Source of the DNA: an uncultured Gammaproteobacteria bacterium | GTDB taxonomy: Bacteria > Pseudomonadota > Gammaproteobacteria > DATFLG01 | Direction: 5' to 3' | Length of the DNA: 64,000 bases | NCBI GenBank assembly: GCA_963830105.1 | Contig: CAWHLH010000003.1 | Coordinates: forward strand, 648,646-712,645 | Part shown: positions 1 through 64,000 of the stretch, piece by piece | Position numbering within the stretch: the first letter of the stretch is position 1 | Layout: each line of letters opens with the position of its first letter | The notes under the pieces: model-generated | Told to the model about the DNA's origin: nothing | The model's database searches: none | Seen by the model: only the letters and a program-made list of their open reading frames with translations | Made by a program: the position numbers and the translations under genes

Positions 1-169
1 GCTGACAAACCGTATCTGGGCCACGGTCGGCGCCTCGCGGAGCGCACTGCACCCATGGCACGCCGGCTGGCATGTCGGCCGGACGCCTCGCAGAGCCCAC
101 GGACGCGGCCTGCTCAGCCCGGAGCCTGCACCTCAACGGGAGCGCATCGCGTCAGGTGGATACGAAGGC

Positions 170-1598
170 ATGCATAACGACAACCCGACAACACAAGAAA
201 CCGGTCATCTCGGCGTCGTTACCCTGACCCTCATGACGACCGCGCTGTTCCTGACCCTGCGCAACATGCCGATGATGGCCGAGACCGGGTTGAAGATGGT
301 GTTCTTCAACGTGATCACGGTATTCGCGTTTCTGGTGCCCATCGCCCTGGTGTCGGCCGAACTGGCCACCACCTGGCCGAAAAACGGCGTCTTTCACTGG
401 GTGGAGGAGGCGTTCGGCACACGCTGGGGGCTGGTCGCGGTCTGGCTGCAATGGGTGCAGAGCCTGTTCGGCATCACCTCCATCCTCTCCTATGTCGCCG
501 CCAGCCTCGCCTACGCCTTCGACCCGCCGCTGGCGGGCCAGCGGGATTTCATCGTCGTCGTGATTTTCGCCGTCTACTGGTCGGCCACGGTCGCCAATCT
601 GCGCGGCACCCGCGCCTCGGGTCTCATCTCCAGCGTCTGTCTGGGCGCCGGCGTGCTGCTGCCGAGCGTGGTGCTGATCGCGCTGGCCGCAGTGTACGTC
701 GCGCAGGGGCATCCGCTGCACCTCGACCTGGCCCTCACGCCGGACAACTGGCTGCCGCTCGGGCATCCGCAGAGCTCGCTGGTGCTGTTCCTGAGCTTCA
801 TCTTCGGCGTGGTGGGCATCGAGGTCTCCGCCAGCCATGCGCGCGAGGTGCGCAACGTACGCCGCAACTACCCCATCGCCGTGTTCATCGCCGCCGTACT
901 CGGCTTCCTGCGTCACCTTGCTGGGCGGACTGGCGGTGGCGGCGGTCGTGCCGCGAGCGCAGCTCGACCTGGTCTCCGGCAGCGTGCAGGCACTGCAAAG
1001 GCTGTTCGACACCTGGCACCTCTCCGCTCTGGTGCCCGTTGAGCGCCCTGCTGGTGGCACTTGGCGCCGCCGGGCAGGTGAGCACCTGGGTGGTCGGGCC
1101 GGTCAAGGGGCTGTGGGCGGCGGGACGGGCCGGCAACCTTCCGCCGGCTGTTGCAGGAGATCAACCCCCGCGGCGTGCCCCGCAATCTGCTCGTCGTGCA
1201 GGCGCTGGCCATGAGCGCGGTGGCGCTGGTCTTTCTCGGCGTGCCGTCGGTGGACACCGCTTTTCTGCTGCTCACGTCGGCGGCGGTGATCCTCTACTGC
1301 GCGATGTACCTCATGCTTTTCGCCGCGGCCATCCGCCTGCGCTACAGTGAACCCGACGCGCCGCGGCCCTACCGCGTCCCCGGGGGGCGGGCATGGGGCC
1401 TGTGGCTGGTGGCGGGTACGGGGTTTGTCACCACCGCCGTGTGCCTGGCCGTCGGCCTGCTGCCGCCCGATCAGGGAATCGCCGCGGCACGTCTATGCGC
1501 CCACCATGCTCGTCAGCCTGGCGGTCATGGTCATGGTCCCCCTGCTGCTTTACCACTGGCGCCGGCCTGCCTGGGCGGGCGCCGTCGAACAGGAGTAA
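170..1598 (+). pseudogene. gadC: APC-family glutamate/GABA antiporter (GadC-like), four apparent +1 frameshifts (~908, ~1037, ~1147, ~1475)
   Basis: Hydrophobic TM segments run through ORFs 170..1042, 837..1214, 451..1350, 1151..1903 and 1347..1598. Motifs include LRNMPMMAETG, LVPIALVSAELAT, GIEVSASHA and IRLRYSEPDAPRPYRVPGG. Removing one base at each site gives one continuous protein. Lies directly upstream of gadB. Confidence 0.85.
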
Positions 1599-1606
1599 GC
1601 CCCACG

Positions 1607-2982
1607 ATGGTCAAGAAACTGAAGCCCGACACCGATCTTGCCCCCACCTACGGGTCCCGCGCCATGTCCGAACCGGTGCCCAAATACGCCTTGCCGGACA
1701 GACGAGATGGAGCCGCGCACGGCCTACCAACTGATCCACGACGAGCTGATGCTGGACGGCAATGCCCGGCTCAATCTGGCCACCTTCGTCACCACCTGGA
1801 TGGAACCGGAGGCCGAGCGGCTGATGGCCGAGACCTTCGACAAGAACATGATCGACAAGGACGAGTATCCCGCAGACCGCCGAGATCGAAACACGCTGCG
1901 TGAACATGGTGGCGCGCCTGTTCCACGCACCGGAGGACAGCGAGGCGGTGGGCGTCTCGGCGATCGGCTCCAGCGAAGCGGTGATGCTCGCCGGCATGGC
2001 CCTGAAGTGGCGCTGGCGTGCGCGCCGCGAAGCCGCCGGCCTGCCCGCGGCCAAGCCCAACCTGATCCTGGGCAGCAACGTACAGGTGGTGTGGGAAAAA
2101 TTCTGCCGCTACTGGGAAGTCGAACCGCGCTACATCCCAATGGGCGAAGACCGCTATGTCATCACTCCGGAGGACGTGGTCAGCCGCATCGACGAGAACA
2201 CCATCGGCGTGGTCGCCATCCTGGGCACCACGTTTACCGGCGAATTCGAACCGATCGAGGCCATCCATGATGCGGTGGTCCGCCACAACGACGAGCATGG
2301 ACTGGCGGTGCCGCTGCACATCGACGCCGCCAGCGGCGGTTTTGTGGCCCCCTTCATCCACCCCGAGTTGCGCTGGGACTTCCGCCTGCCCAACGTGGTT
2401 TCCATCAACGCCTCGGGCCACAAATACGGCCTGGTTTATCCCGGGGTCGGTTGGGCGGTGTGGCGCGCCAAGGAACACCTGCCGGAGGATCTGGTCTTTC
2501 ACGTCGATTACCTGGGCGGCAATATGCCCACCTTCACCCTCAACTTCTCGCGCCCCGGCAACCAGATCGTCGGTCAGTACTACAACTTCCTGCGCCTGGG
2601 GCGCGCCGGCTACGCGCGCATCATGCGCAGCCTGCGGGACACCGCCACTGAGCTGGCTTCCAGCATCGCCGAGCTCGGCCCCTTCGAGACCCTCAGCGAC
2701 GGCAGCGCCATCCCGGTGTTCGCCTTCCGGCTCAAGGACGCCTCGCGCTATTCGGTCTACGATGTCTCCGAGCGCCTGCGCACCCGCGGCTGGCAGGTGC
2801 CCGCCTATGCCCTGCCGCCCGACGCCCAGCACGTCCACGTGCTGCGCATCGTCGTGCGCGAGGGCTTTTCCCGGGATATGGCCGATATGCTGCTGACCGA
2901 TCTGACCAAGGTCGTGGACGAACTGGAGACATCGCCGCCCAACCATCCCAAAAAGCCCGACGGCGGCTTCCATCACGTCTGA
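1607..2982 (+). pseudogene. gadB: Glutamate decarboxylase (PLP-dependent), two apparent +1 frameshifts (~1698, ~1870)
   Basis: ATG at 1607 (MVKKLKP...), then [56 protein letters not shown], the PLP-lysine motif SINASGHKYGLVYPGVGW, and a C-terminal FHHV tail. Confidence 0.92.
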
Positions 2983-3008
2983 AGCCAAGCCAAAGCGAGC
3001 CACGCGCG

Positions 3009-3105
3009 AAAAAGGGGTCCGCGGAAAAGGGGTCAGTACCCTTTTCTACACATTCGGAAAGAGAAAACGCGGCAAAAGAACCGGAAAAGGGTACTGACCC
3101 CTTTT
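3009..3105. repeat. REP-like inverted repeat pair AAAAGGGGTCAGTACCCTTTT (3025-3045) / AAAAGGGTACTGACCCCTTTT (3085-3105), plus a partial copy at 3009-3020
   Basis: The two 21-mers are exact reverse complements, and each unit is itself an imperfect hairpin. The same family recurs at 4896-4956. Confidence 0.8.
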
Positions 3106-3178
3106 TTTGTATAATGCGCGGCTGATCCCCTCGCCCGCCGCCGCTGCAACCCACGGCCGACCCTGTTTCCGGTGATCC

Positions 3179-4120
3179 ATGACCACAGCGCTGTCCATCC
3201 GCAATCTGACCAAGACCTACGCCAACGGCTTCCAGGCCCTGAAGGGCATCGACCTGGACGTGCAACAAGGGGATTTCTTCGCCCTGCTCGGGCCCAATGG
3301 GGCCGGCAAGTCCACCACCATCAGCATTGTCACCTCCCTGGTGACCAAGTCCTCGGGCACGGTGATGGTGTTCGACAAGGACATCGACACCGATTTCGCC
3401 GGCGCCAAGGGCTACATCGGACTGGTGCCCCAGGAGTTCAACTTCAATACCTTCGAGCCAGTGGAGGAGATCGTGGTCAACCAGGCCGGTTACTACGGCA
3501 TCGACCGGCCGTTGGCCCGTCAGCGCACCGAGCGCTATCTCAGGCAGCTGGGCCTGTGGGACAAGCGCCGCGAACAGGCCCGCAGCCTGTCCGGCGGCAT
3601 GAAGCGGCGCCTGATGATTGCCCGCGCCCTGGTCCACGAGCCGCGGCTGCTGATCCTGGACGAGCCCACCGCCGGCGTGGATATCGAGATCCGCCGTTCC
3701 ATGTGGCGCTTCCTGCGGGAGATCAACGCCCGCGGCACCACCATCATTCTCACCACCCACTATCTGGAAGAGGCGGAGAGTCTGTGCCGCAACATCGCCA
3801 TCATCGACCACGGCCGGCTGATCGAGAACACCAGCATGAAGGCACTGCTGGCGGAACTGCGCATGGAGACCTTCATACTTGACCTGCGCCATGCACTGCA
3901 GGAACCGCCCGTGCTGCCGGGCCATGTGCTGCGCCTGGTGGACGAGACCACCCTGGAGGTGGAAGTTTCCAAGGAGGGAAGCATCAACCGCCTGTTCGCG
4001 GATCTCTCCGAGCAGGGCATCGAAGTGCTGAGCATGCGCAACAAGACCAACCGCCTGGAACAGCTGTTCATGCGCCTGGTGGAAGACAACAAAGGTGCGT
4101 CCGGGGGGGCTGCGGCATGA
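3179..4120 (+). CDS. yadG: ABC transporter ATP-binding protein (YadG-like)
   Basis: Walker A GPNGAGKST, signature LSGGMKRR, Walker B LLILDEPT, H-loop TTHYLEEAE. Confidence 0.9.
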   Translation: MTTALSIRNLTKTYANGFQALKGIDLDVQQGDFFALLGPNGAGKSTTISIVTSLVTKSSGTVMVFDKDIDTDFAGAKGYIGLVPQEFNFNTFEPVEEIVVNQAGYYGIDRPLARQRTERYLRQLGLWDKRREQARSLSGGMKRRLMIARALVHEPRLLILDEPTAGVDIEIRRSMWRFLREINARGTTIILTTHYLEEAESLCRNIAIIDHGRLIENTSMKALLAELRMETFILDLRHALQEPPVLPGHVLRLVDETTLEVEVSKEGSINRLFADLSEQGIEVLSMRNKTNRLEQLFMRLVEDNKGASGGAAA

Positions 4121-4890
4121 ACGCGCGCGAGACGTTCATCGCCTTCAAGACCATCCTGATCAAGGAGGTGCTGCGCTTCGCGCGCATCTGGATCCAAACC
4201 GTGCTGCCGCCCATGGTCACCACCGCCCTGTACTTCATCATCTTCGGCCGCCTGATCGGCTCCCAGATCGGCGACATGGCCGGGTTCCGCTACATGGACT
4301 ACATCGTGCCCGGCCTGATCATGATGGCGGTGATCACCAGCTCCTACGCCAACGTGGTGTCCTCCTTCTATGGCTCCAAGTTCCAGCGCCACATCGAGGA
4401 AATGCTGGTCTCGCCGGTACCCAACTACATCATCCTGCTGGGCTTCGTCGGCGGCGGCGTGGCCCGCGGCATGACCGTGGGCCTGGGGGTGACCCTGGTG
4501 TCGCTGGCATTCACCAACCTGCACGTGCACAACCTGGGCGTGATCCTGAGCATGGCTGTGCTGACCGCGATCCTGTTTTCCCTGGGGGGACTCATCAACG
4601 GCGTATTCGCTCAGAGCTTCGATGACATCTCCATCGTGCCCACCTTCGTGCTCACGCCGCTCACCTACCTGGGCGGGGTGTTCTACTCCATCAAGATGCT
4701 GCCGGCCTTCTGGCAGTCAGCCTCCCTGGCCAATCCCATCCTCTATCTGGTGAACGCCTTCCGCTACGGCTTTCTCGGCGTGAGCGACATCCCCCTGTGG
4801 ACTTCCTACGGCATCAGCCTGGGTTTCATCGCCGCGCTGTTCGTGCTGAGCCTGTGGCTGCTGAAGAAGAGCCACGGCCTGCGCAGCTGA
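4117..4890 (+). CDS. yadH: ABC-2 type permease (YadH-like)
   Basis: KEVLRFARIWIQTVLPP, YIVPGLIMMAVITSSYANVVSSF and LTPLTYLGGVFYSI motifs. ATGA overlap with yadG. Confidence 0.9.
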   Translation: MNARETFIAFKTILIKEVLRFARIWIQTVLPPMVTTALYFIIFGRLIGSQIGDMAGFRYMDYIVPGLIMMAVITSSYANVVSSFYGSKFQRHIEEMLVSPVPNYIILLGFVGGGVARGMTVGLGVTLVSLAFTNLHVHNLGVILSMAVLTAILFSLGGLINGVFAQSFDDISIVPTFVLTPLTYLGGVFYSIKMLPAFWQSASLANPILYLVNAFRYGFLGVSDIPLWTSYGISLGFIAALFVLSLWLLKKSHGLRS

Positions 4891-4895
4891 CCGCG

Positions 4896-4956
4896 AAAAG
4901 GGGACTGACCCTTTTGTCTTAAAGGGTACTGACCCCTTTTAGGACGGACCCCTTTT
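4896..4956. repeat. Three tandem copies of the same REP-like unit (4896-4915, 4921-4940, partial 4942-4956)
   Basis: AAAAGGGGACTGACCCTTTT, AAAGGGTACTGACCCCTTTT and GGACGGACCCCTTTT, between the convergent yadH and MBL genes. Confidence 0.75.
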
Positions 4957-4989
4957 CAGGACGGGACGCCTTCTTCTGCAACCCGCTCG

Positions 4990-5916
4990 CTATTGCCCGT
5001 GAGCGGAGAACACCTCCTGGGCCATGTGCAGTGCATTGCGGCTTCGCAACGACAGATCGTCATAGTGGACCAGATAGGCGAAGCGCGACTGGTCCAGACC
5101 CTGACTGGCCTCCACCGGGTCGAAGGCGCCGCTGGCCAAGGCGCGTCGGGCGGAATCGCGTAGGAAGATCAGATAGTCGTAAGTGTCCCGCTCGGCTTCC
5201 TTCAGGTCGGTGACGTGACCGTGTCCCGGGATGATCACCTCCGGGTGCAGCTCATCGCGCAGATACTCGAACGTCTTGATCCATGCAAAGCCGCTGCCGG
5301 GCATCAGGCCCAATAGCCGCTGCACGAAGACGATATCGCCGGTGAAGACGATCTTCTTCCTGGGCAGCCAGACAAGGATGTCGCCGGGGGTGTGCCCGCC
5401 GCCGGTGTAGATCAGCTCCATCTTCACGCCCCGCATCGGCAGAGTGTACCGCCTGGCGAAGGTCTTGGTCGGATAGACTGCCCGGGTGCCCTGGAACTGT
5501 TTGCCCAGAAGGCGTTTCGCCCGCCCCACCTGCTCGGCGGTGCGGTCGTGCATGTCCTTGTCGGCGGCCTGCGAGGCGATGATCGGGACGCCCAGTTGCC
5601 GGAAATAGCCGTTGCCAAGCCAGCGGTGGTCCTGGCCGCCGGTGTTGACCGCCCATTGGATCGGCTTGTCGGTGACCTTGCGGATCGCGGCGCGGATCGC
5701 TTTGGCGTCGCGGTAACTGCCGCCGGTGTCGATCACCACCACGCCGTCGTCGCCGATTACGAAACCGGATGTCATGTTATGGCCGAGATTCTCGGGGGAG
5801 CGCTGTCCGAGATCACCCACCAGGGCATAGACCCGATCGGTGACCCGAACGGTCTGGAAGGCGCAGGCCGACGCCGACACCGCCAAAAGGCAAAGCAGGA
5901 GGATCAGTCTGCGCAT
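4990..5916 (-). CDS. Secreted MBL-fold metallo-hydrolase with variant metal motif (TGGQDHRWLGN)
   Basis: Signal peptide MRRLILLLCLLAVSASACA, then VVVIDTGG, NTGGQDHRWLGN, GHTPGD, FTGDIVF and IIPGHG. Start placed at ATG 5916. Confidence 0.82.
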   Translation of the reverse strand: MRRLILLLCLLAVSASACAFQTVRVTDRVYALVGDLGQRSPENLGHNMTSGFVIGDDGVVVIDTGGSYRDAKAIRAAIRKVTDKPIQWAVNTGGQDHRWLGNGYFRQLGVPIIASQAADKDMHDRTAEQVGRAKRLLGKQFQGTRAVYPTKTFARRYTLPMRGVKMELIYTGGGHTPGDILVWLPRKKIVFTGDIVFVQRLLGLMPGSGFAWIKTFEYLRDELHPEVIIPGHGHVTDLKEAERDTYDYLIFLRDSARRALASGAFDPVEASQGLDQSRFAYLVHYDDLSLRSRNALHMAQEVFSAHGQ

Positions 5917-6066
5917 CTGTGCAGTTCCGTCGCGGGAAGCGCGATTATCACGCCAGCTTCGACGAGGGGCCTTCGCGCCCCAGGGCCCGGCGCGCGCGGC
6001 AGAGGTTACCGTGCGCGACAAGGACACTCTACTACAAACCCGTCAGGGCCGGAGAACTGCAGGCAC

Positions 6067-6089
6067 AAAAAGCCGCCCCTGGGGGCGGC
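6067..6089 (-). terminator. Intrinsic terminator on the chromosomal side of the att copy (probable original tRNA-Glu terminator)
   Basis: Minus strand reads AGCCGCCC-CCAG-GGGCGGCT-TTT: an 8-bp GC stem with a U tract, about 50 bp past the att repeat. Confidence 0.6.
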
Positions 6090-6139
6090 TGATGTCGTTC
6101 CGTAAAGCGCTGTAGCGATCCTTCCGCCTTATGTTTTAT

Positions 6140-6154
6140 ATGGCGTCCCCAAGG
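6140..6154. repeat. att direct repeat (ATGGCGTCCCCAAGG), a copy of the tRNA-Glu 3' end
   Basis: Identical 15-mer at 13467-13481. Confidence 0.85.
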
Positions 6155-6159
6155 ACGGT

Positions 6160-7547
6160 TAGTTATTGTCAAATCTGGTGTTTGGCCAGGTTGAATCAAG
6201 CGGCGGCCTGATCGACGTCTGTCACCTCGACACCATCTTTGAATTGGATTCCGGTTACCACCTTCGCCAGGTAATCGAAACCGCGTAATCGTCTCCAGTT
6301 CTTCTCGGCACATTGTCCGAGCTTGAACATCATGTGCAGCATGCCATCACGGGACAGGCAGCCTTTGGAACGCTTGGTCCGATGGCGGATCGTCCCGAAG
6401 GTCGATTCGATCGGATTGCTGGTCCGGATGCTCTGCCAGTGCTGGGCCGGAAAATCATAGAAGGCCATCAGCTCATCCCGGTCTTTCTGCAGGCAAAGGG
6501 CCGCCTTCGGGTACTTCGGCTCATACGTGTTGATGAACAGATCAAACGCCTTGTGCGCCTCGGCACGGGTCTCGGCCTGCCAGATCGCATGCAGCGCCTG
6601 CTTCGCCTTCGGCTGGGCCGACTTCGGCAGGCCGTTCAATACGTTCATCGTCTTGTGCATCCAGCAGCGTTGCTGGCCGGTCTCGGGATACACCTCTTCC
6701 AATGCCGCCCAGAAACCCATGGCACCGTCACCAATGGCCAGTTCGGGCACATTCATCCCACGTGACTTGAGCTTCAGCAGCACTTCACGCCAGCTCTGCG
6801 TGGACTCCCGTACTCCATCCTCGATCGCCAGAAAACGCTTCTGACCGCGCTCATTCACACCGATCACCACCAGGGCGCACAGCTTCGCCTGTTCGGCCCG
6901 CAGGCCGCTGTAGATCCCGTCGGCCCACACATACACCCAGCGGTCCTTATCCAGCCGTTGCTCGCACCAGCCGCGGTACTGCTCAGCCCAGACCTGCTTC
7001 AGCCGTGACACCGTACTGGCGGACAGGCCCGTGGCTTCCGGACCCACCAGCACCTTTAAGGCTTCGCCCATCTCGCCGCTGGAGACCCCCTTCAGGTACA
7101 GCCACGGCAGCGCCGCTTCCAGTGATTTCGTCTTGCGCACATACGGCGGCACCAGCGCCGAGCGGAACGTCACCGGCTCGCCGGTCTTGGCGCGAACCTT
7201 GGGGATCTCGACCGTCACCGGTCCCAGCCCCGTCAACACCTCACGGGCCGGCAGATGGCCGTTACGCACCACGCCCGCTTTGCCGTCCTCGGTCCGGCGC
7301 TGCGCATGCTCGGCCAGCAGCTCCTGCAGTTCGGCCTCCACTGCCTGGTAAATCAGCTGCTCGGCGCCGGCCCTCAGCAGCTCGCTCAGCGGATCAACAA
7401 TCGCATCTCGACCTGCCAGCTTCGACAACGTTATTCTTGCTCATAGGCGGCGTATCTCCCAGGGTTGTTTGATGTCTCGCAACAACAAATCAACCAGATA
7501 CGCCGCTCTCTATTCAACTGCTCAAACACCAGATTCGGTTATAACTC
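6160..7547 (-). mobile_element. IS256-family insertion sequence (~1.39 kb)
   Basis: Imperfect terminal IRs: AGTTATTGTCAAATCTGGTGTTTG from 6161, versus the reverse complement of CAAACACCAGATTCGGTTATAACTC ending at 7547. No 8-bp target duplication seen. Confidence 0.85.
6196..7444 (-). CDS. IS256-family (Mutator-like) DDE transposase; true start MSKNNVV at 7444 with an apparent +1 frameshift at ~7422
   Basis: VRNGHLPAREVLTGLGPV, YLKGVSSGEM, VWADGIY, AIGDGAMGFW, QRCWMHK and TSNPIESTF motifs. Confidence 0.9.
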
Positions 7548-7657
7548 GAACTCCGGCGACCCGTCCGGAAGCGGTTTTCGGAGTGCCCTGTTGGTGGAAA
7601 CTATTCGTCTGGATAGCGAGTTACGGTTGGTGCGCGCTGTTCGCCGCCGCTATGCTG

Positions 7658-9361
7658 TCAGCACTGGGCAGGACCCGTATGAATGCGGTTGCCGCCTTCT
7701 CTTTTGGCGGCATAACAGGCCCGGTCGGCGAGTGCGATGGTCTCGGCGATGGTGCGCTCTCCCTGCACGGAGACGATGCCGACGCTGGTGCTGATGGAAA
7801 ACCGTTGTGCCCGCCAATGAAACTGGAAGTCTTTGACTGTGACAAGAATCTTCTCCGCCAGGCGCAGCGCCCTGTCCATCGGGCAGTATTCCATGAGCAC
7901 TGCGAATTCATCACCGCCGAGGCGCGCGAGGGTGTCACGGGACCGCATTTGTCCCTGGAGCAATGCGGCAAGCTGGCGCAGCAGTTCGTCACCGGCCACG
8001 TGCCCGCAGGTATCGTTGATGAACTTGAACTGATCGAGGTCCAGAAAGCACAAGGCGTGCTTGTCGCCCGTTTCGTTCGCCGTGGACAACACGCGCTGCA
8101 GTCGCCGTTCGAATTCCCGCCGGTTGATCAGGTTCGTGAGGGTGTCGTGGGCGGCCTGATAGGCAAGCTGTCTTTCCAGATTGCGTCTTTCGGTGATGTC
8201 CCGACAGACGACCAGCAGTCGCGGTTCCTTGGTGTCAGGGTCCAGGGCAACGCGCTGATGAACCCAGAAGCTCGAGCCGTCCCTCTTGAGCTTGCGATAT
8301 TCGAGTTCAGCGTTGCCGGATGGATGGTAAAATTGGTTCGCCAAGTGGGAAAATACGGCCTTCTGGTCTTCCGGATGGACGATCATGGCGAACGCTTCGC
8401 CGATCAGTTCGTCGACCTCATAGCCGAGCATGCGGGCGCCGGGCCGGTTGACGGAAAGAATCTCGCCTTGCCGGTTGATGGTGGTGAACACATCCGGCGC
8501 ATTTTCGTACAGGGCCTGATAGCGAGCCTCGCTGATCTCAAGAGCGGCCGCCACCTGGACCGTCTCCGAAACGTTTTTGAAAATCCCGCGCGTTGATATG
8601 GTTGCGCCGTTTTTTACGAGAGACCCGCAGTCCCCGCAAAGATAAACGGGCTCGCCCGACTTGGTCTGGTACTTGAACGTGATGCAGGTCAGGGTTTCGC
8701 CTTCCAGCACGCGCCGGAACCGGTCCTGGCAGCAGGCCAGGCTGTCCGGGTGCAGAACATCCATGAGGTTGAGTTGAGCGATTTCCCGTTCTGTGTACCC
8801 CAGTGTCTGGCGCCATGTGCGGTTGGTGTAGATAAAGCTGCCATCCGGTGCCACGCATTGGATCAGGTCGCTGGTGTTGTCGAAAATATCCTGAAAACGC
8901 TCCTCGCTGTTGCGCAGCATTTCCTCGGCCAGCTTGCGTTCGGTGATGATGTCGAAGATGGCGACGAAATGGTCGTGCGCCGGACTGTATGCTGATACCG
9001 AGACCCATGTCGCCAATGCGGAGATGTATTTTTCGAACTTCTCGGAGCCGCCTCCCCGGGCTATGCGGCCCAGTATCTCGAACAACTCGGGGTCCGTGTC
9101 ACGAAAGCCTGGTATGACGTCGGTGATCGGTTTTCCGCAGATATTGCGCAAACCGGTTTGGTGTTCGAAGGCCGGGTTGGTATAGAGGCAGACGAAATCC
9201 GACGGGCGGCCGTCCTCATAGACCATTCTGCAGTACGCCATGCCATTGAGTATGTACTCGAAAATGGCCTGGTAGGTGTCGTTGTCGAAGGGCGAGGAAT
9301 GTCTTCCCGCCATGCCCTTCGCCGCCTCGGGCGGACAGCCGTTCCTTTCATCGGAACCCAT
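7658..9361 (-). CDS. Cytoplasmic PAS-PAS-PAS-GGDEF diguanylate cyclase
   Basis: Start MGSDERN at 9361 with a GGAGA RBS. Three PAS-like repeats, AAHDTLTNLINRR, LDLDQFKFINDTCGHVAGD, and an RxxD I-site (RSRD) five residues before an intact GGDEF. Confidence 0.88.
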   Translation of the reverse strand: MGSDERNGCPPEAAKGMAGRHSSPFDNDTYQAIFEYILNGMAYCRMVYEDGRPSDFVCLYTNPAFEHQTGLRNICGKPITDVIPGFRDTDPELFEILGRIARGGGSEKFEKYISALATWVSVSAYSPAHDHFVAIFDIITERKLAEEMLRNSEERFQDIFDNTSDLIQCVAPDGSFIYTNRTWRQTLGYTEREIAQLNLMDVLHPDSLACCQDRFRRVLEGETLTCITFKYQTKSGEPVYLCGDCGSLVKNGATISTRGIFKNVSETVQVAAALEISEARYQALYENAPDVFTTINRQGEILSVNRPGARMLGYEVDELIGEAFAMIVHPEDQKAVFSHLANQFYHPSGNAELEYRKLKRDGSSFWVHQRVALDPDTKEPRLLVVCRDITERRNLERQLAYQAAHDTLTNLINRREFERRLQRVLSTANETGDKHALCFLDLDQFKFINDTCGHVAGDELLRQLAALLQGQMRSRDTLARLGGDEFAVLMEYCPMDRALRLAEKILVTVKDFQFHWRAQRFSISTSVGIVSVQGERTIAETIALADRACYAAKREGGNRIHTGPAQC

Positions 9362-9570
9362 TGCTTCTCCCTCCCAAGTGGAGCCAATTCCGTCCCCCCC
9401 GCCACGGTACCTGTGACCTACCGGCGACCCCGGGGAAAGCACAATCCGAATGACCTGTAGCGAATTCCCGCGCCGGAACGACGACCGCGGTCCGGTGATG
9501 TGCGTGGAACAGCCCGCAGGGTCCGCGCGGCGGAGGCCGACCTGCAGGGCATTGCACCCTGCGGGCGCCC

Positions 9571-9756
9571 TTAACCGTCCTCGGAATCGGTTATCTTGCC
9601 CTGCAGCGCAGCCAGGCGCCGGTTCAGGCTTGCCCACAATGGCGGGCAAACCGACGTGCCGTTTTTTCCGTACTCGGTCCGTGCGATCAGTTCCTCGGCG
9701 ATTTCCCCCATTTCGTCAACCCAGTGTCCGTGGCTGTCGTTTATGTGAGCGTCCAT
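9571..9756 (-). CDS. Small hypothetical protein (61 aa)
   Basis: ATG preceded by GAGGG, with protein-like composition and a helical C-terminus. No family recognised. Confidence 0.35.
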   Translation of the reverse strand: MDAHINDSHGHWVDEMGEIAEELIARTEYGKNGTSVCPPLWASLNRRLAALQGKITDSEDG

Positions 9757-9933
9757 GCGCGCGGCACCCTCGACAAATTCAGATGTTTGCCCCTGACACT
9801 TTACCAGCAGGACGCGCTGGCGCCCGTCGGTCGTAGTCGACTTCGTTTGTAAGCTGAGACTTACAAACCACGGATCGACAGTGGGTCAGGATCAACGGAC
9901 CAGCCACCAGACAGTAAACCAGACACCCATCCC

Positions 9934-10396
9934 ATGCTTAGCCTGATCAATGCCCGGTCGGAAACGGTCGACACCGCCCCCAACCTTCCGGAAAGCGTTC
10001 GCGCAGCGCCGGTGCCTGATCGCCGCCGATGGCTTCTACGAGTGGGCTAAGCCAGCCAGCGGTCCACGACAGCCATGGTTCTTCTGCCTGGTCCGTGGTG
10101 AGCCCTTCGCCTTTGCCGGCCTCTGGGCACGCTGGAAGGGCCCGGACGGCGCCGTGGACTCCTGCACCATCCTGACGACCGAAGCGAACGCGACAGTGGC
10201 CCCTGTACACGGCAGAATGCCCGTGATCGTGGCGCCGGAGGACTACGACCGGTGGCTGGATTCGGACGTGCATGCGCGCGACGCCCTCGAGGATATCCTG
10301 CAGCCGTGTCCCGCCGAGGCGATGGAGGGTTGGCCGGTCAGCCAGCGGGTAAACAGCCCGAAGGTGGACGAGCCGGAGTTGATCGAGGCGGTCTGA
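9934..10396 (+). pseudogene. yedK: SOS response-associated peptidase (SRAP/YedK family), 5'-truncated, with a +1 frameshift in C5 (9977-9981)
   Basis: LINARSETV, then FRKAFAQRRCLIAADGFYEW, FAFAGLW, ILTTEAN, HGRMPVI and VSQRVNSP. The N-terminal MCGR with the catalytic Cys2 is absent. Confidence 0.8.
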
Positions 10397-10509
10397 GGGG
10401 CCTGTCCACCGGTTTCCCTGCGGCGGCGCCCCTCCCGGTGCCGCGTTGCGGCGGTGGCACGGCGCGATCTAGCTGTCGACATTAGCCTCGGATTAGCTGG
10501 CGATCTCAA

Positions 10510-10758
10510 CTACTCCTCATCTGTCGACTCCACACGCTGGCTTCTCACGTATTCTGCCAATCGCTTTCTGGCCTGCCTTGCTTGGCCGGGATAACGACCA
10601 GTAATTAGCTTACAAACGAGCCCAAATGCGACGGAGGTAAGCCAAAAGAAGATGGCAACCCCGACCACCCACCATGCATAGACAGCATCTTGTGCGTTGT
10701 CGGTAAACGAGTACCAGATCACGCCGACGAGCACGCCAACCTGCAATAGCGACCCCAA
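10510..10758 (-). CDS. Small membrane protein (two TM segments), possibly 5'-truncated by IS3
   Basis: Two hydrophobic stretches and a basic C-terminus. The TTG start lies only 8 bp from the IS3 end. Confidence 0.45.
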   Translation of the reverse strand: MGSLLQVGVLVGVIWYSFTDNAQDAVYAWWVVGVAIFFWLTSVAFGLVCKLITGRYPGQARQARKRLAEYVRSQRVESTDEE

Positions 10759-10766
10759 CCATCCCC

Positions 10767-12078
<1,312 letters not shown>

Positions 12079-13381
12079 CCTTGCGCCGGCTACCAGCTGT
12101 CTTGACCCTCTTGCCGTGGTCCAGAGTGTTGATGTCGAAGTACCAGACCGCGCCCTCAGCACCGATGTCGGTAACCAACAGCTGGCCCAGCTCTTCAACG
12201 CGAGCCCCCGAGAAGAGCGCCATGAGTGGCAACCATACCGCTGCCGCGCCGCCGCCTGCCTTGGGCCGTTCGCCCTTCGAGAAGATGGGGAACCGGAAGA
12301 TGAGCTTAAGGTCTTCCTCCGAGTACGACAGCCGCTTCTCTTTGCTGTTCGGCTTCTCGGCAACCTTGACGCCCAACGCTGGGTTGGCCCAGTTGGGTTC
12401 GCTATCGAAGTAGCCATTGGCTCCAGCCCATGCCAGGACAGCTGATAATGCGGTGATGTGCTTGTTGACGCTTGCAGCGCTGAGGGTCCGGGTCGGCGGA
12501 TCGTCCGCAATGGCTCGCTGCACCTGTGGCAACGTCATGCTTAGTAGCTTGCCCGATAGCACAGCAGGGAATCCGCACAGCGCTTCCTTGAACGCACGGA
12601 CCATGGGTCTTGTGATGTCCAGGGCAGGCACATCCCCATGCAACTCGGTAAAGCGCCGAATCCCCCGACCGAACTCTGCCTCTGTCTTGGGCGGAGGGTT
12701 GCGCTCCTTCTTCCACGCCTCATAGAGGTCTGACAGGCGGTCACCGGCTCCACTGGCCCTGACGACCTTGCGTGACTGCACCCGCTTCGTCGCCGGGGGA
12801 ATGTACTCGGGGTACTGGGCAAGCGCCGCGACCGGAGACCAGTCGCCTGAGGCCCGCTTGTTGAGGACGTTGTACAGCGTGAGTTCTGCACGGAGCAGTT
12901 GCTGCGCTAACCGCTGATAGCTGTCGCTGCCCCTGTCGATGGATAGCCCTTCAGCGCGGATCAACGCATCCACGTCATCCGCGAGCACTTCGCTTGCCGT
13001 GTCGCTTTCGGCGGCCTCGATCAGGTGGTCAAGGTGGACGTCGTAAGGATCGGACTCTGGGTCCGTGTGAGACTGTTCGATCTCCGGGAGACCGGTCTCA
13101 CGTACTCGGTCATCGTCCTCAAGAGCCCGCCGCAACCATTGACCCGCGAGCGCCTGGGCAGCCTTATCCGTGAGCACGAAGCCCGAGCGGGCCATCTCTA
13201 TGCGCTGGTCGAACTTGGTCAGCTCTTCAGCGAACCGGCGCTTGGCTTCGCGGACGTCCTTGGTGCGGAGGGAGACCTTGACCTCCCAGCCGAACCGCTC
13301 CCTGAGATCGGGAGGGACCGCTCGGCGGAAGTAGTAGACCCCAGTCTTGGGATGCTTCGTAGGTGTAGGCATCGCGACCAT
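12079..13381 (-). pseudogene. Tyrosine recombinase/integrase with a DUF6538-like N-terminus, C-terminally truncated by IS3
   Basis: HPKTGVYYFRRAVPPDL N-terminus, catalytic R box LMALFSGARVEELGQL and K loop RVKTAGSRRK. The reading frame then enters the IS3 IR, so HxxR and the catalytic Tyr are missing. Confidence 0.88.
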
Positions 13382-13405
13382 CTTGTACCACCCTCTTGTA
13401 CCACC
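13381..13405. repeat. Tandem 12-bp direct repeat TCTTGTACCACC x2 (putative integrase arm-binding sites)
   Basis: Exact copies at 13381-13392 and 13394-13405, between the integrase start and the att site. Confidence 0.6.
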
Positions 13406-13466
13406 GGGTGGCGTCTAAGTCCGCAGTATGCCTAACTTATCTTGAAGATCAAGAACTAGTGAGAAA

Positions 13467-13481
13467 ATGGCGTCCCCAAGG
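13467..13481. repeat. att direct repeat at the tRNA-Glu 3' end
   Basis: Identical to 6140-6154. Confidence 0.85.
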
Positions 13482-13543
13482 GGAGTCGAACCCCTGTCGC
13501 CGCCGTGAAAGGGCGGTGTCCTAGGCCTCTAGACGATGGGGAC
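13468..13543 (-). tRNA. tRNA-Glu (TTC)
   Basis: Reverse complement reads GTCCCCATCGTCTAGAGGCCTAGGACACCGCCCTTTCACGGCGGCGACAGGGGTTCGACTCCCCTTGGGGACGCCA. Confidence 0.97.
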
Positions 13544-13552
13544 AGAAACGCG

Positions 13553-13768
13553 CTATTTACTGGACTCGTCGGGTTTGGTGGACTTCTTGCCGTCCTTCAA
13601 TGGGCAGGCCACAGCGCCCGCGAGCAGTATCAGAAAACCGTAAGGGACCAGCGACAGCAAGGTGACCGTCGAACTGTTAGGGTCCCGAAACAACATCGTA
13701 AAGCCGCCGATGAGGCCGACGGCGATCATCAGGATTCCGCCATAGACCGTGATGCGACACAGTAACAA
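13553..13768 (-). CDS. Small two-TM membrane protein between tRNA-Ala and tRNA-Glu
   Basis: GGILMIAVGLIGGFTMLF and LLSLVPYGFLILLAGAVA helices followed by a Lys-rich tail. Start codon uncertain. Confidence 0.55.
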   Translation of the reverse strand: MLLCRITVYGGILMIAVGLIGGFTMLFRDPNSSTVTLLSLVPYGFLILLAGAVACPLKDGKKSTKPDESSK

Positions 13769-13823
13769 GGTATCCGATACCTGCGGCGAAAAACTTCGGG
13801 CTGGGTATCCAGCCCGAACAATT

Positions 13824-13899
<76 letters not shown>

Positions 13900-13914
13900 G
13901 AAAGCAAGACGCGA

Positions 13915-13943
13915 ATTCTAAGAGAGCCCCGCGGGGCTGTCAA
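13915..13943 (-). promoter_or_regulatory. Sigma70 promoter for tRNA-Ala/Glu
   Basis: TTGACA-17 bp-TAGAAT on the minus strand. The -35 box overlaps the gltX stop codon. Confidence 0.8.
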
Positions 13944-15367
13944 GAATCCTGTGCGCCGGCGCCGGCGCTATTTCGTATATAGTCTAGCGCCTTAGCGATT
14001 CTCTGCAGAGAGCGTTCCCGGCCGACCAGCTGGACGGTCACATCGATGGGGGGCGAGACCGCCCCGCCAGCCACCGCCACCCGCAGGGGCTGGGCGATCT
14101 TGCCCATCTTGACGCCCAGGCTCTCGGCGGTGTCGGTGACCACCTGATGGATGGCCTCCTGGGTCCAGTCAGACAGGGCACCCAGGGCCTCGGCCAGCCG
14201 TTCCAGGGCCTCCACCGCCTCGCCCGTCAGGTTCTTGCGGGCAGCCTTCTCGTCGTAGCCCTCGAAGTCGCGATAGAAAAAGGCGCTGTTCTGGGCCATC
14301 TCCACCAGGGTCTTGGCGCGCTCGCGCTGGGCAATGACCACATCGGCCAGCTCCGGGGCGGGCGCGGGATCGACGTCCATGCGCCCCAGGTGCACGCTCA
14401 GGTGACGGGCCACATGGGGGGGCTCGCCGCTCTTGATGTAGTGCTGGTTCAGCCACAGCAGCTTGCCGGCGTTGAAGGTGGACGGGGCGTTGTTCACCGA
14501 GCCGATGTCGAACAGCTCGACCATCTCGTCCAGGGAGAAGATCTCCTGGTCCCCATGGGACCAGCCCAGGCGCACCAGGTAATTGAGCAGCGCCTCGGGC
14601 AGGTAGCCCTCGTCGCGGTATTGCATGACGCTGACCGCCCCGTGGCGCTTGGACAGGCGCTTGCCGTCCTCGCCCAGGATCATCGGCACATGGGCGAAGT
14701 GCGGCGGCTCGTAACCCAGCGCCCGCATGATGTTCATCTGCCGGGGCGTGTTGTTGAGGTGATCGTCGCCGCGGATGACCTGGGTGATGGCCATGTCGGT
14801 GTCGTCCACCACCACGGTGAGGTTGTAGGTGGGGCTGCCGTCGCTGCGCTGGATGATCAGGTCGTCGAGCTCGGCGTTGTTGAACACCACCCGGCCGCGC
14901 ACCAGATCGTCGACCACCACCTGGCCTTCCAGGGGGTTGCGGAAGCGCACCACATAGGGCGCATCCGGCGACGGCGGCGTGGCGCCGTTGCGGCAGTGGC
15001 CGTCGTAGCGTGGCTTTTCCTTGCGGGCGAGCTGGCCGGCACGCAGCGTTTCCAGGCGCTCCTTGCTGCAGTAGCAGCGGTAGGCATGGCCGGTGTCCAT
15101 CAGCCGCTGGATGATCGCCCGGTAATGGTCGAAGCGCTCGGTCTGGTAGAACGGGCCTTCGTCGTAGTCCAGCCCCAACCAGGTCATGCCCTCCAGTATG
15201 GCGTTCACCGATTCGGCGGTGGACCGCTCAAGGTCGGTGTCCTCGATGCGCAGCACGAACTTGCCGCCGTGTCTGCGGGCATGGAGCCAGGAGAACAACG
15301 CCGTGCGCGCGCCGCCGATATGCAGGTAGCCGGTGGGGCTGGGGGCGAAGCGGGTGCGTATGGTCAT
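13940..15367 (-). CDS. gltX: Glutamate--tRNA ligase
   Basis: [18 protein letters not shown] (HIGH motif), CYCSKERL and KRLSKRHGA (KMSKS motif). Start MTIRTRF at 15367. Confidence 0.97.
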
Positions 15368-15470
15368 AAGCTGCGGAATCCGGCCGAGGTTGGGGAAAGG
15401 CGCCATTCTACCAAAGAGCGCACAGGCGCGCGTGCCGCTGTGGGCGCCGCAGCGCCGCTGGCGTGGCCGG

Positions 15471-16463
15471 TTAGATGGCGTTGCGCAGGCCCAGTTCCTC
15501 GGGATAGGGCTGCAGGTAGCGCTGGGCCAGAACGTAGGGCTGGGGCGCCCGGCGCAGGTGGTGACGCAGCAGGGTGAGCGGCACCACCAGGGGCACCGTG
15601 CCGTGCCGGTAGGCGTCGATCACGGTCTGCATCTCCGCCTTGTCGTCGCCGCTCAGGGACTGCTTGATGAAGCCGGCCAGATGCTGCACCACATTGGCAT
15701 GCCGGCCGCGGCTGGAGAGGCTCCGCAGGGCGTCCATCAGCCGCGTCAGGTAGGCGTCCTTCAGGGTCTCCAACGGCCCGCAACCGGCCTGCGCAACCAG
15801 CCGGCCGAGCTCGCGCAGCAGGTGGGCGCCGCGGCTGAGGATGATGAACTTGTGCTCGCTGTGAAAGCGCACCAGTGCCGCCGGTGTGTCGGCCGGCGCC
15901 ACCGTGCGGCGCCAGTGGTCGTAGACGAACACCCGCTCGATGAAGTTTTCCCGCAGCAGCGGGTCATGCAGACGCCCCTCCTCCTCCACCGGCAGCCAGG
16001 GCATGCGCTCCATGAGCTCACGGGCGAACAGACCGACCCCGGAGCGCTCCGGCATGCCGCTGTCGGCGTAGACCTTCACCCGCTCCATACCGCAGCTGGG
16101 CGAACCGCTCTTGAGAATGTAACCGCTGATGGCTTCCAGGGCGGCGATGCGCTCGCGGGCGAACCGAGCCATGGTATCGGTCACGTCCAGGCCGGGATTC
16201 CGCGCCCCCACCAACCGGGGTCCGTCCGCCCGTCCGCTCAGACGCAGCGCCGGACGCGGGGCGCCCAGTCCGATGGCCAGTTCGGGACACGCGGGCACAT
16301 AACGGAAGTAGCGGGCCAGCACATCGGTCACCAGCGCGTTGCGCTTGTGACCGCCGTCGAAACGCACCTTCTGACCCAGCAGGCAACTGCTAACGCCCAC
16401 CGGTATGGCCGCCTGCTCCTCTGTGGCGGCAGCGACTTCTTCAGGACCGTTCGATTTCTTCAT
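15471..16463 (-). CDS. ybgA: DUF523 (TudS-like Fe-S desulfidase)-DUF1722 fusion (YbgA/RudS-like)
   Basis: [65 protein letters not shown] and YLQPYPEEL motifs. ATGA overlap with the upstream gene. Confidence 0.9.
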
Positions 16464-17221
16464 AGCGCAGACACCATCACCCAGGCCAGACACATGGCAA
16501 CCACCGCGGTCAGACCGCGGCGCAGACGCAGATACCAGCCGGGCAGCCAGCCGCGGCCCAGCAGCCACTCGTCCCACAGATAGACACCGGCAAAGCCGCC
16601 CAGCAGCAGCGCGGCCGCCCCGGCCTCGGACAGCGCATAGGCCGCCCAGGCCACCAGCGGCGCCAACACGCTGACGCCATACAACAGCCAAGCCCGGGGG
16701 CCGGCCACCATGGCCGGCAGCCCCGTGCCCCATTGCACACCGCCCAGGAAGGCCAGGATGACCGCCCCGTAACTGAGGGTGAACGCGTACCAATCCACCG
16801 GCCCCGACCCGTTTGGCGCCAACAGGGCCGACGCGCCGGCCACGAACGGCAACAGCCCCCCGAGGCCGAGCCACAGAGCGGGCAGCGGCAGCGGCGCGCC
16901 GCGCTGCGCGGAAGGGTCTTGCAGGCCGACGGCCAGCTCCGGCTCGCCGCCCACGAAACGGCCGTCCAGAAACACCTGCGGCAGCGTCGACCAGCGGGTG
17001 AACGCGCGCAGCTCGCCGAACCGCCGGCGCATGGCGTCCGATCCCATGCCCATGCGCTGAATGCCGTACTCCACACCGGCGCCGCGCAGGCGCTGCTCCA
17101 ACTGGCGGGTATCGGTGAGCTCCGAGCAGAACACCACCACTCGGGTGCGGGTGACCAGTTCCAGCAGCCAAGCCGGCAACGATCCCCCCTCGACGGGCGG
17201 TTCAGCACCCATCGCGACCAT
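16460..17221 (-). CDS. Glutaredoxin-like domain fused to a DUF3429-like membrane domain
   Basis: Grx motif WSTLPQVFLDGRFVGG with a single Cys (FCSE), then LGLGGLLPFV, YGAVILAFLGGVQWG and GWLPGWYLRLRRGLT. GGAGG RBS before ATG 17221. Confidence 0.78.
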   Translation of the reverse strand: MVAMGAEPPVEGGSLPAWLLELVTRTRVVVFCSELTDTRQLEQRLRGAGVEYGIQRMGMGSDAMRRRFGELRAFTRWSTLPQVFLDGRFVGGEPELAVGLQDPSAQRGAPLPLPALWLGLGGLLPFVAGASALLAPNGSGPVDWYAFTLSYGAVILAFLGGVQWGTGLPAMVAGPRAWLLYGVSVLAPLVAWAAYALSEAGAAALLLGGFAGVYLWDEWLLGRGWLPGWYLRLRRGLTAVVAMCLAWVMVSAL

Positions 17222-17395
17222 GGTCAGACCTCCTGCGCCCCTGCCGCGGCCGGCATTCGCTGTTCGGACCGGCCGAGTCGATGTCCAGGACATAATGCCA
17301 TCCTCCATATTCGGAAACCAGCCGATCCGCTCGCTTGATTTATCCATAAGCCACTGACGAAATTAAGAAAATCGACCATATTTCGATCCCTCTTG

Positions 17396-17439
17396 CAATC
17401 TGACATAAACTATACAATACTTCGACAACACTTGTACAG
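17396..17439 (+). promoter_or_regulatory. Four tandem 11-bp direct repeats with TnnACA core (CarH/LitR-type operator)
   Basis: CAATCTGACAT, AAACTATACAA, TACTTCGACAA, CACTTGTACAG, with cores at 17400, 17411, 17422 and 17433 (exact 11-bp phase). AT-rich spacer between divergent operons. Confidence 0.65.
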
Positions 17440-17473
17440 TGCAATCGGAAAAGCGACACAGGACGGACATGAC

Positions 17474-18835
17474 ATGGCATTCGACAGCGGACTGTATTGC
17501 GCCCACCGCCCGCGGCTGGCGGTGGTTGGCACCGGCATCTCCGGACTTGCCACGGCCTGGCTGCTGCGCCAGCGCTACGACGTCACCCTCTTCGAGCGCA
17601 ACGACTATGTCGGCGGCCACACCCATACGGTCGCGGTCGACGGTCCCGACGGGCCGGTGGCGGTGGACACGGGTTTCATCGTGTTCAACCGACGCAACTA
17701 CCCGCACCTGAGTGCGCTGTTCGGCCACCTGGGCATTGCCAGCCAGCCCAGCGACATGTCCTTTGCCGCATCGGTGGATGACGGGCGCATCGAGTACGCC
17801 GGCAGCGGACTGGGTACCCTGTTCGCCCAGGGCCGCCACTTGGTCAGCCCGCGCTTCTACGGCATGCTGCGGGACATACTGCGGTTCAACCGGCACGCCA
17901 CGCGGCTGCTGGCGCAGGGCTGGGACGAACCGACCAGCCTCGGGCTGTTTCTGAAGCGTCTCGGCCTGGGGGACGCCTTCCGCGACCACTATCTGCTGCC
18001 CATGGCGGCCGCCATCTGGTCCTGCCCCTGCAGCACCATGCTCGACTTTCCGGCCCACAGCCTGCTGCGGTTCTTCCACAATCACGGCCTGCTGGGGCTC
18101 TCAGATCGGCCCCAGTGGCGCACCGTCAGCGGCGGCAGCTGGCGCTATGTGGGCCGGCTGCTGCAGGACCTGAACGCGGTGCGCTGCAGCACACCAGTGC
18201 GCGCGGTGGTCAGGCGCACCGCCGGCCTGGACGTCATTACCGATGACGGTGCCAGCCGGCCCTTCGACCAGGTCGTGGTGGCCACCCACGCGGACGAAGC
18301 CCGCACCCTGCTGGCCGATCCGGACCCGCTGGAAGGACGCCTGCTGGGCGCCTTCCGCTACCAGCCCAACCGTGCCGTGCTGCACACCGATGCGCGGCTG
18401 ATGCCGCGTCGCCGTCGGGTCTGGTCGGCGTGGAACTACCTGGCGCGCACGGACGCGCCCGACCGTGAACCGCGGGTGTCGGTCACCTACTGGATGAACT
18501 GCCTGCAGCGCCTCACCGTGCCCACCCCCTATCTGGTGTCCCTCAACCCGCTCACCGAACCGGACCCGGACAAGGTGCTGCGTGAGATGGCATACACCCA
18601 CCCGGTACTGGACGGGGCCGCCATGGCCGCCCAGCGCCGCCTCGGCGAAATCCAGGGCCGCGGCGGGCTTTGGTTCGCGGGCAGCTATTTCGGCTATGGT
18701 TTTCACGAGGACGGCATGCGCTCGGCGGTTCAGGTGGCGCACGCCCTGGGGGCGGAGCTGCCCTGGGAGCAGCCGTTGGCGCACACGGCGCCCGCCGCGC
18801 CTGCCGGCCTGGCCTGGGAGGGGTCGCGTCCATGA
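17474..18835 (+). CDS. FAD-dependent oxidoreductase/amine oxidase family (UfaD-like fatty acid desaturase)
   Basis: Rossmann motif LAVVGTGISGL, ERNDYVGGHTHT, VDTGFIVFNRRNYP, SDMSFA and GSYFGYGFHEDG. Start MAFDSG at 17474. Confidence 0.88.
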   Translation: MAFDSGLYCAHRPRLAVVGTGISGLATAWLLRQRYDVTLFERNDYVGGHTHTVAVDGPDGPVAVDTGFIVFNRRNYPHLSALFGHLGIASQPSDMSFAASVDDGRIEYAGSGLGTLFAQGRHLVSPRFYGMLRDILRFNRHATRLLAQGWDEPTSLGLFLKRLGLGDAFRDHYLLPMAAAIWSCPCSTMLDFPAHSLLRFFHNHGLLGLSDRPQWRTVSGGSWRYVGRLLQDLNAVRCSTPVRAVVRRTAGLDVITDDGASRPFDQVVVATHADEARTLLADPDPLEGRLLGAFRYQPNRAVLHTDARLMPRRRRVWSAWNYLARTDAPDREPRVSVTYWMNCLQRLTVPTPYLVSLNPLTEPDPDKVLREMAYTHPVLDGAAMAAQRRLGEIQGRGGLWFAGSYFGYGFHEDGMRSAVQVAHALGAELPWEQPLAHTAPAAPAGLAWEGSRP

Positions 18836-19581
18836 TTCTGTCCGGACAAGTGATGCACCGGCGCCTGTTTCCGATGCGCTACCGCTTCACCTATCGGGTG
18901 TTCAGCCTGCTGCTGGACCTGGAGCAGCTGCCGGCGCTGCACCGTGGGCTGCGCCTTTTCTCCCATAACCGCTTCAACCTGTTCAGCTTCCATGACCGCG
19001 ATCACGGGCCGCGCAACGGCACCGCGCTGCGCCCCTGGATCGACGCCGTGCTCGCCGCCCAGGGCATCGACCTCGCCGGCGGCACGGTACGGCTGTTGTG
19101 TTTCCCGCGGGTGCTGGGCTATGTCTTCAACCCGCTCAGCGTCTGGTACTGCCAGCACGCCGACGGCGAGTTGCGCGCCGTGCTGTGCGAGGTCAACAAC
19201 ACCTTCGGGGAAGGCCACAGCTACCTGCTGCACGCCTCGGGCGCCCCCCTGGACTGCCCGGTTCGGGGCCACAAACCCAAGGTCCTGCACGTCTCCCCGT
19301 TCATCGCCATGGACGCACACTACCAGTTCCGGCTGGCCAAACCGGCGTCCAGCCTGTCGGTACTCATCCACGAGTATCAGCACGACGAACTGATGCTGGT
19401 GGCGACGCTCACCGGCCGGCTGCAGCCGTTGACCGACGGGCGCCTGGGCGCGGCGTTCGTGCGCTATCCCCTGTTGACCCTGAAGGTCATGGCCATGATC
19501 CACTGGCAAGCGCTGAAGATCTGGTGGCGCGGCGGGCGCTTTCACCCCAAGCCGGCCCCACCCGAAACGGAGGTTACCTGA
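18832..19581 (+). CDS. DUF1365 family protein (UfaO-like)
   Basis: VMHRRLFPMRYRFTY, LLCFPRVLGYVFNPLSVWYC, EVNNTFGE, KVLHVSPF and IHWQALKIW motifs. Confidence 0.9.
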   Translation: MILSGQVMHRRLFPMRYRFTYRVFSLLLDLEQLPALHRGLRLFSHNRFNLFSFHDRDHGPRNGTALRPWIDAVLAAQGIDLAGGTVRLLCFPRVLGYVFNPLSVWYCQHADGELRAVLCEVNNTFGEGHSYLLHASGAPLDCPVRGHKPKVLHVSPFIAMDAHYQFRLAKPASSLSVLIHEYQHDELMLVATLTGRLQPLTDGRLGAAFVRYPLLTLKVMAMIHWQALKIWWRGGRFHPKPAPPETEVT

Positions 19582-19583
19582 GC

Positions 19584-20807
19584 ATGACGCGCGAACACTC
19601 GGCCACCACCAGCGCCGGCCCGGCCCGATCCTCCGCCAGACCGTCTCTGGGCTGGCGAAGGCTGCTGCGCACGCTGGAGCGGCTGCAGGCCGGCCAACTG
19701 ACAGTGACGCTGCCGGGCGGCGACCGGCACCTGTTCCGGGGCACGCAGCCGGGCCCTTCGGCAACGCTGCACCTGCACTCGGTACGCGTGCTGCTGCGGC
19801 TGCTCGGCGCCGGCAGCGACGGGATGACCGCAAGCCATCTCGCCGGCGAGTGGTCCAGCCCCGATCTGGCCGCGCTGCTCGAACTCGGCGCCCGCAACGA
19901 ACACGCACTCGGCGCCGTTGCCAACACCGCGGGCCTGGCGGGGCTCTGGCAGCGCCTGCGCCACCGGTTGCGCGCCAACACCCGGCGCGGCAGTCGCCGC
20001 AACATCGCCTACCACTACGACCTGGGCAACGATTTCTACCGCAGCTGGCTGGATGAGACCATGAGCTATTCCTGCGCGCTGTTCAGCACCGCGGACCAAC
20101 CCCTGGCGGACGCCCAGCGGGCCAAGTACCGGCGCATGCTGGCACTGATCGAGCCGGCGCCGGGCGCCCACATCCTGGAAATCGGCTGCGGCTGGGGCGG
20201 ATTCGCCGAGCACGCCGCCCGCCAGGGCTACCGGGTTACCGGCATCACGCTGTCCAGCGCACAGCTCGCCTATGCCCGTGCGCGCCTGCAGGCGGCCGGC
20301 CTGTCCGAGCGTGTCGACCTGCAACTGCTGGACTACCGGGATCTGCAGGGCCGCTTCGATCACGCGGTGTCCATTGAAATGTTCGAAGCGGTCGGGGAAC
20401 GCTACTGGGACACCTTCTTTGCGACGCTGGCGCGCTGCCTGCGCCCGGGCGGTCGGGCCGCGCTGCAGGCGATCACCATCGCCGACGCCTATTTCGAACG
20501 CTACCGCCGCGGCGTGGACTTCATCCAGACCCATATCTTCCCCGGCGGCATGCTGCCCAGCCCGACGGCTTTTGCGACCCATGCCCGGCGCGCCGGTTTC
20601 GCCGTCACCGGGACCGCTTTCCGCGGCGCGGACTACGCCCGCACCCTGGCCCTGTGGCAGCAGCGTTTCCACGCGCTGTGCGGGCAATTGGACCCGGCCG
20701 CCTATCCACCCCGCTTCCAGCGGGCCTGGAACTACTACCTGGCCTACTGCCAGGCGGGCTTCCGCTGCGGACGCATCGACCTGATGGACACCCGCCTGGA
20801 AACCTGA
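19584..20807 (+). CDS. cfa: Cyclopropane-fatty-acyl-phospholipid synthase family SAM methyltransferase (UfaM-like)
   Basis: SRRNIAYHYDLGNDFY, LDETMSYSCALF, LEIGCGWGG, SIEMFEAVGE, IFPGGMLPS and WNYYLAYCQAGF motifs. Confidence 0.92.
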   Translation: MTREHSATTSAGPARSSARPSLGWRRLLRTLERLQAGQLTVTLPGGDRHLFRGTQPGPSATLHLHSVRVLLRLLGAGSDGMTASHLAGEWSSPDLAALLELGARNEHALGAVANTAGLAGLWQRLRHRLRANTRRGSRRNIAYHYDLGNDFYRSWLDETMSYSCALFSTADQPLADAQRAKYRRMLALIEPAPGAHILEIGCGWGGFAEHAARQGYRVTGITLSSAQLAYARARLQAAGLSERVDLQLLDYRDLQGRFDHAVSIEMFEAVGERYWDTFFATLARCLRPGGRAALQAITIADAYFERYRRGVDFIQTHIFPGGMLPSPTAFATHARRAGFAVTGTAFRGADYARTLALWQQRFHALCGQLDPAAYPPRFQRAWNYYLAYCQAGFRCGRIDLMDTRLET

Positions 20808-22120
20808 TGTTGCGAGCGACGCGTTCCCACCTGCTGCTCTATGGCCTGCCGGCCGCGCCCCTGGCGGTGGCCGGACTGCCGCTTTATGTGTACCTGCCGG
20901 GTTTCTACGTGGATCAGCTGGGCATGGGCGCGGCGCTGGTGGGCGCAGTGCTGCTGGCGGCCCGCCTGTGGGACATGGTCACCGACCCGCTGGTGGGCAT
21001 GTTGGCCGACCGGCTGCCGGCGCGCCTCGGCCGGCGCAAGCTGCTGATGGCCGCGGGCGCGCCGGTGATGCTGATCGGTGTGTGGCAGCTGTTCGTACCG
21101 CCGCCGGCGGCCGGGCCGTGGCACCTGCTGATCTGGAGCCTGGTGCTGTATCTGGGCTGGACCCTGGTGACGGTGCCCTATTACGCCTGGGGCGCCGAGC
21201 TCAGCGATCAGTATCACGAACGCACGCGCCTGAGTGCGAGCCGGGAAGCCTTCGTGATGATCGGTACGGTATGCGCATTGGGACTGCCGACGCTGATGGG
21301 TGCCGGCGGCGAGGCCGAGCGCGCGCTGCACACCCTCGCCTGGATCGCAATCCTCGCCCTGCCCGCCGCTCTGGCAGTGGCGCTGTTGCGGGTGCCCGAT
21401 CCGCCGGCCGCGGGCGGCGCACCGTTGTGGCGAGCGTCCTGGCGCACGCTGGCCGCCAACCGGCCATTCCTGCGGCTGCTGACTGCGTTCGTGCTCAACG
21501 GCATTGCCAACGGCCTGCCGGCGACCCTGTTCGTACTCTATGTGCGTTATGTGCTGGAAGCACCGCAGTGGACCGGACCCCTGCTGCTGGTCTACTTCCT
21601 GGCCGGGGCGCTCGGCCTGCCGCTGTGGGTGCGCATCGCCCGGCACCGGGAAAAACACAAGGTATGGGCACTGTCCATGGTGTGGGCCAGCATCGCCTTC
21701 CTGTGGGTACCGGCCCTGGGCAGCGGCGACACGACCGCGTTCCTGGTGATCTGTCTGCTCTCGGGTCTGAGCCTGGGCGCGGACATGGCACTGCCGGCGG
21801 CCATGCAGGCCGATGTGCTCGACTACGACCGCGCCCGCGGCGAGGAACGACCCGCCCTGCTGTTCGGACTGTGGGCGATGGCGGTCAAGCTGGCGCTGGC
21901 CCTGGCGGCGGGCATCGCCCTGCCGCTGCTGGAATGGACGGGCTTTCGCGCCGGCGCTGTCAATACGCCCACGGCGCTCACCGCATTGGCTCTGCTCTAC
22001 GGACTGCTGCCGGTGCTGCTCAAGCTCGGCGCGGTCAGCCTGGTGTGGCAGTTCCCCGTGGGCCGGCGCTGGCACCACGCCTTCCATACCCAACCGGCCT
22101 CCCATTCCGCTGCGGGGTGA
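20807..22120 (+). CDS. MFS transporter (MelB/GPH-like, MFS_2)
   Basis: About 12 TM segments, ARLWDMVTDPLVG, VPYYAWGAELS..YHERTRL and GLWAMAVKLALA. Confidence 0.85.
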   Translation: MLRATRSHLLLYGLPAAPLAVAGLPLYVYLPGFYVDQLGMGAALVGAVLLAARLWDMVTDPLVGMLADRLPARLGRRKLLMAAGAPVMLIGVWQLFVPPPAAGPWHLLIWSLVLYLGWTLVTVPYYAWGAELSDQYHERTRLSASREAFVMIGTVCALGLPTLMGAGGEAERALHTLAWIAILALPAALAVALLRVPDPPAAGGAPLWRASWRTLAANRPFLRLLTAFVLNGIANGLPATLFVLYVRYVLEAPQWTGPLLLVYFLAGALGLPLWVRIARHREKHKVWALSMVWASIAFLWVPALGSGDTTAFLVICLLSGLSLGADMALPAAMQADVLDYDRARGEERPALLFGLWAMAVKLALALAAGIALPLLEWTGFRAGAVNTPTALTALALLYGLLPVLLKLGAVSLVWQFPVGRRWHHAFHTQPASHSAAG

Positions 22121-22125
22121 ACGTC

Positions 22126-22671
22126 ATGACCATCACACGCCTGTTGTTTCCGCTGCTGGCCGCATTCGCGGCCGCGGGGTGCTCATCCATGGATATCCGC
22201 AACTTCGAGGGCTCCCAGCCGGAGTTTCGCATCGAAGATTATTTCGACGGCCAGAGCCGGGCCTGGGGCATGTTCCAGGACCGTTCGGGAAAGATACGGG
22301 CCCAGTTCACCGTCGACCTGAACGGCCAGTGGGAAGGCGACGAGTTCGTGCTGCGCGAGGACTTCCACTACCGGGACGGACGCCGCGAGCAGCGCATCTG
22401 GCGCATCCGCAAAGTCGATGCCCACCGCTACGAAGGCCGCGCCGGCGACGTGGTGGGCGTGGCCGAGGGTCGGGCGTGGGGGCAGGCGCTGAACTGGCGC
22501 TACACCCTGCGCCTGACCGTGGGCAAACGCCAATGGGACATGCACCTGGACGACTGGATGTTCCTGCAGCCGGACGGCGTGCTGATCAACCGGGCGGTGA
22601 TGCGCAAATTCGGGTTCAAGGTGGGCGAGATCACCATTGTCTTTCAACGGGGCGCGAGTGCCCTTAACTGA
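22126..22671 (+). CDS. DUF3833 family lipoprotein
   Basis: Lipobox AAAGC, EDYFDGQSRAWGMFQDRSG, EDFHYRDG, ALNWRYTL and DDWMFLQPDGVLINRAVMRKFG. Confidence 0.85.
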   Translation: MTITRLLFPLLAAFAAAGCSSMDIRNFEGSQPEFRIEDYFDGQSRAWGMFQDRSGKIRAQFTVDLNGQWEGDEFVLREDFHYRDGRREQRIWRIRKVDAHRYEGRAGDVVGVAEGRAWGQALNWRYTLRLTVGKRQWDMHLDDWMFLQPDGVLINRAVMRKFGFKVGEITIVFQRGASALN

Positions 22672-22694
22672 CGGAACAAACGGAGGCAGGCGAC

Positions 22695-23312
22695 ATGTGG
22701 CGATACGGGTTGATGGTCCTGACAGCCGCTTTCCCGCTCTGGGCGCAGTCGGCCGAGCCGCAGTTCCCGGAACGCATCGAGCTGGCCGACACCGAACTGG
22801 CCCTGGCGGGCAGCGGCACCTTCCGCTACCGCGGACTGTTCCGGGTGTACGCCGCGGCCTTCTACGTCAGCCCCGGCACCCCGCCCGCCCGGGTGCTGGC
22901 CGCCGACGTGCCCAAGCGCCTGGAGCTGGTCTACCAGCGCGCGGTGTCCCGCGAGGCGTTCATACAGGCCGGCGAAGCGGTGCTGGCCCGGACCCTCGCA
23001 CCACCGGCCCTGTCGAAGATCCGCCCGGCGCTGGACACCCTGCATCGCCACTACCGGGATGTAGCCGACGGCGACCGCTACAGCCTCACCTATCTGCCGG
23101 GGCGCGGCACCACCCTGCATCTGAACGGCCAGGCCCTGGTGACGCTGGACGATCCCGCTTTCACCGCCGCCTACTTCGCCATCTGGGTGGGAGGCGCGCC
23201 CATCGACGGCGCGCTGCGCAGACAGCTGCTGCAACGGCTGCCGTCCGAGCGCGCGAGCCTGCAGCCGACCGTCACCGTGCCGTCAGGCGGCGGCGCAGCC
23301 AGCGCAGGATGA
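22695..23312 (+). CDS. Chalcone isomerase-like (CHI-fold) secreted protein
   Basis: Signal peptide, LAGSGTFRYRGLFRVYAAAFY, LELVYQR, DVADGDRYSL and FTAAYFAIWVG. Confidence 0.8.
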   Translation: MWRYGLMVLTAAFPLWAQSAEPQFPERIELADTELALAGSGTFRYRGLFRVYAAAFYVSPGTPPARVLAADVPKRLELVYQRAVSREAFIQAGEAVLARTLAPPALSKIRPALDTLHRHYRDVADGDRYSLTYLPGRGTTLHLNGQALVTLDDPAFTAAYFAIWVGGAPIDGALRRQLLQRLPSERASLQPTVTVPSGGGAASAG

Positions 23313-23718
23313 CTCCCACCACCGGCAACTGCTCGTAGACCTGCTCGGCGGCATCCCAGTAGTCCACGTGCTCGGTCACGCGCCCGTCGGGTGAGAAGCA
23401 TACCCGGCTCACGCCCTCGATCCTGCGGGCGAGCCGTGGACGGAACCGGCGCAGGCGGAATTCGAACTGCCAGTGCATCAGCACCGCATTGTCCCCCACG
23501 GCCACATCCAGCACCCGGAAGCCCGGCTCGATGCAGGTGCGGTACATGTGCGCGAACACGGCGGTCATGGCGGCGACCCCGCGCACGTCGTTGAAAGGGT
23601 CCTTGAAGTGCACGTCCGCGGCCACATAACGGTCGAGGTCCGCGAGCGTGTGTTCCGTGAGCGCCTCGAAGAAACCGGCGTAGGCCCTTGCGCGATCGAC
23701 AAGGCCGGCGTCGGTCAC
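23272..23718 (-). CDS. Nuclear transport factor 2 / SnoaL-like protein
   Basis: YAGFFEALT, YVAADVHFKDPFNDVRG, GRVTEHVDYWDAAEQVYEQLP. GTGA overlap with the SDR gene. Confidence 0.85.
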   Translation of the reverse strand: MTDAGLVDRARAYAGFFEALTEHTLADLDRYVAADVHFKDPFNDVRGVAAMTAVFAHMYRTCIEPGFRVLDVAVGDNAVLMHWQFEFRLRRFRPRLARRIEGVSRVCFSPDGRVTEHVDYWDAAEQVYEQLPVVGVILRWLRRRLTAR

Positions 23719-24473
23719 GATCCCACCATGCGCCGGGTCAGCCCGAAGTACCAGCGGTATGGCAGGCACCGCAGCAGCTTCATCAATACCGCCATGCGCC
23801 AGGGAAACACAACCTCGAAGCGGGAGCGGCCCATGCCGGCCATGATCGCGCGGGCCGCCTGTTCAGGACTGATCAGAAAGGGCATGGGAAAGGCGTTTCT
23901 GGCGGTCAGCGCCGTCTTCACGAAGCCGGGGTTGATCACATGGATGGCGATCCCCGCCGCCGCCAGTTCGGGCTGCAGGGACTCGGCGAGGTTGATCAGC
24001 GCCGCCTTGGTGGCGCCGTAGGGTGCCGCCCGCGGCAGCCCCCGATAACCGGAAACGCTGGCGTTCACCCAGATCGAGCCCGTCCGCCGGGCCCGCATGC
24101 TGTCGAGCACAGCCGAGATGCCGTGCACCACGCCGAGGTAGTTGACCTCCATCAGCTGCCGGAACAGACCCGGATCGAAGGCCTCCAGCGGCATGGGCCG
24201 GTAGTCGCCGGCATTGAACACGGCGCAGTCCAACGGTCCCAGCTGCGCCTCGATACGCGCCGCCGTGGCGGCCATGGCGGGCAGATCGGTCACGTCCACG
24301 GGGAAGGGGTGCAGGCTTCCCGCATCCCGGCCGCCCTCGCTCGCCACCTGCGCGAGCCGCTCGGCGCCACGCCCGGAAATGGCGACCCGCCAGCCGTCGG
24401 CCGCCATGGCGAGCGCCAACGCCCGACCGATGCCACCGCTGGCCCCGGTGATCCACGCCACCTTGCCCGACAT
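23715..24473 (-). CDS. Short-chain dehydrogenase/reductase
   Basis: WITGASGGIG, NAGDY, VNYLG, catalytic YGATK and NPGFVKTALT. Start MSGKVA at 24473 with a GGAGG RBS. Confidence 0.92.
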   Translation of the reverse strand: MSGKVAWITGASGGIGRALALAMAADGWRVAISGRGAERLAQVASEGGRDAGSLHPFPVDVTDLPAMAATAARIEAQLGPLDCAVFNAGDYRPMPLEAFDPGLFRQLMEVNYLGVVHGISAVLDSMRARRTGSIWVNASVSGYRGLPRAAPYGATKAALINLAESLQPELAAAGIAIHVINPGFVKTALTARNAFPMPFLISPEQAARAIMAGMGRSRFEVVFPWRMAVLMKLLRCLPYRWYFGLTRRMVGS

Positions 24474-24522
24474 TCCGCGCACCTCCCAAAACGGCGCCCC
24501 GCCCACCAGCACCCGGGGTTAT

Positions 24523-24545
24523 TGTAGTACATTTGTCTAGGACAA
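24523..24545 (-). promoter_or_regulatory. Weaker putative TnnACA site upstream of SDR-SnoaL
   Basis: Minus strand reads TTGTCCTAGACAAATGTACTACA, with TAGACA and ACTACA 11 bp apart, about 50 bp upstream of the SDR ATG. Confidence 0.4.
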
Positions 24546-24608
24546 TAAAGCGACCGGCGGCGGGCCTCACGATACAGCCTCGGCGACGCCGGGCCGGGCA
24601 TGCGCAAA

Positions 24609-24637
24609 TTGACGGCACAAGCAGCAGACCGTAGAAT
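24609..24637 (+). promoter_or_regulatory. Sigma70 promoter for tRNA-Val
   Basis: TTGACG-17 bp-TAGAAT. Confidence 0.78.
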
Positions 24638-24653
24638 TCCACTGCTTCGAAAC

Positions 24654-24728
24654 GGGCGATTAGCTCAGCGGGAGAGCACTGCCTTCACACGGCAGGGGTC
24701 GCTGGTTCAATCCCAGCATCGCCCACCA
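24654..24728 (+). tRNA. tRNA-Val (CAC)
   Basis: GGGCGATTAGCTCAGCGGGAGAGCACTGCCTTCACACGGCAGGGGTCGCTGGTTCAATCCCAGCATCGCCCACCA. Confidence 0.96.
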
Positions 24729-24788
24729 ATTAAATCAGCAAGGTACAGACGCGCCCGCCATCTGTACGAAAAGCGATAGGAAAAAGTG

Positions 24789-24812
24789 AAAACCGCCTTC
24801 GGGCGGTTTTTT
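24789..24812 (+). terminator. Intrinsic terminator after tRNA-Val
   Basis: AAAACCGCC-TTCG-GGCGGTTTT followed by TT. Confidence 0.85.
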
Positions 24813-24966
24813 CATGTACAGCCGTAAAAGGGATAGGGCCTCAGCAACTGCTGTGCACGAGCCTGAGTCGACGGCTGGATGCGCTGCCGGGACAGATGGC
24901 AGCAGTGAAGAACTGACGCCGTCCGGGCCCTCCCAGTCGGCGCATAACTGTCCGCGGCAGAGACAT

Positions 24967-25663
24967 TCAGGCAGACGTCTTGTGACCGTCGCCGCCCACT
25001 TCCAGGAAAGAAGCGATTTGGTCACGCAGGAACTGATTTTCGTCTTCCAGCACAGCGACACACTGCTGCAGCTCAGGGTTGGTATGCTCGAGGCGCTCGA
25101 ATTCTTTATCCACGGACGGCCCCAGATCCTTTCGCCGTCCCACTTCGTTTAGCACGTCATGGATGTACTTCTTCAGGAACGAAATGGTGTGCTGCCTGGC
25201 GCTCGACCACGTCGGTAAGCCCGGGCTCGTCGTCTTGGCGCTGTTTGAGTGCCGTTGGGCCCGGTATCAGACCGTGGTCGCGAACCAGCCGCTCCAGACG
25301 CCCCGCCAACGCCCGCCAGAAGATCTCTGAGCGATCATCCTGCTGGCTCCATTCCTTATTCGAGTTGTAGTACCGCGGCTCGAAGGTCGAGCCAGAGCGC
25401 GATGTCCGACCCGCACTGGGCGTGACGCACCCGTGCTGATGTGCGCTCAAGCTCTCGAGCCAGGTATCTCGAGCCAGGTATTGGACGATGTCCAAGCGGG
25501 CGACTTGGGGTTCGGAGGGTACGGGCGTCCTTGGTTTGGAAAGAACAAGTTTCGCCTGGTTGGCGACGCGGTGCAGACGAATGAGCAGGTAGCCCGAGAA
25601 CGCCGCCAGCACGATAACCGCTTCAAGCAGCGCGAGGAGGCAATACAGTGTTTCCTGAACCAT
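24967..25663 (-). pseudogene. Membrane-anchored coiled-coil protein, frameshifted near 25190
   Basis: N-terminal TM segment (MVQETLYCLLALLEAVIVLAAFSGYLLI). A shift of one base continues into HTISFLKKYIHDVLNEV...LEHTNPELQQCVAVLEDENQFLRDQIASFL, a heptad pattern. Confidence 0.5.
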
Positions 25664-25944
25664 CGCAGTGTCCTTTTGCGGGGTCTGGCCTGTCGTGGTG
25701 ACAAGGCGGCCGCGGCAACGTTTGGGGCGCAGCCTTTGCACTTTCTTTGTCGGCTGTCCCGGCAAAAGCCGATTGACCCAAGTCAACTCACTGGTGAATG
25801 AGTCTTCCAAGAAAACATTATGTATTACACGGGCTTTAAGGTATGTGACTTGCATATGCGCTCCATGGCGTCGGGATACCGTCGCGAAGGTTGGGAAAGG
25901 CGGCTGCAAGCTTGCTGTTCTTGTCGTTACTCCGGAGAACTGAA

Positions 25945-27858
25945 ATGGATGCACGGAACAAGGACCTGCCGCTAACGCGGACCCGTCGCGCCGCCGACGC
26001 CAACCGCCACGCCCTTGCTCTCGCCCTGCAGCAGGCGGCGGTCGGCACGGTACTGACGGCCGCTGATGCCAATTTCACCGTGACCCACGCCAACAAGACG
26101 TTCTGCGAGCTGACCGGCCAAAGCGCTGATGCGCTGCTCGGGGAAGCCTTAGGGGAACTCTTGTTCCCGCAGGATGGCCGGTGCGGGGTGGTTCTCCGTG
26201 ACCTCATGGATGCCCGGCCTCCGTGGCGCGCGGAGGCGTGCCTGGGCACGTCCGACGGCTCCATTCCCATCCAGCTTACCGTCGCGGCAATCGTCGATGA
26301 GGACGGTACGACCAGCGGCTATGTGGCCACGTTCACGGACTTGCGCGGCATCAAGCAAGCCGAACAATGGAACCGCATGCTGTTGGAGGTGATCGAGGAC
26401 CTGTCCACAGAGCTTGATCTGGACACATTGGGGCGCAAAGCCGTGGGGGCTGCCGTTCGCCTCACCGCCGCAGAGATCGGCATGGCACCATTGTTCGACG
26501 CCGAAACGGGTCTGATCGTCCAGCGATGGGATGTCGGGCTGCCCCCCGATGCGTTTGCCGATGGTGGCCGGAGTTTTCCACGTACTGACGGGCTGACAAG
26601 CGTCGTCCTCGAGACCGGGGCCACTCAGCTTGTGGCGGACTACCCGAACTTCGAGCGGGCCATACCGGAGAATGTGCGGGCTGGTTTCAAGAGTGTCCTG
26701 ATGGTGCCGATCCGCGCCGGCGACCAGGTCGTGGGCGGATTGGCGGTTGTCAGCTGTAAGCGGGGGCATGAGTTTGGGGACGAGCATATCCCGGTCCTCG
26801 AGGCTATCGCCGACCAGCTTGGCGTCGCCGTCCACCGCCAGCGGCTTGTCGAGGGTCTGGTGGCGTCGGAAGCGCGGTTTCGCAAGGTCGTCGAAACAGT
26901 GCCCGACATACTTTTTGTTCTGGACCCCGATACCCTGAGTCCGACACTAGTCAGCCCCGCCGTGGAGGAACTGCTCGGTTTCACCCCCGAAGAGGTGGTG
27001 TCCGATCCGGAGCTATGGCGGCGCCAATTGCACGTTGACGACCGGAACCTGGTGCTCTCTGCACTGACACGTGCAATGGAAGGCGACAACGGTCTAAGCA
27101 TCGAGGGACGGTTGTGGCACAAGAATCTGGAGACGGTCAGGTGGTTTTCCATCCGGGTGGTAGCGGACCGCAACGACCAGGGGCGCTGCGTCGAGCTGGT
27201 TGGTGTGCTCAGGAACATCAGCGCCCGCAAGCACGCCGAACAGGTCCAGCTCGCCAGCATCGAGCACCAGCAGGAAACCCTGGTCAAAACCATCGAGTGC
27301 CTGGCGCGCGCGATGGAAAAGCGCGACCCATACACGTCCGGCCATCAGTATCGTGTCGCCCAACTGGCGGTCGCCATCGCGGAGAGCATGAACCTGGACA
27401 CCGAGCGTGTAGAGGGAATCCGGCTGGGCGCCCTGATCCATGATGTCGGCAAGATCTATGTGCCGGCCGAGATACTGAACCGCCCCGGGCGCTTGACGGA
27501 CGCCGAGTTCGCCCTGATCAGAACGCATTCGGAAGTGGGCTTTGAGATCGTGGAGGGGGTCGATTTCCCTTGGCCCGTCGCCGACATGATCCGCCAGCAC
27601 CATGAACGCTTCGACGGCTCCGGCTACCCGGATGGTCTTAAGGGTGAGGCCATATCGCTGGAAGCGCGGGTGCTGGCCGTGGCGGATGTCGTGGAGGCGA
27701 TGACCTCACACCGCCCCTACCGCCCGAGCCTGGGGATGGAGATAGCCCTTGAGGAGATCGTCAGCCATCGTGGAACGCGTTACGACCCCCATGTAGCCGA
27801 CGCCTGTCTGCGCGTGATCCGCGCCGAGGGTTTCCGGTTTGAAACCGATCGGGGCTGA
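25945..27858 (+). CDS. PAS-GAF-PAS-HD-GYP c-di-GMP phosphodiesterase
   Basis: ATG 25945 with a GGAG RBS. RDPYTSGHQYRVA, LIHDVGKI, HHERFDGSGYPDGL, LAVADVVEAMTSHRPYRP. Confidence 0.92.
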   Translation: MDARNKDLPLTRTRRAADANRHALALALQQAAVGTVLTAADANFTVTHANKTFCELTGQSADALLGEALGELLFPQDGRCGVVLRDLMDARPPWRAEACLGTSDGSIPIQLTVAAIVDEDGTTSGYVATFTDLRGIKQAEQWNRMLLEVIEDLSTELDLDTLGRKAVGAAVRLTAAEIGMAPLFDAETGLIVQRWDVGLPPDAFADGGRSFPRTDGLTSVVLETGATQLVADYPNFERAIPENVRAGFKSVLMVPIRAGDQVVGGLAVVSCKRGHEFGDEHIPVLEAIADQLGVAVHRQRLVEGLVASEARFRKVVETVPDILFVLDPDTLSPTLVSPAVEELLGFTPEEVVSDPELWRRQLHVDDRNLVLSALTRAMEGDNGLSIEGRLWHKNLETVRWFSIRVVADRNDQGRCVELVGVLRNISARKHAEQVQLASIEHQQETLVKTIECLARAMEKRDPYTSGHQYRVAQLAVAIAESMNLDTERVEGIRLGALIHDVGKIYVPAEILNRPGRLTDAEFALIRTHSEVGFEIVEGVDFPWPVADMIRQHHERFDGSGYPDGLKGEAISLEARVLAVADVVEAMTSHRPYRPSLGMEIALEEIVSHRGTRYDPHVADACLRVIRAEGFRFETDRG

Positions 27859-28304
27859 GAGGGCGTCCGGAGTCGCCAAACCACCGCCGGCGCCGATTGC
27901 CGCAGTATCGTCGATCACCACCACCAGCCGTGCCCGCACATCACCCGCACGCCGTATGACGACCCGAAGACCGGGTTGATCCAGCATTACTTGATCCGCG
28001 CCAATAAGCCACGCCCGGACCAGCCGCTACAATTCCCGGGTCGTCGGGCAACGTAGGCAGAGGAACAAGCCGACGGTGTCGCGACCCGCCGGCCGTACGA
28101 GTCCGGCCCCTCCGGCTCGCACCGGCTCGCACCGGCCCGCTCGCCTGTTCCGCCGAAACCACGCAGAGCAGGTAGAGAGTCTGCAACTGTCGCCCGGCCC
28201 ATGCGACGAAATGCCCCGGCCACCGTGCCGGGGCGCCTGTTTTCAGAGGGGCTTCGGCCTGCCGGCACAAGCCAGCCATAGAACCCGACGCGGAAGACCC
28301 GGCC

Positions 28305-28949
28305 TCAAACGATGTCGTGGTTCAAGGCGTAATGGGTCAACTCGGCATTGTTCTTCATGCCCATCTTCACCAGCAGCCGGGTCCGGTAGGTGCTGATGGT
28401 CTTCACGCTCAGACACACCCGCTCGGCAATCTGCGAAACCGTCATCCCCGAAGCGATCATCCGCAGCACGTCGAACTCCCGGTCGGAAAGACGCTCGTGG
28501 GGAAGTCCCGCGGCGGGCTTTTCCAGCTCCTGCGCCAGGCGTTCGGCCAGCGAGGCGCTGATGTAGCGCCCTCCGCGCACCACCTTGCGGACCGCCTCCA
28601 CGAGTTCCATCGGCGCCGACTCCTTGGTCATGTAACCGGCCGCGCCCGCCCGAATCGCTCGCAACGCGTATTGCTCCTCCGGGTGCATGCTCAGAATCAG
28701 CACCGGCGTCGACAGCCCCGCACTCTTGATCTTGTGCAGCACGTCTATGCCGCTTCGACCCGGCAACGACACATCCAGCAGCACAACGTCCCACTCCCTG
28801 TCGTGGAGCAGGGCGATCGCCTCCTCTCCGGACTGCGCCTCTCCAATGCTGGCCGAGCCCAGCTGCGCCTGGAGAAGGAATTTCAGCCCCTCACGCACAA
28901 TCGCGTGATCGTCGACGATCAGAATCCGTGGGTCAGGCATGCGCACCAT
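28305..28949 (-). CDS. NarL/UvrY-family response regulator (REC-LuxR HTH)
   Basis: ILIVDDHAIVREG, VLLDVSLPG, GYMTK and LSDREFDVLRMIASG..VSQIA...LSVKTISTYR. Start at 28949 or 28940. Confidence 0.92.
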   Translation of the reverse strand: MVRMPDPRILIVDDHAIVREGLKFLLQAQLGSASIGEAQSGEEAIALLHDREWDVVLLDVSLPGRSGIDVLHKIKSAGLSTPVLILSMHPEEQYALRAIRAGAAGYMTKESAPMELVEAVRKVVRGGRYISASLAERLAQELEKPAAGLPHERLSDREFDVLRMIASGMTVSQIAERVCLSVKTISTYRTRLLVKMGMKNNAELTHYALNHDIV

Positions 28950-31171
28950 CCATCTGGTTGATCGGCACCCGTACCGCGACCACCGTCCCCTTGCCGGCCG
29001 CGCCCTGTATCTCGAATGTCCCGCGGTGGCGCAAGACACGTTCACGCATCCCGAATATTCCCTGCGCATCGTGGTTGCGCATGGAGTTGATGTCCGCACC
29101 GCAACCATCGTCCCGCACCATCATCAGCAGATCTCCGTTTTCATGACCGATATGCACTTCGACCCGCTGCGCGCCGGAATGGCGCGCAACATTGGTCAGC
29201 GATTCCTGCAGTATTCTAAACATCGTGATGGCGATATCGGGCGGTAGATCGGATTCCGCCAGATCGGAGGTCAGCTCGCAGGCGATACCGATGTGGCGCT
29301 CGAATTCGCGCGTATGCCATTCCAACGCCGCTACCAAACCGAAATCATCCAGTATGCGCGGACGAAGCTCCGTGGCGATGCGCCGTATCGTCACCACCGC
29401 GTCGTCGATAAGCCGGTTCATGGCGTCGAATCTCGCGCCAAGCTCAGGGGCCGATGGGACGAGTTGGGATGAGACGGCATGCAGATTCATTTTCAGGGCC
29501 ATCAGCAAACTGCCGAACTCATCATGTATTTCCCCGGCGATGGCGGTGCGCTCGCGTTCCATACGACTGTGATCCCGCGACAGCAACTGTCTGAGACGTT
29601 CGCGATAATGGGACAGATCCTCCTGGGCCTCCTTGGTCTCGGTGATGTTCAGCACCAGGCCATCCCAAAACACGGCACCGTCGGGCAGGGTTTGCGGCGT
29701 CGCCCGCCAGGTCACCCACTTGACGCGCCCGTCGGCAAGGACCACCCGTCCTTCCCAGCTCCAGTCACGGAACGTGGCCACCGAGTCCGCCATGGACGCC
29801 CGGTACACCGCTCTGTCGTCGCCGTGGATCAATTCAAGAAAGCGGTCCGGATTCTTCCTGAAGGCGTTTACCGGCTGTTCGAACAGCAGATAGGCCGCTT
29901 TGCTGACAAAGTTCAGCTCTATGAGAGACCCGCGATCCGCCTTGGCCTGAAAGACGGCGCCCGGCAGGTTCGCCGTTATCGCCCTGAAGCGGCGCTCGCT
30001 CGCGTCGAGCGCCCGCTCCGCCTTGCGTCGCCGACTGATGTCGATCAATGTCCCGACGACTGCAGGTTGCCCTTCATAGGTCGTCTGTTTTCCCCATACC
30101 ATGGCGTCGAATGTGGAGCCGTCCTTGCGCACGCACGTGATCGCCGAAGGGTCATCACCGGTACCGCCGATCAGGGAACCGACCATGGCACGCCAAGCCG
30201 GCGCAAGCAGTTCCACGGGCAGCAAACCCATCATCGATTCGGCGGATGCGTAGCCGAACAATCGGGCCATGGCCGGATTGACGTAGCGCAGTGTCATGCC
30301 CCGGATGACATAGATGCCGGCGACCGAAGCCTCCATGGTCACACGGTACTTCTCCTCGCTTTCCCGCAGCGCCCGTGCAGCCTGCTTGTCGTCGGTGATG
30401 TCCCGAACAACCGCCACCACTGCCGGCGCGCCCCCCCCCCGTTCCGTCGCTGAGGCGCCGCAACCGGACCTCGACCGGGAATTCCTCTCCACTCTTGCGC
30501 CGGGCGCACCATTCGAAGTCGAGTTCTTCGCCGACCCGTGCGCGTTCAAGCAGATCGAAGGCCCGCTCTACCGAGCAGCATCCGCCGGAGAACGCCGCGA
30601 ACGGCAGGGTTAGCATTTCCTCGCGCGTGTAGCCGTAGCATTCCAGGACCTTGTCGTTCACGTCCGTGAGGCGACCGTCCGGCCCGTGCAGGAAGATCAT
30701 GTCGGGCGACGCACGGTAGATCGCCTCCAGGTGGCGTAGCGTTTCCTCGAGACGCGATTCGGACTCGCGGGTGACGGTCACGTTCGTGAGGACGCCGACG
30801 TATGCGGGTACCGTGTCCGGCGGGCCGTTCTTCACCACCGCCCGACCGAGCACCCGTACCACGGTGCCGCACGGATGCGCGAAGCGGTACTCGGCGTGGA
30901 AGTCGGTGCCGGTGTCGATTGCATGACGCCAGGACTGCTCGACACGCGCCGCGTCGTCGGCATGCAGCCACCGCGTCCAGCCCCGGCCCAGCACCTGCCC
31001 GCGGGACTGGCCCACCAGTTCGCAGGCCCGGGCATTGGCATAGGTCCATGGACCCTCGGCATCGGCGAGGTAAATCCCCACCGGCGCGATGTCCAGCACA
31101 TTGTGCAGGCGCGAGTTTCCAGTGCCCGGTCGATCATTCCCGGCGTCGGGTATATCCAACCTCTCCCCCAT
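28933..31171 (-). pseudogene. Cytoplasmic four-PAS HisKA_3 sensor kinase, frameshifted in a G10 tract (30431-30440)
   Basis: ORF 30155..31171 (PAS1-2) joins ORF 28933..30549 (PAS3-4, IAGEIHDEFG, QESLTNVARH, DDGCG, GMRER) if the tract is G9, giving 745 aa. Confidence 0.85.
30431..30440 (-). repeat. G10 homopolymer at the kinase frameshift
   Basis: Ten consecutive C on the + strand. Confidence 0.9.
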
Positions 31172-31925
31172 CAGGCGAAAAAGGGCCGCCTCCGCCAGGG
31201 AGTGCCCCGAGTTGCTGTTGGTTGTCGGACTCGGCCTCGGGGCCTGGAAAGCAAGGCGGGTCGCCTTGCCATCACACCCCCGACGTACCGCGGCGGCCGA
31301 AAGCGCTGCGGGACCCTTACCGGTCCCCGCAGCCCCCTCAGCAGGTGCACCCTCATCCCGGGCCCCAAACCAGGCGGTGAGGACCCAGGCGAAGCCGCCA
31401 GGCGCTGGAAGGCCTTGGAACTTCCCATTTTCTCAAGCCTTATTATCAACATGGACTGGCAACAACAACATTAACAAACGGTTAGGTACATAAAGGAAGC
31501 GCCATGCAGCGAGGGAACACACTCCGCCAGAGGCAACGTTCTGGAGTGGCACCACGCTCGTTGCGTCTCGCTCCGTAGGGGGAACGCCGTGCCCGCCCCA
31601 GGGCGAACTCATGTTATTGAGCAAAAGCGATTTTTGAGGGCCGGCTGGCGCCGGTTGTTAAGCTTCTGTTGTTATTGTATAAAGTGCCGTGGCTCTACGA
31701 CCGGGCAAACGGGAACAGGTTCCGGCATCGAGCGTCGATCGCCCTGCCCATCGCCGTTCGCCGCAGGCCTGCCGGTATTCCCGGACATCCGTCTCCGGCG
31801 CCGGCATCCGAACGGCTTGCCGGAAACCCGGACAGCTTCTGTATCCCCACCGGGCGGCCCCCCGGAAGGTCCCTGGCTGATGCCGGGCCGGGGCCGCTCC
31901 CTGTTCACTGGAAGGGACAATCACC

Positions 31926-32354
31926 ATGAAACGCATGCTTGCATCGGTCGCTCTCATCGCTGTCACGACTTCCGCCTGGGCAGGCGGCGCCCTGGAGGTT
32001 TCCGATGCCTGGATCCGGCACATGCCGGCGGACATTCCGTCAGCGGGATACTTCAACCTGAAGAACGAAGGCTCAAGCACCCGCTACCTGGTGGGGGCCG
32101 AGTGCGCCGCCTTCGGCAATACCATGCTGCACCGCAGCGTGGAGACCAACGGCGTGTCCCGGATGCTGCACGTGGAGGCGGTGAAAGTGGCGCCGGGCGG
32201 TGAGGTCAAGTTCGCCCCCGGCGGCTACCACGTGATGTTCATGATGCCCAAGGGATCATTGAAGCTCGGCGAGCAGGTACCCGTCACGCTGAAATTCAGA
32301 AACGGCCAACAGGTCACGGCACGCTTCACGGTGCGTTCTCCGGCCTCGGAGTGA
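31926..32354 (+). CDS. Periplasmic copper chaperone PCu(A)C
   Basis: Signal peptide, DAWIRHMP, SAGYFNL and an exact H-x10-M-x21-H-x-M copper motif. Confidence 0.92.
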   Translation: MKRMLASVALIAVTTSAWAGGALEVSDAWIRHMPADIPSAGYFNLKNEGSSTRYLVGAECAAFGNTMLHRSVETNGVSRMLHVEAVKVAPGGEVKFAPGGYHVMFMMPKGSLKLGEQVPVTLKFRNGQQVTARFTVRSPASE

Positions 32355-32388
32355 CGTCGCCGCCACCACCGCACTCACGGGGAGAGCC

Positions 32389-32985
32389 ATGCCACGGATT
32401 TCACGTCTCGCGTTCGGCGCATTGATGCTGGCATTCGTCGGATCCCTCGCGGGCTGCGGCAAACCTCCCGCGCACTTCACGCTCGCCGACGTCACGGGGC
32501 AGCTGCCGCCGCTGCAGTTCGAGCTCGAGGACGCCTCCGGCAAGCAACGTACAGCCGCCGACTATCGCGGCAAGGTGGTCATGCTGTTCTTCGGCTACAC
32601 CCATTGCCCGGACGTATGCCCCACCACCCTGCTGCACCTGGCCCATGTACTGAAGGAACTGGGCCCCAACGCGCAACACGTGGCCATGCTGTTCGTGACC
32701 GTCGACCCCGAGCACGACACATTGAAGAAGCTCGCCGGATATACCGCAGCCTTCGATCCGCGCATCGTGGGACTGCGCGGGGTCGGCAAACCGCTCGAGG
32801 CGCTTGAAAAGCGCTATCATGTGTACGTCCACAAAGTGGTCAAGTCCAACGGCAACTACCAGATCGACCACACGGCCTCCATCTACATATTCGACCAGCG
32901 GGGCGAGGCCCGCCTGCTGGCGGGCGGCACCGACTCTCTGACCGACATTGCAAAGGACGTCACCAAGCTCGTCAACGGCGCCTGA
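32389..32985 (+). CDS. SCO1/SenC family copper-binding lipoprotein
   Basis: Lipobox LAGC, FFGYTHCPDVCPTTL (CxxxC), VTVDPEHD and IDHTASIY. Confidence 0.93.
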   Translation: MPRISRLAFGALMLAFVGSLAGCGKPPAHFTLADVTGQLPPLQFELEDASGKQRTAADYRGKVVMLFFGYTHCPDVCPTTLLHLAHVLKELGPNAQHVAMLFVTVDPEHDTLKKLAGYTAAFDPRIVGLRGVGKPLEALEKRYHVYVHKVVKSNGNYQIDHTASIYIFDQRGEARLLAGGTDSLTDIAKDVTKLVNGA

Positions 32986-33101
32986 CTGCGAGCTGCCCTG
33001 CCCGGGAGGGTTGTCCAGCGCGCTCGGTTCTGCCCTTGTGCGCCGTCACAGGCACCCGCGTTCCAACACCCGCACGGGGGTTCGTCGTCCTTCGATCGAA
33101 A

Positions 33102-33257
33102 AGCGCCGTTGCCGAAGAGATCAATCGCAACGTCGTACGCATCAAGGAGATCTCCGCGGATGCGGCGCTCAACGCCGATCAGGCCTCCGATGCCGGTCAG
33201 GAACCGGCGCGCCGGGCTTCAGTATTGAACGTGCTGTTGGACGTGTTCAAGGTCTAG
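33102..33257 (+). pseudogene. C-terminal remnant of a methyl-accepting chemotaxis protein
   Basis: SAVAEEINRNVVRIKEIS...ADQASDAGQE.AR.AS.L..LL..FKV* matches the MCP signalling-domain tail. No upstream MCP body. Confidence 0.7.
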
Positions 33258-34534
33258 TGGAACGCCACATCCCGCAGAAACAGCGCAATCTGCGGAAACA
33301 CGATGATCAGCACGGTGGCAAGCAACAGCAGCACGAAGAACGGCGGGGTCCCGCGGATGATCTCCACGTAGGGGCGACGAAAGATCGCCATGGCGGTGAA
33401 GATGTCGCACCCGAATGGCGGCGTCGCCGAGCCGATCGCAGCCTGCAGCGTCACCAACGTGCCCACCAGCACCGGATCGATCCCGGCATGCTGGACCACG
33501 GGCTGGAAAATGGGCGTCAGAATCAGGATGACGACAATCGGATCTACGAACATGCAGCCGATGAAGAAAGCCACCGATATGATGACCAGGATGTGATACT
33601 GGCTCATGTCGGCCGTGAGAAAGTGACCCACCAGCGTCTGCGGAATCTGGGCAAAGGAAATGGTCCATGAAAATGCGGTACCCGCCGCCACCAGCACGAA
33701 CACCACCGACGTGATCAGACCAGTCGACAGCGCAATGCGACCGATCTCCCTCGCCTTCACAGCCCGGAAAATCACCAGCTCCAGGATCAGCGCGTAGAGC
33801 ACTGACATGGCCGCAGCCTCGGTCGGGCTGAACATGCCGCTGTAGATGCCGCCGATGATGATCACGGGAAAGCCCATGGGCAGGGCCGCCTTGCGCATCG
33901 CCTGCCAGCGTACACCCCACCGCTGCCGGGGCCGGCGCGGGATGTCCTGCCAGCGTGCGGCCACATAGCAATAGCCCGAGAACAGAGCCATGATCAACAG
34001 CCCCGGCCCGATCCCGGCGATGAACAGTTCGCCCACCGAGGTACCCGAGACCACCCCGTAGATGATCATGCCGATACTGGGCGGAATGAGCAGCGCAATG
34101 TCGGCCGAACTGACGATCAGCGCGATGGCGAAGCTGTCCTTGTAACCTGCCTCCAGCAGCTTGGGTCGCAGCGGTCCGCCCATCGCCACGACCGTCGCCT
34201 GGGTCGAGCCCGACACCGCTCCGAACAGGGTGCAGCTCACCGCCGTGGTGATGGGGAGTCCGCCGCGCACGTGCCCCACGAAACTCATCACCATGTCCAG
34301 CAGCCGATTTGCGGTGTGCCCCCGGGTCATGATGTCCGCGGCGAAGATGAACATGGGTACGGCAATCAGTACGGGCGGCTTGACCCCGCCGATCATCTGC
34401 TGAATCAGGATCGAAGGATCCATGAACGAAAAGTGAACCACGAATACCGCCAGTGCGGCGGCGATCAGGGGCACCATCATGGGGAACCCCAGCAGGAGCA
34501 GCACGATCATCACCGAGAATATCAGCGTCAGCAT
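33254..34534 (-). CDS. teaC: TRAP transporter large permease DctM (TeaC-like)
   Basis: LIAVPMFIFAADIM, FGAVSGSTQAT, LLIPPSIGMIIYG, FSPTEAAA and IGSATPPFG motifs. Confidence 0.88.
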   Translation of the reverse strand: MLTLIFSVMIVLLLLGFPMMVPLIAAALAVFVVHFSFMDPSILIQQMIGGVKPPVLIAVPMFIFAADIMTRGHTANRLLDMVMSFVGHVRGGLPITTAVSCTLFGAVSGSTQATVVAMGGPLRPKLLEAGYKDSFAIALIVSSADIALLIPPSIGMIIYGVVSGTSVGELFIAGIGPGLLIMALFSGYCYVAARWQDIPRRPRQRWGVRWQAMRKAALPMGFPVIIIGGIYSGMFSPTEAAAMSVLYALILELVIFRAVKAREIGRIALSTGLITSVVFVLVAAGTAFSWTISFAQIPQTLVGHFLTADMSQYHILVIISVAFFIGCMFVDPIVVILILTPIFQPVVQHAGIDPVLVGTLVTLQAAIGSATPPFGCDIFTAMAIFRRPYVEIIRGTPPFFVLLLLATVLIIVFPQIALFLRDVAFH

Positions 34535-34571
34535 GGCACTGCCCTATTCGTGTCGCTGCGGGAGAGCATCT

Positions 34572-35147
34572 CTAGAGGGCGTAGCTTTCCGGCTCATCCT
34601 CGTACTCGTCCTTTTTCTGAAAAGACAAATGCACGCCCGAACTGGTCATGTTGCGCACCGCCGCGAGTAGATACTGAATACCCCCCAGCACGAACCCCAC
34701 GGGCGCCCACATATAGACCAGGTAAAGCGGTATTTGCATGGCCGGCGTCACGCTGCCGATCTGGTAGGTCTTCTCCACGTAGCCCAGCGCATACCAGGCC
34801 AGGGCAAACATCAGCGCGCCTGTTCCCAGCGACACGATGACCATCAGAATCTTGCGTGCCAGCCCCTGCAACTGGTCGTGCACGGCAGTCATCCGGATGT
34901 GACGACCGTGACGCACACCGTAGCCTATCCCCATGAAGGTCGTAAGAATAATGAGAATCTGATTGAGTTCATCAGCGAATATCAGACTGTGATCGAATAC
35001 GTTACGGCCGATTACATTCGTTATCGTCACCGCTGCCATCGCAAGCACACTGCCGGCCAATACCAGCCGCTCGATGATCTCAATGCCCTTGTCCAGCCGC
35101 TGCAGCCAACGCAGCAAGGCGCGGTATCGTCCCGGGACAGACGTCAT
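34572..35147 (-). CDS. teaB: TRAP transporter small permease DctQ (TeaB-like)
   Basis: Four TM segments, NVIGRNVF..SLIFADEL and GIGYGVRHGRHIRM. Confidence 0.85.
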   Translation of the reverse strand: MTSVPGRYRALLRWLQRLDKGIEIIERLVLAGSVLAMAAVTITNVIGRNVFDHSLIFADELNQILIILTTFMGIGYGVRHGRHIRMTAVHDQLQGLARKILMVIVSLGTGALMFALAWYALGYVEKTYQIGSVTPAMQIPLYLVYMWAPVGFVLGGIQYLLAAVRNMTSSGVHLSFQKKDEYEDEPESYAL

Positions 35148-35417
35148 GACTGGCCGACCTCCCCACTTGGTTGGTTGAACTACGCAGCGCTCAAACGGAT
35201 CTCGTGTATCGCGATTGTTCGGAAGTTTGTGTTAAGGTTCATGCAAACCAATTGGCGCCGTGCTGCGCCTTCGCAGTGACGCTGCGGCGCTCGCACCCGT
35301 CCTGCTCCCGCAGCTTCATTGCGTTGTTGTGGCTGCGGCGCCCGCCCGCTGCGCCGGTCGCGCGATACTGACTGATACTGAACATCGCACAGCATCTTCC
35401 AAGCGGAGGAACAATGC

Positions 35418-36455
35418 ATGGTGAGACAGCTTATAAGGGTTTTGCTTGGTTTTCTACTGCTGGCCTGCACCGCAGCCCAGGCCGCGCAATACCACTGGCG
35501 CTTTGCCCTGGAAGAGATCAAGGGCAGCGTGCAGGACCACTACGCACAACAGTTCAAGAAACTGATGGAAAAGCGAACCCATGGCAAGGTGCAGATCACC
35601 ATCTATCCGTACGGCGCGCTCGGCACCTCCGCGGAACTGACCGAATTGGTGCAAAACGGTGCATTGCAGTTCGCGTTCGCCTCTCCCGGTCACCTGGGCT
35701 CGGTGGTACCGGAAACCCAGATCTTTTCCCTGCATTTTCTGTTTCCGCGCGATAGTCGCGTCAATGAGAAGATTCTCAGCAGCAGCCACGCACTGTACCA
35801 GATGCTCGGTCAGGCCTACCTCGACAAGGACCTGAAGCTGCTGGCGATCATCCCCGAAGGATGGATGGTATGGACCAGCAACCGGGCTTTGCGCACGCCA
35901 TCCGATTTCAAAGGCTTGAAGATTCGAACCATGGTGTCGCCCCTGGTGCTGGACGACTACCGTGCCTACGGCGCCAACCCCACGCCCATGGCCTATTCAT
36001 CGGTGTACAGCGGCCTGCAACTGCACATGATCGACGCACAGGTAAACCCGGTGTTCGCCATCGAGGAAATGGGCTTCTATCAGGTGCAGAAATACATGAC
36101 ATTCGGATACCAGCTGCCGTTCATCACGACGCTGGTCGCCAACCCGAAATTCTTCTCCAACCTGCCGCCCGATCTGCGCAAGACCGTGCTGGACGTGAAA
36201 AAGCAGCTGGACGGTTACATCTACAAGGTTCAGGAGCGGCTGAACAAGGAGCGCCTCAAGAAGATCGAGGCCAAAAGCGACATCACGGTCAATTACCTGA
36301 CTGACGCCGAACGCGCCGCTTTCCGCAAGGATGCCCTACCGGTACGCAAGGAATACATCAAGCTCGCCGGCCCGCGCGGCCGCAGGATTCTGGACACCCT
36401 GACCAAGGAAATATCGGAAGCCGAAGCGCTCCAGAAGCAAACCAGCGGCAAATGA
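35418..36455 (+). CDS. teaA: TRAP substrate-binding protein DctP, TeaA/UehA-like (ectoine)
   Basis: Signal peptide, WRFALEEIKGSVQDHYAQQFK, SPGHLG, PEGWMVWT, KIRTM and NPVFAIE resemble TeaA as I recall it. Adjacent to ectABC. Confidence 0.8.
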   Translation: MVRQLIRVLLGFLLLACTAAQAAQYHWRFALEEIKGSVQDHYAQQFKKLMEKRTHGKVQITIYPYGALGTSAELTELVQNGALQFAFASPGHLGSVVPETQIFSLHFLFPRDSRVNEKILSSSHALYQMLGQAYLDKDLKLLAIIPEGWMVWTSNRALRTPSDFKGLKIRTMVSPLVLDDYRAYGANPTPMAYSSVYSGLQLHMIDAQVNPVFAIEEMGFYQVQKYMTFGYQLPFITTLVANPKFFSNLPPDLRKTVLDVKKQLDGYIYKVQERLNKERLKKIEAKSDITVNYLTDAERAAFRKDALPVRKEYIKLAGPRGRRILDTLTKEISEAEALQKQTSGK

Positions 36456-36467
36456 CAAGCTACGAAT

Positions 36468-36506
36468 GATGAACTGAGGGCGGACGCACCGGCCCCTCAG
36501 TTCATC
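36468..36506. terminator. Perfect 13-bp stem hairpin between convergent teaA and ectC
   Basis: GATGAACTGAGGG ... CCCTCAGTTCATC. No U tract. Confidence 0.55.
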
Positions 36507-36551
36507 GCTCATCATCCTGCATTCATGGTTCTGAGTTCCGCACTGCGGCAC

Positions 36552-36935
36552 TCACTCCACGACCGGATATGTCCCCTCCTCATCATGCACTTCCCGCCCC
36601 GTCAGTGGCGGGTTGAACACGCACACCACGCGCAGATCCGTCCTGGCCCGCAGGTGATGCTTCTCGTGCTCGCTGAGGGCATACATGGTGCCGGGCGTGA
36701 TCTGGTAGATGGGCCCGTTGGGCAGCACTTCCAACTCGCCCTCGCCTTCGATGCAGTAGACGGCTTCCAGGTGGTGCTTGTACCAGATCAACGTCTCGGT
36801 ACCCGCATACAGAACGGTATCGCTCATGGAGAAGCCCATGCCGTCTTCCTTGAGCAGGAAACGTCTGCTCTTCCAGGTCTTGGCCCTCACGTCCTTGTCG
36901 GTATCCTCGATTTCGCTCAGGTGTCGTACGATCAT
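36552..36935 (-). CDS. ectC: L-ectoine synthase
   Basis: MIVRHL, WKSRRFLLKEDGMGFS, WYKHHLEAVYCIEGEG and VFNPPLTGREVHDEEGTY. Confidence 0.97.
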   Translation of the reverse strand: MIVRHLSEIEDTDKDVRAKTWKSRRFLLKEDGMGFSMSDTVLYAGTETLIWYKHHLEAVYCIEGEGELEVLPNGPIYQITPGTMYALSEHEKHHLRARTDLRVVCVFNPPLTGREVHDEEGTYPVVE

Positions 36936-36961
36936 TGCTGCTCCTCCGTTCCAGATGGTCG

Positions 36962-38245
36962 TTATACGGCTGCCTTGATGGTCCGCGCCGGCGCACTGTC
37001 GCCGAGCAGCGCCGAGACCGTCTCGCGCACGATATCCAGTCCCCTGGCAAGTGCCTCGTCTCCAATGGTCAACGGCGGCATGAGCTTGAGGACGTTGTCC
37101 TCAGGACCCGCCGTTTCCATCACCATGCCGCGTTCGAAGGCACCGCGCGATATATCCTTGGCGAGGCCGTCGCGGTCACAGACCAGGCCCTGAAGAAGAC
37201 CGCGACCTCTGACGGCACTGAATGCATCTGGCCAATCGGCGGCCAGGCGGTCGAGAAACTCGCGCACGCGCACGCCCTTTGTCTCGGTAGCGCGCCGGAA
37301 CTCGTCCGACTCCCAAAAGCTCAATGCCTCGGTCGCCGTCACAAAGGCCGGGTTGTGACCGCGGAAGGTGCCATTGTGCTCGCCCGCTTCCCACTGGTCC
37401 CATTCCGGCTTGATCAGGGTCAGCGCCATGGGCAGCCCGTAACCGCTGATGGACTTTGACAGACAGATGATATCCGGCTCGATGCCCGCGGGTTCGAAGC
37501 TGAAGAACGGTCCGGTACGGCCGCAGCCCACCTGAATATCGTCGACCACCAGCAGCATCCCATGACGCCGGCAGAGATCCTGCAGACCGCGCAGCCACTC
37601 GTCACTGGCCACATTGACGCCGCCCTCGGCCTGCAGGGTCTCGACAATCACTGCGGCGGGCATATCGACGCCGCTGCCGCTGTCAGCCAGGAGACGTTCG
37701 ATGTACTCCAGCGTATCCACATCGGCGCCAAAATAACCGTCGAACGGCATGGTGTCGCTCATTGTCAGAGGTACGCCGGCGCCGCCTCGCTTGAACGCGT
37801 TGCCGGTCACCGAAAGCGCACCCAGCGTCATGCCATGAAAGGCATTGGTGAACGAGATCACCTTCTCCCGCCCGGTCACCTTGCGCGCCAGTTTGAGCGC
37901 AGCCTCCACGGAGTTGGTGCCGGTCGGACCGGGAAACTGGATCTTGTAATCGATGCCGCGCGGCGCAAGGATTACCGAGTGAAAGCGTTCCAGAAACCGC
38001 TCTTTTGCCCACGACGCCATGTCCAGGCTGTGAGTGATGCCGTCGCGCTCGATATATTCCAGGAGTCTGGCTTTGAGACGCGGATGATTGTGGCCGTAGT
38101 TGAGCGCACCGGCACCGCTGAAGAAATCCAGGTACTCGCGTCCGTCGACATCGTACAGCGAGGAACCCTGAGCCTTGTCGAACACCACCGGAAAGCTGCG
38201 GCAATACCCACGTACCGCCGACTCGGTACGATTGATAATTTCCAT
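36962..38245 (-). CDS. ectB: Diaminobutyrate--2-oxoglutarate transaminase
   Basis: ESAVRGYCRSFP, FFSGAGALNYGHN, FPGPTGTNSVEAALK, DDIQVGCGRTG and LSKSISGYGLP. Confidence 0.97.
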   Translation of the reverse strand: MEIINRTESAVRGYCRSFPVVFDKAQGSSLYDVDGREYLDFFSGAGALNYGHNHPRLKARLLEYIERDGITHSLDMASWAKERFLERFHSVILAPRGIDYKIQFPGPTGTNSVEAALKLARKVTGREKVISFTNAFHGMTLGALSVTGNAFKRGGAGVPLTMSDTMPFDGYFGADVDTLEYIERLLADSGSGVDMPAAVIVETLQAEGGVNVASDEWLRGLQDLCRRHGMLLVVDDIQVGCGRTGPFFSFEPAGIEPDIICLSKSISGYGLPMALTLIKPEWDQWEAGEHNGTFRGHNPAFVTATEALSFWESDEFRRATETKGVRVREFLDRLAADWPDAFSAVRGRGLLQGLVCDRDGLAKDISRGAFERGMVMETAGPEDNVLKLMPPLTIGDEALARGLDIVRETVSALLGDSAPARTIKAAV

Positions 38246-38271
38246 AGTCGGTTACCTTTTCTGCTGTGAGT

Positions 38272-38772
38272 TCAATTGAGCGGACCCAGCCGGAACAGGT
38301 GCTCCGGCTCGTGGCCGCCCTCTGGAAACAGTTCCTTCGCAAAGCCGTCGTGCTCTGCAATCTCCACCTCAAGGCGGCGCGCGAGCGACTGAAACAGCGC
38401 CCGCGAGGGCCCGTTGGAGGGGGATATCGTCGTTTCGATGTAGGAGATATCCCGACAGGCGTCCAGCGAGAGCAACGTGTCCAGCAGCGTCGAGGCGACA
38501 CCGCGTCCACGCGCAGCGCCGTCCACCCCGATCTGCCAGACAAACAGCACGTCGTTGCGCGTCGGAGGCCGGTAGGCGGTCACGAAACCCACCAGCTTGC
38601 CATCCATCTCGGCCACCACGCATGTATCCGCGAAATCCTGACAGAGAAGCAGGTAACAATAGGATGAGTTCACATCCAAAACGCCCGAATTCTTGACCAG
38701 GGACCACACACCAGGGCCGTCCTGCAGAGTGGACTTGCGGTATGTCAGTGGTCCGTCGATTTCAGCATTCAT
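38272..38772 (-). CDS. ectA: Diaminobutyrate acetyltransferase
   Basis: LDVNSSYCYLL, LFVWQIGV, RGRGVA and ETTISPSNGPSRALF. Start MNAEIDG at 38772. Confidence 0.95.
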   Translation of the reverse strand: MNAEIDGPLTYRKSTLQDGPGVWSLVKNSGVLDVNSSYCYLLLCQDFADTCVVAEMDGKLVGFVTAYRPPTRNDVLFVWQIGVDGAARGRGVASTLLDTLLSLDACRDISYIETTISPSNGPSRALFQSLARRLEVEIAEHDGFAKELFPEGGHEPEHLFRLGPLN

Positions 38773-39228
38773 GCGAAAGGCTCCCAGTTCGACACCAAGC
38801 GCGGCGGTCACGTGCGCGGCAGGTAGGCGCAACACCCTCCCGGTGTGCGCACCGGACGTGCGTCGATCACTGCAGCGGACTGTACGAATCTCGACTCGGC
38901 AAAGATGCCGGCGGTCTTTGGGTGTTTGCAGTCAAGAGATCCAAAAAATCTAGCCGGTCGAGCACCTGACATCGGGGCACGGCATCAATTCTTGCTTTGG
39001 AGGGTATCGTTCCGATATCCGGATCGCTGCAGGATTCACATGGCGCGGCGTGATCCGCTCGATCAGTCGTAATCCGTCACGCAAACCTGAAATTCGTCGC
39101 GCGGCGTATAAAGACCTTAAAGGATGCGGCCGTGATGTGCAAGTTGCGGGACGCCTGACAAAGCGTCCAAACCCATGAATCGGCCGGCAATTACGCCAAT
39201 AACCCCGGTCAAGGGACAGAAGCCCACC

Positions 39229-39256
39229 TTGACAGGAACGCAGCAATTGCTAGCGT
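39229..39256 (+). promoter_or_regulatory. Putative sigma70 promoter for the GreA-like gene
   Basis: TTGACA-16 bp-TAGCGT, about 200 nt upstream of the ATG. Confidence 0.5.
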
Positions 39257-39464
39257 GGAGTTGCCAGACGCTGATTCGTTCAACACAGAGAATCCCCGAT
39301 CAACGGGGTCCGGCAGGCGACAGCCGGCAATCCTTCACAACCGTCTTCGCGAACATCCTCAAGGACGAACGTCGGGAACGGACTGAAACGGCAGACTTCG
39401 ATCTGCTACCCGCCTGTTCGACCGTTGCACCCGACACCGCTCCATGGTCCCAGGAGATTGGCCG

Positions 39465-39938
39465 ATGACTACGCCATTGACAGCAAAAGGTGCACAGCGC
39501 CTGCGCGAGGAACTGTACCAACTCGAGCACACGCAACGAGCCAGCGCTACCGAGGCGGTGGTATCCGCCCGCGCCCACGGCGATATGGGAGAGAATCCCG
39601 AATACAACGCCGCCAAGGAACAGCAGACGTTGGTGGAGAACCGGATCGCTCACCTGAAGGCGCGCCTCGCAAAAGCCCGCATCATCGATACCGCGCTGTT
39701 GCACAACGACGGACATGTGCGCTTCGGAAGCATTGCAACGGTATGCGACCTCGACAGCGGCGAGACATTCACGTACCAGCTGGTGGGCGAAGACGAGTCT
39801 GATATCACCGCCGGCCGGATTTCCGTGGAAGCGCCGTTGGCACGAGGGATGCTCGGCAAAGCGGAAGCCGATCTCGCCGTGGTAGACACGCCCGGCGGGA
39901 CCAAACATTACGAAATCCTGTCGGTACGTTCCGAATGA
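39465..39938 (+). CDS. greA: Transcription elongation factor GreA-like protein
   Basis: LTAKGAQRLREEL, HGDMGENPEYNAAKEQQ (acidic tip D and E kept), RFGSIATV, ISVEAPLARGMLGK and TPGG. AGGAG RBS. Confidence 0.85.
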   Translation: MTTPLTAKGAQRLREELYQLEHTQRASATEAVVSARAHGDMGENPEYNAAKEQQTLVENRIAHLKARLAKARIIDTALLHNDGHVRFGSIATVCDLDSGETFTYQLVGEDESDITAGRISVEAPLARGMLGKAEADLAVVDTPGGTKHYEILSVRSE

Positions 39939-39956
39939 ACGAACCTGTCCCAGAGT

Positions 39957-41282
39957 TCAAGTCTGCGCTGCAGAAACCTCGTCGTGAGCCTCGGACGCCG
40001 CCTGACGCATGTGCCGGCCGCCAAAAATCAGTTGCGCGGTGGCACCCTTGCCTTCCTCGCTTTCGATCTGGATCGACCAGCCGTAACGCGTGCAGATCCG
40101 TTTGACCAGCGAGAGCCCTATCCCGACCCCCTTGCTGGCGGTGCCCCGATAATGGCGCTTGAATACCTGGTCCAGGTCGGCGCCGGGAATGCCGATACCG
40201 GTGTCGCGAACCGTCACCCGGTCCGTATCCAGTTCGACATGGATCTCGCCGCTTTCAGTATAGGTACAGGCATTTCTGATCAGGTTTCCCAACACGATGC
40301 CCAGCACAGATCTATCCACGGACAGTGTGGGCCGTGCCTGGATGGCGACCGTCACCTCCACCGATTTGCCTGCCAGCAGGTAACGATGGCTCTCCACGGT
40401 GTCGCTGAGCACTTCCTCGACACTGCATTCGCCGGCCGGACGCGCACTGTCGAACTTCTCCCGTGCCAACACCAGCAATGCCTCCGTCAGCTCGGACATG
40501 CCCCGGCCGGCCCGCGCAACCCGCTGCACCCGTTGGCGCGCACGGCCTTCCAGGGATGCATCGCTCAACAGCACCTCGGTAGCCCCGTTGATCACCGTCA
40601 ACGGGGTACGCAGTTCGTGGCTCACATCTTCAGTGAAGGAACGCTCGCGCTCGACGAACGCCTGTATTCTCTCCAGATAGTGGTCGAACACCCGCGCCAG
40701 CTCGCCGACTTCATCCGCCGAAAAATCACCGGCCAACGCATCAGCGCCCCCGTCGGAAGGCAGGCCGCGGACGCGGCGCGCCAGTTCCGTCACCGGAGAG
40801 ATCACCCGGGCGGCTAGCCACAACCCGCCGATCGCCGAGACAATGATCATGATCAGCACCGAAAGAGCCAGCGCCACCACGAACGACTCTTCCACGTGGC
40901 TGAACTGAGTCTGGTCGTAAAGCAGGTAATAGCGGGCCCCGTCGCGATCGGTAACCGCGACCCGGTAGAGGATGTCTCCAAGATACAGTTCGTATCGCCC
41001 CGGCTCGAGGGCGGCAACCCTCGAAGGGATGCCTACGGCGGGCTTGTCCAGGGTACGGATGTAGCCCTTGACCGCAGCCGTGGCAGGCGGAGTGGAAGCG
41101 GGATTGCGCTGACGCCGGTTCACGAAATCGTGCAACTCGGACGTCAGCGTATCGTCGATCAGGCGCTCTTCGATCTTGTGAGCCGCGAGATACAGCCCCC
41201 CGGCCAGCATGAGGCTGACCGTTCCTCCCAGTAGCGCAAATGCCAGTGCGACGCGATACCGGAGGCTATGTCGAAACCGCAT
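39957..41282 (-). CDS. Membrane sensor histidine kinase (ColS-like; HAMP-HisKA-HATPase)
   Basis: Two TM segments, ERSFTEDVSHELRTPL, NLIRNA, DTGIGI and GIGLSLVKRIC. Confidence 0.9.
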   Translation of the reverse strand: MRFRHSLRYRVALAFALLGGTVSLMLAGGLYLAAHKIEERLIDDTLTSELHDFVNRRQRNPASTPPATAAVKGYIRTLDKPAVGIPSRVAALEPGRYELYLGDILYRVAVTDRDGARYYLLYDQTQFSHVEESFVVALALSVLIMIIVSAIGGLWLAARVISPVTELARRVRGLPSDGGADALAGDFSADEVGELARVFDHYLERIQAFVERERSFTEDVSHELRTPLTVINGATEVLLSDASLEGRARQRVQRVARAGRGMSELTEALLVLAREKFDSARPAGECSVEEVLSDTVESHRYLLAGKSVEVTVAIQARPTLSVDRSVLGIVLGNLIRNACTYTESGEIHVELDTDRVTVRDTGIGIPGADLDQVFKRHYRGTASKGVGIGLSLVKRICTRYGWSIQIESEEGKGATAQLIFGGRHMRQAASEAHDEVSAAQT

Positions 41283-41952
41283 TCGGATCTACCAAGCGGT
41301 AGCCGACACCACGCACGGTTCGAAGTAGAGCCTGAGTGAACGGCTTGTCGATAGCCGTACGCAGCACGTGCATATGTGCGCGCAGGGCATCGCTGTCAGG
41401 CAGCGCACCCGCCCAGATTTCATGCTCGATTTCGGCACGCGTCACAATGCGTGGGGCACGCCGCATGAGCAGCGTCAGGATACGCAGGGGAATGCGGGGC
41501 AGCTCGATGGACTGGCCTCCCCTGCTGAGCTGCAGAGTCTCGGTGTCCAGTTCCAGGTCGGCGACCTGCAGCTGGCGCTGACCCATCTGGTTGCGGGCGC
41601 GGTGAATCAACGCCATCAGGCGGGCTTCGAGTTCCTGGAGGGCAAACGGCTTGACCAGGTAATCGTCAGCGCCGCTTGCGAAACCCTCGAGCTTGTCCTG
41701 CAGGGTATCGCGCGCGGTAAGCATCAGTACCGGTGTGTCACGACCGGACTGGCGCAGTTGGTTGCACAGCTCGCGCCCATCCATCCCCGGCAGCATCAGA
41801 TCCAACACCAGGGCGTCGTACTGGCCCTGGGTCGCCATCTGCAGCCCGCTGGCGGCATTGAACGCACTGTCGATACGGTGACCGGCTGCTTCGAAGAAGT
41901 CGCGCAGGTTGGCCACCAGGTCCGGATTGTCTTCAACGACGAGTAGTTTCAT
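41266..41952 (-). CDS. OmpR-family response regulator (ColR-like)
   Basis: LLVVEDN, VLDLMLPGMDG, LMLTARD, GADDYLVKPF and LRTVRGVGYRL. Confidence 0.92.
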   Translation of the reverse strand: MKLLVVEDNPDLVANLRDFFEAAGHRIDSAFNAASGLQMATQGQYDALVLDLMLPGMDGRELCNQLRQSGRDTPVLMLTARDTLQDKLEGFASGADDYLVKPFALQELEARLMALIHRARNQMGQRQLQVADLELDTETLQLSRGGQSIELPRIPLRILTLLMRRAPRIVTRAEIEHEIWAGALPDSDALRAHMHVLRTAIDKPFTQALLRTVRGVGYRLVDPNAVST

Positions 41953-42315
41953 AGGTTTATGATTTTACCATGCAATGCAGGACCTCTCCACCGGCTGCCG
42001 GGCGGCTAAGCCCATCCACCGGCGCAAGACGCGCACCTGCGATCCACCACTGGACCGTCGACACACTTGCGTGCCCCGACGACCCCCCTACTGGGGTCCG
42101 CACCGGATCCCGGGAAATCCCTGCAACAGGGAGCCCACAAAGGACCGGCAACACCCAGCTTGCCCGTGACACAGCTCCTGGCATTTATCGCAACAACCTG
42201 TTCCAGTTAACAATTACCCTGTTGGCGCCACTGCTAACACCGCCCCGCCGTATACAGGTATACTGCGACAATCTTGCCGTAACCATTCCCCCCTACCGTC
42301 GTTCCGGAGGCCCCG

Positions 42316-43773
42316 TTGAAGCGCAGACCGGCTTTGGGCATCGCTACGCTTACCGCCCTGCTCACATGGCCCGCCATGGCCTGGGCCACCGACCAGACCA
42401 CCCTGGATCTCACCCGCAGCACCGTGGGCTACGCTGCCCTGACTCTGTTTGCGGGCGCCTACCTCCTTGTAATGGCAGAAGAATTCACGGATTTGAGGAA
42501 ATCCAAACCGGTCATTCTCGCGGCCGGCATCATTTGGGGAATGATTGCTTACGCCTACCACCAGCACGGATCACCGGCGCTGGTCGAGGACGCACTGCGG
42601 CACAACCTCTTAGAGTTCTCAGAACTCTTTCTGTTCCTTCTCGCGGCCATGACATACGTAAATGCCATGGGCGAGCGGCTGGTTTTCGAAGCGCTGCGCT
42701 CCAAATTGGTGCGCATGGGGTTCGGTTACCGCCAGTTGTTCTGGCTGACCGGGGCGCTGGCCTTCTTTCTTTCACCTTTTCTAGACAATCTGACCACCGC
42801 CCTGGTGCTGGCGGCGGTGGTACTGGCCGTGGGCAGGAACAGCCCCCGCTTCGTGAGCCTGGGGTGCGTGAACATCGTGGTGGCCGCCAATGCCGGCGGC
42901 GCCTTCAGCCCGTTCGGCGACATCACCACCCTGATGGTGTGGCAGAAGGGCTTCGTCCATTTCTGGACCTTCTTCTCGCTGTTCGTCCCGGCATTGGTCA
43001 ATTTTGTGGTGCCGGCGGCGCTGATGCACTTCGCCGTGCCCAGAGGTCAGCCCGACGCCGAGGGCAAACCGGTACGACTGCGCCGCGGCGGCGGAACGAT
43101 CATCTTCCTGTTCGCCTGCACGGTGGGCACCGCGGTGGCGTTCCACAACTTTCTGGGCCTGCCTCCCGTGTTGGGAATGATGACCGGGCTGGCCTACCTG
43201 CAATTCTACGGCTACTACCTGAAGGTGACCCACAAGCCGTCACCGGCCGACCGCGACGATTACGGTCAAGCCGGAGATATGGTACCCATTGCCGGTGGCG
43301 AAGAGCGCTTCGACGTGTTCCGCCGACTGGCGCAGTCGGAGTGGGATACCCTGCTGTTCTTTTATGGCGTAGTGCTCTGCGTGGGCGGCCTGGGCTTTCT
43401 GGGCTACCTGACCCTGGTCTCCGAGGCCATGTACGTCCACATCGGTGCCACCTACGCCAACATCATGGTCGGGCTGCTGTCGTCCGTGGTAGACAACATA
43501 CCGGTCATGTTCGCGGTACTGACCATGCAGCCGGACATGTCCGTGGGCCAATGGCTGCTGGTGACCCTGACCGCCGGTGTCGGCGGCAGCCTGCTGTCGG
43601 TCGGCTCGGCGGCCGGTGTCGCCCTCATGGGTCAGGCACGCGGCAGATATACGTTCTTCAGCCACCTCAAGTGGACGCCTGCGGTGCTGGCCGGCTATGC
43701 GGCCAGCATTGCAGTGCACTTGTGGATCAATGCCAGCGCCTTCACGGCTCCCGCCGCGGCGCTGGCTCACTAG
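42316..43773 (+). CDS. nhaD: Na+/H+ antiporter NhaD
   Basis: AEEFTDLRKSKPV, FLLAAMTYVNAM, LSPFLDNLTTAL, ANAGGAFSPFGDITTLMVW, LSSVVDNIP and GGSLLSVGSAAGV. Confidence 0.93.
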   Translation: MKRRPALGIATLTALLTWPAMAWATDQTTLDLTRSTVGYAALTLFAGAYLLVMAEEFTDLRKSKPVILAAGIIWGMIAYAYHQHGSPALVEDALRHNLLEFSELFLFLLAAMTYVNAMGERLVFEALRSKLVRMGFGYRQLFWLTGALAFFLSPFLDNLTTALVLAAVVLAVGRNSPRFVSLGCVNIVVAANAGGAFSPFGDITTLMVWQKGFVHFWTFFSLFVPALVNFVVPAALMHFAVPRGQPDAEGKPVRLRRGGGTIIFLFACTVGTAVAFHNFLGLPPVLGMMTGLAYLQFYGYYLKVTHKPSPADRDDYGQAGDMVPIAGGEERFDVFRRLAQSEWDTLLFFYGVVLCVGGLGFLGYLTLVSEAMYVHIGATYANIMVGLLSSVVDNIPVMFAVLTMQPDMSVGQWLLVTLTAGVGGSLLSVGSAAGVALMGQARGRYTFFSHLKWTPAVLAGYAASIAVHLWINASAFTAPAAALAH

Positions 43774-43875
43774 CCCGCTGCGGGGCCCGTCGACAAACCG
43801 TCGCAGGCTGAGCTAAGCATTGCCAAACACGACAGGACGTGCGCGACGACAACCCGGCGATAGAACCGAGTCGCC

Positions 43876-44601
43876 CTACTCTTCCCCCGTCCCTGACTCC
43901 AGCGCTGTCCAGACACACGATCCGCTGGCGGCGGCGATGGCCTCAAGGCGGCGCGCATGGGCGGCCATTTCTTCCGCATCCGCCCGAATCACCCGCAGGG
44001 GCGCCCGTCCGGGAGCCAGCGGCCGGATCGCGCGCGCTCCCGTGTGCGTCGCTCCGCTATGGCCGTCCAGGGACAGCGTCACCTGGCCGCCGGTCATGGC
44101 CAGATAGACGTCCGCCAGAATCTCCGCATCCAGCAGCGCGCCGTGCAGATCGCGATGGCTGTTGTCGATGGCATAGCGCTTGCAAAGCGCATCGAGGCTA
44201 TTGCGCTGGCCGGGGTGCAACTGGCGGGCCAACGCCAGGGTGTCAAGCACACCGCAATGATCGGCCACCACGCCATGCTCCGCATCCAGCAACGCCAGTT
44301 CGCTGTTCAGAAACGCCACGTCGAACGGCGCGTTGTGGATGATCAGTTCCGCGCCGTCCACGAACGCCAGAAAGTCGTCCACCACGTCCGCGAAGTGCGG
44401 CTTGTCAGCCAGGAACTCATTGGTGATACCGTGCACCTCCACGGCGCCCGGATCGATTTCCCGATCCGGTTGCAAGTATTGATGGTAGGTATTGCCCGTC
44501 AGCCGACGGCTGGAAAGCTCCACACAGCCGATTTCGATGATCCTGTGGCCCTGGGAGGGCTCCAGTCCGGTCGTTTCCGTATCCAGCACGATTTGACGCA
44601 T
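43876..44601 (-). CDS. dnaQ: DNA polymerase III epsilon subunit
   Basis: MRQIVLDTETTG, LIIHNAPFD, SLDALCKRY and HGALLDAEILA. Confidence 0.96.
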   Translation of the reverse strand: MRQIVLDTETTGLEPSQGHRIIEIGCVELSSRRLTGNTYHQYLQPDREIDPGAVEVHGITNEFLADKPHFADVVDDFLAFVDGAELIIHNAPFDVAFLNSELALLDAEHGVVADHCGVLDTLALARQLHPGQRNSLDALCKRYAIDNSHRDLHGALLDAEILADVYLAMTGGQVTLSLDGHSGATHTGARAIRPLAPGRAPLRVIRADAEEMAAHARRLEAIAAASGSCVWTALESGTGEE

Positions 44602-44663
44602 GCCATCGTTCCCCTGTCGGCCGCGGCTCTGCGGGTGCGCACGGCCATCCCATCCGGCGCCCC

Positions 44664-45104
44664 TCAGTCGCCCAGCTCGTCGATACCTCGATTCGCCAGC
44701 TGATCGGCGCGCTCGTTTTCCGGATGCCCGGTATGCCCCCTCACCCAGTGCCAGTCCACCTGATGACGACTGGCCGCCGCCTCCAGCTGCTGCCACAGAT
44801 CGGCGTTCTTCACGGGCTTGCGGGCCGATGTCTTCCAACCTCGGCGCTTCCAGTCCGCAAGCCACTCCGTGATGCCTTTGCGCACGTACTGCGAATCGGT
44901 GGTGAGCGTCACCTGGCAAGGTCGTTTCAGGGCCTCCAGCGCGCGGATGGCGGCTGTCAGCTCCATGCGGTTGTTGGTGGTCATGGACTCGCCCCCGTGC
45001 AAGGTCCGCTCATGATCCCCATAGCGCAGCAGCACGCCCCAGCCGCCCGGCCCCGGATTGCCCCGGCAGGCACCGTCGGTGAATACCTCTACCTTATCCA
45101 CCAC
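44664..45104 (-). CDS. rnhA: Ribonuclease HI
   Basis: [37 protein letters not shown] and GHPENERAD. Confidence 0.97.
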
Positions 45105-45891
45105 GCCCGTACCCCCGATGTGTCGGTCCCGCGATCCCGGCAGCCACGAACCGACGGCGAGGCCGCCAGCGGGGCCGCACCGGCGTCATGCCCGCCACCC
45201 GCTTGCGGGCCAGCAACAGATAGGCTGCTGCGCCCGGCAGCCAGCCGCGGCGCCCGAGACGGTCCAGAAAGGCGAGCCTCTGCAAACTGCCGTGGTTCTT
45301 CAGCGGGGGACGGAAAAACACATGGCGCACTGCGAGGGCGTCGAAACCAAGCAGCGCAAGCCAATCTTTGGCGCGCGTCACACTTATGAAGCGGGCGCAC
45401 CAGGGCAGCTGACCGTACCAGCCCATCAACAGGCGCCGTACCCCCCAACAGCTGAACGGATTGAAGCCGATAATGATCACATGGCCTTCGGGAATCAGGC
45501 ACCGTTCCGCCTCGCGCAGCACCTGGTGGGGATCATCCGCCAATTCCAGGATATGGGGCAGTATCAGCATGTCCAGGCTGTCGGTGGCCATGGGCATCGC
45601 GTCAGCCGCGCCCCACAAGCCCGCGGGGGCAGTCGACTCGCGACGCATGACAACATGATGAGGAATACGGCTTGCACACAGCACATCATCCTGCCAAGGC
45701 GGATCGACCGCCAGCAGGTGGTAACCGAACAGCATGGGCAGGAGTTCATCGAGCGCCTGTGCCTCGGCCGTACCCAGCAGACGGCCCAGGGGCAGCAAAT
45801 ACCATTCCCGCAGGCGCTGGAACGCCGAATCCGGAAGCGTAGTCCTGCGTACCGAGCTCATAGGCAAGGCATCATACCCTATCGACAACAA
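45094..45891 (-). CDS. yafS: Class I SAM-dependent methyltransferase (YafS-like)
   Basis: [28 protein letters not shown] and GFNPFS. Conserved position next to rnhA. Confidence 0.88.
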
Positions 45892-46088
45892 CCTGCCGAC
45901 GGTAAGAAAGCATTAAAGGTTGACCCGGGGTCTGCCGACTGTCAGCATAATACGGATGATACTCAATGATGCTCGCGCACAAGATCCTTGTTCGGCCGAC
46001 ACGTGCACCGACCCGTCGCTCACGGTCGCTCAGTGCGGGCATTTCGCACCGTTCCCCCGCACTCCTCCACAGAATCCGCTTTAGAGCG

Positions 46089-48038
46089 ATGCCACTGCGC
46101 GACCTGTTGATTCTGGCCGGCATCACATTGCTCCTGAACGGGTGCGCGGATTCTCCCTGGCGGCACGGCCTGTTCAAGCCCGCCACGACCGCAACAACCG
46201 CCACCGCAGCACCGTCCGCACCCGGCAATCAGGCCAACGCGGTCGCCAATGGCGCCGCCCGGGCCCGGCCGATGTCAGCCGCCGGCGCTGCGGACACGTC
46301 GGCAGCAAATGGCCTCGCGCATGCACAGCCCACCGCCGATACGGACCCCGCAACGGCCGCCGCCCAGCCAGACACCCACCAGGCCGCCAAGCAGGACCAG
46401 GATCTGTGGGACGCCATGCGGACCGGGTTCCGAATCGACACCACCGCCCATCCCCGCATCAAAACGCAGCTCAGGTGGTACGCCCATCACCAGCGGTATC
46501 TGGACCGGGTCTTCCAACGGGCACGGCCCTATCTGCACTGGATTCTAAAGCAGGTGCAGAAGCGCCATATGCCCACCGAGATCGCCCTGCTGCCGGTGGT
46601 CGAGAGCGCTTTCCGCCCGTTCGCCTATTCTCATGTGCGGGCAGCCGGCCTCTGGCAGTTCATCCCGTCCACCGGGCGCCGCTTCGGCCTCAAGCAGGAC
46701 TGGTGGTACGACGGGCGCCGCGACGTCATCCAGTCCACCAACGCCGCCCTGGATTACCTCCAGCAGCTGCACGACGACTGCAACAACGACTGGCTGCTGG
46801 CCCTCGCCGCCTACAATTCCGGCGAAGGCACGGTGCTGAACGCCATCCGCCACAACGAGCGCAGGGGACTGCCCACCGATTACTGGCATCTGGACCTGCC
46901 CAAGGAAACACGCACCTACGTCCCCAAGCTGCTGGCCCTGCGCGAGGTGGTGGAGCATCCGCACAAATACGGCGTGCAGCTCGAACAGATCGACGACACC
47001 CCTTACCTCACGACGGTGGACACCGGCGGTCAGATCGATCTGGGCCTGGCCGCCAAGCTGGCCGGCATCTCCCTGAAGACGCTCTATCACCTGAACCCGG
47101 GCTTCAACCGTTGGGCCACCGATCCCAACGGGCCGCACCGGCTGGTGCTGCCGATCGACGCCGCCGAGCGCTTCGAGGAAAAGCTGGCAAAGCTGCCCAA
47201 GGATAAGCGCGTGCACTGGAACCGGCATGAGGTGCATTCGGGCGAGACGCTGAGCGGCATCGCCATGCACTACCACACGACGGTCGCCCTGCTGCGCAAG
47301 GTCAACAAGCTGCACGGCAATACGATTCGCGCCGGTCATCACCTGCTGATCCCGGTTGCGAGCCGCCAGTTGGACAAGTACGCCTTCACTGAGATCGAAC
47401 GCCAGCTGCACGCCCAGTCCCGGCGTCGTAGCGGACGCAGGGTGCACTACACCGTCCGCAACGGCGACAGCCTGTGGGTGATAGCCCGTCGCTACCGCGT
47501 TGGCGTACGCCAGCTGGCGCACTGGAACGGCATGGCAACGCGCGATGCCCTGCACATCGGCCAGAAACTGGTCGTGTGGCTGCATCATCCGCGCCGGCAC
47601 TATCAACGTTCCGCCCACGCCACCACGTCAGCGCATGCTGGCGGCCACCAGGCTCAATACACGGTTCGAAAGGGCGACAGCCTGTGGGTCATCGCGCAGC
47701 GCTATCACGTCGGGGTCCATCAGCTGGCCGCCTGGAACGGCATGGCGAACCGGGACGCTCTGCACATCGGCCAGAAACTGGTATTGCGCCCCAATTCGGG
47801 CAGTCACGACCATGAGCGCACGGCCAGTATCGCCCCGGACAACCTGCCCGCGCCGGTGGTGCAAACCGTGCGCTACACGGTCCATCGAGGCGACTCCCTG
47901 TCCGCCATTTCCCAACGCTTTCGGGTCAGTGTGACCGAGCTGCGGCGTTGGAACGATCTGCACAAACACGAGTACCTTCAACCCGGACAGGAGCTGAAGG
48001 TGTTCGTGGATGTCACCCGTCAGGCTGACAACAGCTGA
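46089..48038 (+). CDS. mltD: Membrane-bound lytic murein transglycosylase D with four LysM domains
   Basis: Lipobox LLNGC, LLPVVESAF, AAGLWQFIPSTG, ALAAYNSGEG and ETRTYVPKL, plus four LysM repeats. Confidence 0.93.
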   Translation: MPLRDLLILAGITLLLNGCADSPWRHGLFKPATTATTATAAPSAPGNQANAVANGAARARPMSAAGAADTSAANGLAHAQPTADTDPATAAAQPDTHQAAKQDQDLWDAMRTGFRIDTTAHPRIKTQLRWYAHHQRYLDRVFQRARPYLHWILKQVQKRHMPTEIALLPVVESAFRPFAYSHVRAAGLWQFIPSTGRRFGLKQDWWYDGRRDVIQSTNAALDYLQQLHDDCNNDWLLALAAYNSGEGTVLNAIRHNERRGLPTDYWHLDLPKETRTYVPKLLALREVVEHPHKYGVQLEQIDDTPYLTTVDTGGQIDLGLAAKLAGISLKTLYHLNPGFNRWATDPNGPHRLVLPIDAAERFEEKLAKLPKDKRVHWNRHEVHSGETLSGIAMHYHTTVALLRKVNKLHGNTIRAGHHLLIPVASRQLDKYAFTEIERQLHAQSRRRSGRRVHYTVRNGDSLWVIARRYRVGVRQLAHWNGMATRDALHIGQKLVVWLHHPRRHYQRSAHATTSAHAGGHQAQYTVRKGDSLWVIAQRYHVGVHQLAAWNGMANRDALHIGQKLVLRPNSGSHDHERTASIAPDNLPAPVVQTVRYTVHRGDSLSAISQRFRVSVTELRRWNDLHKHEYLQPGQELKVFVDVTRQADNS

Positions 48039-48125
48039 ACGCAACGGGGCCGGCTATACGCCGGCCCCGTCCCTCCGATCGACAACCGGGACACTGCCCG
48101 AAGCGCAGCCTCGTTTGATAGGCAT

Positions 48126-49319
48126 TCAGGCCCGGGAGTCTGCTGCGTAGGCGGCACGCGCGGCCGCCACAGCCTGGCCGGATTCGATGGCAGCGCCCAT
48201 GTCGCTCAGCACGGCATCCAGCGCGCCAAGGCACAACAACACATTGCGACGGCTGCTGGCGTAGCCCATCAACCCGATCCGCCAGATCCTGCCCGCCATG
48301 GCGCCCAGACCGGCGCCGATTTCCAGGCTGTACTCCTCCAGGAGCTGGGAACGGACCCTGGCATCGTCCACCCCTTCCGGGATGGTCACCGCGTTGAGTT
48401 GGGGCAGGCGCTCGTCCGGCTGAACCACGAACTGCAGACCCATGGCCTCGATGCCGGCCCGCAGTGCCTCATGGTTGCGTCGATGACGGCTCCAGGCCAT
48501 TTCGATGCCTTCTTCCCGCAGCAGCACCAAGGCTTCGTGCAACGCATACAGCGTATTGATGGGCGCGGTGTGGTGATAAGCCCGCTTGCCGCCGCTCCCC
48601 CAGTATCCCAACACCAGGCTGAGGTCCAGGAACCAGCTCTGCACCTTGTGGCTGCGGTTCTTGACCACTTCCATGGCCCGCTCGCTGAAGGTCACCGGGG
48701 ACAGCCCGGGAACGCACGAAAGGCACTTCTGGGTCCCCGAATACACTGCGTCCACCCCCCACTCGTCCACCAGCACCGGGGTGCCTCCCAGGGAGGTCAC
48801 CGCATCCATGATGGTGAGACAGTCGTGGCGCTGCGCCGCCTCGGCGAGGGCCTTGGCGTCGGATTGAGCGCCGGTGGACGTTTCGGCATGCACGAAGGCC
48901 AGAATCTTCGCGTCGGGGTGGGCCTTGAGAGCGTCCTCGACCTTGTTGGGATCCACCGCGCTGCCCCACGGATCTTCCACCATCACGGCCGTACCGCCGC
49001 AGCGCTCGACGTTCTCCTTCATGCGTCCGCCGAACACACCGTTCTGGCAAACGACCACCTTGTCCCCGGGTTCCACCAGATTCACGAAACAGGCCTCCAT
49101 GCCTGCCGATCCCGGAGCGGAAACGGGCATGGTGAGCGTGTTTTCGGTCTGGAAGGCGTAGCGCAGCAACTCCTTGAGCTCGTCCATCATGGCGACGAAC
49201 GCCGGGTCCAGGTGTCCGATGATCGGGCGCCCCATGGCCTCCAGGATGCGAGGGTTGACGTCCGAGGGTCCGGGGCCCATCAGGGTGCGCACCGGCGGAT
49301 GAAACGACTGGATGCTCAT
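48126..49319 (-). CDS. Alanine-glyoxylate/serine-pyruvate aminotransferase (class V PLP enzyme)
   Basis: RTLMGPGPSDV, SAPGSAGME, NGVFGGRM, VHAETSTG, DAVTSLGG, SGTQKCLS and WRIGLMG. Confidence 0.92.
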   Translation of the reverse strand: MSIQSFHPPVRTLMGPGPSDVNPRILEAMGRPIIGHLDPAFVAMMDELKELLRYAFQTENTLTMPVSAPGSAGMEACFVNLVEPGDKVVVCQNGVFGGRMKENVERCGGTAVMVEDPWGSAVDPNKVEDALKAHPDAKILAFVHAETSTGAQSDAKALAEAAQRHDCLTIMDAVTSLGGTPVLVDEWGVDAVYSGTQKCLSCVPGLSPVTFSERAMEVVKNRSHKVQSWFLDLSLVLGYWGSGGKRAYHHTAPINTLYALHEALVLLREEGIEMAWSRHRRNHEALRAGIEAMGLQFVVQPDERLPQLNAVTIPEGVDDARVRSQLLEEYSLEIGAGLGAMAGRIWRIGLMGYASSRRNVLLCLGALDAVLSDMGAAIESGQAVAAARAAYAADSRA

Positions 49320-49403
49320 GGGTCTCCTCTTGAGTTTTGATAGCGGGGCGAACGGAAAAACCGCCAGTTTAGCATCTTGTGGATCGCCATTAACCACACC
49401 CGA

Positions 49404-51476
49404 TCAGTGGCTTGACGAATCGCTGTAGAGAAAGCAACGCACCGTTCGGCCGTCCCGCTCGACGGTGCCCGGGTAGCGGTCCCGGCACACAGGCATGGCC
49501 TCGGGACAGCGGGGGTGGAAATGGCAGCCACCCGGGGGTGCCGCCGGCGACGGCAGGTCCCCCTGCAAACGGATCACCTGGCGGCCACTGTCGGGCTCGA
49601 TGGCGGGCACGGCGGACAGCAGGGCCCGCGTATAGGGGTGCAGGGGATGCTCGAGCACCTGGCGCACCGTGCCGTGCTCGACGATGCGGCCCAGATACAT
49701 CACCGCCACCTCGTCGGCCAGGTACCCCACCACCGACAGATCGTGGGTAATGAACAGGTAGGCGAGCCCCAGCGCGTCCTGCAGGCTGCGCAGCAGATTG
49801 AGGATCTGCGCCTGCACGGAGACGTCCAGCGCGCTGGTGGGCTCGTCGCACACCACCAGTTTGGGATTGACCGCCAGGGCCCGTGCAATACAGATACGCT
49901 GGCGCTGCCCCCCGGAGAATTCATGGGGATAACGACCCCGATGTTCGGGCAACAGCCCCACCTGTCCCAGCAGTTCTTCCACCCGGGCACGGCGTTCGGC
50001 GGGCGCCCGAATGACCTTCTGGGCGAGCATGCCTTCCTCGATGATGTCACCGACCCGCATGCGCGGATTCATTGATGAAAATGGATCCTGAAAGATGATC
50101 TGAAAATCGCGGCGCTGCTGACGCAGCGCCCGTCCCCGCAAGCGCGTGAGTTCCGTATCGCGGAAACGCACACTACCGGCAGTGGATCGGATGAGCTGCA
50201 GAATGGCCTTGCCAACCGTCGTCTTGCCGCAGCCGGATTCTCCCACCAGGGCCACCGTTCGACCGCGACCGATGGTCAGGGAGACGCCGTCCACCGCATA
50301 GACATGGCCCACCACCCGCTTGAACACTCCCTTGTGGATAGGGAAGTGCACCTTCAGGTCCTGGACCGCCAGCAGTGCCCCCGTGTCGGTGCGTTGCCGC
50401 GCTGCGCTCGCCGGCGCCGCCGGCGCTTGCGGTTCCCGCTCGGCCCGGTCGGCGAATTTCGGCTCGGCCAGGTGGCAACGCACCCCCTGCCCCATGGCGC
50501 TTTCGATCCAGCGCGGCACCACCGTCCGGCAGGCGTCCCATCCCCGATCGCAGCGCGCCGCAAACCGGCAGCCTTCGAACTCCCGATCCAGCGTGGGCAC
50601 ATTGCCCGCAATGGCACGCAGGGGCTCATCGCGCTTGCTCATGTCCGGCAGAGACTCGAACAGCTTGCGGCTGTAGGGATGGCGGGGGCGCTTGAAGAAC
50701 GTCTCACGATCCGCCAGTTCCACGAGCTGGCCCGCGTACATGACCGCTATCCGGTCCGCCATCTGGGCCACCACCCCAAGGTCGTGGGTGATGAGCAGCA
50801 CCGCCATGCCCATCTGCTGCTGCAGTCGACCCAGCAGCGCCAGCACCTCGGCCTGGATGGTGACGTCCAGGGCGGTGGTGGGCTCGTCAGCGATCAGCAG
50901 ATCGGGATCGCCGGCCAGCGCGATGGCGATCATCACCCGCTGTTTCATGCCGCCGGACAGCTGATGGGGATACTCACCGTAGCGCATGGGCGGATCGGGA
51001 ATTCCCACCGCCTCCAGAAGCTCCAGCACCCGCCGCCGGGCGGCGGCACCGCGCAGGCCCCGGTGGCGGCGCACGCTCTCGTCGATCTGCCGACCGATGG
51101 TGAGCACCGGATTGAGGGATGTCATCGGTTCCTGGAAGATCATGCCGATGTGCCCGCCGCGCACTCCGCGCATGGTGACTTCGGGCAATGTCAGCAGATC
51201 CTGGCCATCCAGCATGATGCGCCCGCCGGCGATGCGCCCTCCCGGTTCGGGCAGCAGGCGCATGATGGACAGGGCGGTCATGGACTTGCCGCACCCGGAC
51301 TCGCCGAGCAAAGCGAAGGTCTCCCCGCGGCGGATGTCGAAGCTGACATCGTCCACCGCCCGCACCGGGCGCTCTGTGCTCCCCAGATGGGTACGCAGGC
51401 CCTGCAGGCTGAGCAGCACATCCCGGGCCGGTGCGTCGGCCACGGCGTCGCGGGGCTGGGCGGTTGGATTTCTCAT
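49404..51476 (-). CDS. Peptide ABC transporter, fused double ATP-binding protein (OppD/F-like)
   Basis: Two NBDs: GESGCGKS / LSGGMKQR and GESGCGKT / FSGGQRQR, each with a C-terminal Cys motif (CRFAARC; CHFHPRC). Confidence 0.93.
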
Positions 51477-51494
51477 GGGGGTCCTCACTTGGTG

Positions 51495-52934
51495 TCAGCG
51501 CTGCCGCTGCCGGGGATCGAAGGCGTCCTGCACAGCATCGGCAAACAGGTTGGCTGCCAGCACCAAGCCCACCATGAACAGAAACGCCGCCAGCAGGGAC
51601 CACCACACCATGGGATCGCGGGCCATTTCCAGGCGCGCCCGGTTGATCATGTTGCCCCAGCTGTTCATGGTGGGATCCACACCGACCCCCACATAGGACA
51701 GCACCGCCTCCGCCAGCACCAGACCGCTGAAATCCAGCACCACCGAAATCATTACGATGTGCATCACGTTGGGCACCATGTGACGCACCATGATCTTGAA
51801 ATCGCCTACTCCGAAAGCCCGCGCCGCCTGCACGTAGTCGGCCTCCACCAGTTTCAGCGCCTCGCCCCGCAGCAGCCGGCACAGCCCCGTCCAGTTGGTG
51901 ACGCCGAGAATGACGCACAGGCCCAGCAGCCGCACGTCTGCTCGCTGGGTGTTGGTATCGAACATACCCGGATGATTGGCCATGTAGACCTGCAGCATGA
52001 GTACCGCCGCGGCGATCAGCAGCACGCCGGGAATGGAGTTCAGGGTGGTGTACACGTATTGGATGATATCGTCCACCCACCCCCGGAAATAGCCGGCCAT
52101 GATCCCCAGCATGATGGCGAAAGGCAGCATCACGAGAGTGGTCAGGGTTCCGATCACCAGTCCGGTGCGGATACTCTTCAAGGTCTGGTAGTAGACGTCC
52201 TGGCCAACCTTGTCGGTGCCGAACACGTGGTAGTAGGGCGCCAGGTTCACGCTCACCATGACCAGCACAATGACGACCGCCGACACACCCAGCACCACCC
52301 GCCAGGGCACTTCCGTGCGCCCGCGCAGAACGCGCAATGCCATCTCCCGGGCAGTCACATGGTGTCGACGGGCGAGGAAGAGTGACAGCCCGCCCTGCAG
52401 CAGCACCAGCAGCCCCAGGGCCTCCAGCACGCCCCAACCGCTGCGCCGAAGGATGTCCGGGACACGCTGGGTCCCGGGATCGGTCAGCTGGGCGCCGCCG
52501 TACTTCAGACGCGGATAGATCCGCTCCTCGCGCCCGTCCGCCAGGCGCACCGTCTCCTTGACGTAGGAGTAGGCGGCAAACGGCGCCGAATAGGTCTGTT
52601 CCACACCGGTACGTATCGGAGTCAGCAGCAGGTCCAGCACGCTCAGCACCTGCGTGGAATACTGGGTCTGCTGATCGGCGGCAGTGCTTGGCAGCGCAGG
52701 ACGATAGTGCACCGAATCCAGCAGGCCGATGGCCACATAGGCCAGCAGCACCACCAGCGAACCCGCTCCCATGGAACTGCGGATCACCCGGCCCCATTGC
52801 TCGCGCAGGTGCTCCCGGCGCGCGACATACCACCCGAAGGCGATGATACCCGCCACCAGCACGTAGATCAGCGCGTCGGTCCACAGCACCACCGGCTCAA
52901 ACACGGTTGGCTCCCGCACGGCCCGACCGGCCAT
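51495..52934 (-). CDS. Peptide ABC transporter permease (OppC/DppC-like)
   Basis: FGTDKVGQDV, GYFRGWVDD, EAA-like YVQAARAFG, and HMVPN. Confidence 0.92.
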   Translation of the reverse strand: MAGRAVREPTVFEPVVLWTDALIYVLVAGIIAFGWYVARREHLREQWGRVIRSSMGAGSLVVLLAYVAIGLLDSVHYRPALPSTAADQQTQYSTQVLSVLDLLLTPIRTGVEQTYSAPFAAYSYVKETVRLADGREERIYPRLKYGGAQLTDPGTQRVPDILRRSGWGVLEALGLLVLLQGGLSLFLARRHHVTAREMALRVLRGRTEVPWRVVLGVSAVVIVLVMVSVNLAPYYHVFGTDKVGQDVYYQTLKSIRTGLVIGTLTTLVMLPFAIMLGIMAGYFRGWVDDIIQYVYTTLNSIPGVLLIAAAVLMLQVYMANHPGMFDTNTQRADVRLLGLCVILGVTNWTGLCRLLRGEALKLVEADYVQAARAFGVGDFKIMVRHMVPNVMHIVMISVVLDFSGLVLAEAVLSYVGVGVDPTMNSWGNMINRARLEMARDPMVWWSLLAAFLFMVGLVLAANLFADAVQDAFDPRQRQR

Positions 52935-52970
52935 GTTCCCTGAACGGTATGTGCACGCTGTTCATCGTCA

Positions 52971-53948
52971 CTATGACAACCGGATGCGCGGGTCCACCAG
53001 CGTATAGGAAATATCCGTCATGATCAGTCCGATGATGTACATCACCGACCCCAGAAACACCATGGCCCTGACGATGGCGAAGTCCTGACGCTGAATGGCG
53101 TGGATGGTATAGCTGCCCAGGCCGGGTATGCCGAAGAACGACTCCAGGATCAGGCTTCCCATGAACAACAGGGGCAGCACCGCCACCGAGCCCGTGAGGA
53201 TGGGAACCAGGCCGTTCTTCAACACATGGCGGAACATCACCTGATATTCGGCCAGACCTTTTGCCCGGGCGGTGCGTACGTAGTCCTTGCCCATCTCCTC
53301 AAGGAACAAGGTGCGGAACCAGCGTGTCTGGCCGCCGATGCCGCCGACGATCCCGATAACGATGGGAAGCACCACGAACTTGAAGGCATGCAACCCCGGG
53401 CTGTAGCCCGATATGGGCACCAGCCGCAGCACCTTTCCCACCAGATACTGACCCGCGATGACATAGAACAATGCCGAAATGGACATCAGAACCACGCACA
53501 GAACGACCCCCGAGAGGTCGAAGTACGTTCGTCGGAAGAAGGCCAGCAGCAGCGCGAAGGTGACGTAGGTGACCAGTCCGATCACGAACACCGGGATCTG
53601 GATGGCCAGGCTGGGCCACATGCGCTGGCGGATGTCATAACCGATATCGCGCCCACTGTCCGACCGTCCGAACTTGAAGACGAACAACGTGACGGACTTC
53701 TGGAAAAAGATCGTATGGGTGACCTTCTCCAACCCCTGCGCCTTGGCATTGTAGAACAGCGGCTGGTTGTAGCCGTGCTGCTCCTTCCACAGTTCGATCG
53801 CCTGCGGCGTGACGCGGCGCATGCCGAGATGCATGCGCGCCATGTCATTCGGCGTGTTGACCACGAAGAACAATACAAATGTCAGCAGATTGATGCCGAT
53901 CAGGATCGGGATGGCGTACAGCACGCGGCGAACGATGTAGGCGAACAT
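52971..53948 (-). CDS. Peptide ABC transporter permease (OppB/DppB-like)
   Basis: DYVRTARAKGL, RHVLKN and ESFFGIPGLG. Confidence 0.93.
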   Translation of the reverse strand: MFAYIVRRVLYAIPILIGINLLTFVLFFVVNTPNDMARMHLGMRRVTPQAIELWKEQHGYNQPLFYNAKAQGLEKVTHTIFFQKSVTLFVFKFGRSDSGRDIGYDIRQRMWPSLAIQIPVFVIGLVTYVTFALLLAFFRRTYFDLSGVVLCVVLMSISALFYVIAGQYLVGKVLRLVPISGYSPGLHAFKFVVLPIVIGIVGGIGGQTRWFRTLFLEEMGKDYVRTARAKGLAEYQVMFRHVLKNGLVPILTGSVAVLPLLFMGSLILESFFGIPGLGSYTIHAIQRQDFAIVRAMVFLGSVMYIIGLIMTDISYTLVDPRIRLS

Positions 53949-53954
53949 GCGGTC

Positions 53955-56132
53955 TCAGTCCCGTGGGCTACGCGCCGGCGCATGGGCGCGACGCCAGTAG
54001 CTGTAAGAAGCGGGAACCAGCGATCCAACGAGCAGCAGAGCACCCAGCACCAGAGGCCACCAGACAGGCCGGTTCCAGCTGTCGCGCTCCTTGGCACGCA
54101 GCGCAGGGTCGAGCCGCTTGTACTTGAGGCTGTTGTTGGCCATCAGATTGGGCTTCGCGTTGTGATACCAGTTGTGGTAAAGCGAAATGGTCTTCGGATA
54201 GAAGCCCCACACCCAGGGCGAGTCCTTCCATACGATGTCCAGCATCTGGTGAATGATGGCCAACCGGGCCGGACCGTTGTCCATGTTCTTCATGCGATCG
54301 AACAGGGCATTGAACCGCGGGTTGTCATAGTTGGCGGCGTTCTCGCCGTTATGCTGGACCTTTCCGTTCGGACCGTAGAGCAGAAACAGGAAATTCTCCG
54401 GGTCGGGATAGTCGGCATTCCACCCCCACTGGAACAACTGCTCCGTTCCCCTCTGCATCTTGTCCTGGAAGCGGTTGTAGTCGGTGTCGCGGATATCCAA
54501 CTGAATGTCGATCTTGTTGAACTGCTTGCGCATCCAGTCGTATTGGGCTTTCGCGTCCGGACCGCCTCCCGGGGTATCCAGGTGCAACAGCAAAGGCGCA
54601 CCGGTCTTGGCATCGCGCCCGTCCGGATAGCCCGCCTCCGCCAGCAGGCGCCTGGCCACGGCGATGGCCTTGCGCTGGGGTCCGTCCGCTGTCCAGTTGT
54701 AGACAAAGGGATCGATCCCGTCCTTGCCTGCCTGATAACCGAAGATTCCCGGCGGGATCGGACCCTGGGCCGCGACGCCCTGGCCGTTCAGAAATATGGA
54801 AATGTAGTCCTCGTAGTTCAGCGCAATGGAGATGGCCTGGCGCAGCTTGCGCGCACGCTCGCTGTAGCCCCCGACCACCGGATCGAGCATGTTGAATCCG
54901 AGATAGTAGATGGACGGCGCCACGGCCGTCTCCATCTTGATGTGCTTCCTGCGCATCGCCTCGGTCAGCGCAAGCTCGCCGCCCGAGCCGATGCGGATGG
55001 CCTGATCGAAGCTATCGCTGGTCAACCCCGACACGTCATAGTAACCCTGCAGGAACTTGTTCCAATAGGGAATGCTTTCCTGCTCCAGACTGAACACCAC
55101 CTTGTTGATGAACGGCAGGCGCCGGCCGGCATCGGCAAGCAGGCCGGCTTTGGCGTCGCCGGGTTCGCCCTCGGAGGGGTAGCGTTCGTCGTGAAAGTCG
55201 GGATTGCGCGCCAGCACCATCTGCCGGTTCGGATTGTTGATGGTCATCATGTAGGGGCCCGATCCCACCGGATACCAGTCCAGGGAAATGTTGCGTTCAT
55301 CCAGACCCGGCTGGCTGTAGAATTGCACAGCCTCATGGGGCATGGGCGCGAAAAACGGCATGGCCAGCCAGTAGCGAAACTGCGGATACTTGCCCCGGAT
55401 GGTGATCTGATAGCTGTAACGGCCGGTGACCTTCGCGCCCGGCAGAGAATATTTGTCCAGATCCAGATAACCCTGCCCGCCCGGGGACTGGCGCACTTGG
55501 CGGAGTGTGTGGGCGAGCTTCTTCAGGCCGACGATGTACTCGCTCATCAGGCCATAGATGGGACACTGGACCCTGGGGTCTGCCAGACGCTTGATCTCGT
55601 ATACGAAGTCCGCCGCGGTGACCTCCCGGGTGCCGGTGTGCTTGAAGTCGCCGAGGGTGTGGATACCGGCCAGCCGGTCGGGCTTGAGATGCAGGTACCG
55701 GGGCTTGCCGTCGGGGCCGAGCGCGAAAGCCGGATGGGGCTGGTAACGCATCCCGGGACGGATTTGGATGTGGTAAACGGTGTAGGCGATGGAAGACACC
55801 GGCGCGTCGGGGGGCAGCGGCCGGCCCTCGGCGTCAAGGTAGGTGCGTGTCGGCATGCCGGCGGCCGCCAGCGGCACCAGCGTGTACGGCCTCTTGAGAT
55901 ACTGGTACTCCAGCGGCGGCTCGTAGATTTGGGAGATCACCTGATATTCGTTGGAACTGTAGGCGCGCGCCGGGTCCAGGTGCTTGGGCCGTTCCTGGAA
56001 CCCCAGATACAGGGTATTCTGCCGCGCCTGGGAGCGGGGATAGGGATCGTTCCAGGGCTGCTTCGAACAGGCGCCCAGAGCCACCAGTAGCAGCAACACC
56101 CACCAGCGCCGGCTTACCTTTAAGCCACCCAT
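53955..56132 (-). CDS. Peptide ABC transporter substrate-binding lipoprotein (SBP family 5)
   Basis: Lipobox LGAC, LDPARAY, IYEPPL, VGSGPY, LRQAISIA and WNADYPDPENF. Confidence 0.92.
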   Translation of the reverse strand: MGGLKVSRRWWVLLLLVALGACSKQPWNDPYPRSQARQNTLYLGFQERPKHLDPARAYSSNEYQVISQIYEPPLEYQYLKRPYTLVPLAAAGMPTRTYLDAEGRPLPPDAPVSSIAYTVYHIQIRPGMRYQPHPAFALGPDGKPRYLHLKPDRLAGIHTLGDFKHTGTREVTAADFVYEIKRLADPRVQCPIYGLMSEYIVGLKKLAHTLRQVRQSPGGQGYLDLDKYSLPGAKVTGRYSYQITIRGKYPQFRYWLAMPFFAPMPHEAVQFYSQPGLDERNISLDWYPVGSGPYMMTINNPNRQMVLARNPDFHDERYPSEGEPGDAKAGLLADAGRRLPFINKVVFSLEQESIPYWNKFLQGYYDVSGLTSDSFDQAIRIGSGGELALTEAMRRKHIKMETAVAPSIYYLGFNMLDPVVGGYSERARKLRQAISIALNYEDYISIFLNGQGVAAQGPIPPGIFGYQAGKDGIDPFVYNWTADGPQRKAIAVARRLLAEAGYPDGRDAKTGAPLLLHLDTPGGGPDAKAQYDWMRKQFNKIDIQLDIRDTDYNRFQDKMQRGTEQLFQWGWNADYPDPENFLFLLYGPNGKVQHNGENAANYDNPRFNALFDRMKNMDNGPARLAIIHQMLDIVWKDSPWVWGFYPKTISLYHNWYHNAKPNLMANNSLKYKRLDPALRAKERDSWNRPVWWPLVLGALLLVGSLVPASYSYWRRAHAPARSPRD

Positions 56133-56411
56133 GGATTTCCCAGTGAACGAGCCGAAAGATGTGCTGAATGGGCGGGCACTGAGCGGACAGGTGTACCTGC
56201 ACCATGTAGCCGGGCACCCCGCCCCAACCGCCCGGCGGCGATCCCATGATCGCTCCCATTATAGCCACCTGCAGCCGCTAGCACAGTCAACCGCTCTTCC
56301 CGTCGTCTCCGAATTCCGGTACCTTACGTGGCGGCGCCCGAGATTTCCATACGGGAGGGGGAGGCGCCGCTCGAATGCCCTCTGCATCTGACAGCACCGA
56401 CGAGAAAAGCC

Positions 56412-57206
56412 ATGGGATTTCTGAACGGCAAACGCGCGCTGATCGTGGGATTGGCCAGCAATCGGTCCATCGCCTGGGGGATCGCCCAAGCCATGCATCG
56501 CGAGGGCGCCGAACTGGCGTTCACCTACCAGAACGAGAAACTTCGCGACCGGGTGGAGAAGATGGCTGCCGAATGCGGCTCCGAGATCACCGTTCCCTGC
56601 GATGTGAGCAGCGACGAAGAGATCGAAGCCGTTTTCGAGCATCTGGACGACTACTGGGAACACCTGGACATCATCGTTCATTCCGTGGCGTTCGCTCCGA
56701 AGGACCAGTTGGAAGGCGATTATCTGGACAGCGTCAGCCGTGAAGGGTTCCGGATCGCCCATGAAATCAGCTCCTACAGCTTCGCGGCTCTGGCCAAAGC
56801 CGGGTGCAAGATGATGGAGGGACGCGACGGCGCCCTGCTGACGCTGAGCTACCTGGGCGCCGAACGCGCCATGCCGAACTACAATGTCATGGGCCTCGCC
56901 AAGGCGAGCCTGGAAGCCAACGTTCGCTATCTCGCCCAAAGCCTGGGGCCGGATGGTATCCGGGTGAATGCCGTCTCGGCCGGCCCGATTCGCACGCTGG
57001 CGGCGGCAGGTATCGGAAACTTCCGCAAAATGCTGGACCACGTTCAGAAGACCGCGCCGTTGCGGCGCAACGTGACCATCGACCAGGTGGGCAACGCCGG
57101 TGCGTTTCTATGCTCCGACCTGGCGGCGGGCGTCACCGGGGAGATTCTCTACGTGGACTCCGGCTACAACACCATCGGCATGGGCCCCCTCGACACCGCC
57201 GACTGA
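56412..57206 (+). CDS. fabI: Enoyl-ACP reductase FabI
   Basis: [35 protein letters not shown] and [10 protein letters not shown]. Confidence 0.97.
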
Positions 57207-57210
57207 GTGC

Positions 57211-58527
57211 TCAGCCGCGCGCCGCCCCCCCGGCGCTTGGGGCCAACACGCCGCTTTCTCCTTCCAACCGTGCCACCAGCACGGCGCCGCACGAGTCGCT
57301 GAAAACGTTCACCGCCGTGCGAAACATGTCCAGAATCCGATCCACCGCCAGGATCAGCCCGATCGCCTCCGCCGGCAGGCCGATGGCCGCCAGAATGACC
57401 GTGATGGCCACCAGACTGGCCGCCGGCACGGCCGCCACCCCGATGGATGTCAGCAGCGCAATGAGTACAACGGTGAATTGAGTCCCCACACTCAAATCGA
57501 TACCGTAGGCCTGAGCGATGAACATGGCGGCAACGCACTCGTACAGTGCCGTTCCATCCATATTGACGGTTGCCCCCAAAGGCAGAACGAAGCTGGTCGT
57601 GCGGTTCGAGACGCCTGCGTTCTTTTCCACGCACTCCATGGTCAACGGCAGGGTAGCCGACGATGACGCTGTCGAAAAGGCCGTGAGCAGCGCCGGTGCC
57701 ATGGCCCGGTAGTGGCGCAGGGGATTCACACGCGCGACCAGCCTCAACAACAGTGGCAGCGTAATCAGCGCGTGCACCGCGAGCGCCAGCAGCACGGTCA
57801 GGGTGAAGGTCCCCAGGCTCCGGGCCAGCGCGTGCAGTTCCTCGGGCTGGATGCCGGCAACGACCTTGGCCACCAGGGCGAATACGCCGATGGGCGCGAA
57901 TACCATCACCCAATCGGTGATGCGCATCATCACCTGAAACATCGCCTGCCAGAAATTGAAGAGCGTCTCGGCGTAAGGCTCCTCTATCCGGGCGATGAAA
58001 TAGCCGAACAGAATGCTGAAGAAAATCAGGCCCAGCATCTGGCCGTTGGCTGCAGCCGCGACCACGTTGGGCGGCACCATGCTCAACACGATGCCGGCGA
58101 GGTCGGACGCGCCGTGGCCGTGCACCTTGGCAGCGGCGGCTGCAGCCTGCTCGCTGCTAAGACCCAGCACCGCCCTGGCCGGATGACCGTCGATGAGGCC
58201 TGGAGACAGGAGATTCACGAACAGCAGGCCGACCAGAATCGCAAGCAGACTGGTGGTCAAATAGTAAGCGACCGTCTTTCCGCCCAGACGACCCAGGCCC
58301 TGGCCGCCTCCGATTCCTGCAACACCGGTAATGATGGACGACACGATCAGGGGAACGATCAGCATCTTCAACGCGTTCATGAACAGGGTGCCGAGAAATC
58401 CATACACCCCGTAGAACGTCACCCCGAACAGCCCCGCACCGGTACCGCTCAGACGCCCCGCCACGACCGCCAGCACCAGCGCAATCAGGATCTGCCAATG
58501 CAGCTTCAGCCTTGGCCGTCCGGCCAC
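57211..58527 (-). CDS. Dicarboxylate/amino acid:cation symporter (DAACS/GltP family)
   Basis: LKMLIVPL, AFSTASSSATLP, LPLGATVNMDGT and DRILDMFRTAVNV. Confidence 0.93.
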   Translation of the reverse strand: MAGRPRLKLHWQILIALVLAVVAGRLSGTGAGLFGVTFYGVYGFLGTLFMNALKMLIVPLIVSSIITGVAGIGGGQGLGRLGGKTVAYYLTTSLLAILVGLLFVNLLSPGLIDGHPARAVLGLSSEQAAAAAAKVHGHGASDLAGIVLSMVPPNVVAAAANGQMLGLIFFSILFGYFIARIEEPYAETLFNFWQAMFQVMMRITDWVMVFAPIGVFALVAKVVAGIQPEELHALARSLGTFTLTVLLALAVHALITLPLLLRLVARVNPLRHYRAMAPALLTAFSTASSSATLPLTMECVEKNAGVSNRTTSFVLPLGATVNMDGTALYECVAAMFIAQAYGIDLSVGTQFTVVLIALLTSIGVAAVPAASLVAITVILAAIGLPAEAIGLILAVDRILDMFRTAVNVFSDSCGAVLVARLEGESGVLAPSAGGAARG

Positions 58528-58578
58528 CTTACCCCCTGGCGCTCACGAAGGATGCGGCGCTAGTATAACTGTTGCACG

Positions 58579-60498
58579 CTATCCTTGATCGCCCTGCGCG
58601 CTCTTGGGAATGTCTATCTTCGCATTCTTCTTGAGTTCGTCGATCAGGGCAGTGAATTCCATCTTCCCGTAGAAGTTGTCCACACTCTTGCGCAGCTTCG
58701 CCCGCTCGTCCTTGGAGAGTTTCTTCGGATCGCCGTCCCGCACGGCACTCACCTGCACCAGCGCGTAACCGTCCGCCCCCAAAGCAAGGCCTGCATTGCT
58801 GGCGCTTCCCGGCGCCGGGTGCGGAAGCTCGAAGGCTTTGGTGACGATGGGGCCCGGATCATTGGCGTCGCTTCGCTTGATGAACCCCGGATCCATCACC
58901 TTCACGTCCAGTTCCTTCGCTATCGCGTCCAGGGTGGCGCCCTTTTCGAGCTTCGCCACCATGGCCTCGCCTTCCTTGCGTGCAATGGCCTGTTCCTGCT
59001 GCGATCGCAACAGGGCTGCGATCTTGTCGTGCACTTCCTGCAGGGAAAGCTGCTTGGCCGGCTCGTTCGCTGCATCCCTCAGCACCACCAGATGGTTCTT
59101 GCCGAGGGTGATCGGATCGCTGTTGTTGCCCCTGCTCAACACGCCGTGGCCGAAGGCCGCTGCGCGGATCTTCGGATCTTTGGCGATACCGGCTCCCTGA
59201 TCCCGCGTGATCCAGTCCGTGTTTTTGATGGGCAGCCCCAGCGCTTTGGCTGCGGGCTCCAGAGTGTCCGGATGCTCGAAGGTCAGGTTGGCCAGTTTCT
59301 CCTGCTTGTCGTAGAAGTCGTTTTCCGCCTTCTGCCGGCGCAACTGCTCGGCCAGCTGGCTACGGACTTCGGCAAACGACTGCTGCTGGGCCGAACGTAT
59401 ACCGGTCACCTCAATGATGTGAAAGCCGTACTGGGTACGCACCAGACCGCTGATCTGGTCCTTCTTCAGGGAGAAAACGGCCTTGTCGAACGGCGGGACC
59501 ATCATGCCCTGTTGGATCCATCCCAGGCTGCCGCCCTGCTTGGCGGACCCGGGGTCGTCCGAATCCTTCTTCGCAAGCTCGGCGAACGATGCACCCGAAT
59601 GCAGCTTCTTGAGAATGTCTTCCGCCTTCTTGTGCGCGGTGTCCACGGCGGCCTTGTCGGCATCCTTGGGCACCGCAATGAGAATATGCCGCACCTGCCG
59701 CTGGGCCGGGGTCATGAACTGGCTCTTTTGATTTTCGTACGCCTGCTTCACAGCCTCCTCGCTCACCTTCTCCTTGGAGGCAATTTCGTCCACGTCCAGT
59801 TCGAGGTAGGCAATCTTCGCCTTGGCGGGAGCCATGAACTGCGATTGGTGCTGCTTGTAGTAGCTGGCGATCTCCTCATCCGAGACCTTGACCTGGGACT
59901 TGAAATGTTCGGAGGGGATTACGAGGTAGGCCACCTTGCGCTCCTGACCCTGCAGGGCGTAGACGCGGTTCAGTCCATCGTCGCTGACCGATGCCGTATC
60001 GACAATGCCCGCGGCCAGCTGATTGATCAGCAACGAGCGGCGCATCTGTGCCTCGAATGCGGGGACAGGCAGCCCTTGGCGGGAAAGCAGTTGCTGATAA
60101 CGAGCCTCGGAGAATTTGCCCTTTTCCTGAAACGCTTCCATCGATCGGATACGCGCCGCCAGCAGCGGGCGGCTTACGGTCATGCCGGCCTTGTCCGCTG
60201 CCTGGACCAGCAACTCCTGCTCTATCAACTGGTCCAGCACCCGCTTCCTCAAGTCCTTGTCCTTGACCAGCGAGTCGTAGTTGTCGCCGAGCGCGCGGCG
60301 CAGCCGCTGGCGCTGATTTTGAAGGGCGCGCTGTAACTCGGGAACGCCTATTTCGACCCCGTTCACCTGAGCGGCATAGATCTTCGCCTCGCTCTTGACG
60401 TAGGAATCGATACCCCACAGCGCAAACACAAGCACCAACGCACCAACGATAATCCAGGCGATCCAGCCGGTGATCCTGTCGTGCATAGCCTGCAGCAT
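58579..60498 (-). CDS. ppiD: Periplasmic chaperone/PPIase PpiD (SurA N-terminal plus parvulin domain)
   Basis: N-terminal TM segment, VRHILI, FAELAKKDSDDPGSAKQGGSLG and VRTQYGFHII. Synteny with lon-hupB. Confidence 0.93.
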   Translation of the reverse strand: MLQAMHDRITGWIAWIIVGALVLVFALWGIDSYVKSEAKIYAAQVNGVEIGVPELQRALQNQRQRLRRALGDNYDSLVKDKDLRKRVLDQLIEQELLVQAADKAGMTVSRPLLAARIRSMEAFQEKGKFSEARYQQLLSRQGLPVPAFEAQMRRSLLINQLAAGIVDTASVSDDGLNRVYALQGQERKVAYLVIPSEHFKSQVKVSDEEIASYYKQHQSQFMAPAKAKIAYLELDVDEIASKEKVSEEAVKQAYENQKSQFMTPAQRQVRHILIAVPKDADKAAVDTAHKKAEDILKKLHSGASFAELAKKDSDDPGSAKQGGSLGWIQQGMMVPPFDKAVFSLKKDQISGLVRTQYGFHIIEVTGIRSAQQQSFAEVRSQLAEQLRRQKAENDFYDKQEKLANLTFEHPDTLEPAAKALGLPIKNTDWITRDQGAGIAKDPKIRAAAFGHGVLSRGNNSDPITLGKNHLVVLRDAANEPAKQLSLQEVHDKIAALLRSQQEQAIARKEGEAMVAKLEKGATLDAIAKELDVKVMDPGFIKRSDANDPGPIVTKAFELPHPAPGSASNAGLALGADGYALVQVSAVRDGDPKKLSKDERAKLRKSVDNFYGKMEFTALIDELKKNAKIDIPKSAQGDQG

Positions 60499-60525
60499 GA
60501 GCGAGCTCTCGCAGATAGTAGTTGT

Positions 60526-60547
60526 TAGGGCCTGTTAACAGGCCCTA
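60526..60547. repeat. Perfect 22-bp palindrome TAGGGCCTGTTAACAGGCCCTA
   Basis: Self-complementary, flanked by TTAG/CTAG. Confidence 0.8.
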
Positions 60548-60565
60548 GTTCGTCTGACAACACAA

Positions 60566-60600
60566 AGCAGAAGGGCGCCCCTCAAGGGCGCCCTTCTGCT
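60566..60600 (-). terminator. Terminator hairpin after tRNA-Asp
   Basis: 15-bp perfect stem AGCAGAAGGGCGCCC-CTCAA-GGGCGCCCTTCTGCT, with TTT following on the minus strand. Confidence 0.8.
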
Positions 60601-60606
60601 TCGATA

Positions 60607-60683
60607 TGGCGGAGTGGACGGGACTCGAACCCGCGACCCCCGGCGTGACAGGCCGGTATTCTAACCAGCTGAACTACCACTCC
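60607..60683 (-). tRNA. tRNA-Asp (GTC)
   Basis: Reverse complement reads GGAGTGGTAGTTCAGCTGGTTAGAATACCGGCCTGTCACGCCGGGGGTCGCGGGTTCGAGTCCCGTCCACTCCGCCA. Confidence 0.97.
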
Positions 60684-60770
60684 TAAATCTGATTGAGGCA
60701 TGTGATGGTTGGTGGACTGAACCTTGAAGCTTCGCCACCCTCCGCTACCTGCCTAACCATGCGCGCCCCT

Positions 60771-60846
60771 TGGTGGGTGCTGAGGGGATCGAACCCCCGA
60801 CCTACGCCTTGTAAGGGCGTCGCTCTCCCAGCTGAGCTAAGCACCC
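60771..60846 (-). tRNA. tRNA-Val (TAC)
   Basis: Reverse complement reads GGGTGCTTAGCTCAGCTGGGAGAGCGACGCCCTTACAAGGCGTAGGTCGGGGGTTCGATCCCCTCAGCACCCACCA. Confidence 0.97.
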
Positions 60847-60857
60847 CAGAGAGCGGG

Positions 60858-61130
60858 CTAGTTTACGGCATCCTTGAGCGCTTTGCCAGCCTTGAAGGCA
60901 GGTGCTTTGGACGCCTGGATGGTGATGGTCTCACCGGTCTTCGGGTTGCGTCCGGAACGGGCAGCCCGACTACGCACCTCAAAAGTCCCGAAACCGACTA
61001 GGGCCACCGAGTCGCCGGACTTGAGCGCTGCTGTGACGGAATCGAGCACAGCGTCCACCGCACGCGCGGCCGTCGCCTTGGACATGTCCGCCGAATTGGC
61101 AACCGCTTCGATCAGTTCGGATTTGTTCAT
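60858..61130 (-). CDS. hupB: DNA-binding protein HU-beta
   Basis: [31 protein letters not shown] and [14 protein letters not shown]. Confidence 0.97.
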
Positions 61131-61230
61131 ATTGAAGAATACCCCCTCATCGTGAAGAACCGGACGGTCTGGGAAACAACAGGAAGCGACGTTGGCAGGC
61201 AATCGGCCTCACCGCGAGAATCCGTCGGCT

Positions 61231-61260
61231 TTTATACCAAGGCCCTTTGACACCTGTCAA
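61231..61260 (-). promoter_or_regulatory. Sigma70 promoter for hupB; the -35 box is half of a TTGACA-CC-TGTCAA palindrome
   Basis: Minus strand reads TTGACA-18 bp-TATAAA with a TGn extension. Confidence 0.6.
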
Positions 61261-61343
61261 CAGAATGCCCGCCCTGCAGACGGCGGCACGCACATTGAGC
61301 GAGCACAGCACGTTTGCAAAGGCGGGCGACTTGAATCCGCGCC

Positions 61344-63794
61344 TTAGTGCGCGCGCACGGAACCTTCCTTCTTGGACTTGGCCTTGTCCTTTTTCTCGCC
61401 ACTCTTTATCGGCTCGCCCTGCTCGTTGTCCGTGGCGATGGGAACAGGCATATGCTGAAGAGCCACCTGCAACACCTCGTCTATCCATTTGACGGGACGA
61501 ATATCGAGTTTGTCCTGCACATTCTTCGGGATGTCCGCCAGGTCCTTGCGGTTCTCTTCGGGAATCAGCACCGTGGAGATACCGCCTCGGTGTGCGGCCA
61601 GCAATTTTTCCTTCAGGCCGCCGATCGGCAGGACCTCTCCACGCAACGTAATCTCGCCGGTCATGGCGACATCCGCGCGAACCGGAATCTTCGTCAAGGA
61701 CGATACCAGCGCAGTGCACATGCCCACTCCCGCGCTGGGGCCATCCTTGGGCGTTGCGCCTTCCGGCACATGCACATGGATGTCGTATTTCTGATAGAAG
61801 TCCGGATCGATGCCCAGCATCGCGGCACGGCTGCGTACGACGGTGGTAGCGGCCTGGATGGACTCCTGCATCACATCGCCCAACTGGCCGGTATGGAGCA
61901 GCCGTCCCTTTCCGGGGACCACGGTGGATTCGATACGGAGCAACTCGCCGCCCACCTCGGTCCAGGCCAAACCGGTCACCTGGCCGATCTGATCCTGCTC
62001 GTCCGCACGACCGTACCGGAACCGCCGCACACCCAGGTACTTGTCCAGATTCTTCGGCGTAACGGTGATTTTGCGGGAGGCCTTCTGCAACACCAGTTCC
62101 TTGACCACCTTGCGGCAGATCTTGGCAACTTCGCGTTCCAGATTGCGCACGCCCGCCTCGCGGGTATAGTAGCGGATCACATCACGTATGGCCGCTTCAC
62201 TGATGGCCACTTCCTTGGGCTTCAGACCGTTGGCGTTGACCTGTTTGGTCACCAGGTAGCGCAGGGCAATATTGATCTTCTCGTCCTCGGTATAGCCGGG
62301 GATGCGGATCACCTCCATGCGGTCAAGCAGGGGACCGGGTATGTTCAGGGTATTGGCCGTGGCCACGAACATCACGTCCGACAGATCGAAGTCCACCTCC
62401 AGATAGTGATCGTTGAACGTGTGGTTCTGCTCCGGATCCAGCACCTCCAGCAGGGCGGACGAGGGGTCGCCACGAAAATCCATGGCCATCTTGTCGATCT
62501 CGTCCAGAAGGAACAGCGGATTGCGCACACCCACCTTGGCGAGATTCTGCACGATCTTGCCCGGCAAGGAGCCGATGTATGTCCGCCGATGACCGCGAAT
62601 CTCGGCCTCGTCGCGCACACCGCCCAGCGACATGCGGACAAACTTGCGGTTGGTCGCACGGGCAATGGACCGCCCCAGGGACGTCTTGCCGACGCCGGGG
62701 GGGCCCACCAGACAGAGAATCGGACCCTTCAGCTTGCGCACGCGCTGCTGCACCGCCAGATACTCGACGATACGCTCCTTGACGCGCTCGAGGCCGTAGT
62801 GGTCGGCTTCCAGCACCTCCTCGGCCTTGCCCAGATCGTGCCGGATCTTGGTCCTTTTCTTCCACGGTGCGCTCACCAACCAGTCGATGTAATTGCGCAC
62901 CACTGTGGCCTCGGCCGACATGGGCGACATCATCTTCAGCTTGTTCAACTCGGCCGTCGCCTTGGCATTGGCCTCTTTGGACATGCCCGCCTTCTCGATC
63001 TTCTGCTGCAGCTCCTCGATCTCGTTGGGCGCATCCTCGAGCTCGCCGAGTTCCTTCTGAATAGCCTTCATCTGCTCGTTCAGATAGTACTCGCGCTGGC
63101 TCTTCTCCATCTGCTGCTTGACGCGACCGCGGATACGCTTCTCGATCTGCAGCACATCGATCTCGCCTTCCACCAGCCCCATAAGGTGCTCCAGGCGCTC
63201 GCGCACGTTCTCGATTTCGAGAATACGCTGCTTCTCCTCGAGCTTCAGGGACATGTGGGCGGCAATGGTATCGGCGAGACGGCCGGGCTCATCGATGCCC
63301 GACAGGGAGGTCAGGATCTCCGGCGGAACCTTCTTGTTCAGCTTCACGTATTGATCGAACAGGGTCAGCATGGAACGCATAAGTACCTCGACCTCGCGGT
63401 CGTCGAGGGCCTTCTGCGCGTGCAGGACAGCAGTTCTTGCAGAGAAGAAATCGTCGGTATCGACGAATTCCGTGATCCGCGCCCGCTCCGCACCTTCCAC
63501 CAGCACCTTGACGGTGCCGTCCGGCAGCTTCAGCAGTTGGAGAATGCTGGACATGGTCCCGATCCGGTGGATGTCCTCGACCTTGGGGTCATCCACGTCC
63601 GCACTCTTCTGGGCGACCAGCAGAATCTTCTGGTCCGCCTGCATGGCGGAATCCAACGCGCGTATGGACTTCTCCCGCCCAACGAACAGAGGAATCACCA
63701 TATGCGGATAAACCACTACGTCACGCAGCGGCAGCACCGGCAACTCGACCAGTTTGTCATCGGTTACTGTCAATGCCTTGTCTTCGTGCTCCAT
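61344..63794 (-). CDS. lon: ATP-dependent protease La
   Basis: [13 protein letters not shown], Walker [10 protein letters not shown], catalytic PKDGPSAG, and [13 protein letters not shown]. Confidence 0.98.
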
Positions 63795-63972
63795 GATGGA
63801 GTTCCTCGCGATAGCTGCGTCAATTCGTTGCGTTGCCGTACGGCCGCGCGATACGCCGCGCTTTGCCGCCTGCCGTTCTCTGTACTATGGGGGCGCTGCA
63901 CACCGGATTCAATGGCCGGGTGCACCAAAAGCGAAGCAAGTTCCGCGCCAGGGGAAAAGAGAGGGTAGGCAC

Positions 63973-63994
63973 GGTGTCCCCCTAGGGGGACACC
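63973..63994. repeat. Perfect 22-bp palindrome GGTGTCCCCCTAGGGGGACACC
   Basis: Self-complementary with a CTAG centre, upstream of lon. Confidence 0.75.
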
Positions 63995-64000
63995 CCACCA

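Follow-up and report, generated by a model that had tools for sequence, protein, structure and literature searches.

In a 252-bp spacer between two divergently oriented gene arms of an uncultured gammaproteobacterium, four tandem 11-bp repeats were found that, judged by comparison with known operators, very probably constitute a direct-repeat operator of the CarH/LitR family over the predicted core promoter of a ufaD/ufaO/ufaM-like operon. Binding of this array by the single CarH protein encoded in the genome is likely, and we assign a probability of roughly 0.55 to the reading that the array is the working operator of this resident CarH. It would represent a candidate switch by which light controls a furan-fatty-acid-like lipid operon, in a gammaproteobacterial lineage that has been little sampled, and B12-dependent class I CarH control would, beyond carotenoids, also cover genes for membrane lipids and tRNA repair. 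As a comparative by-product, two operator dialects emerged that appear to track two LitR/CarH clades; in the present genome, a site of one dialect falls within the other's regulon. Positions given without a genome identifier refer to the window, i.e., the whole stretch of 64,000 nucleotides that was analysed.

Direct reading of the sequence placed the ACA triplets of the array at 17403, 17414, 17425, and 17436, in exact 11-bp steps, with the array finishing 35 bp ahead of the in-frame ATG (17474) of the FAD oxidoreductase (FADox). The phasing, the coordinates, and the gap to the start codon given in a preliminary description of the window were thereby borne out. The same description had counted four TnnACA cores, which is correct for the last three; the first (dr1) has C in place of T and is a pseudo-repeat. 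Compared to the published CarH repeat nnnnTnnACAn, the array comprises three perfect repeats and one pseudo-repeat (score 15/16), as expected for class I CarH operators, which consist of at least three tandem 11-bp repeats in a fixed register and tolerate pseudo-repeats. Of the four repeats, dr1 and DR3 have GACA cores, 22 bp apart, whereas DR2 and DR4 contain TACA cores. The spacer (17222-17473) is indeed AT-rich, with 39-45% GC versus ~67-70% around it. Furthermore, -35/-10-like hexamers were found on both strands within the array, all of them being consensus matches only: the minus-strand promoter is the sole promoter-like hit in 17150-17550 (9/12 matches vs 0.1 expected from shuffles), and the plus-strand hexamers, which at 8/12 matches stay under the scan threshold, were found by eye.

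Features of the array, its promoters, and the surrounding genes and palindromes (positions in the window).
Feature	Position	Strand	Details
Candidate CarH/LitR-family operator	17396..17439	+	four tandem 11-bp repeats
dr1	17396-17406		core CTGACA (17400-17405)
DR2	17407-17417		core TATACA (17411-17416)
DR3	17418-17428		core TCGACA (17422-17427)
DR4	17429-17439		core TGTACA (17433-17438)
Predicted sigma-70-like promoter of FADox operon	17411..17440	+	-35 TATACA (17411-17416), 18-nt spacer, -10 TACAGT (17435-17440)
Predicted divergent sigma-70-like promoter	17409..17438	-	-35 TGTACA (17438-17433), 18-nt spacer, -10 TATAGT (17414-17409)
FADox operon	17474..23312	+	ufaD/ufaO/ufaM-like; Pfam
FAD amine-oxidase-type oxidoreductase (FADox)	17474-18835	+	Pfam
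DUF1365	18835-19581	+	Pfam
CMAS/Cfa-type methyltransferase	19590-20807	+	Pfam
MFS_2 transporter	20804-22120	+	Pfam
DUF3833	22105-22671	+	Pfam
Chalcone-isomerase-like	22695-23312	+	Pfam
Divergent arm	15471..17221	-	
Grx-like/DUF3429 fusion	16460-17221	-	Pfam
RudS-like DUF523 (2-thiouracil desulfurase) + DUF1722	15471-16433	-	Pfam
Short-chain dehydrogenase (SDR)	23715..24473	-	convergent with FADox operon; Pfam adh_short, E = 6.5e-47
Perfect 13-bp palindrome ATGTCCAGGACAT	17281..17293		candidate operator, 61 bp upstream of DUF3429 ATG (17221)
Palindrome core TGTCCAGGACA	17282-17292		on DUF3429/RudS arm side
Palindrome TTGTCTAGGACAA	24533..24545		candidate operator (core 24534-24544), ~60 bp upstream of SDR start
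Block with array, FADox operon, and SDR	17180..24600		7.4 kb; no counterpart in same-genus genome G001

The genes of both arms were confirmed by Pfam. The names ufaD, ufaO, and ufaM used for the FADox operon follow the Rhodobacter pathway and are putative here. RudS, whose architecture is shown by the DUF523 + DUF1722 protein of the opposite arm, functions as a 2-thiouracil desulfurase (PMC11417400). An Rfam search over the spacer found no RNA family, with tRNAs nearby only. For the transmembrane DUF3429 part (16414-16937) of the Grx-like/DUF3429 fusion, no matching DNA exists in G001, where the Grx-like gene is shorter (tblastn covers residues 7-104 only); the fusion may be specific to the present lineage.

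To place the array within the genome (3.98 Mb), both strands were scanned throughout for the consensus nnnnTnnACAn. The array is the only perfect threefold TnnACA repeat at 11-bp phase as well as the only fourfold array scoring at least 14/16. With a stricter five-position form of the repeat, nAnnTnnACAn, the array scores 19/20 and is likewise unique. The chance rate of the 11-bp phasing was estimated from 200 dinucleotide-preserving shuffles of all AT-rich DNA in the genome (no more than 50% GC in 100 bp; 507 kb in 4454 segments). Since these shuffles yielded a mean of 0.06 perfect threefold arrays per genome and a fourfold array of at least 15/16 in 0/200 cases, the array is not a by-product of AT-richness.

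Moreover, the repeats are conserved in orthologous operons, the arrays of which correspond to the present one in location and, in part, in sequence. We fetched 80 FADox-orthologue loci (49-62% identity) from Ectothiorhodospira, Thioalkalivibrio, Chromatiaceae, Halothiobacillus, and others. The order FADox-DUF1365-CFAS is kept in 89/89 related loci, and many FADox-orthologue loci have a LitR-family gene within 4 kb. When 360 bp around the FADox start were scored in 78 loci with a threshold of at least 13/16 for four phased repeats, 16 loci reached it, compared to a mean of 0.21 loci (maximum 2) in dinucleotide shuffles of the same 78 regions and to none in coding controls inside the FADox gene. 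Read directly, the orthologous arrays consist of two to five T(G/A/T)TACA hexamers in 11-bp register, 30-120 bp before the FADox start, as in Thioalkalivibrio (TGTACA/TTTACA/TGTACA/TGTATA) and Halothiobacillus (TGCACA/TATACA/TATACA); in T. denitrificans, the array is located in a spacer common to a divergent DUF3429 gene. GACA cores are rare in these arrays and account for two of the four cores here.

The preliminary description had found no suitable regulator in the window and had therefore proposed action in trans. In agreement with this, a Pfam B12-binding scan of the genome identified exactly one CarH/LitR protein (312 aa, G000:C3:559020-559958; MerR_1, B12-binding_2, and B12-binding), whose gene is unlinked, ~106 kb from the array. 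Neither the lack of a CarH/LitR homologue in the genome nor the lack of conserved repeats in orthologous spacers, both named in the preliminary description as refuting its reading, was thus observed. Among PDB entries, the protein is best matched by T. thermophilus LitR (3WHP) and CarH (5C8D/E/F), and alignment to TtCarH/LitR revealed conservation of the Trp and the Glu-His of the W-x9-EH motif as well as of the ligand His (H-E-x-G). The protein combines the MerR-type winged helix, the four-helix bundle with W-x9-E-H, and the Rossmann B12 domain with ligand His that characterize class I CarH, with all cofactor motifs present. A second LitR was found neither by a Pfam MerR_1 scan of the genome nor by tblastn with 17 LitR-family proteins from three clades, and the remaining five MerR_1 proteins are small (124-191 aa) metal/redox types. 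The carH gene is flanked by a divergent gene for a secreted fasciclin-domain protein and a convergent gene for a methyl-accepting chemotaxis protein (G000:C3:558190-558744 and 560194-561386); the fasciclin gene and carH have a palindrome-bearing spacer in common, and the former may be light-regulated as well.

The element that the carH promoter shares with the cluster around the array is this palindrome, not the repeat array. The motif TGTC[CT][AT][GA]GACA has five matches in the genome, three of them at carH and in the array's cluster. One copy is located 108 bp upstream of carH (G000:C3:558912), and because the palindrome, TGTC(C/T)AGGACA, also stands at 17282 and 24534, the cluster can be placed in the CarH regulon. 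The palindrome before the SDR is part of TGTAGT-N5-TGTCTAGGACAA (24523-24545), in which an 11-bp-phased upstream half-site is added; the array itself contains no TGTC-N3-GACA palindrome. The single operator that had been proposed for both arms is thus not supported, the cluster having at least three separate candidate sites, and the RudS arm and the SDR would more probably be controlled through their own palindromes than through the array. The palindrome at 17281-17293 also holds a minus-strand in-frame ATG (17291-17293) with GGAGGA 7 nt before it, an alternative DUF3429 start that would make the protein 24 codons longer; if it is used, the operator would overlap the start codon. The palindrome family has two more members in the genome, CTGTCCAGGACAA (G000:C9:128615, ~330 bp ahead of an EttA-like ABC-F gene in a ~1-kb gene-poor stretch) and TTGTCTTGGACAG (G000:C3:114590, intergenic), which may mark additional regulon members. 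At the only phr gene of the genome (C10, divergent from hemH), neither the array nor the palindrome motif was found, and photolyase was rejected as a co-regulated gene.

Similar palindromes were found at the carH genes of related genomes. Close CarH orthologues (76, 64, and 53-57% identity) have one or two palindromes just upstream of carH, typically 42 bp apart, and overall the palindrome is present at the carH promoter of 7/9 orthologues (44-76% identity) and of the Chromatiales MAG G419, with none in G298 and G122 (49-50%). The promoter-proximal palindrome covers the -35 hexamer (TTGTCC-N17-TATAAT) and is preceded at 11 bp by TGTCAA, giving TGTCAA-N5-TGTCC in carH promoters of the resident clade. 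In the resident carH promoter, two 11-bp-phased cores (TGGACA-N5-TTGACA, bottom strand) are embedded in the palindrome design instead of forming a plain array. The RudS promoter of G001 contains TGTACA-N5-TGTCTAGGACA, which reads TAGACA-N5-TGTACA on the bottom strand. Among genomes with the resident CarH clade, only G122 is informative for the region upstream of FADox, which carries TGTCTAGCTAGTGTCAA with 11-bp TGTC repeats (TGTCTA-N5-TGTCAA); in G296 and G153, FADox lies inside an operon. Judging by these promoters, the resident CarH clade seems to have as its native operator a palindrome, TGTCC-W-GGACA, accompanied by GACA/TACA repeats at 11-bp phase, unlike the textbook repeat array. No threefold array was found at a relevant promoter in 11 other genomes with this clade, their three hits being located before fabA, inside a coding region, and at a contig end. 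The first of these, a perfect threefold GACA-type array (TCGACA, TTGACA, TGGACA) just upstream of fabA in G148 (G148:C3:389516-389543, L144), where the resident CarH clade is present, could be either chance or a lipid-related CarH target.

Distant CarH homologues (29-33% identity), by comparison, have plain T(G/A)TACA arrays upstream. Both regulator types are encoded in one cluster of G419 (G419:C19:38500-47200, L142). There, one regulator is a resident-clade CarH (44% identity) whose gene carries two palindromes and comes first in the run carH-gpx-rudS (gpx, glutathione peroxidase). The other, a second LitR here termed B-type (DBD signature FPIR..TGV.P.TLRAWERRYG) and located beside SDR and FADox, has TGTACA-N5-TATACA upstream. 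This photoprotection cluster represents a natural two-switch arrangement of palindrome-type CarH and repeat-type LitR. Before its FADox stands TATACAATACTTATACA, which over its first 12 bases is identical to window 17411-17422, so that the 12-mer TATACAATACTT of the array recurs at the site before the orthologous gene. In Halothiobacillus DCM-1, the array is perfect and a LitR is not detected at E <=1e-9, yet the genome encodes an unlinked 301-aa B-type LitR, upstream of which CATACAAAACCTATACA matches its FADox array; in Hydrogenovibrio, the T(G/A)TACA motif is paired in the same way with the autoregulatory site of a B-type LitR. Sites of B-type LitRs co-occur with the array dialect in G419, G413, and G404, and it is only in the B-type clade that plain T(G/A)TACA repeats serve autoregulation at a regulator's own promoter. 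Neither a B-type LitR nor a remnant of one was found in the present genome by tblastn. As candidate operators, plain T(G/A)TACA arrays track the B-type clade and palindromes the resident CarH clade, a two-dialect model based on a few dozen promoters assessed by eye and by simple scans. The presence of a LitR as a predictor of array score gave no discrimination across 50 genomes (11/16 vs 22/34), a comparison in which divergent LitRs escape the E-value cut-off, as in G413 and G404. A third LitR-like clade was observed beside SDR-FADox clusters (L020, L021, L022, L044, L051, L059, and L087), with a MerR HTH 44-49% identical to that of the resident CarH; in place of a B12 domain, it has a C-terminal domain of ~230 aa in which a CECPHHM motif is conserved.

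The array is located in a 7.4-kb block that G001 lacks. In a blastn comparison with the window, contig C176 of G001 (L163) aligned to 13822-16414 (87%), 16937-17179 (82%), and 24600-24738 (91%), with nothing between. This contig contains, in order, gltX, RudS (84% aa identity), the Grx-like gene, a spacer with TGTACA-N5-TGTCTAGGACAT, and the tRNA that corresponds to window 24654; from the Grx-like genes to the tRNA there are ~280 bp, which carry the palindrome. As the G001 spacer element is homologous to window 24523-24545, it would correspond to an ancestral CarH-type promoter of the RudS arm that now stands before the SDR. FADox is absent from G001, G002, and G003, and a carH orthologue is kept in G001 and G003. 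Most simply, the alignments are explained by an insertion here, which is probable, rather than by a deletion in G001. The inserted block brought, or later gained, the array and the 17282 palindrome, and the array may be an imported operator. However, the GC content of the block matches that of the genome, which argues against a very recent arrival.

Several explanations other than a CarH operator were considered. The array might not be a dedicated regulator site at all, its phasing being a by-product of back-to-back sigma-70 promoters with -35-like hexamers that happen to be 11 bp apart: TTGACA is itself a TnnACA sequence, all four cores resemble it (4-5/6 matches), and DR2 and DR4 are used by the promoter-like pairs on the minus strand (scan) and on the plus strand (by eye). 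Nevertheless, this is quite improbable given the scarcity of such arrays in shuffled AT-rich DNA, the excess of phased arrays in orthologous spacers (16/78 vs 0.2 expected), and the position of the array, whose ~250-bp spacer belongs to the very gene cluster that is under the control of LitR proteins elsewhere. We consider it very improbable that a different regulator binds the array, whether sigmaE-ChrR (the Rhodobacter system), a LitR-like protein of class II, or an unrelated transcription factor. The ufa genes of Rhodobacter are sigmaE-dependent. The preliminary description had already set this system aside, and a Cupin_7 search of the genome found no ChrR-type anti-sigma factor, the hits being a double cupin (303 aa) that has no ZAS motif and a cupin of generic type (160 aa), with no adjacent sigma gene. 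T(G/A)TACA hexamers are also used by class II LitR sites (PMC9758184), but there they are arranged as hexamer-N12-hexamer, whereas TATACA (17411) and TGTACA (17433) are N16 apart and no pair at N12 exists. The small metal/redox type of the other five MerR proteins likewise speaks against another regulator.

A more serious alternative, which we regard as possible albeit rather doubtful, is that the array is a genuine LitR-type site of the B-type T(G/A)TACA dialect that was imported with the FADox-SDR block and is now orphaned, its cognate regulator being absent. In that case, the FADox operon would be expressed constitutively or light would control it only indirectly, and the repeats would persist as -35/-10 elements or through recent transfer. 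The absence of the block in G001, and of FADox in G002 and G003 as well, would fit this explanation, as would the co-occurrence of the array dialect with B-type autoregulatory sites, the 12-mer shared with G419, and the failure to find a B-type LitR or remnant here. The same observations weigh against the resident CarH, since the arrays of G419, Halothiobacillus DCM-1, and Hydrogenovibrio pair with a regulator that is missing here and an operator whose block is missing in G001 may have come without its regulator; in addition, the array lacks the palindrome of most resident-clade carH promoters, and 11 genomes of the same CarH clade have no relevant threefold array. On the other hand, four near-perfect repeats exceed both the two in G419 and what promoter function would need, two of the cores are of the GACA type preferred by the resident clade and rare in orthologous arrays, the same block carries a resident-clade palindrome at 17282, and its GC content does not point to a very recent arrival. 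Binding by the resident CarH is favored because it is the only LitR/CarH member in the genome, because the palindromes tie the cluster to CarH, because resident-clade operators combine 11-bp-phased GACA and TACA cores, because half of the array's cores are GACA, and because characterised class I CarH proteins show marked plasticity, accepting any TnnACA, including TTGACA (PMC9304148). A tentative extension, possible but less than probable, is cross-dialect regulatory capture, in which the palindrome-type CarH took over an imported furan-lipid operon with the T(G/A)TACA array of the other clade and the array evolved into a GACA/TACA hybrid, with one head-to-tail dimer on dr1/DR3 and the other on DR2/DR4. 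If true, this would be a natural example of operator swapping between regulator lineages via the flexibly tethered CarH DNA-binding domains, and the palindromes would constitute an undescribed operator class for AdoCbl photoreceptors.

If the resident CarH acts on the array, an AdoCbl-bound CarH oligomer would occupy it in the dark, probably with dr1 and DR3 read through their GACA cores and DR2 and DR4 through their TACA cores. The bound protein would occlude the -35 and -10 elements of the FADox promoter and possibly those of the divergent promoter. Upon illumination, the cofactor would be photolysed, the CarH oligomer would dissociate, and the FADox operon would be derepressed.

Among known systems, the regulons of the class II LitR proteins PplR1 and PmlR2 of Pseudomonas putida and P. 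mendocina, reportedly described by Sumi and colleagues in 2020, share with the present case a light-inactivated MerR-type repressor, targets of the phrB, ufaM, and RudS type, and T(G/A)TACA hexamers over the -35 element. Light control of phrB, ufaM, and RudS genes by LitR-family proteins has already been published for Pseudomonas (PMC9758184, PMC11417400), and the idea of light-controlled RudS and ufa genes under such repressors is less new for that reason. However, class II LitR proteins have no B12 Rossmann domain and sense light via a LOV partner, none is encoded here, and their sites (T(G/A)TACA-N12-TGTA(C/T)A; PMC9758184) have an 18-bp instead of an 11-bp register. The B-type LitR regulons of G419, Halothiobacillus sp. 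DCM-1, Thioalkalivibrio, and Ectothiorhodospira are closer, as they have 11-bp-phased arrays before FADox, in G419 with the same 12-mer; these genomes differ in encoding a matching regulator with the same motif at its promoter, and the GACA type of two of the four cores further sets the present array apart.

The CarA/CarH crt operator of M. xanthus, with inverted and direct 11-bp repeats and a -35 hexamer inside a repeat, resembles the resident carH promoter, and its palindromes were later re-read as DR1-dr2-DR3-DR4-dr5. It differs in sequence, spacing (two palindromes 42 bp apart), and regulon, and a CarS-type antirepressor is absent here. Finally, the array itself resembles the CarH operators of T. 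thermophilus, B. megaterium, and Myxococcales (PMC9304148, PDB 5C8D/5C8E), with the experimentally defined repeat 5'-nnnnTnnACAn-3': T. thermophilus CarH has three tandem repeats and B. megaterium CarH four, or three DR and one dr, the repeats overlap -35 or -10 elements, and class I CarH, which also accepts the -35 hexamer TTGACA, can make do with one or two perfect repeats (PMC9304148). The tandem repeats and the combination of three perfect repeats with one pseudo-repeat are found here, promoter-like hexamers are predicted within the array, and an AdoCbl-type CarH with Wx9EH and ligand His is likewise encoded. What distinguishes the present system from these is a regulator gene ~106 kb away, a carH promoter based on palindromes instead of a plain array, and a presumed target that is a furan-fatty-acid-like lipid operon rather than carotenoid genes.
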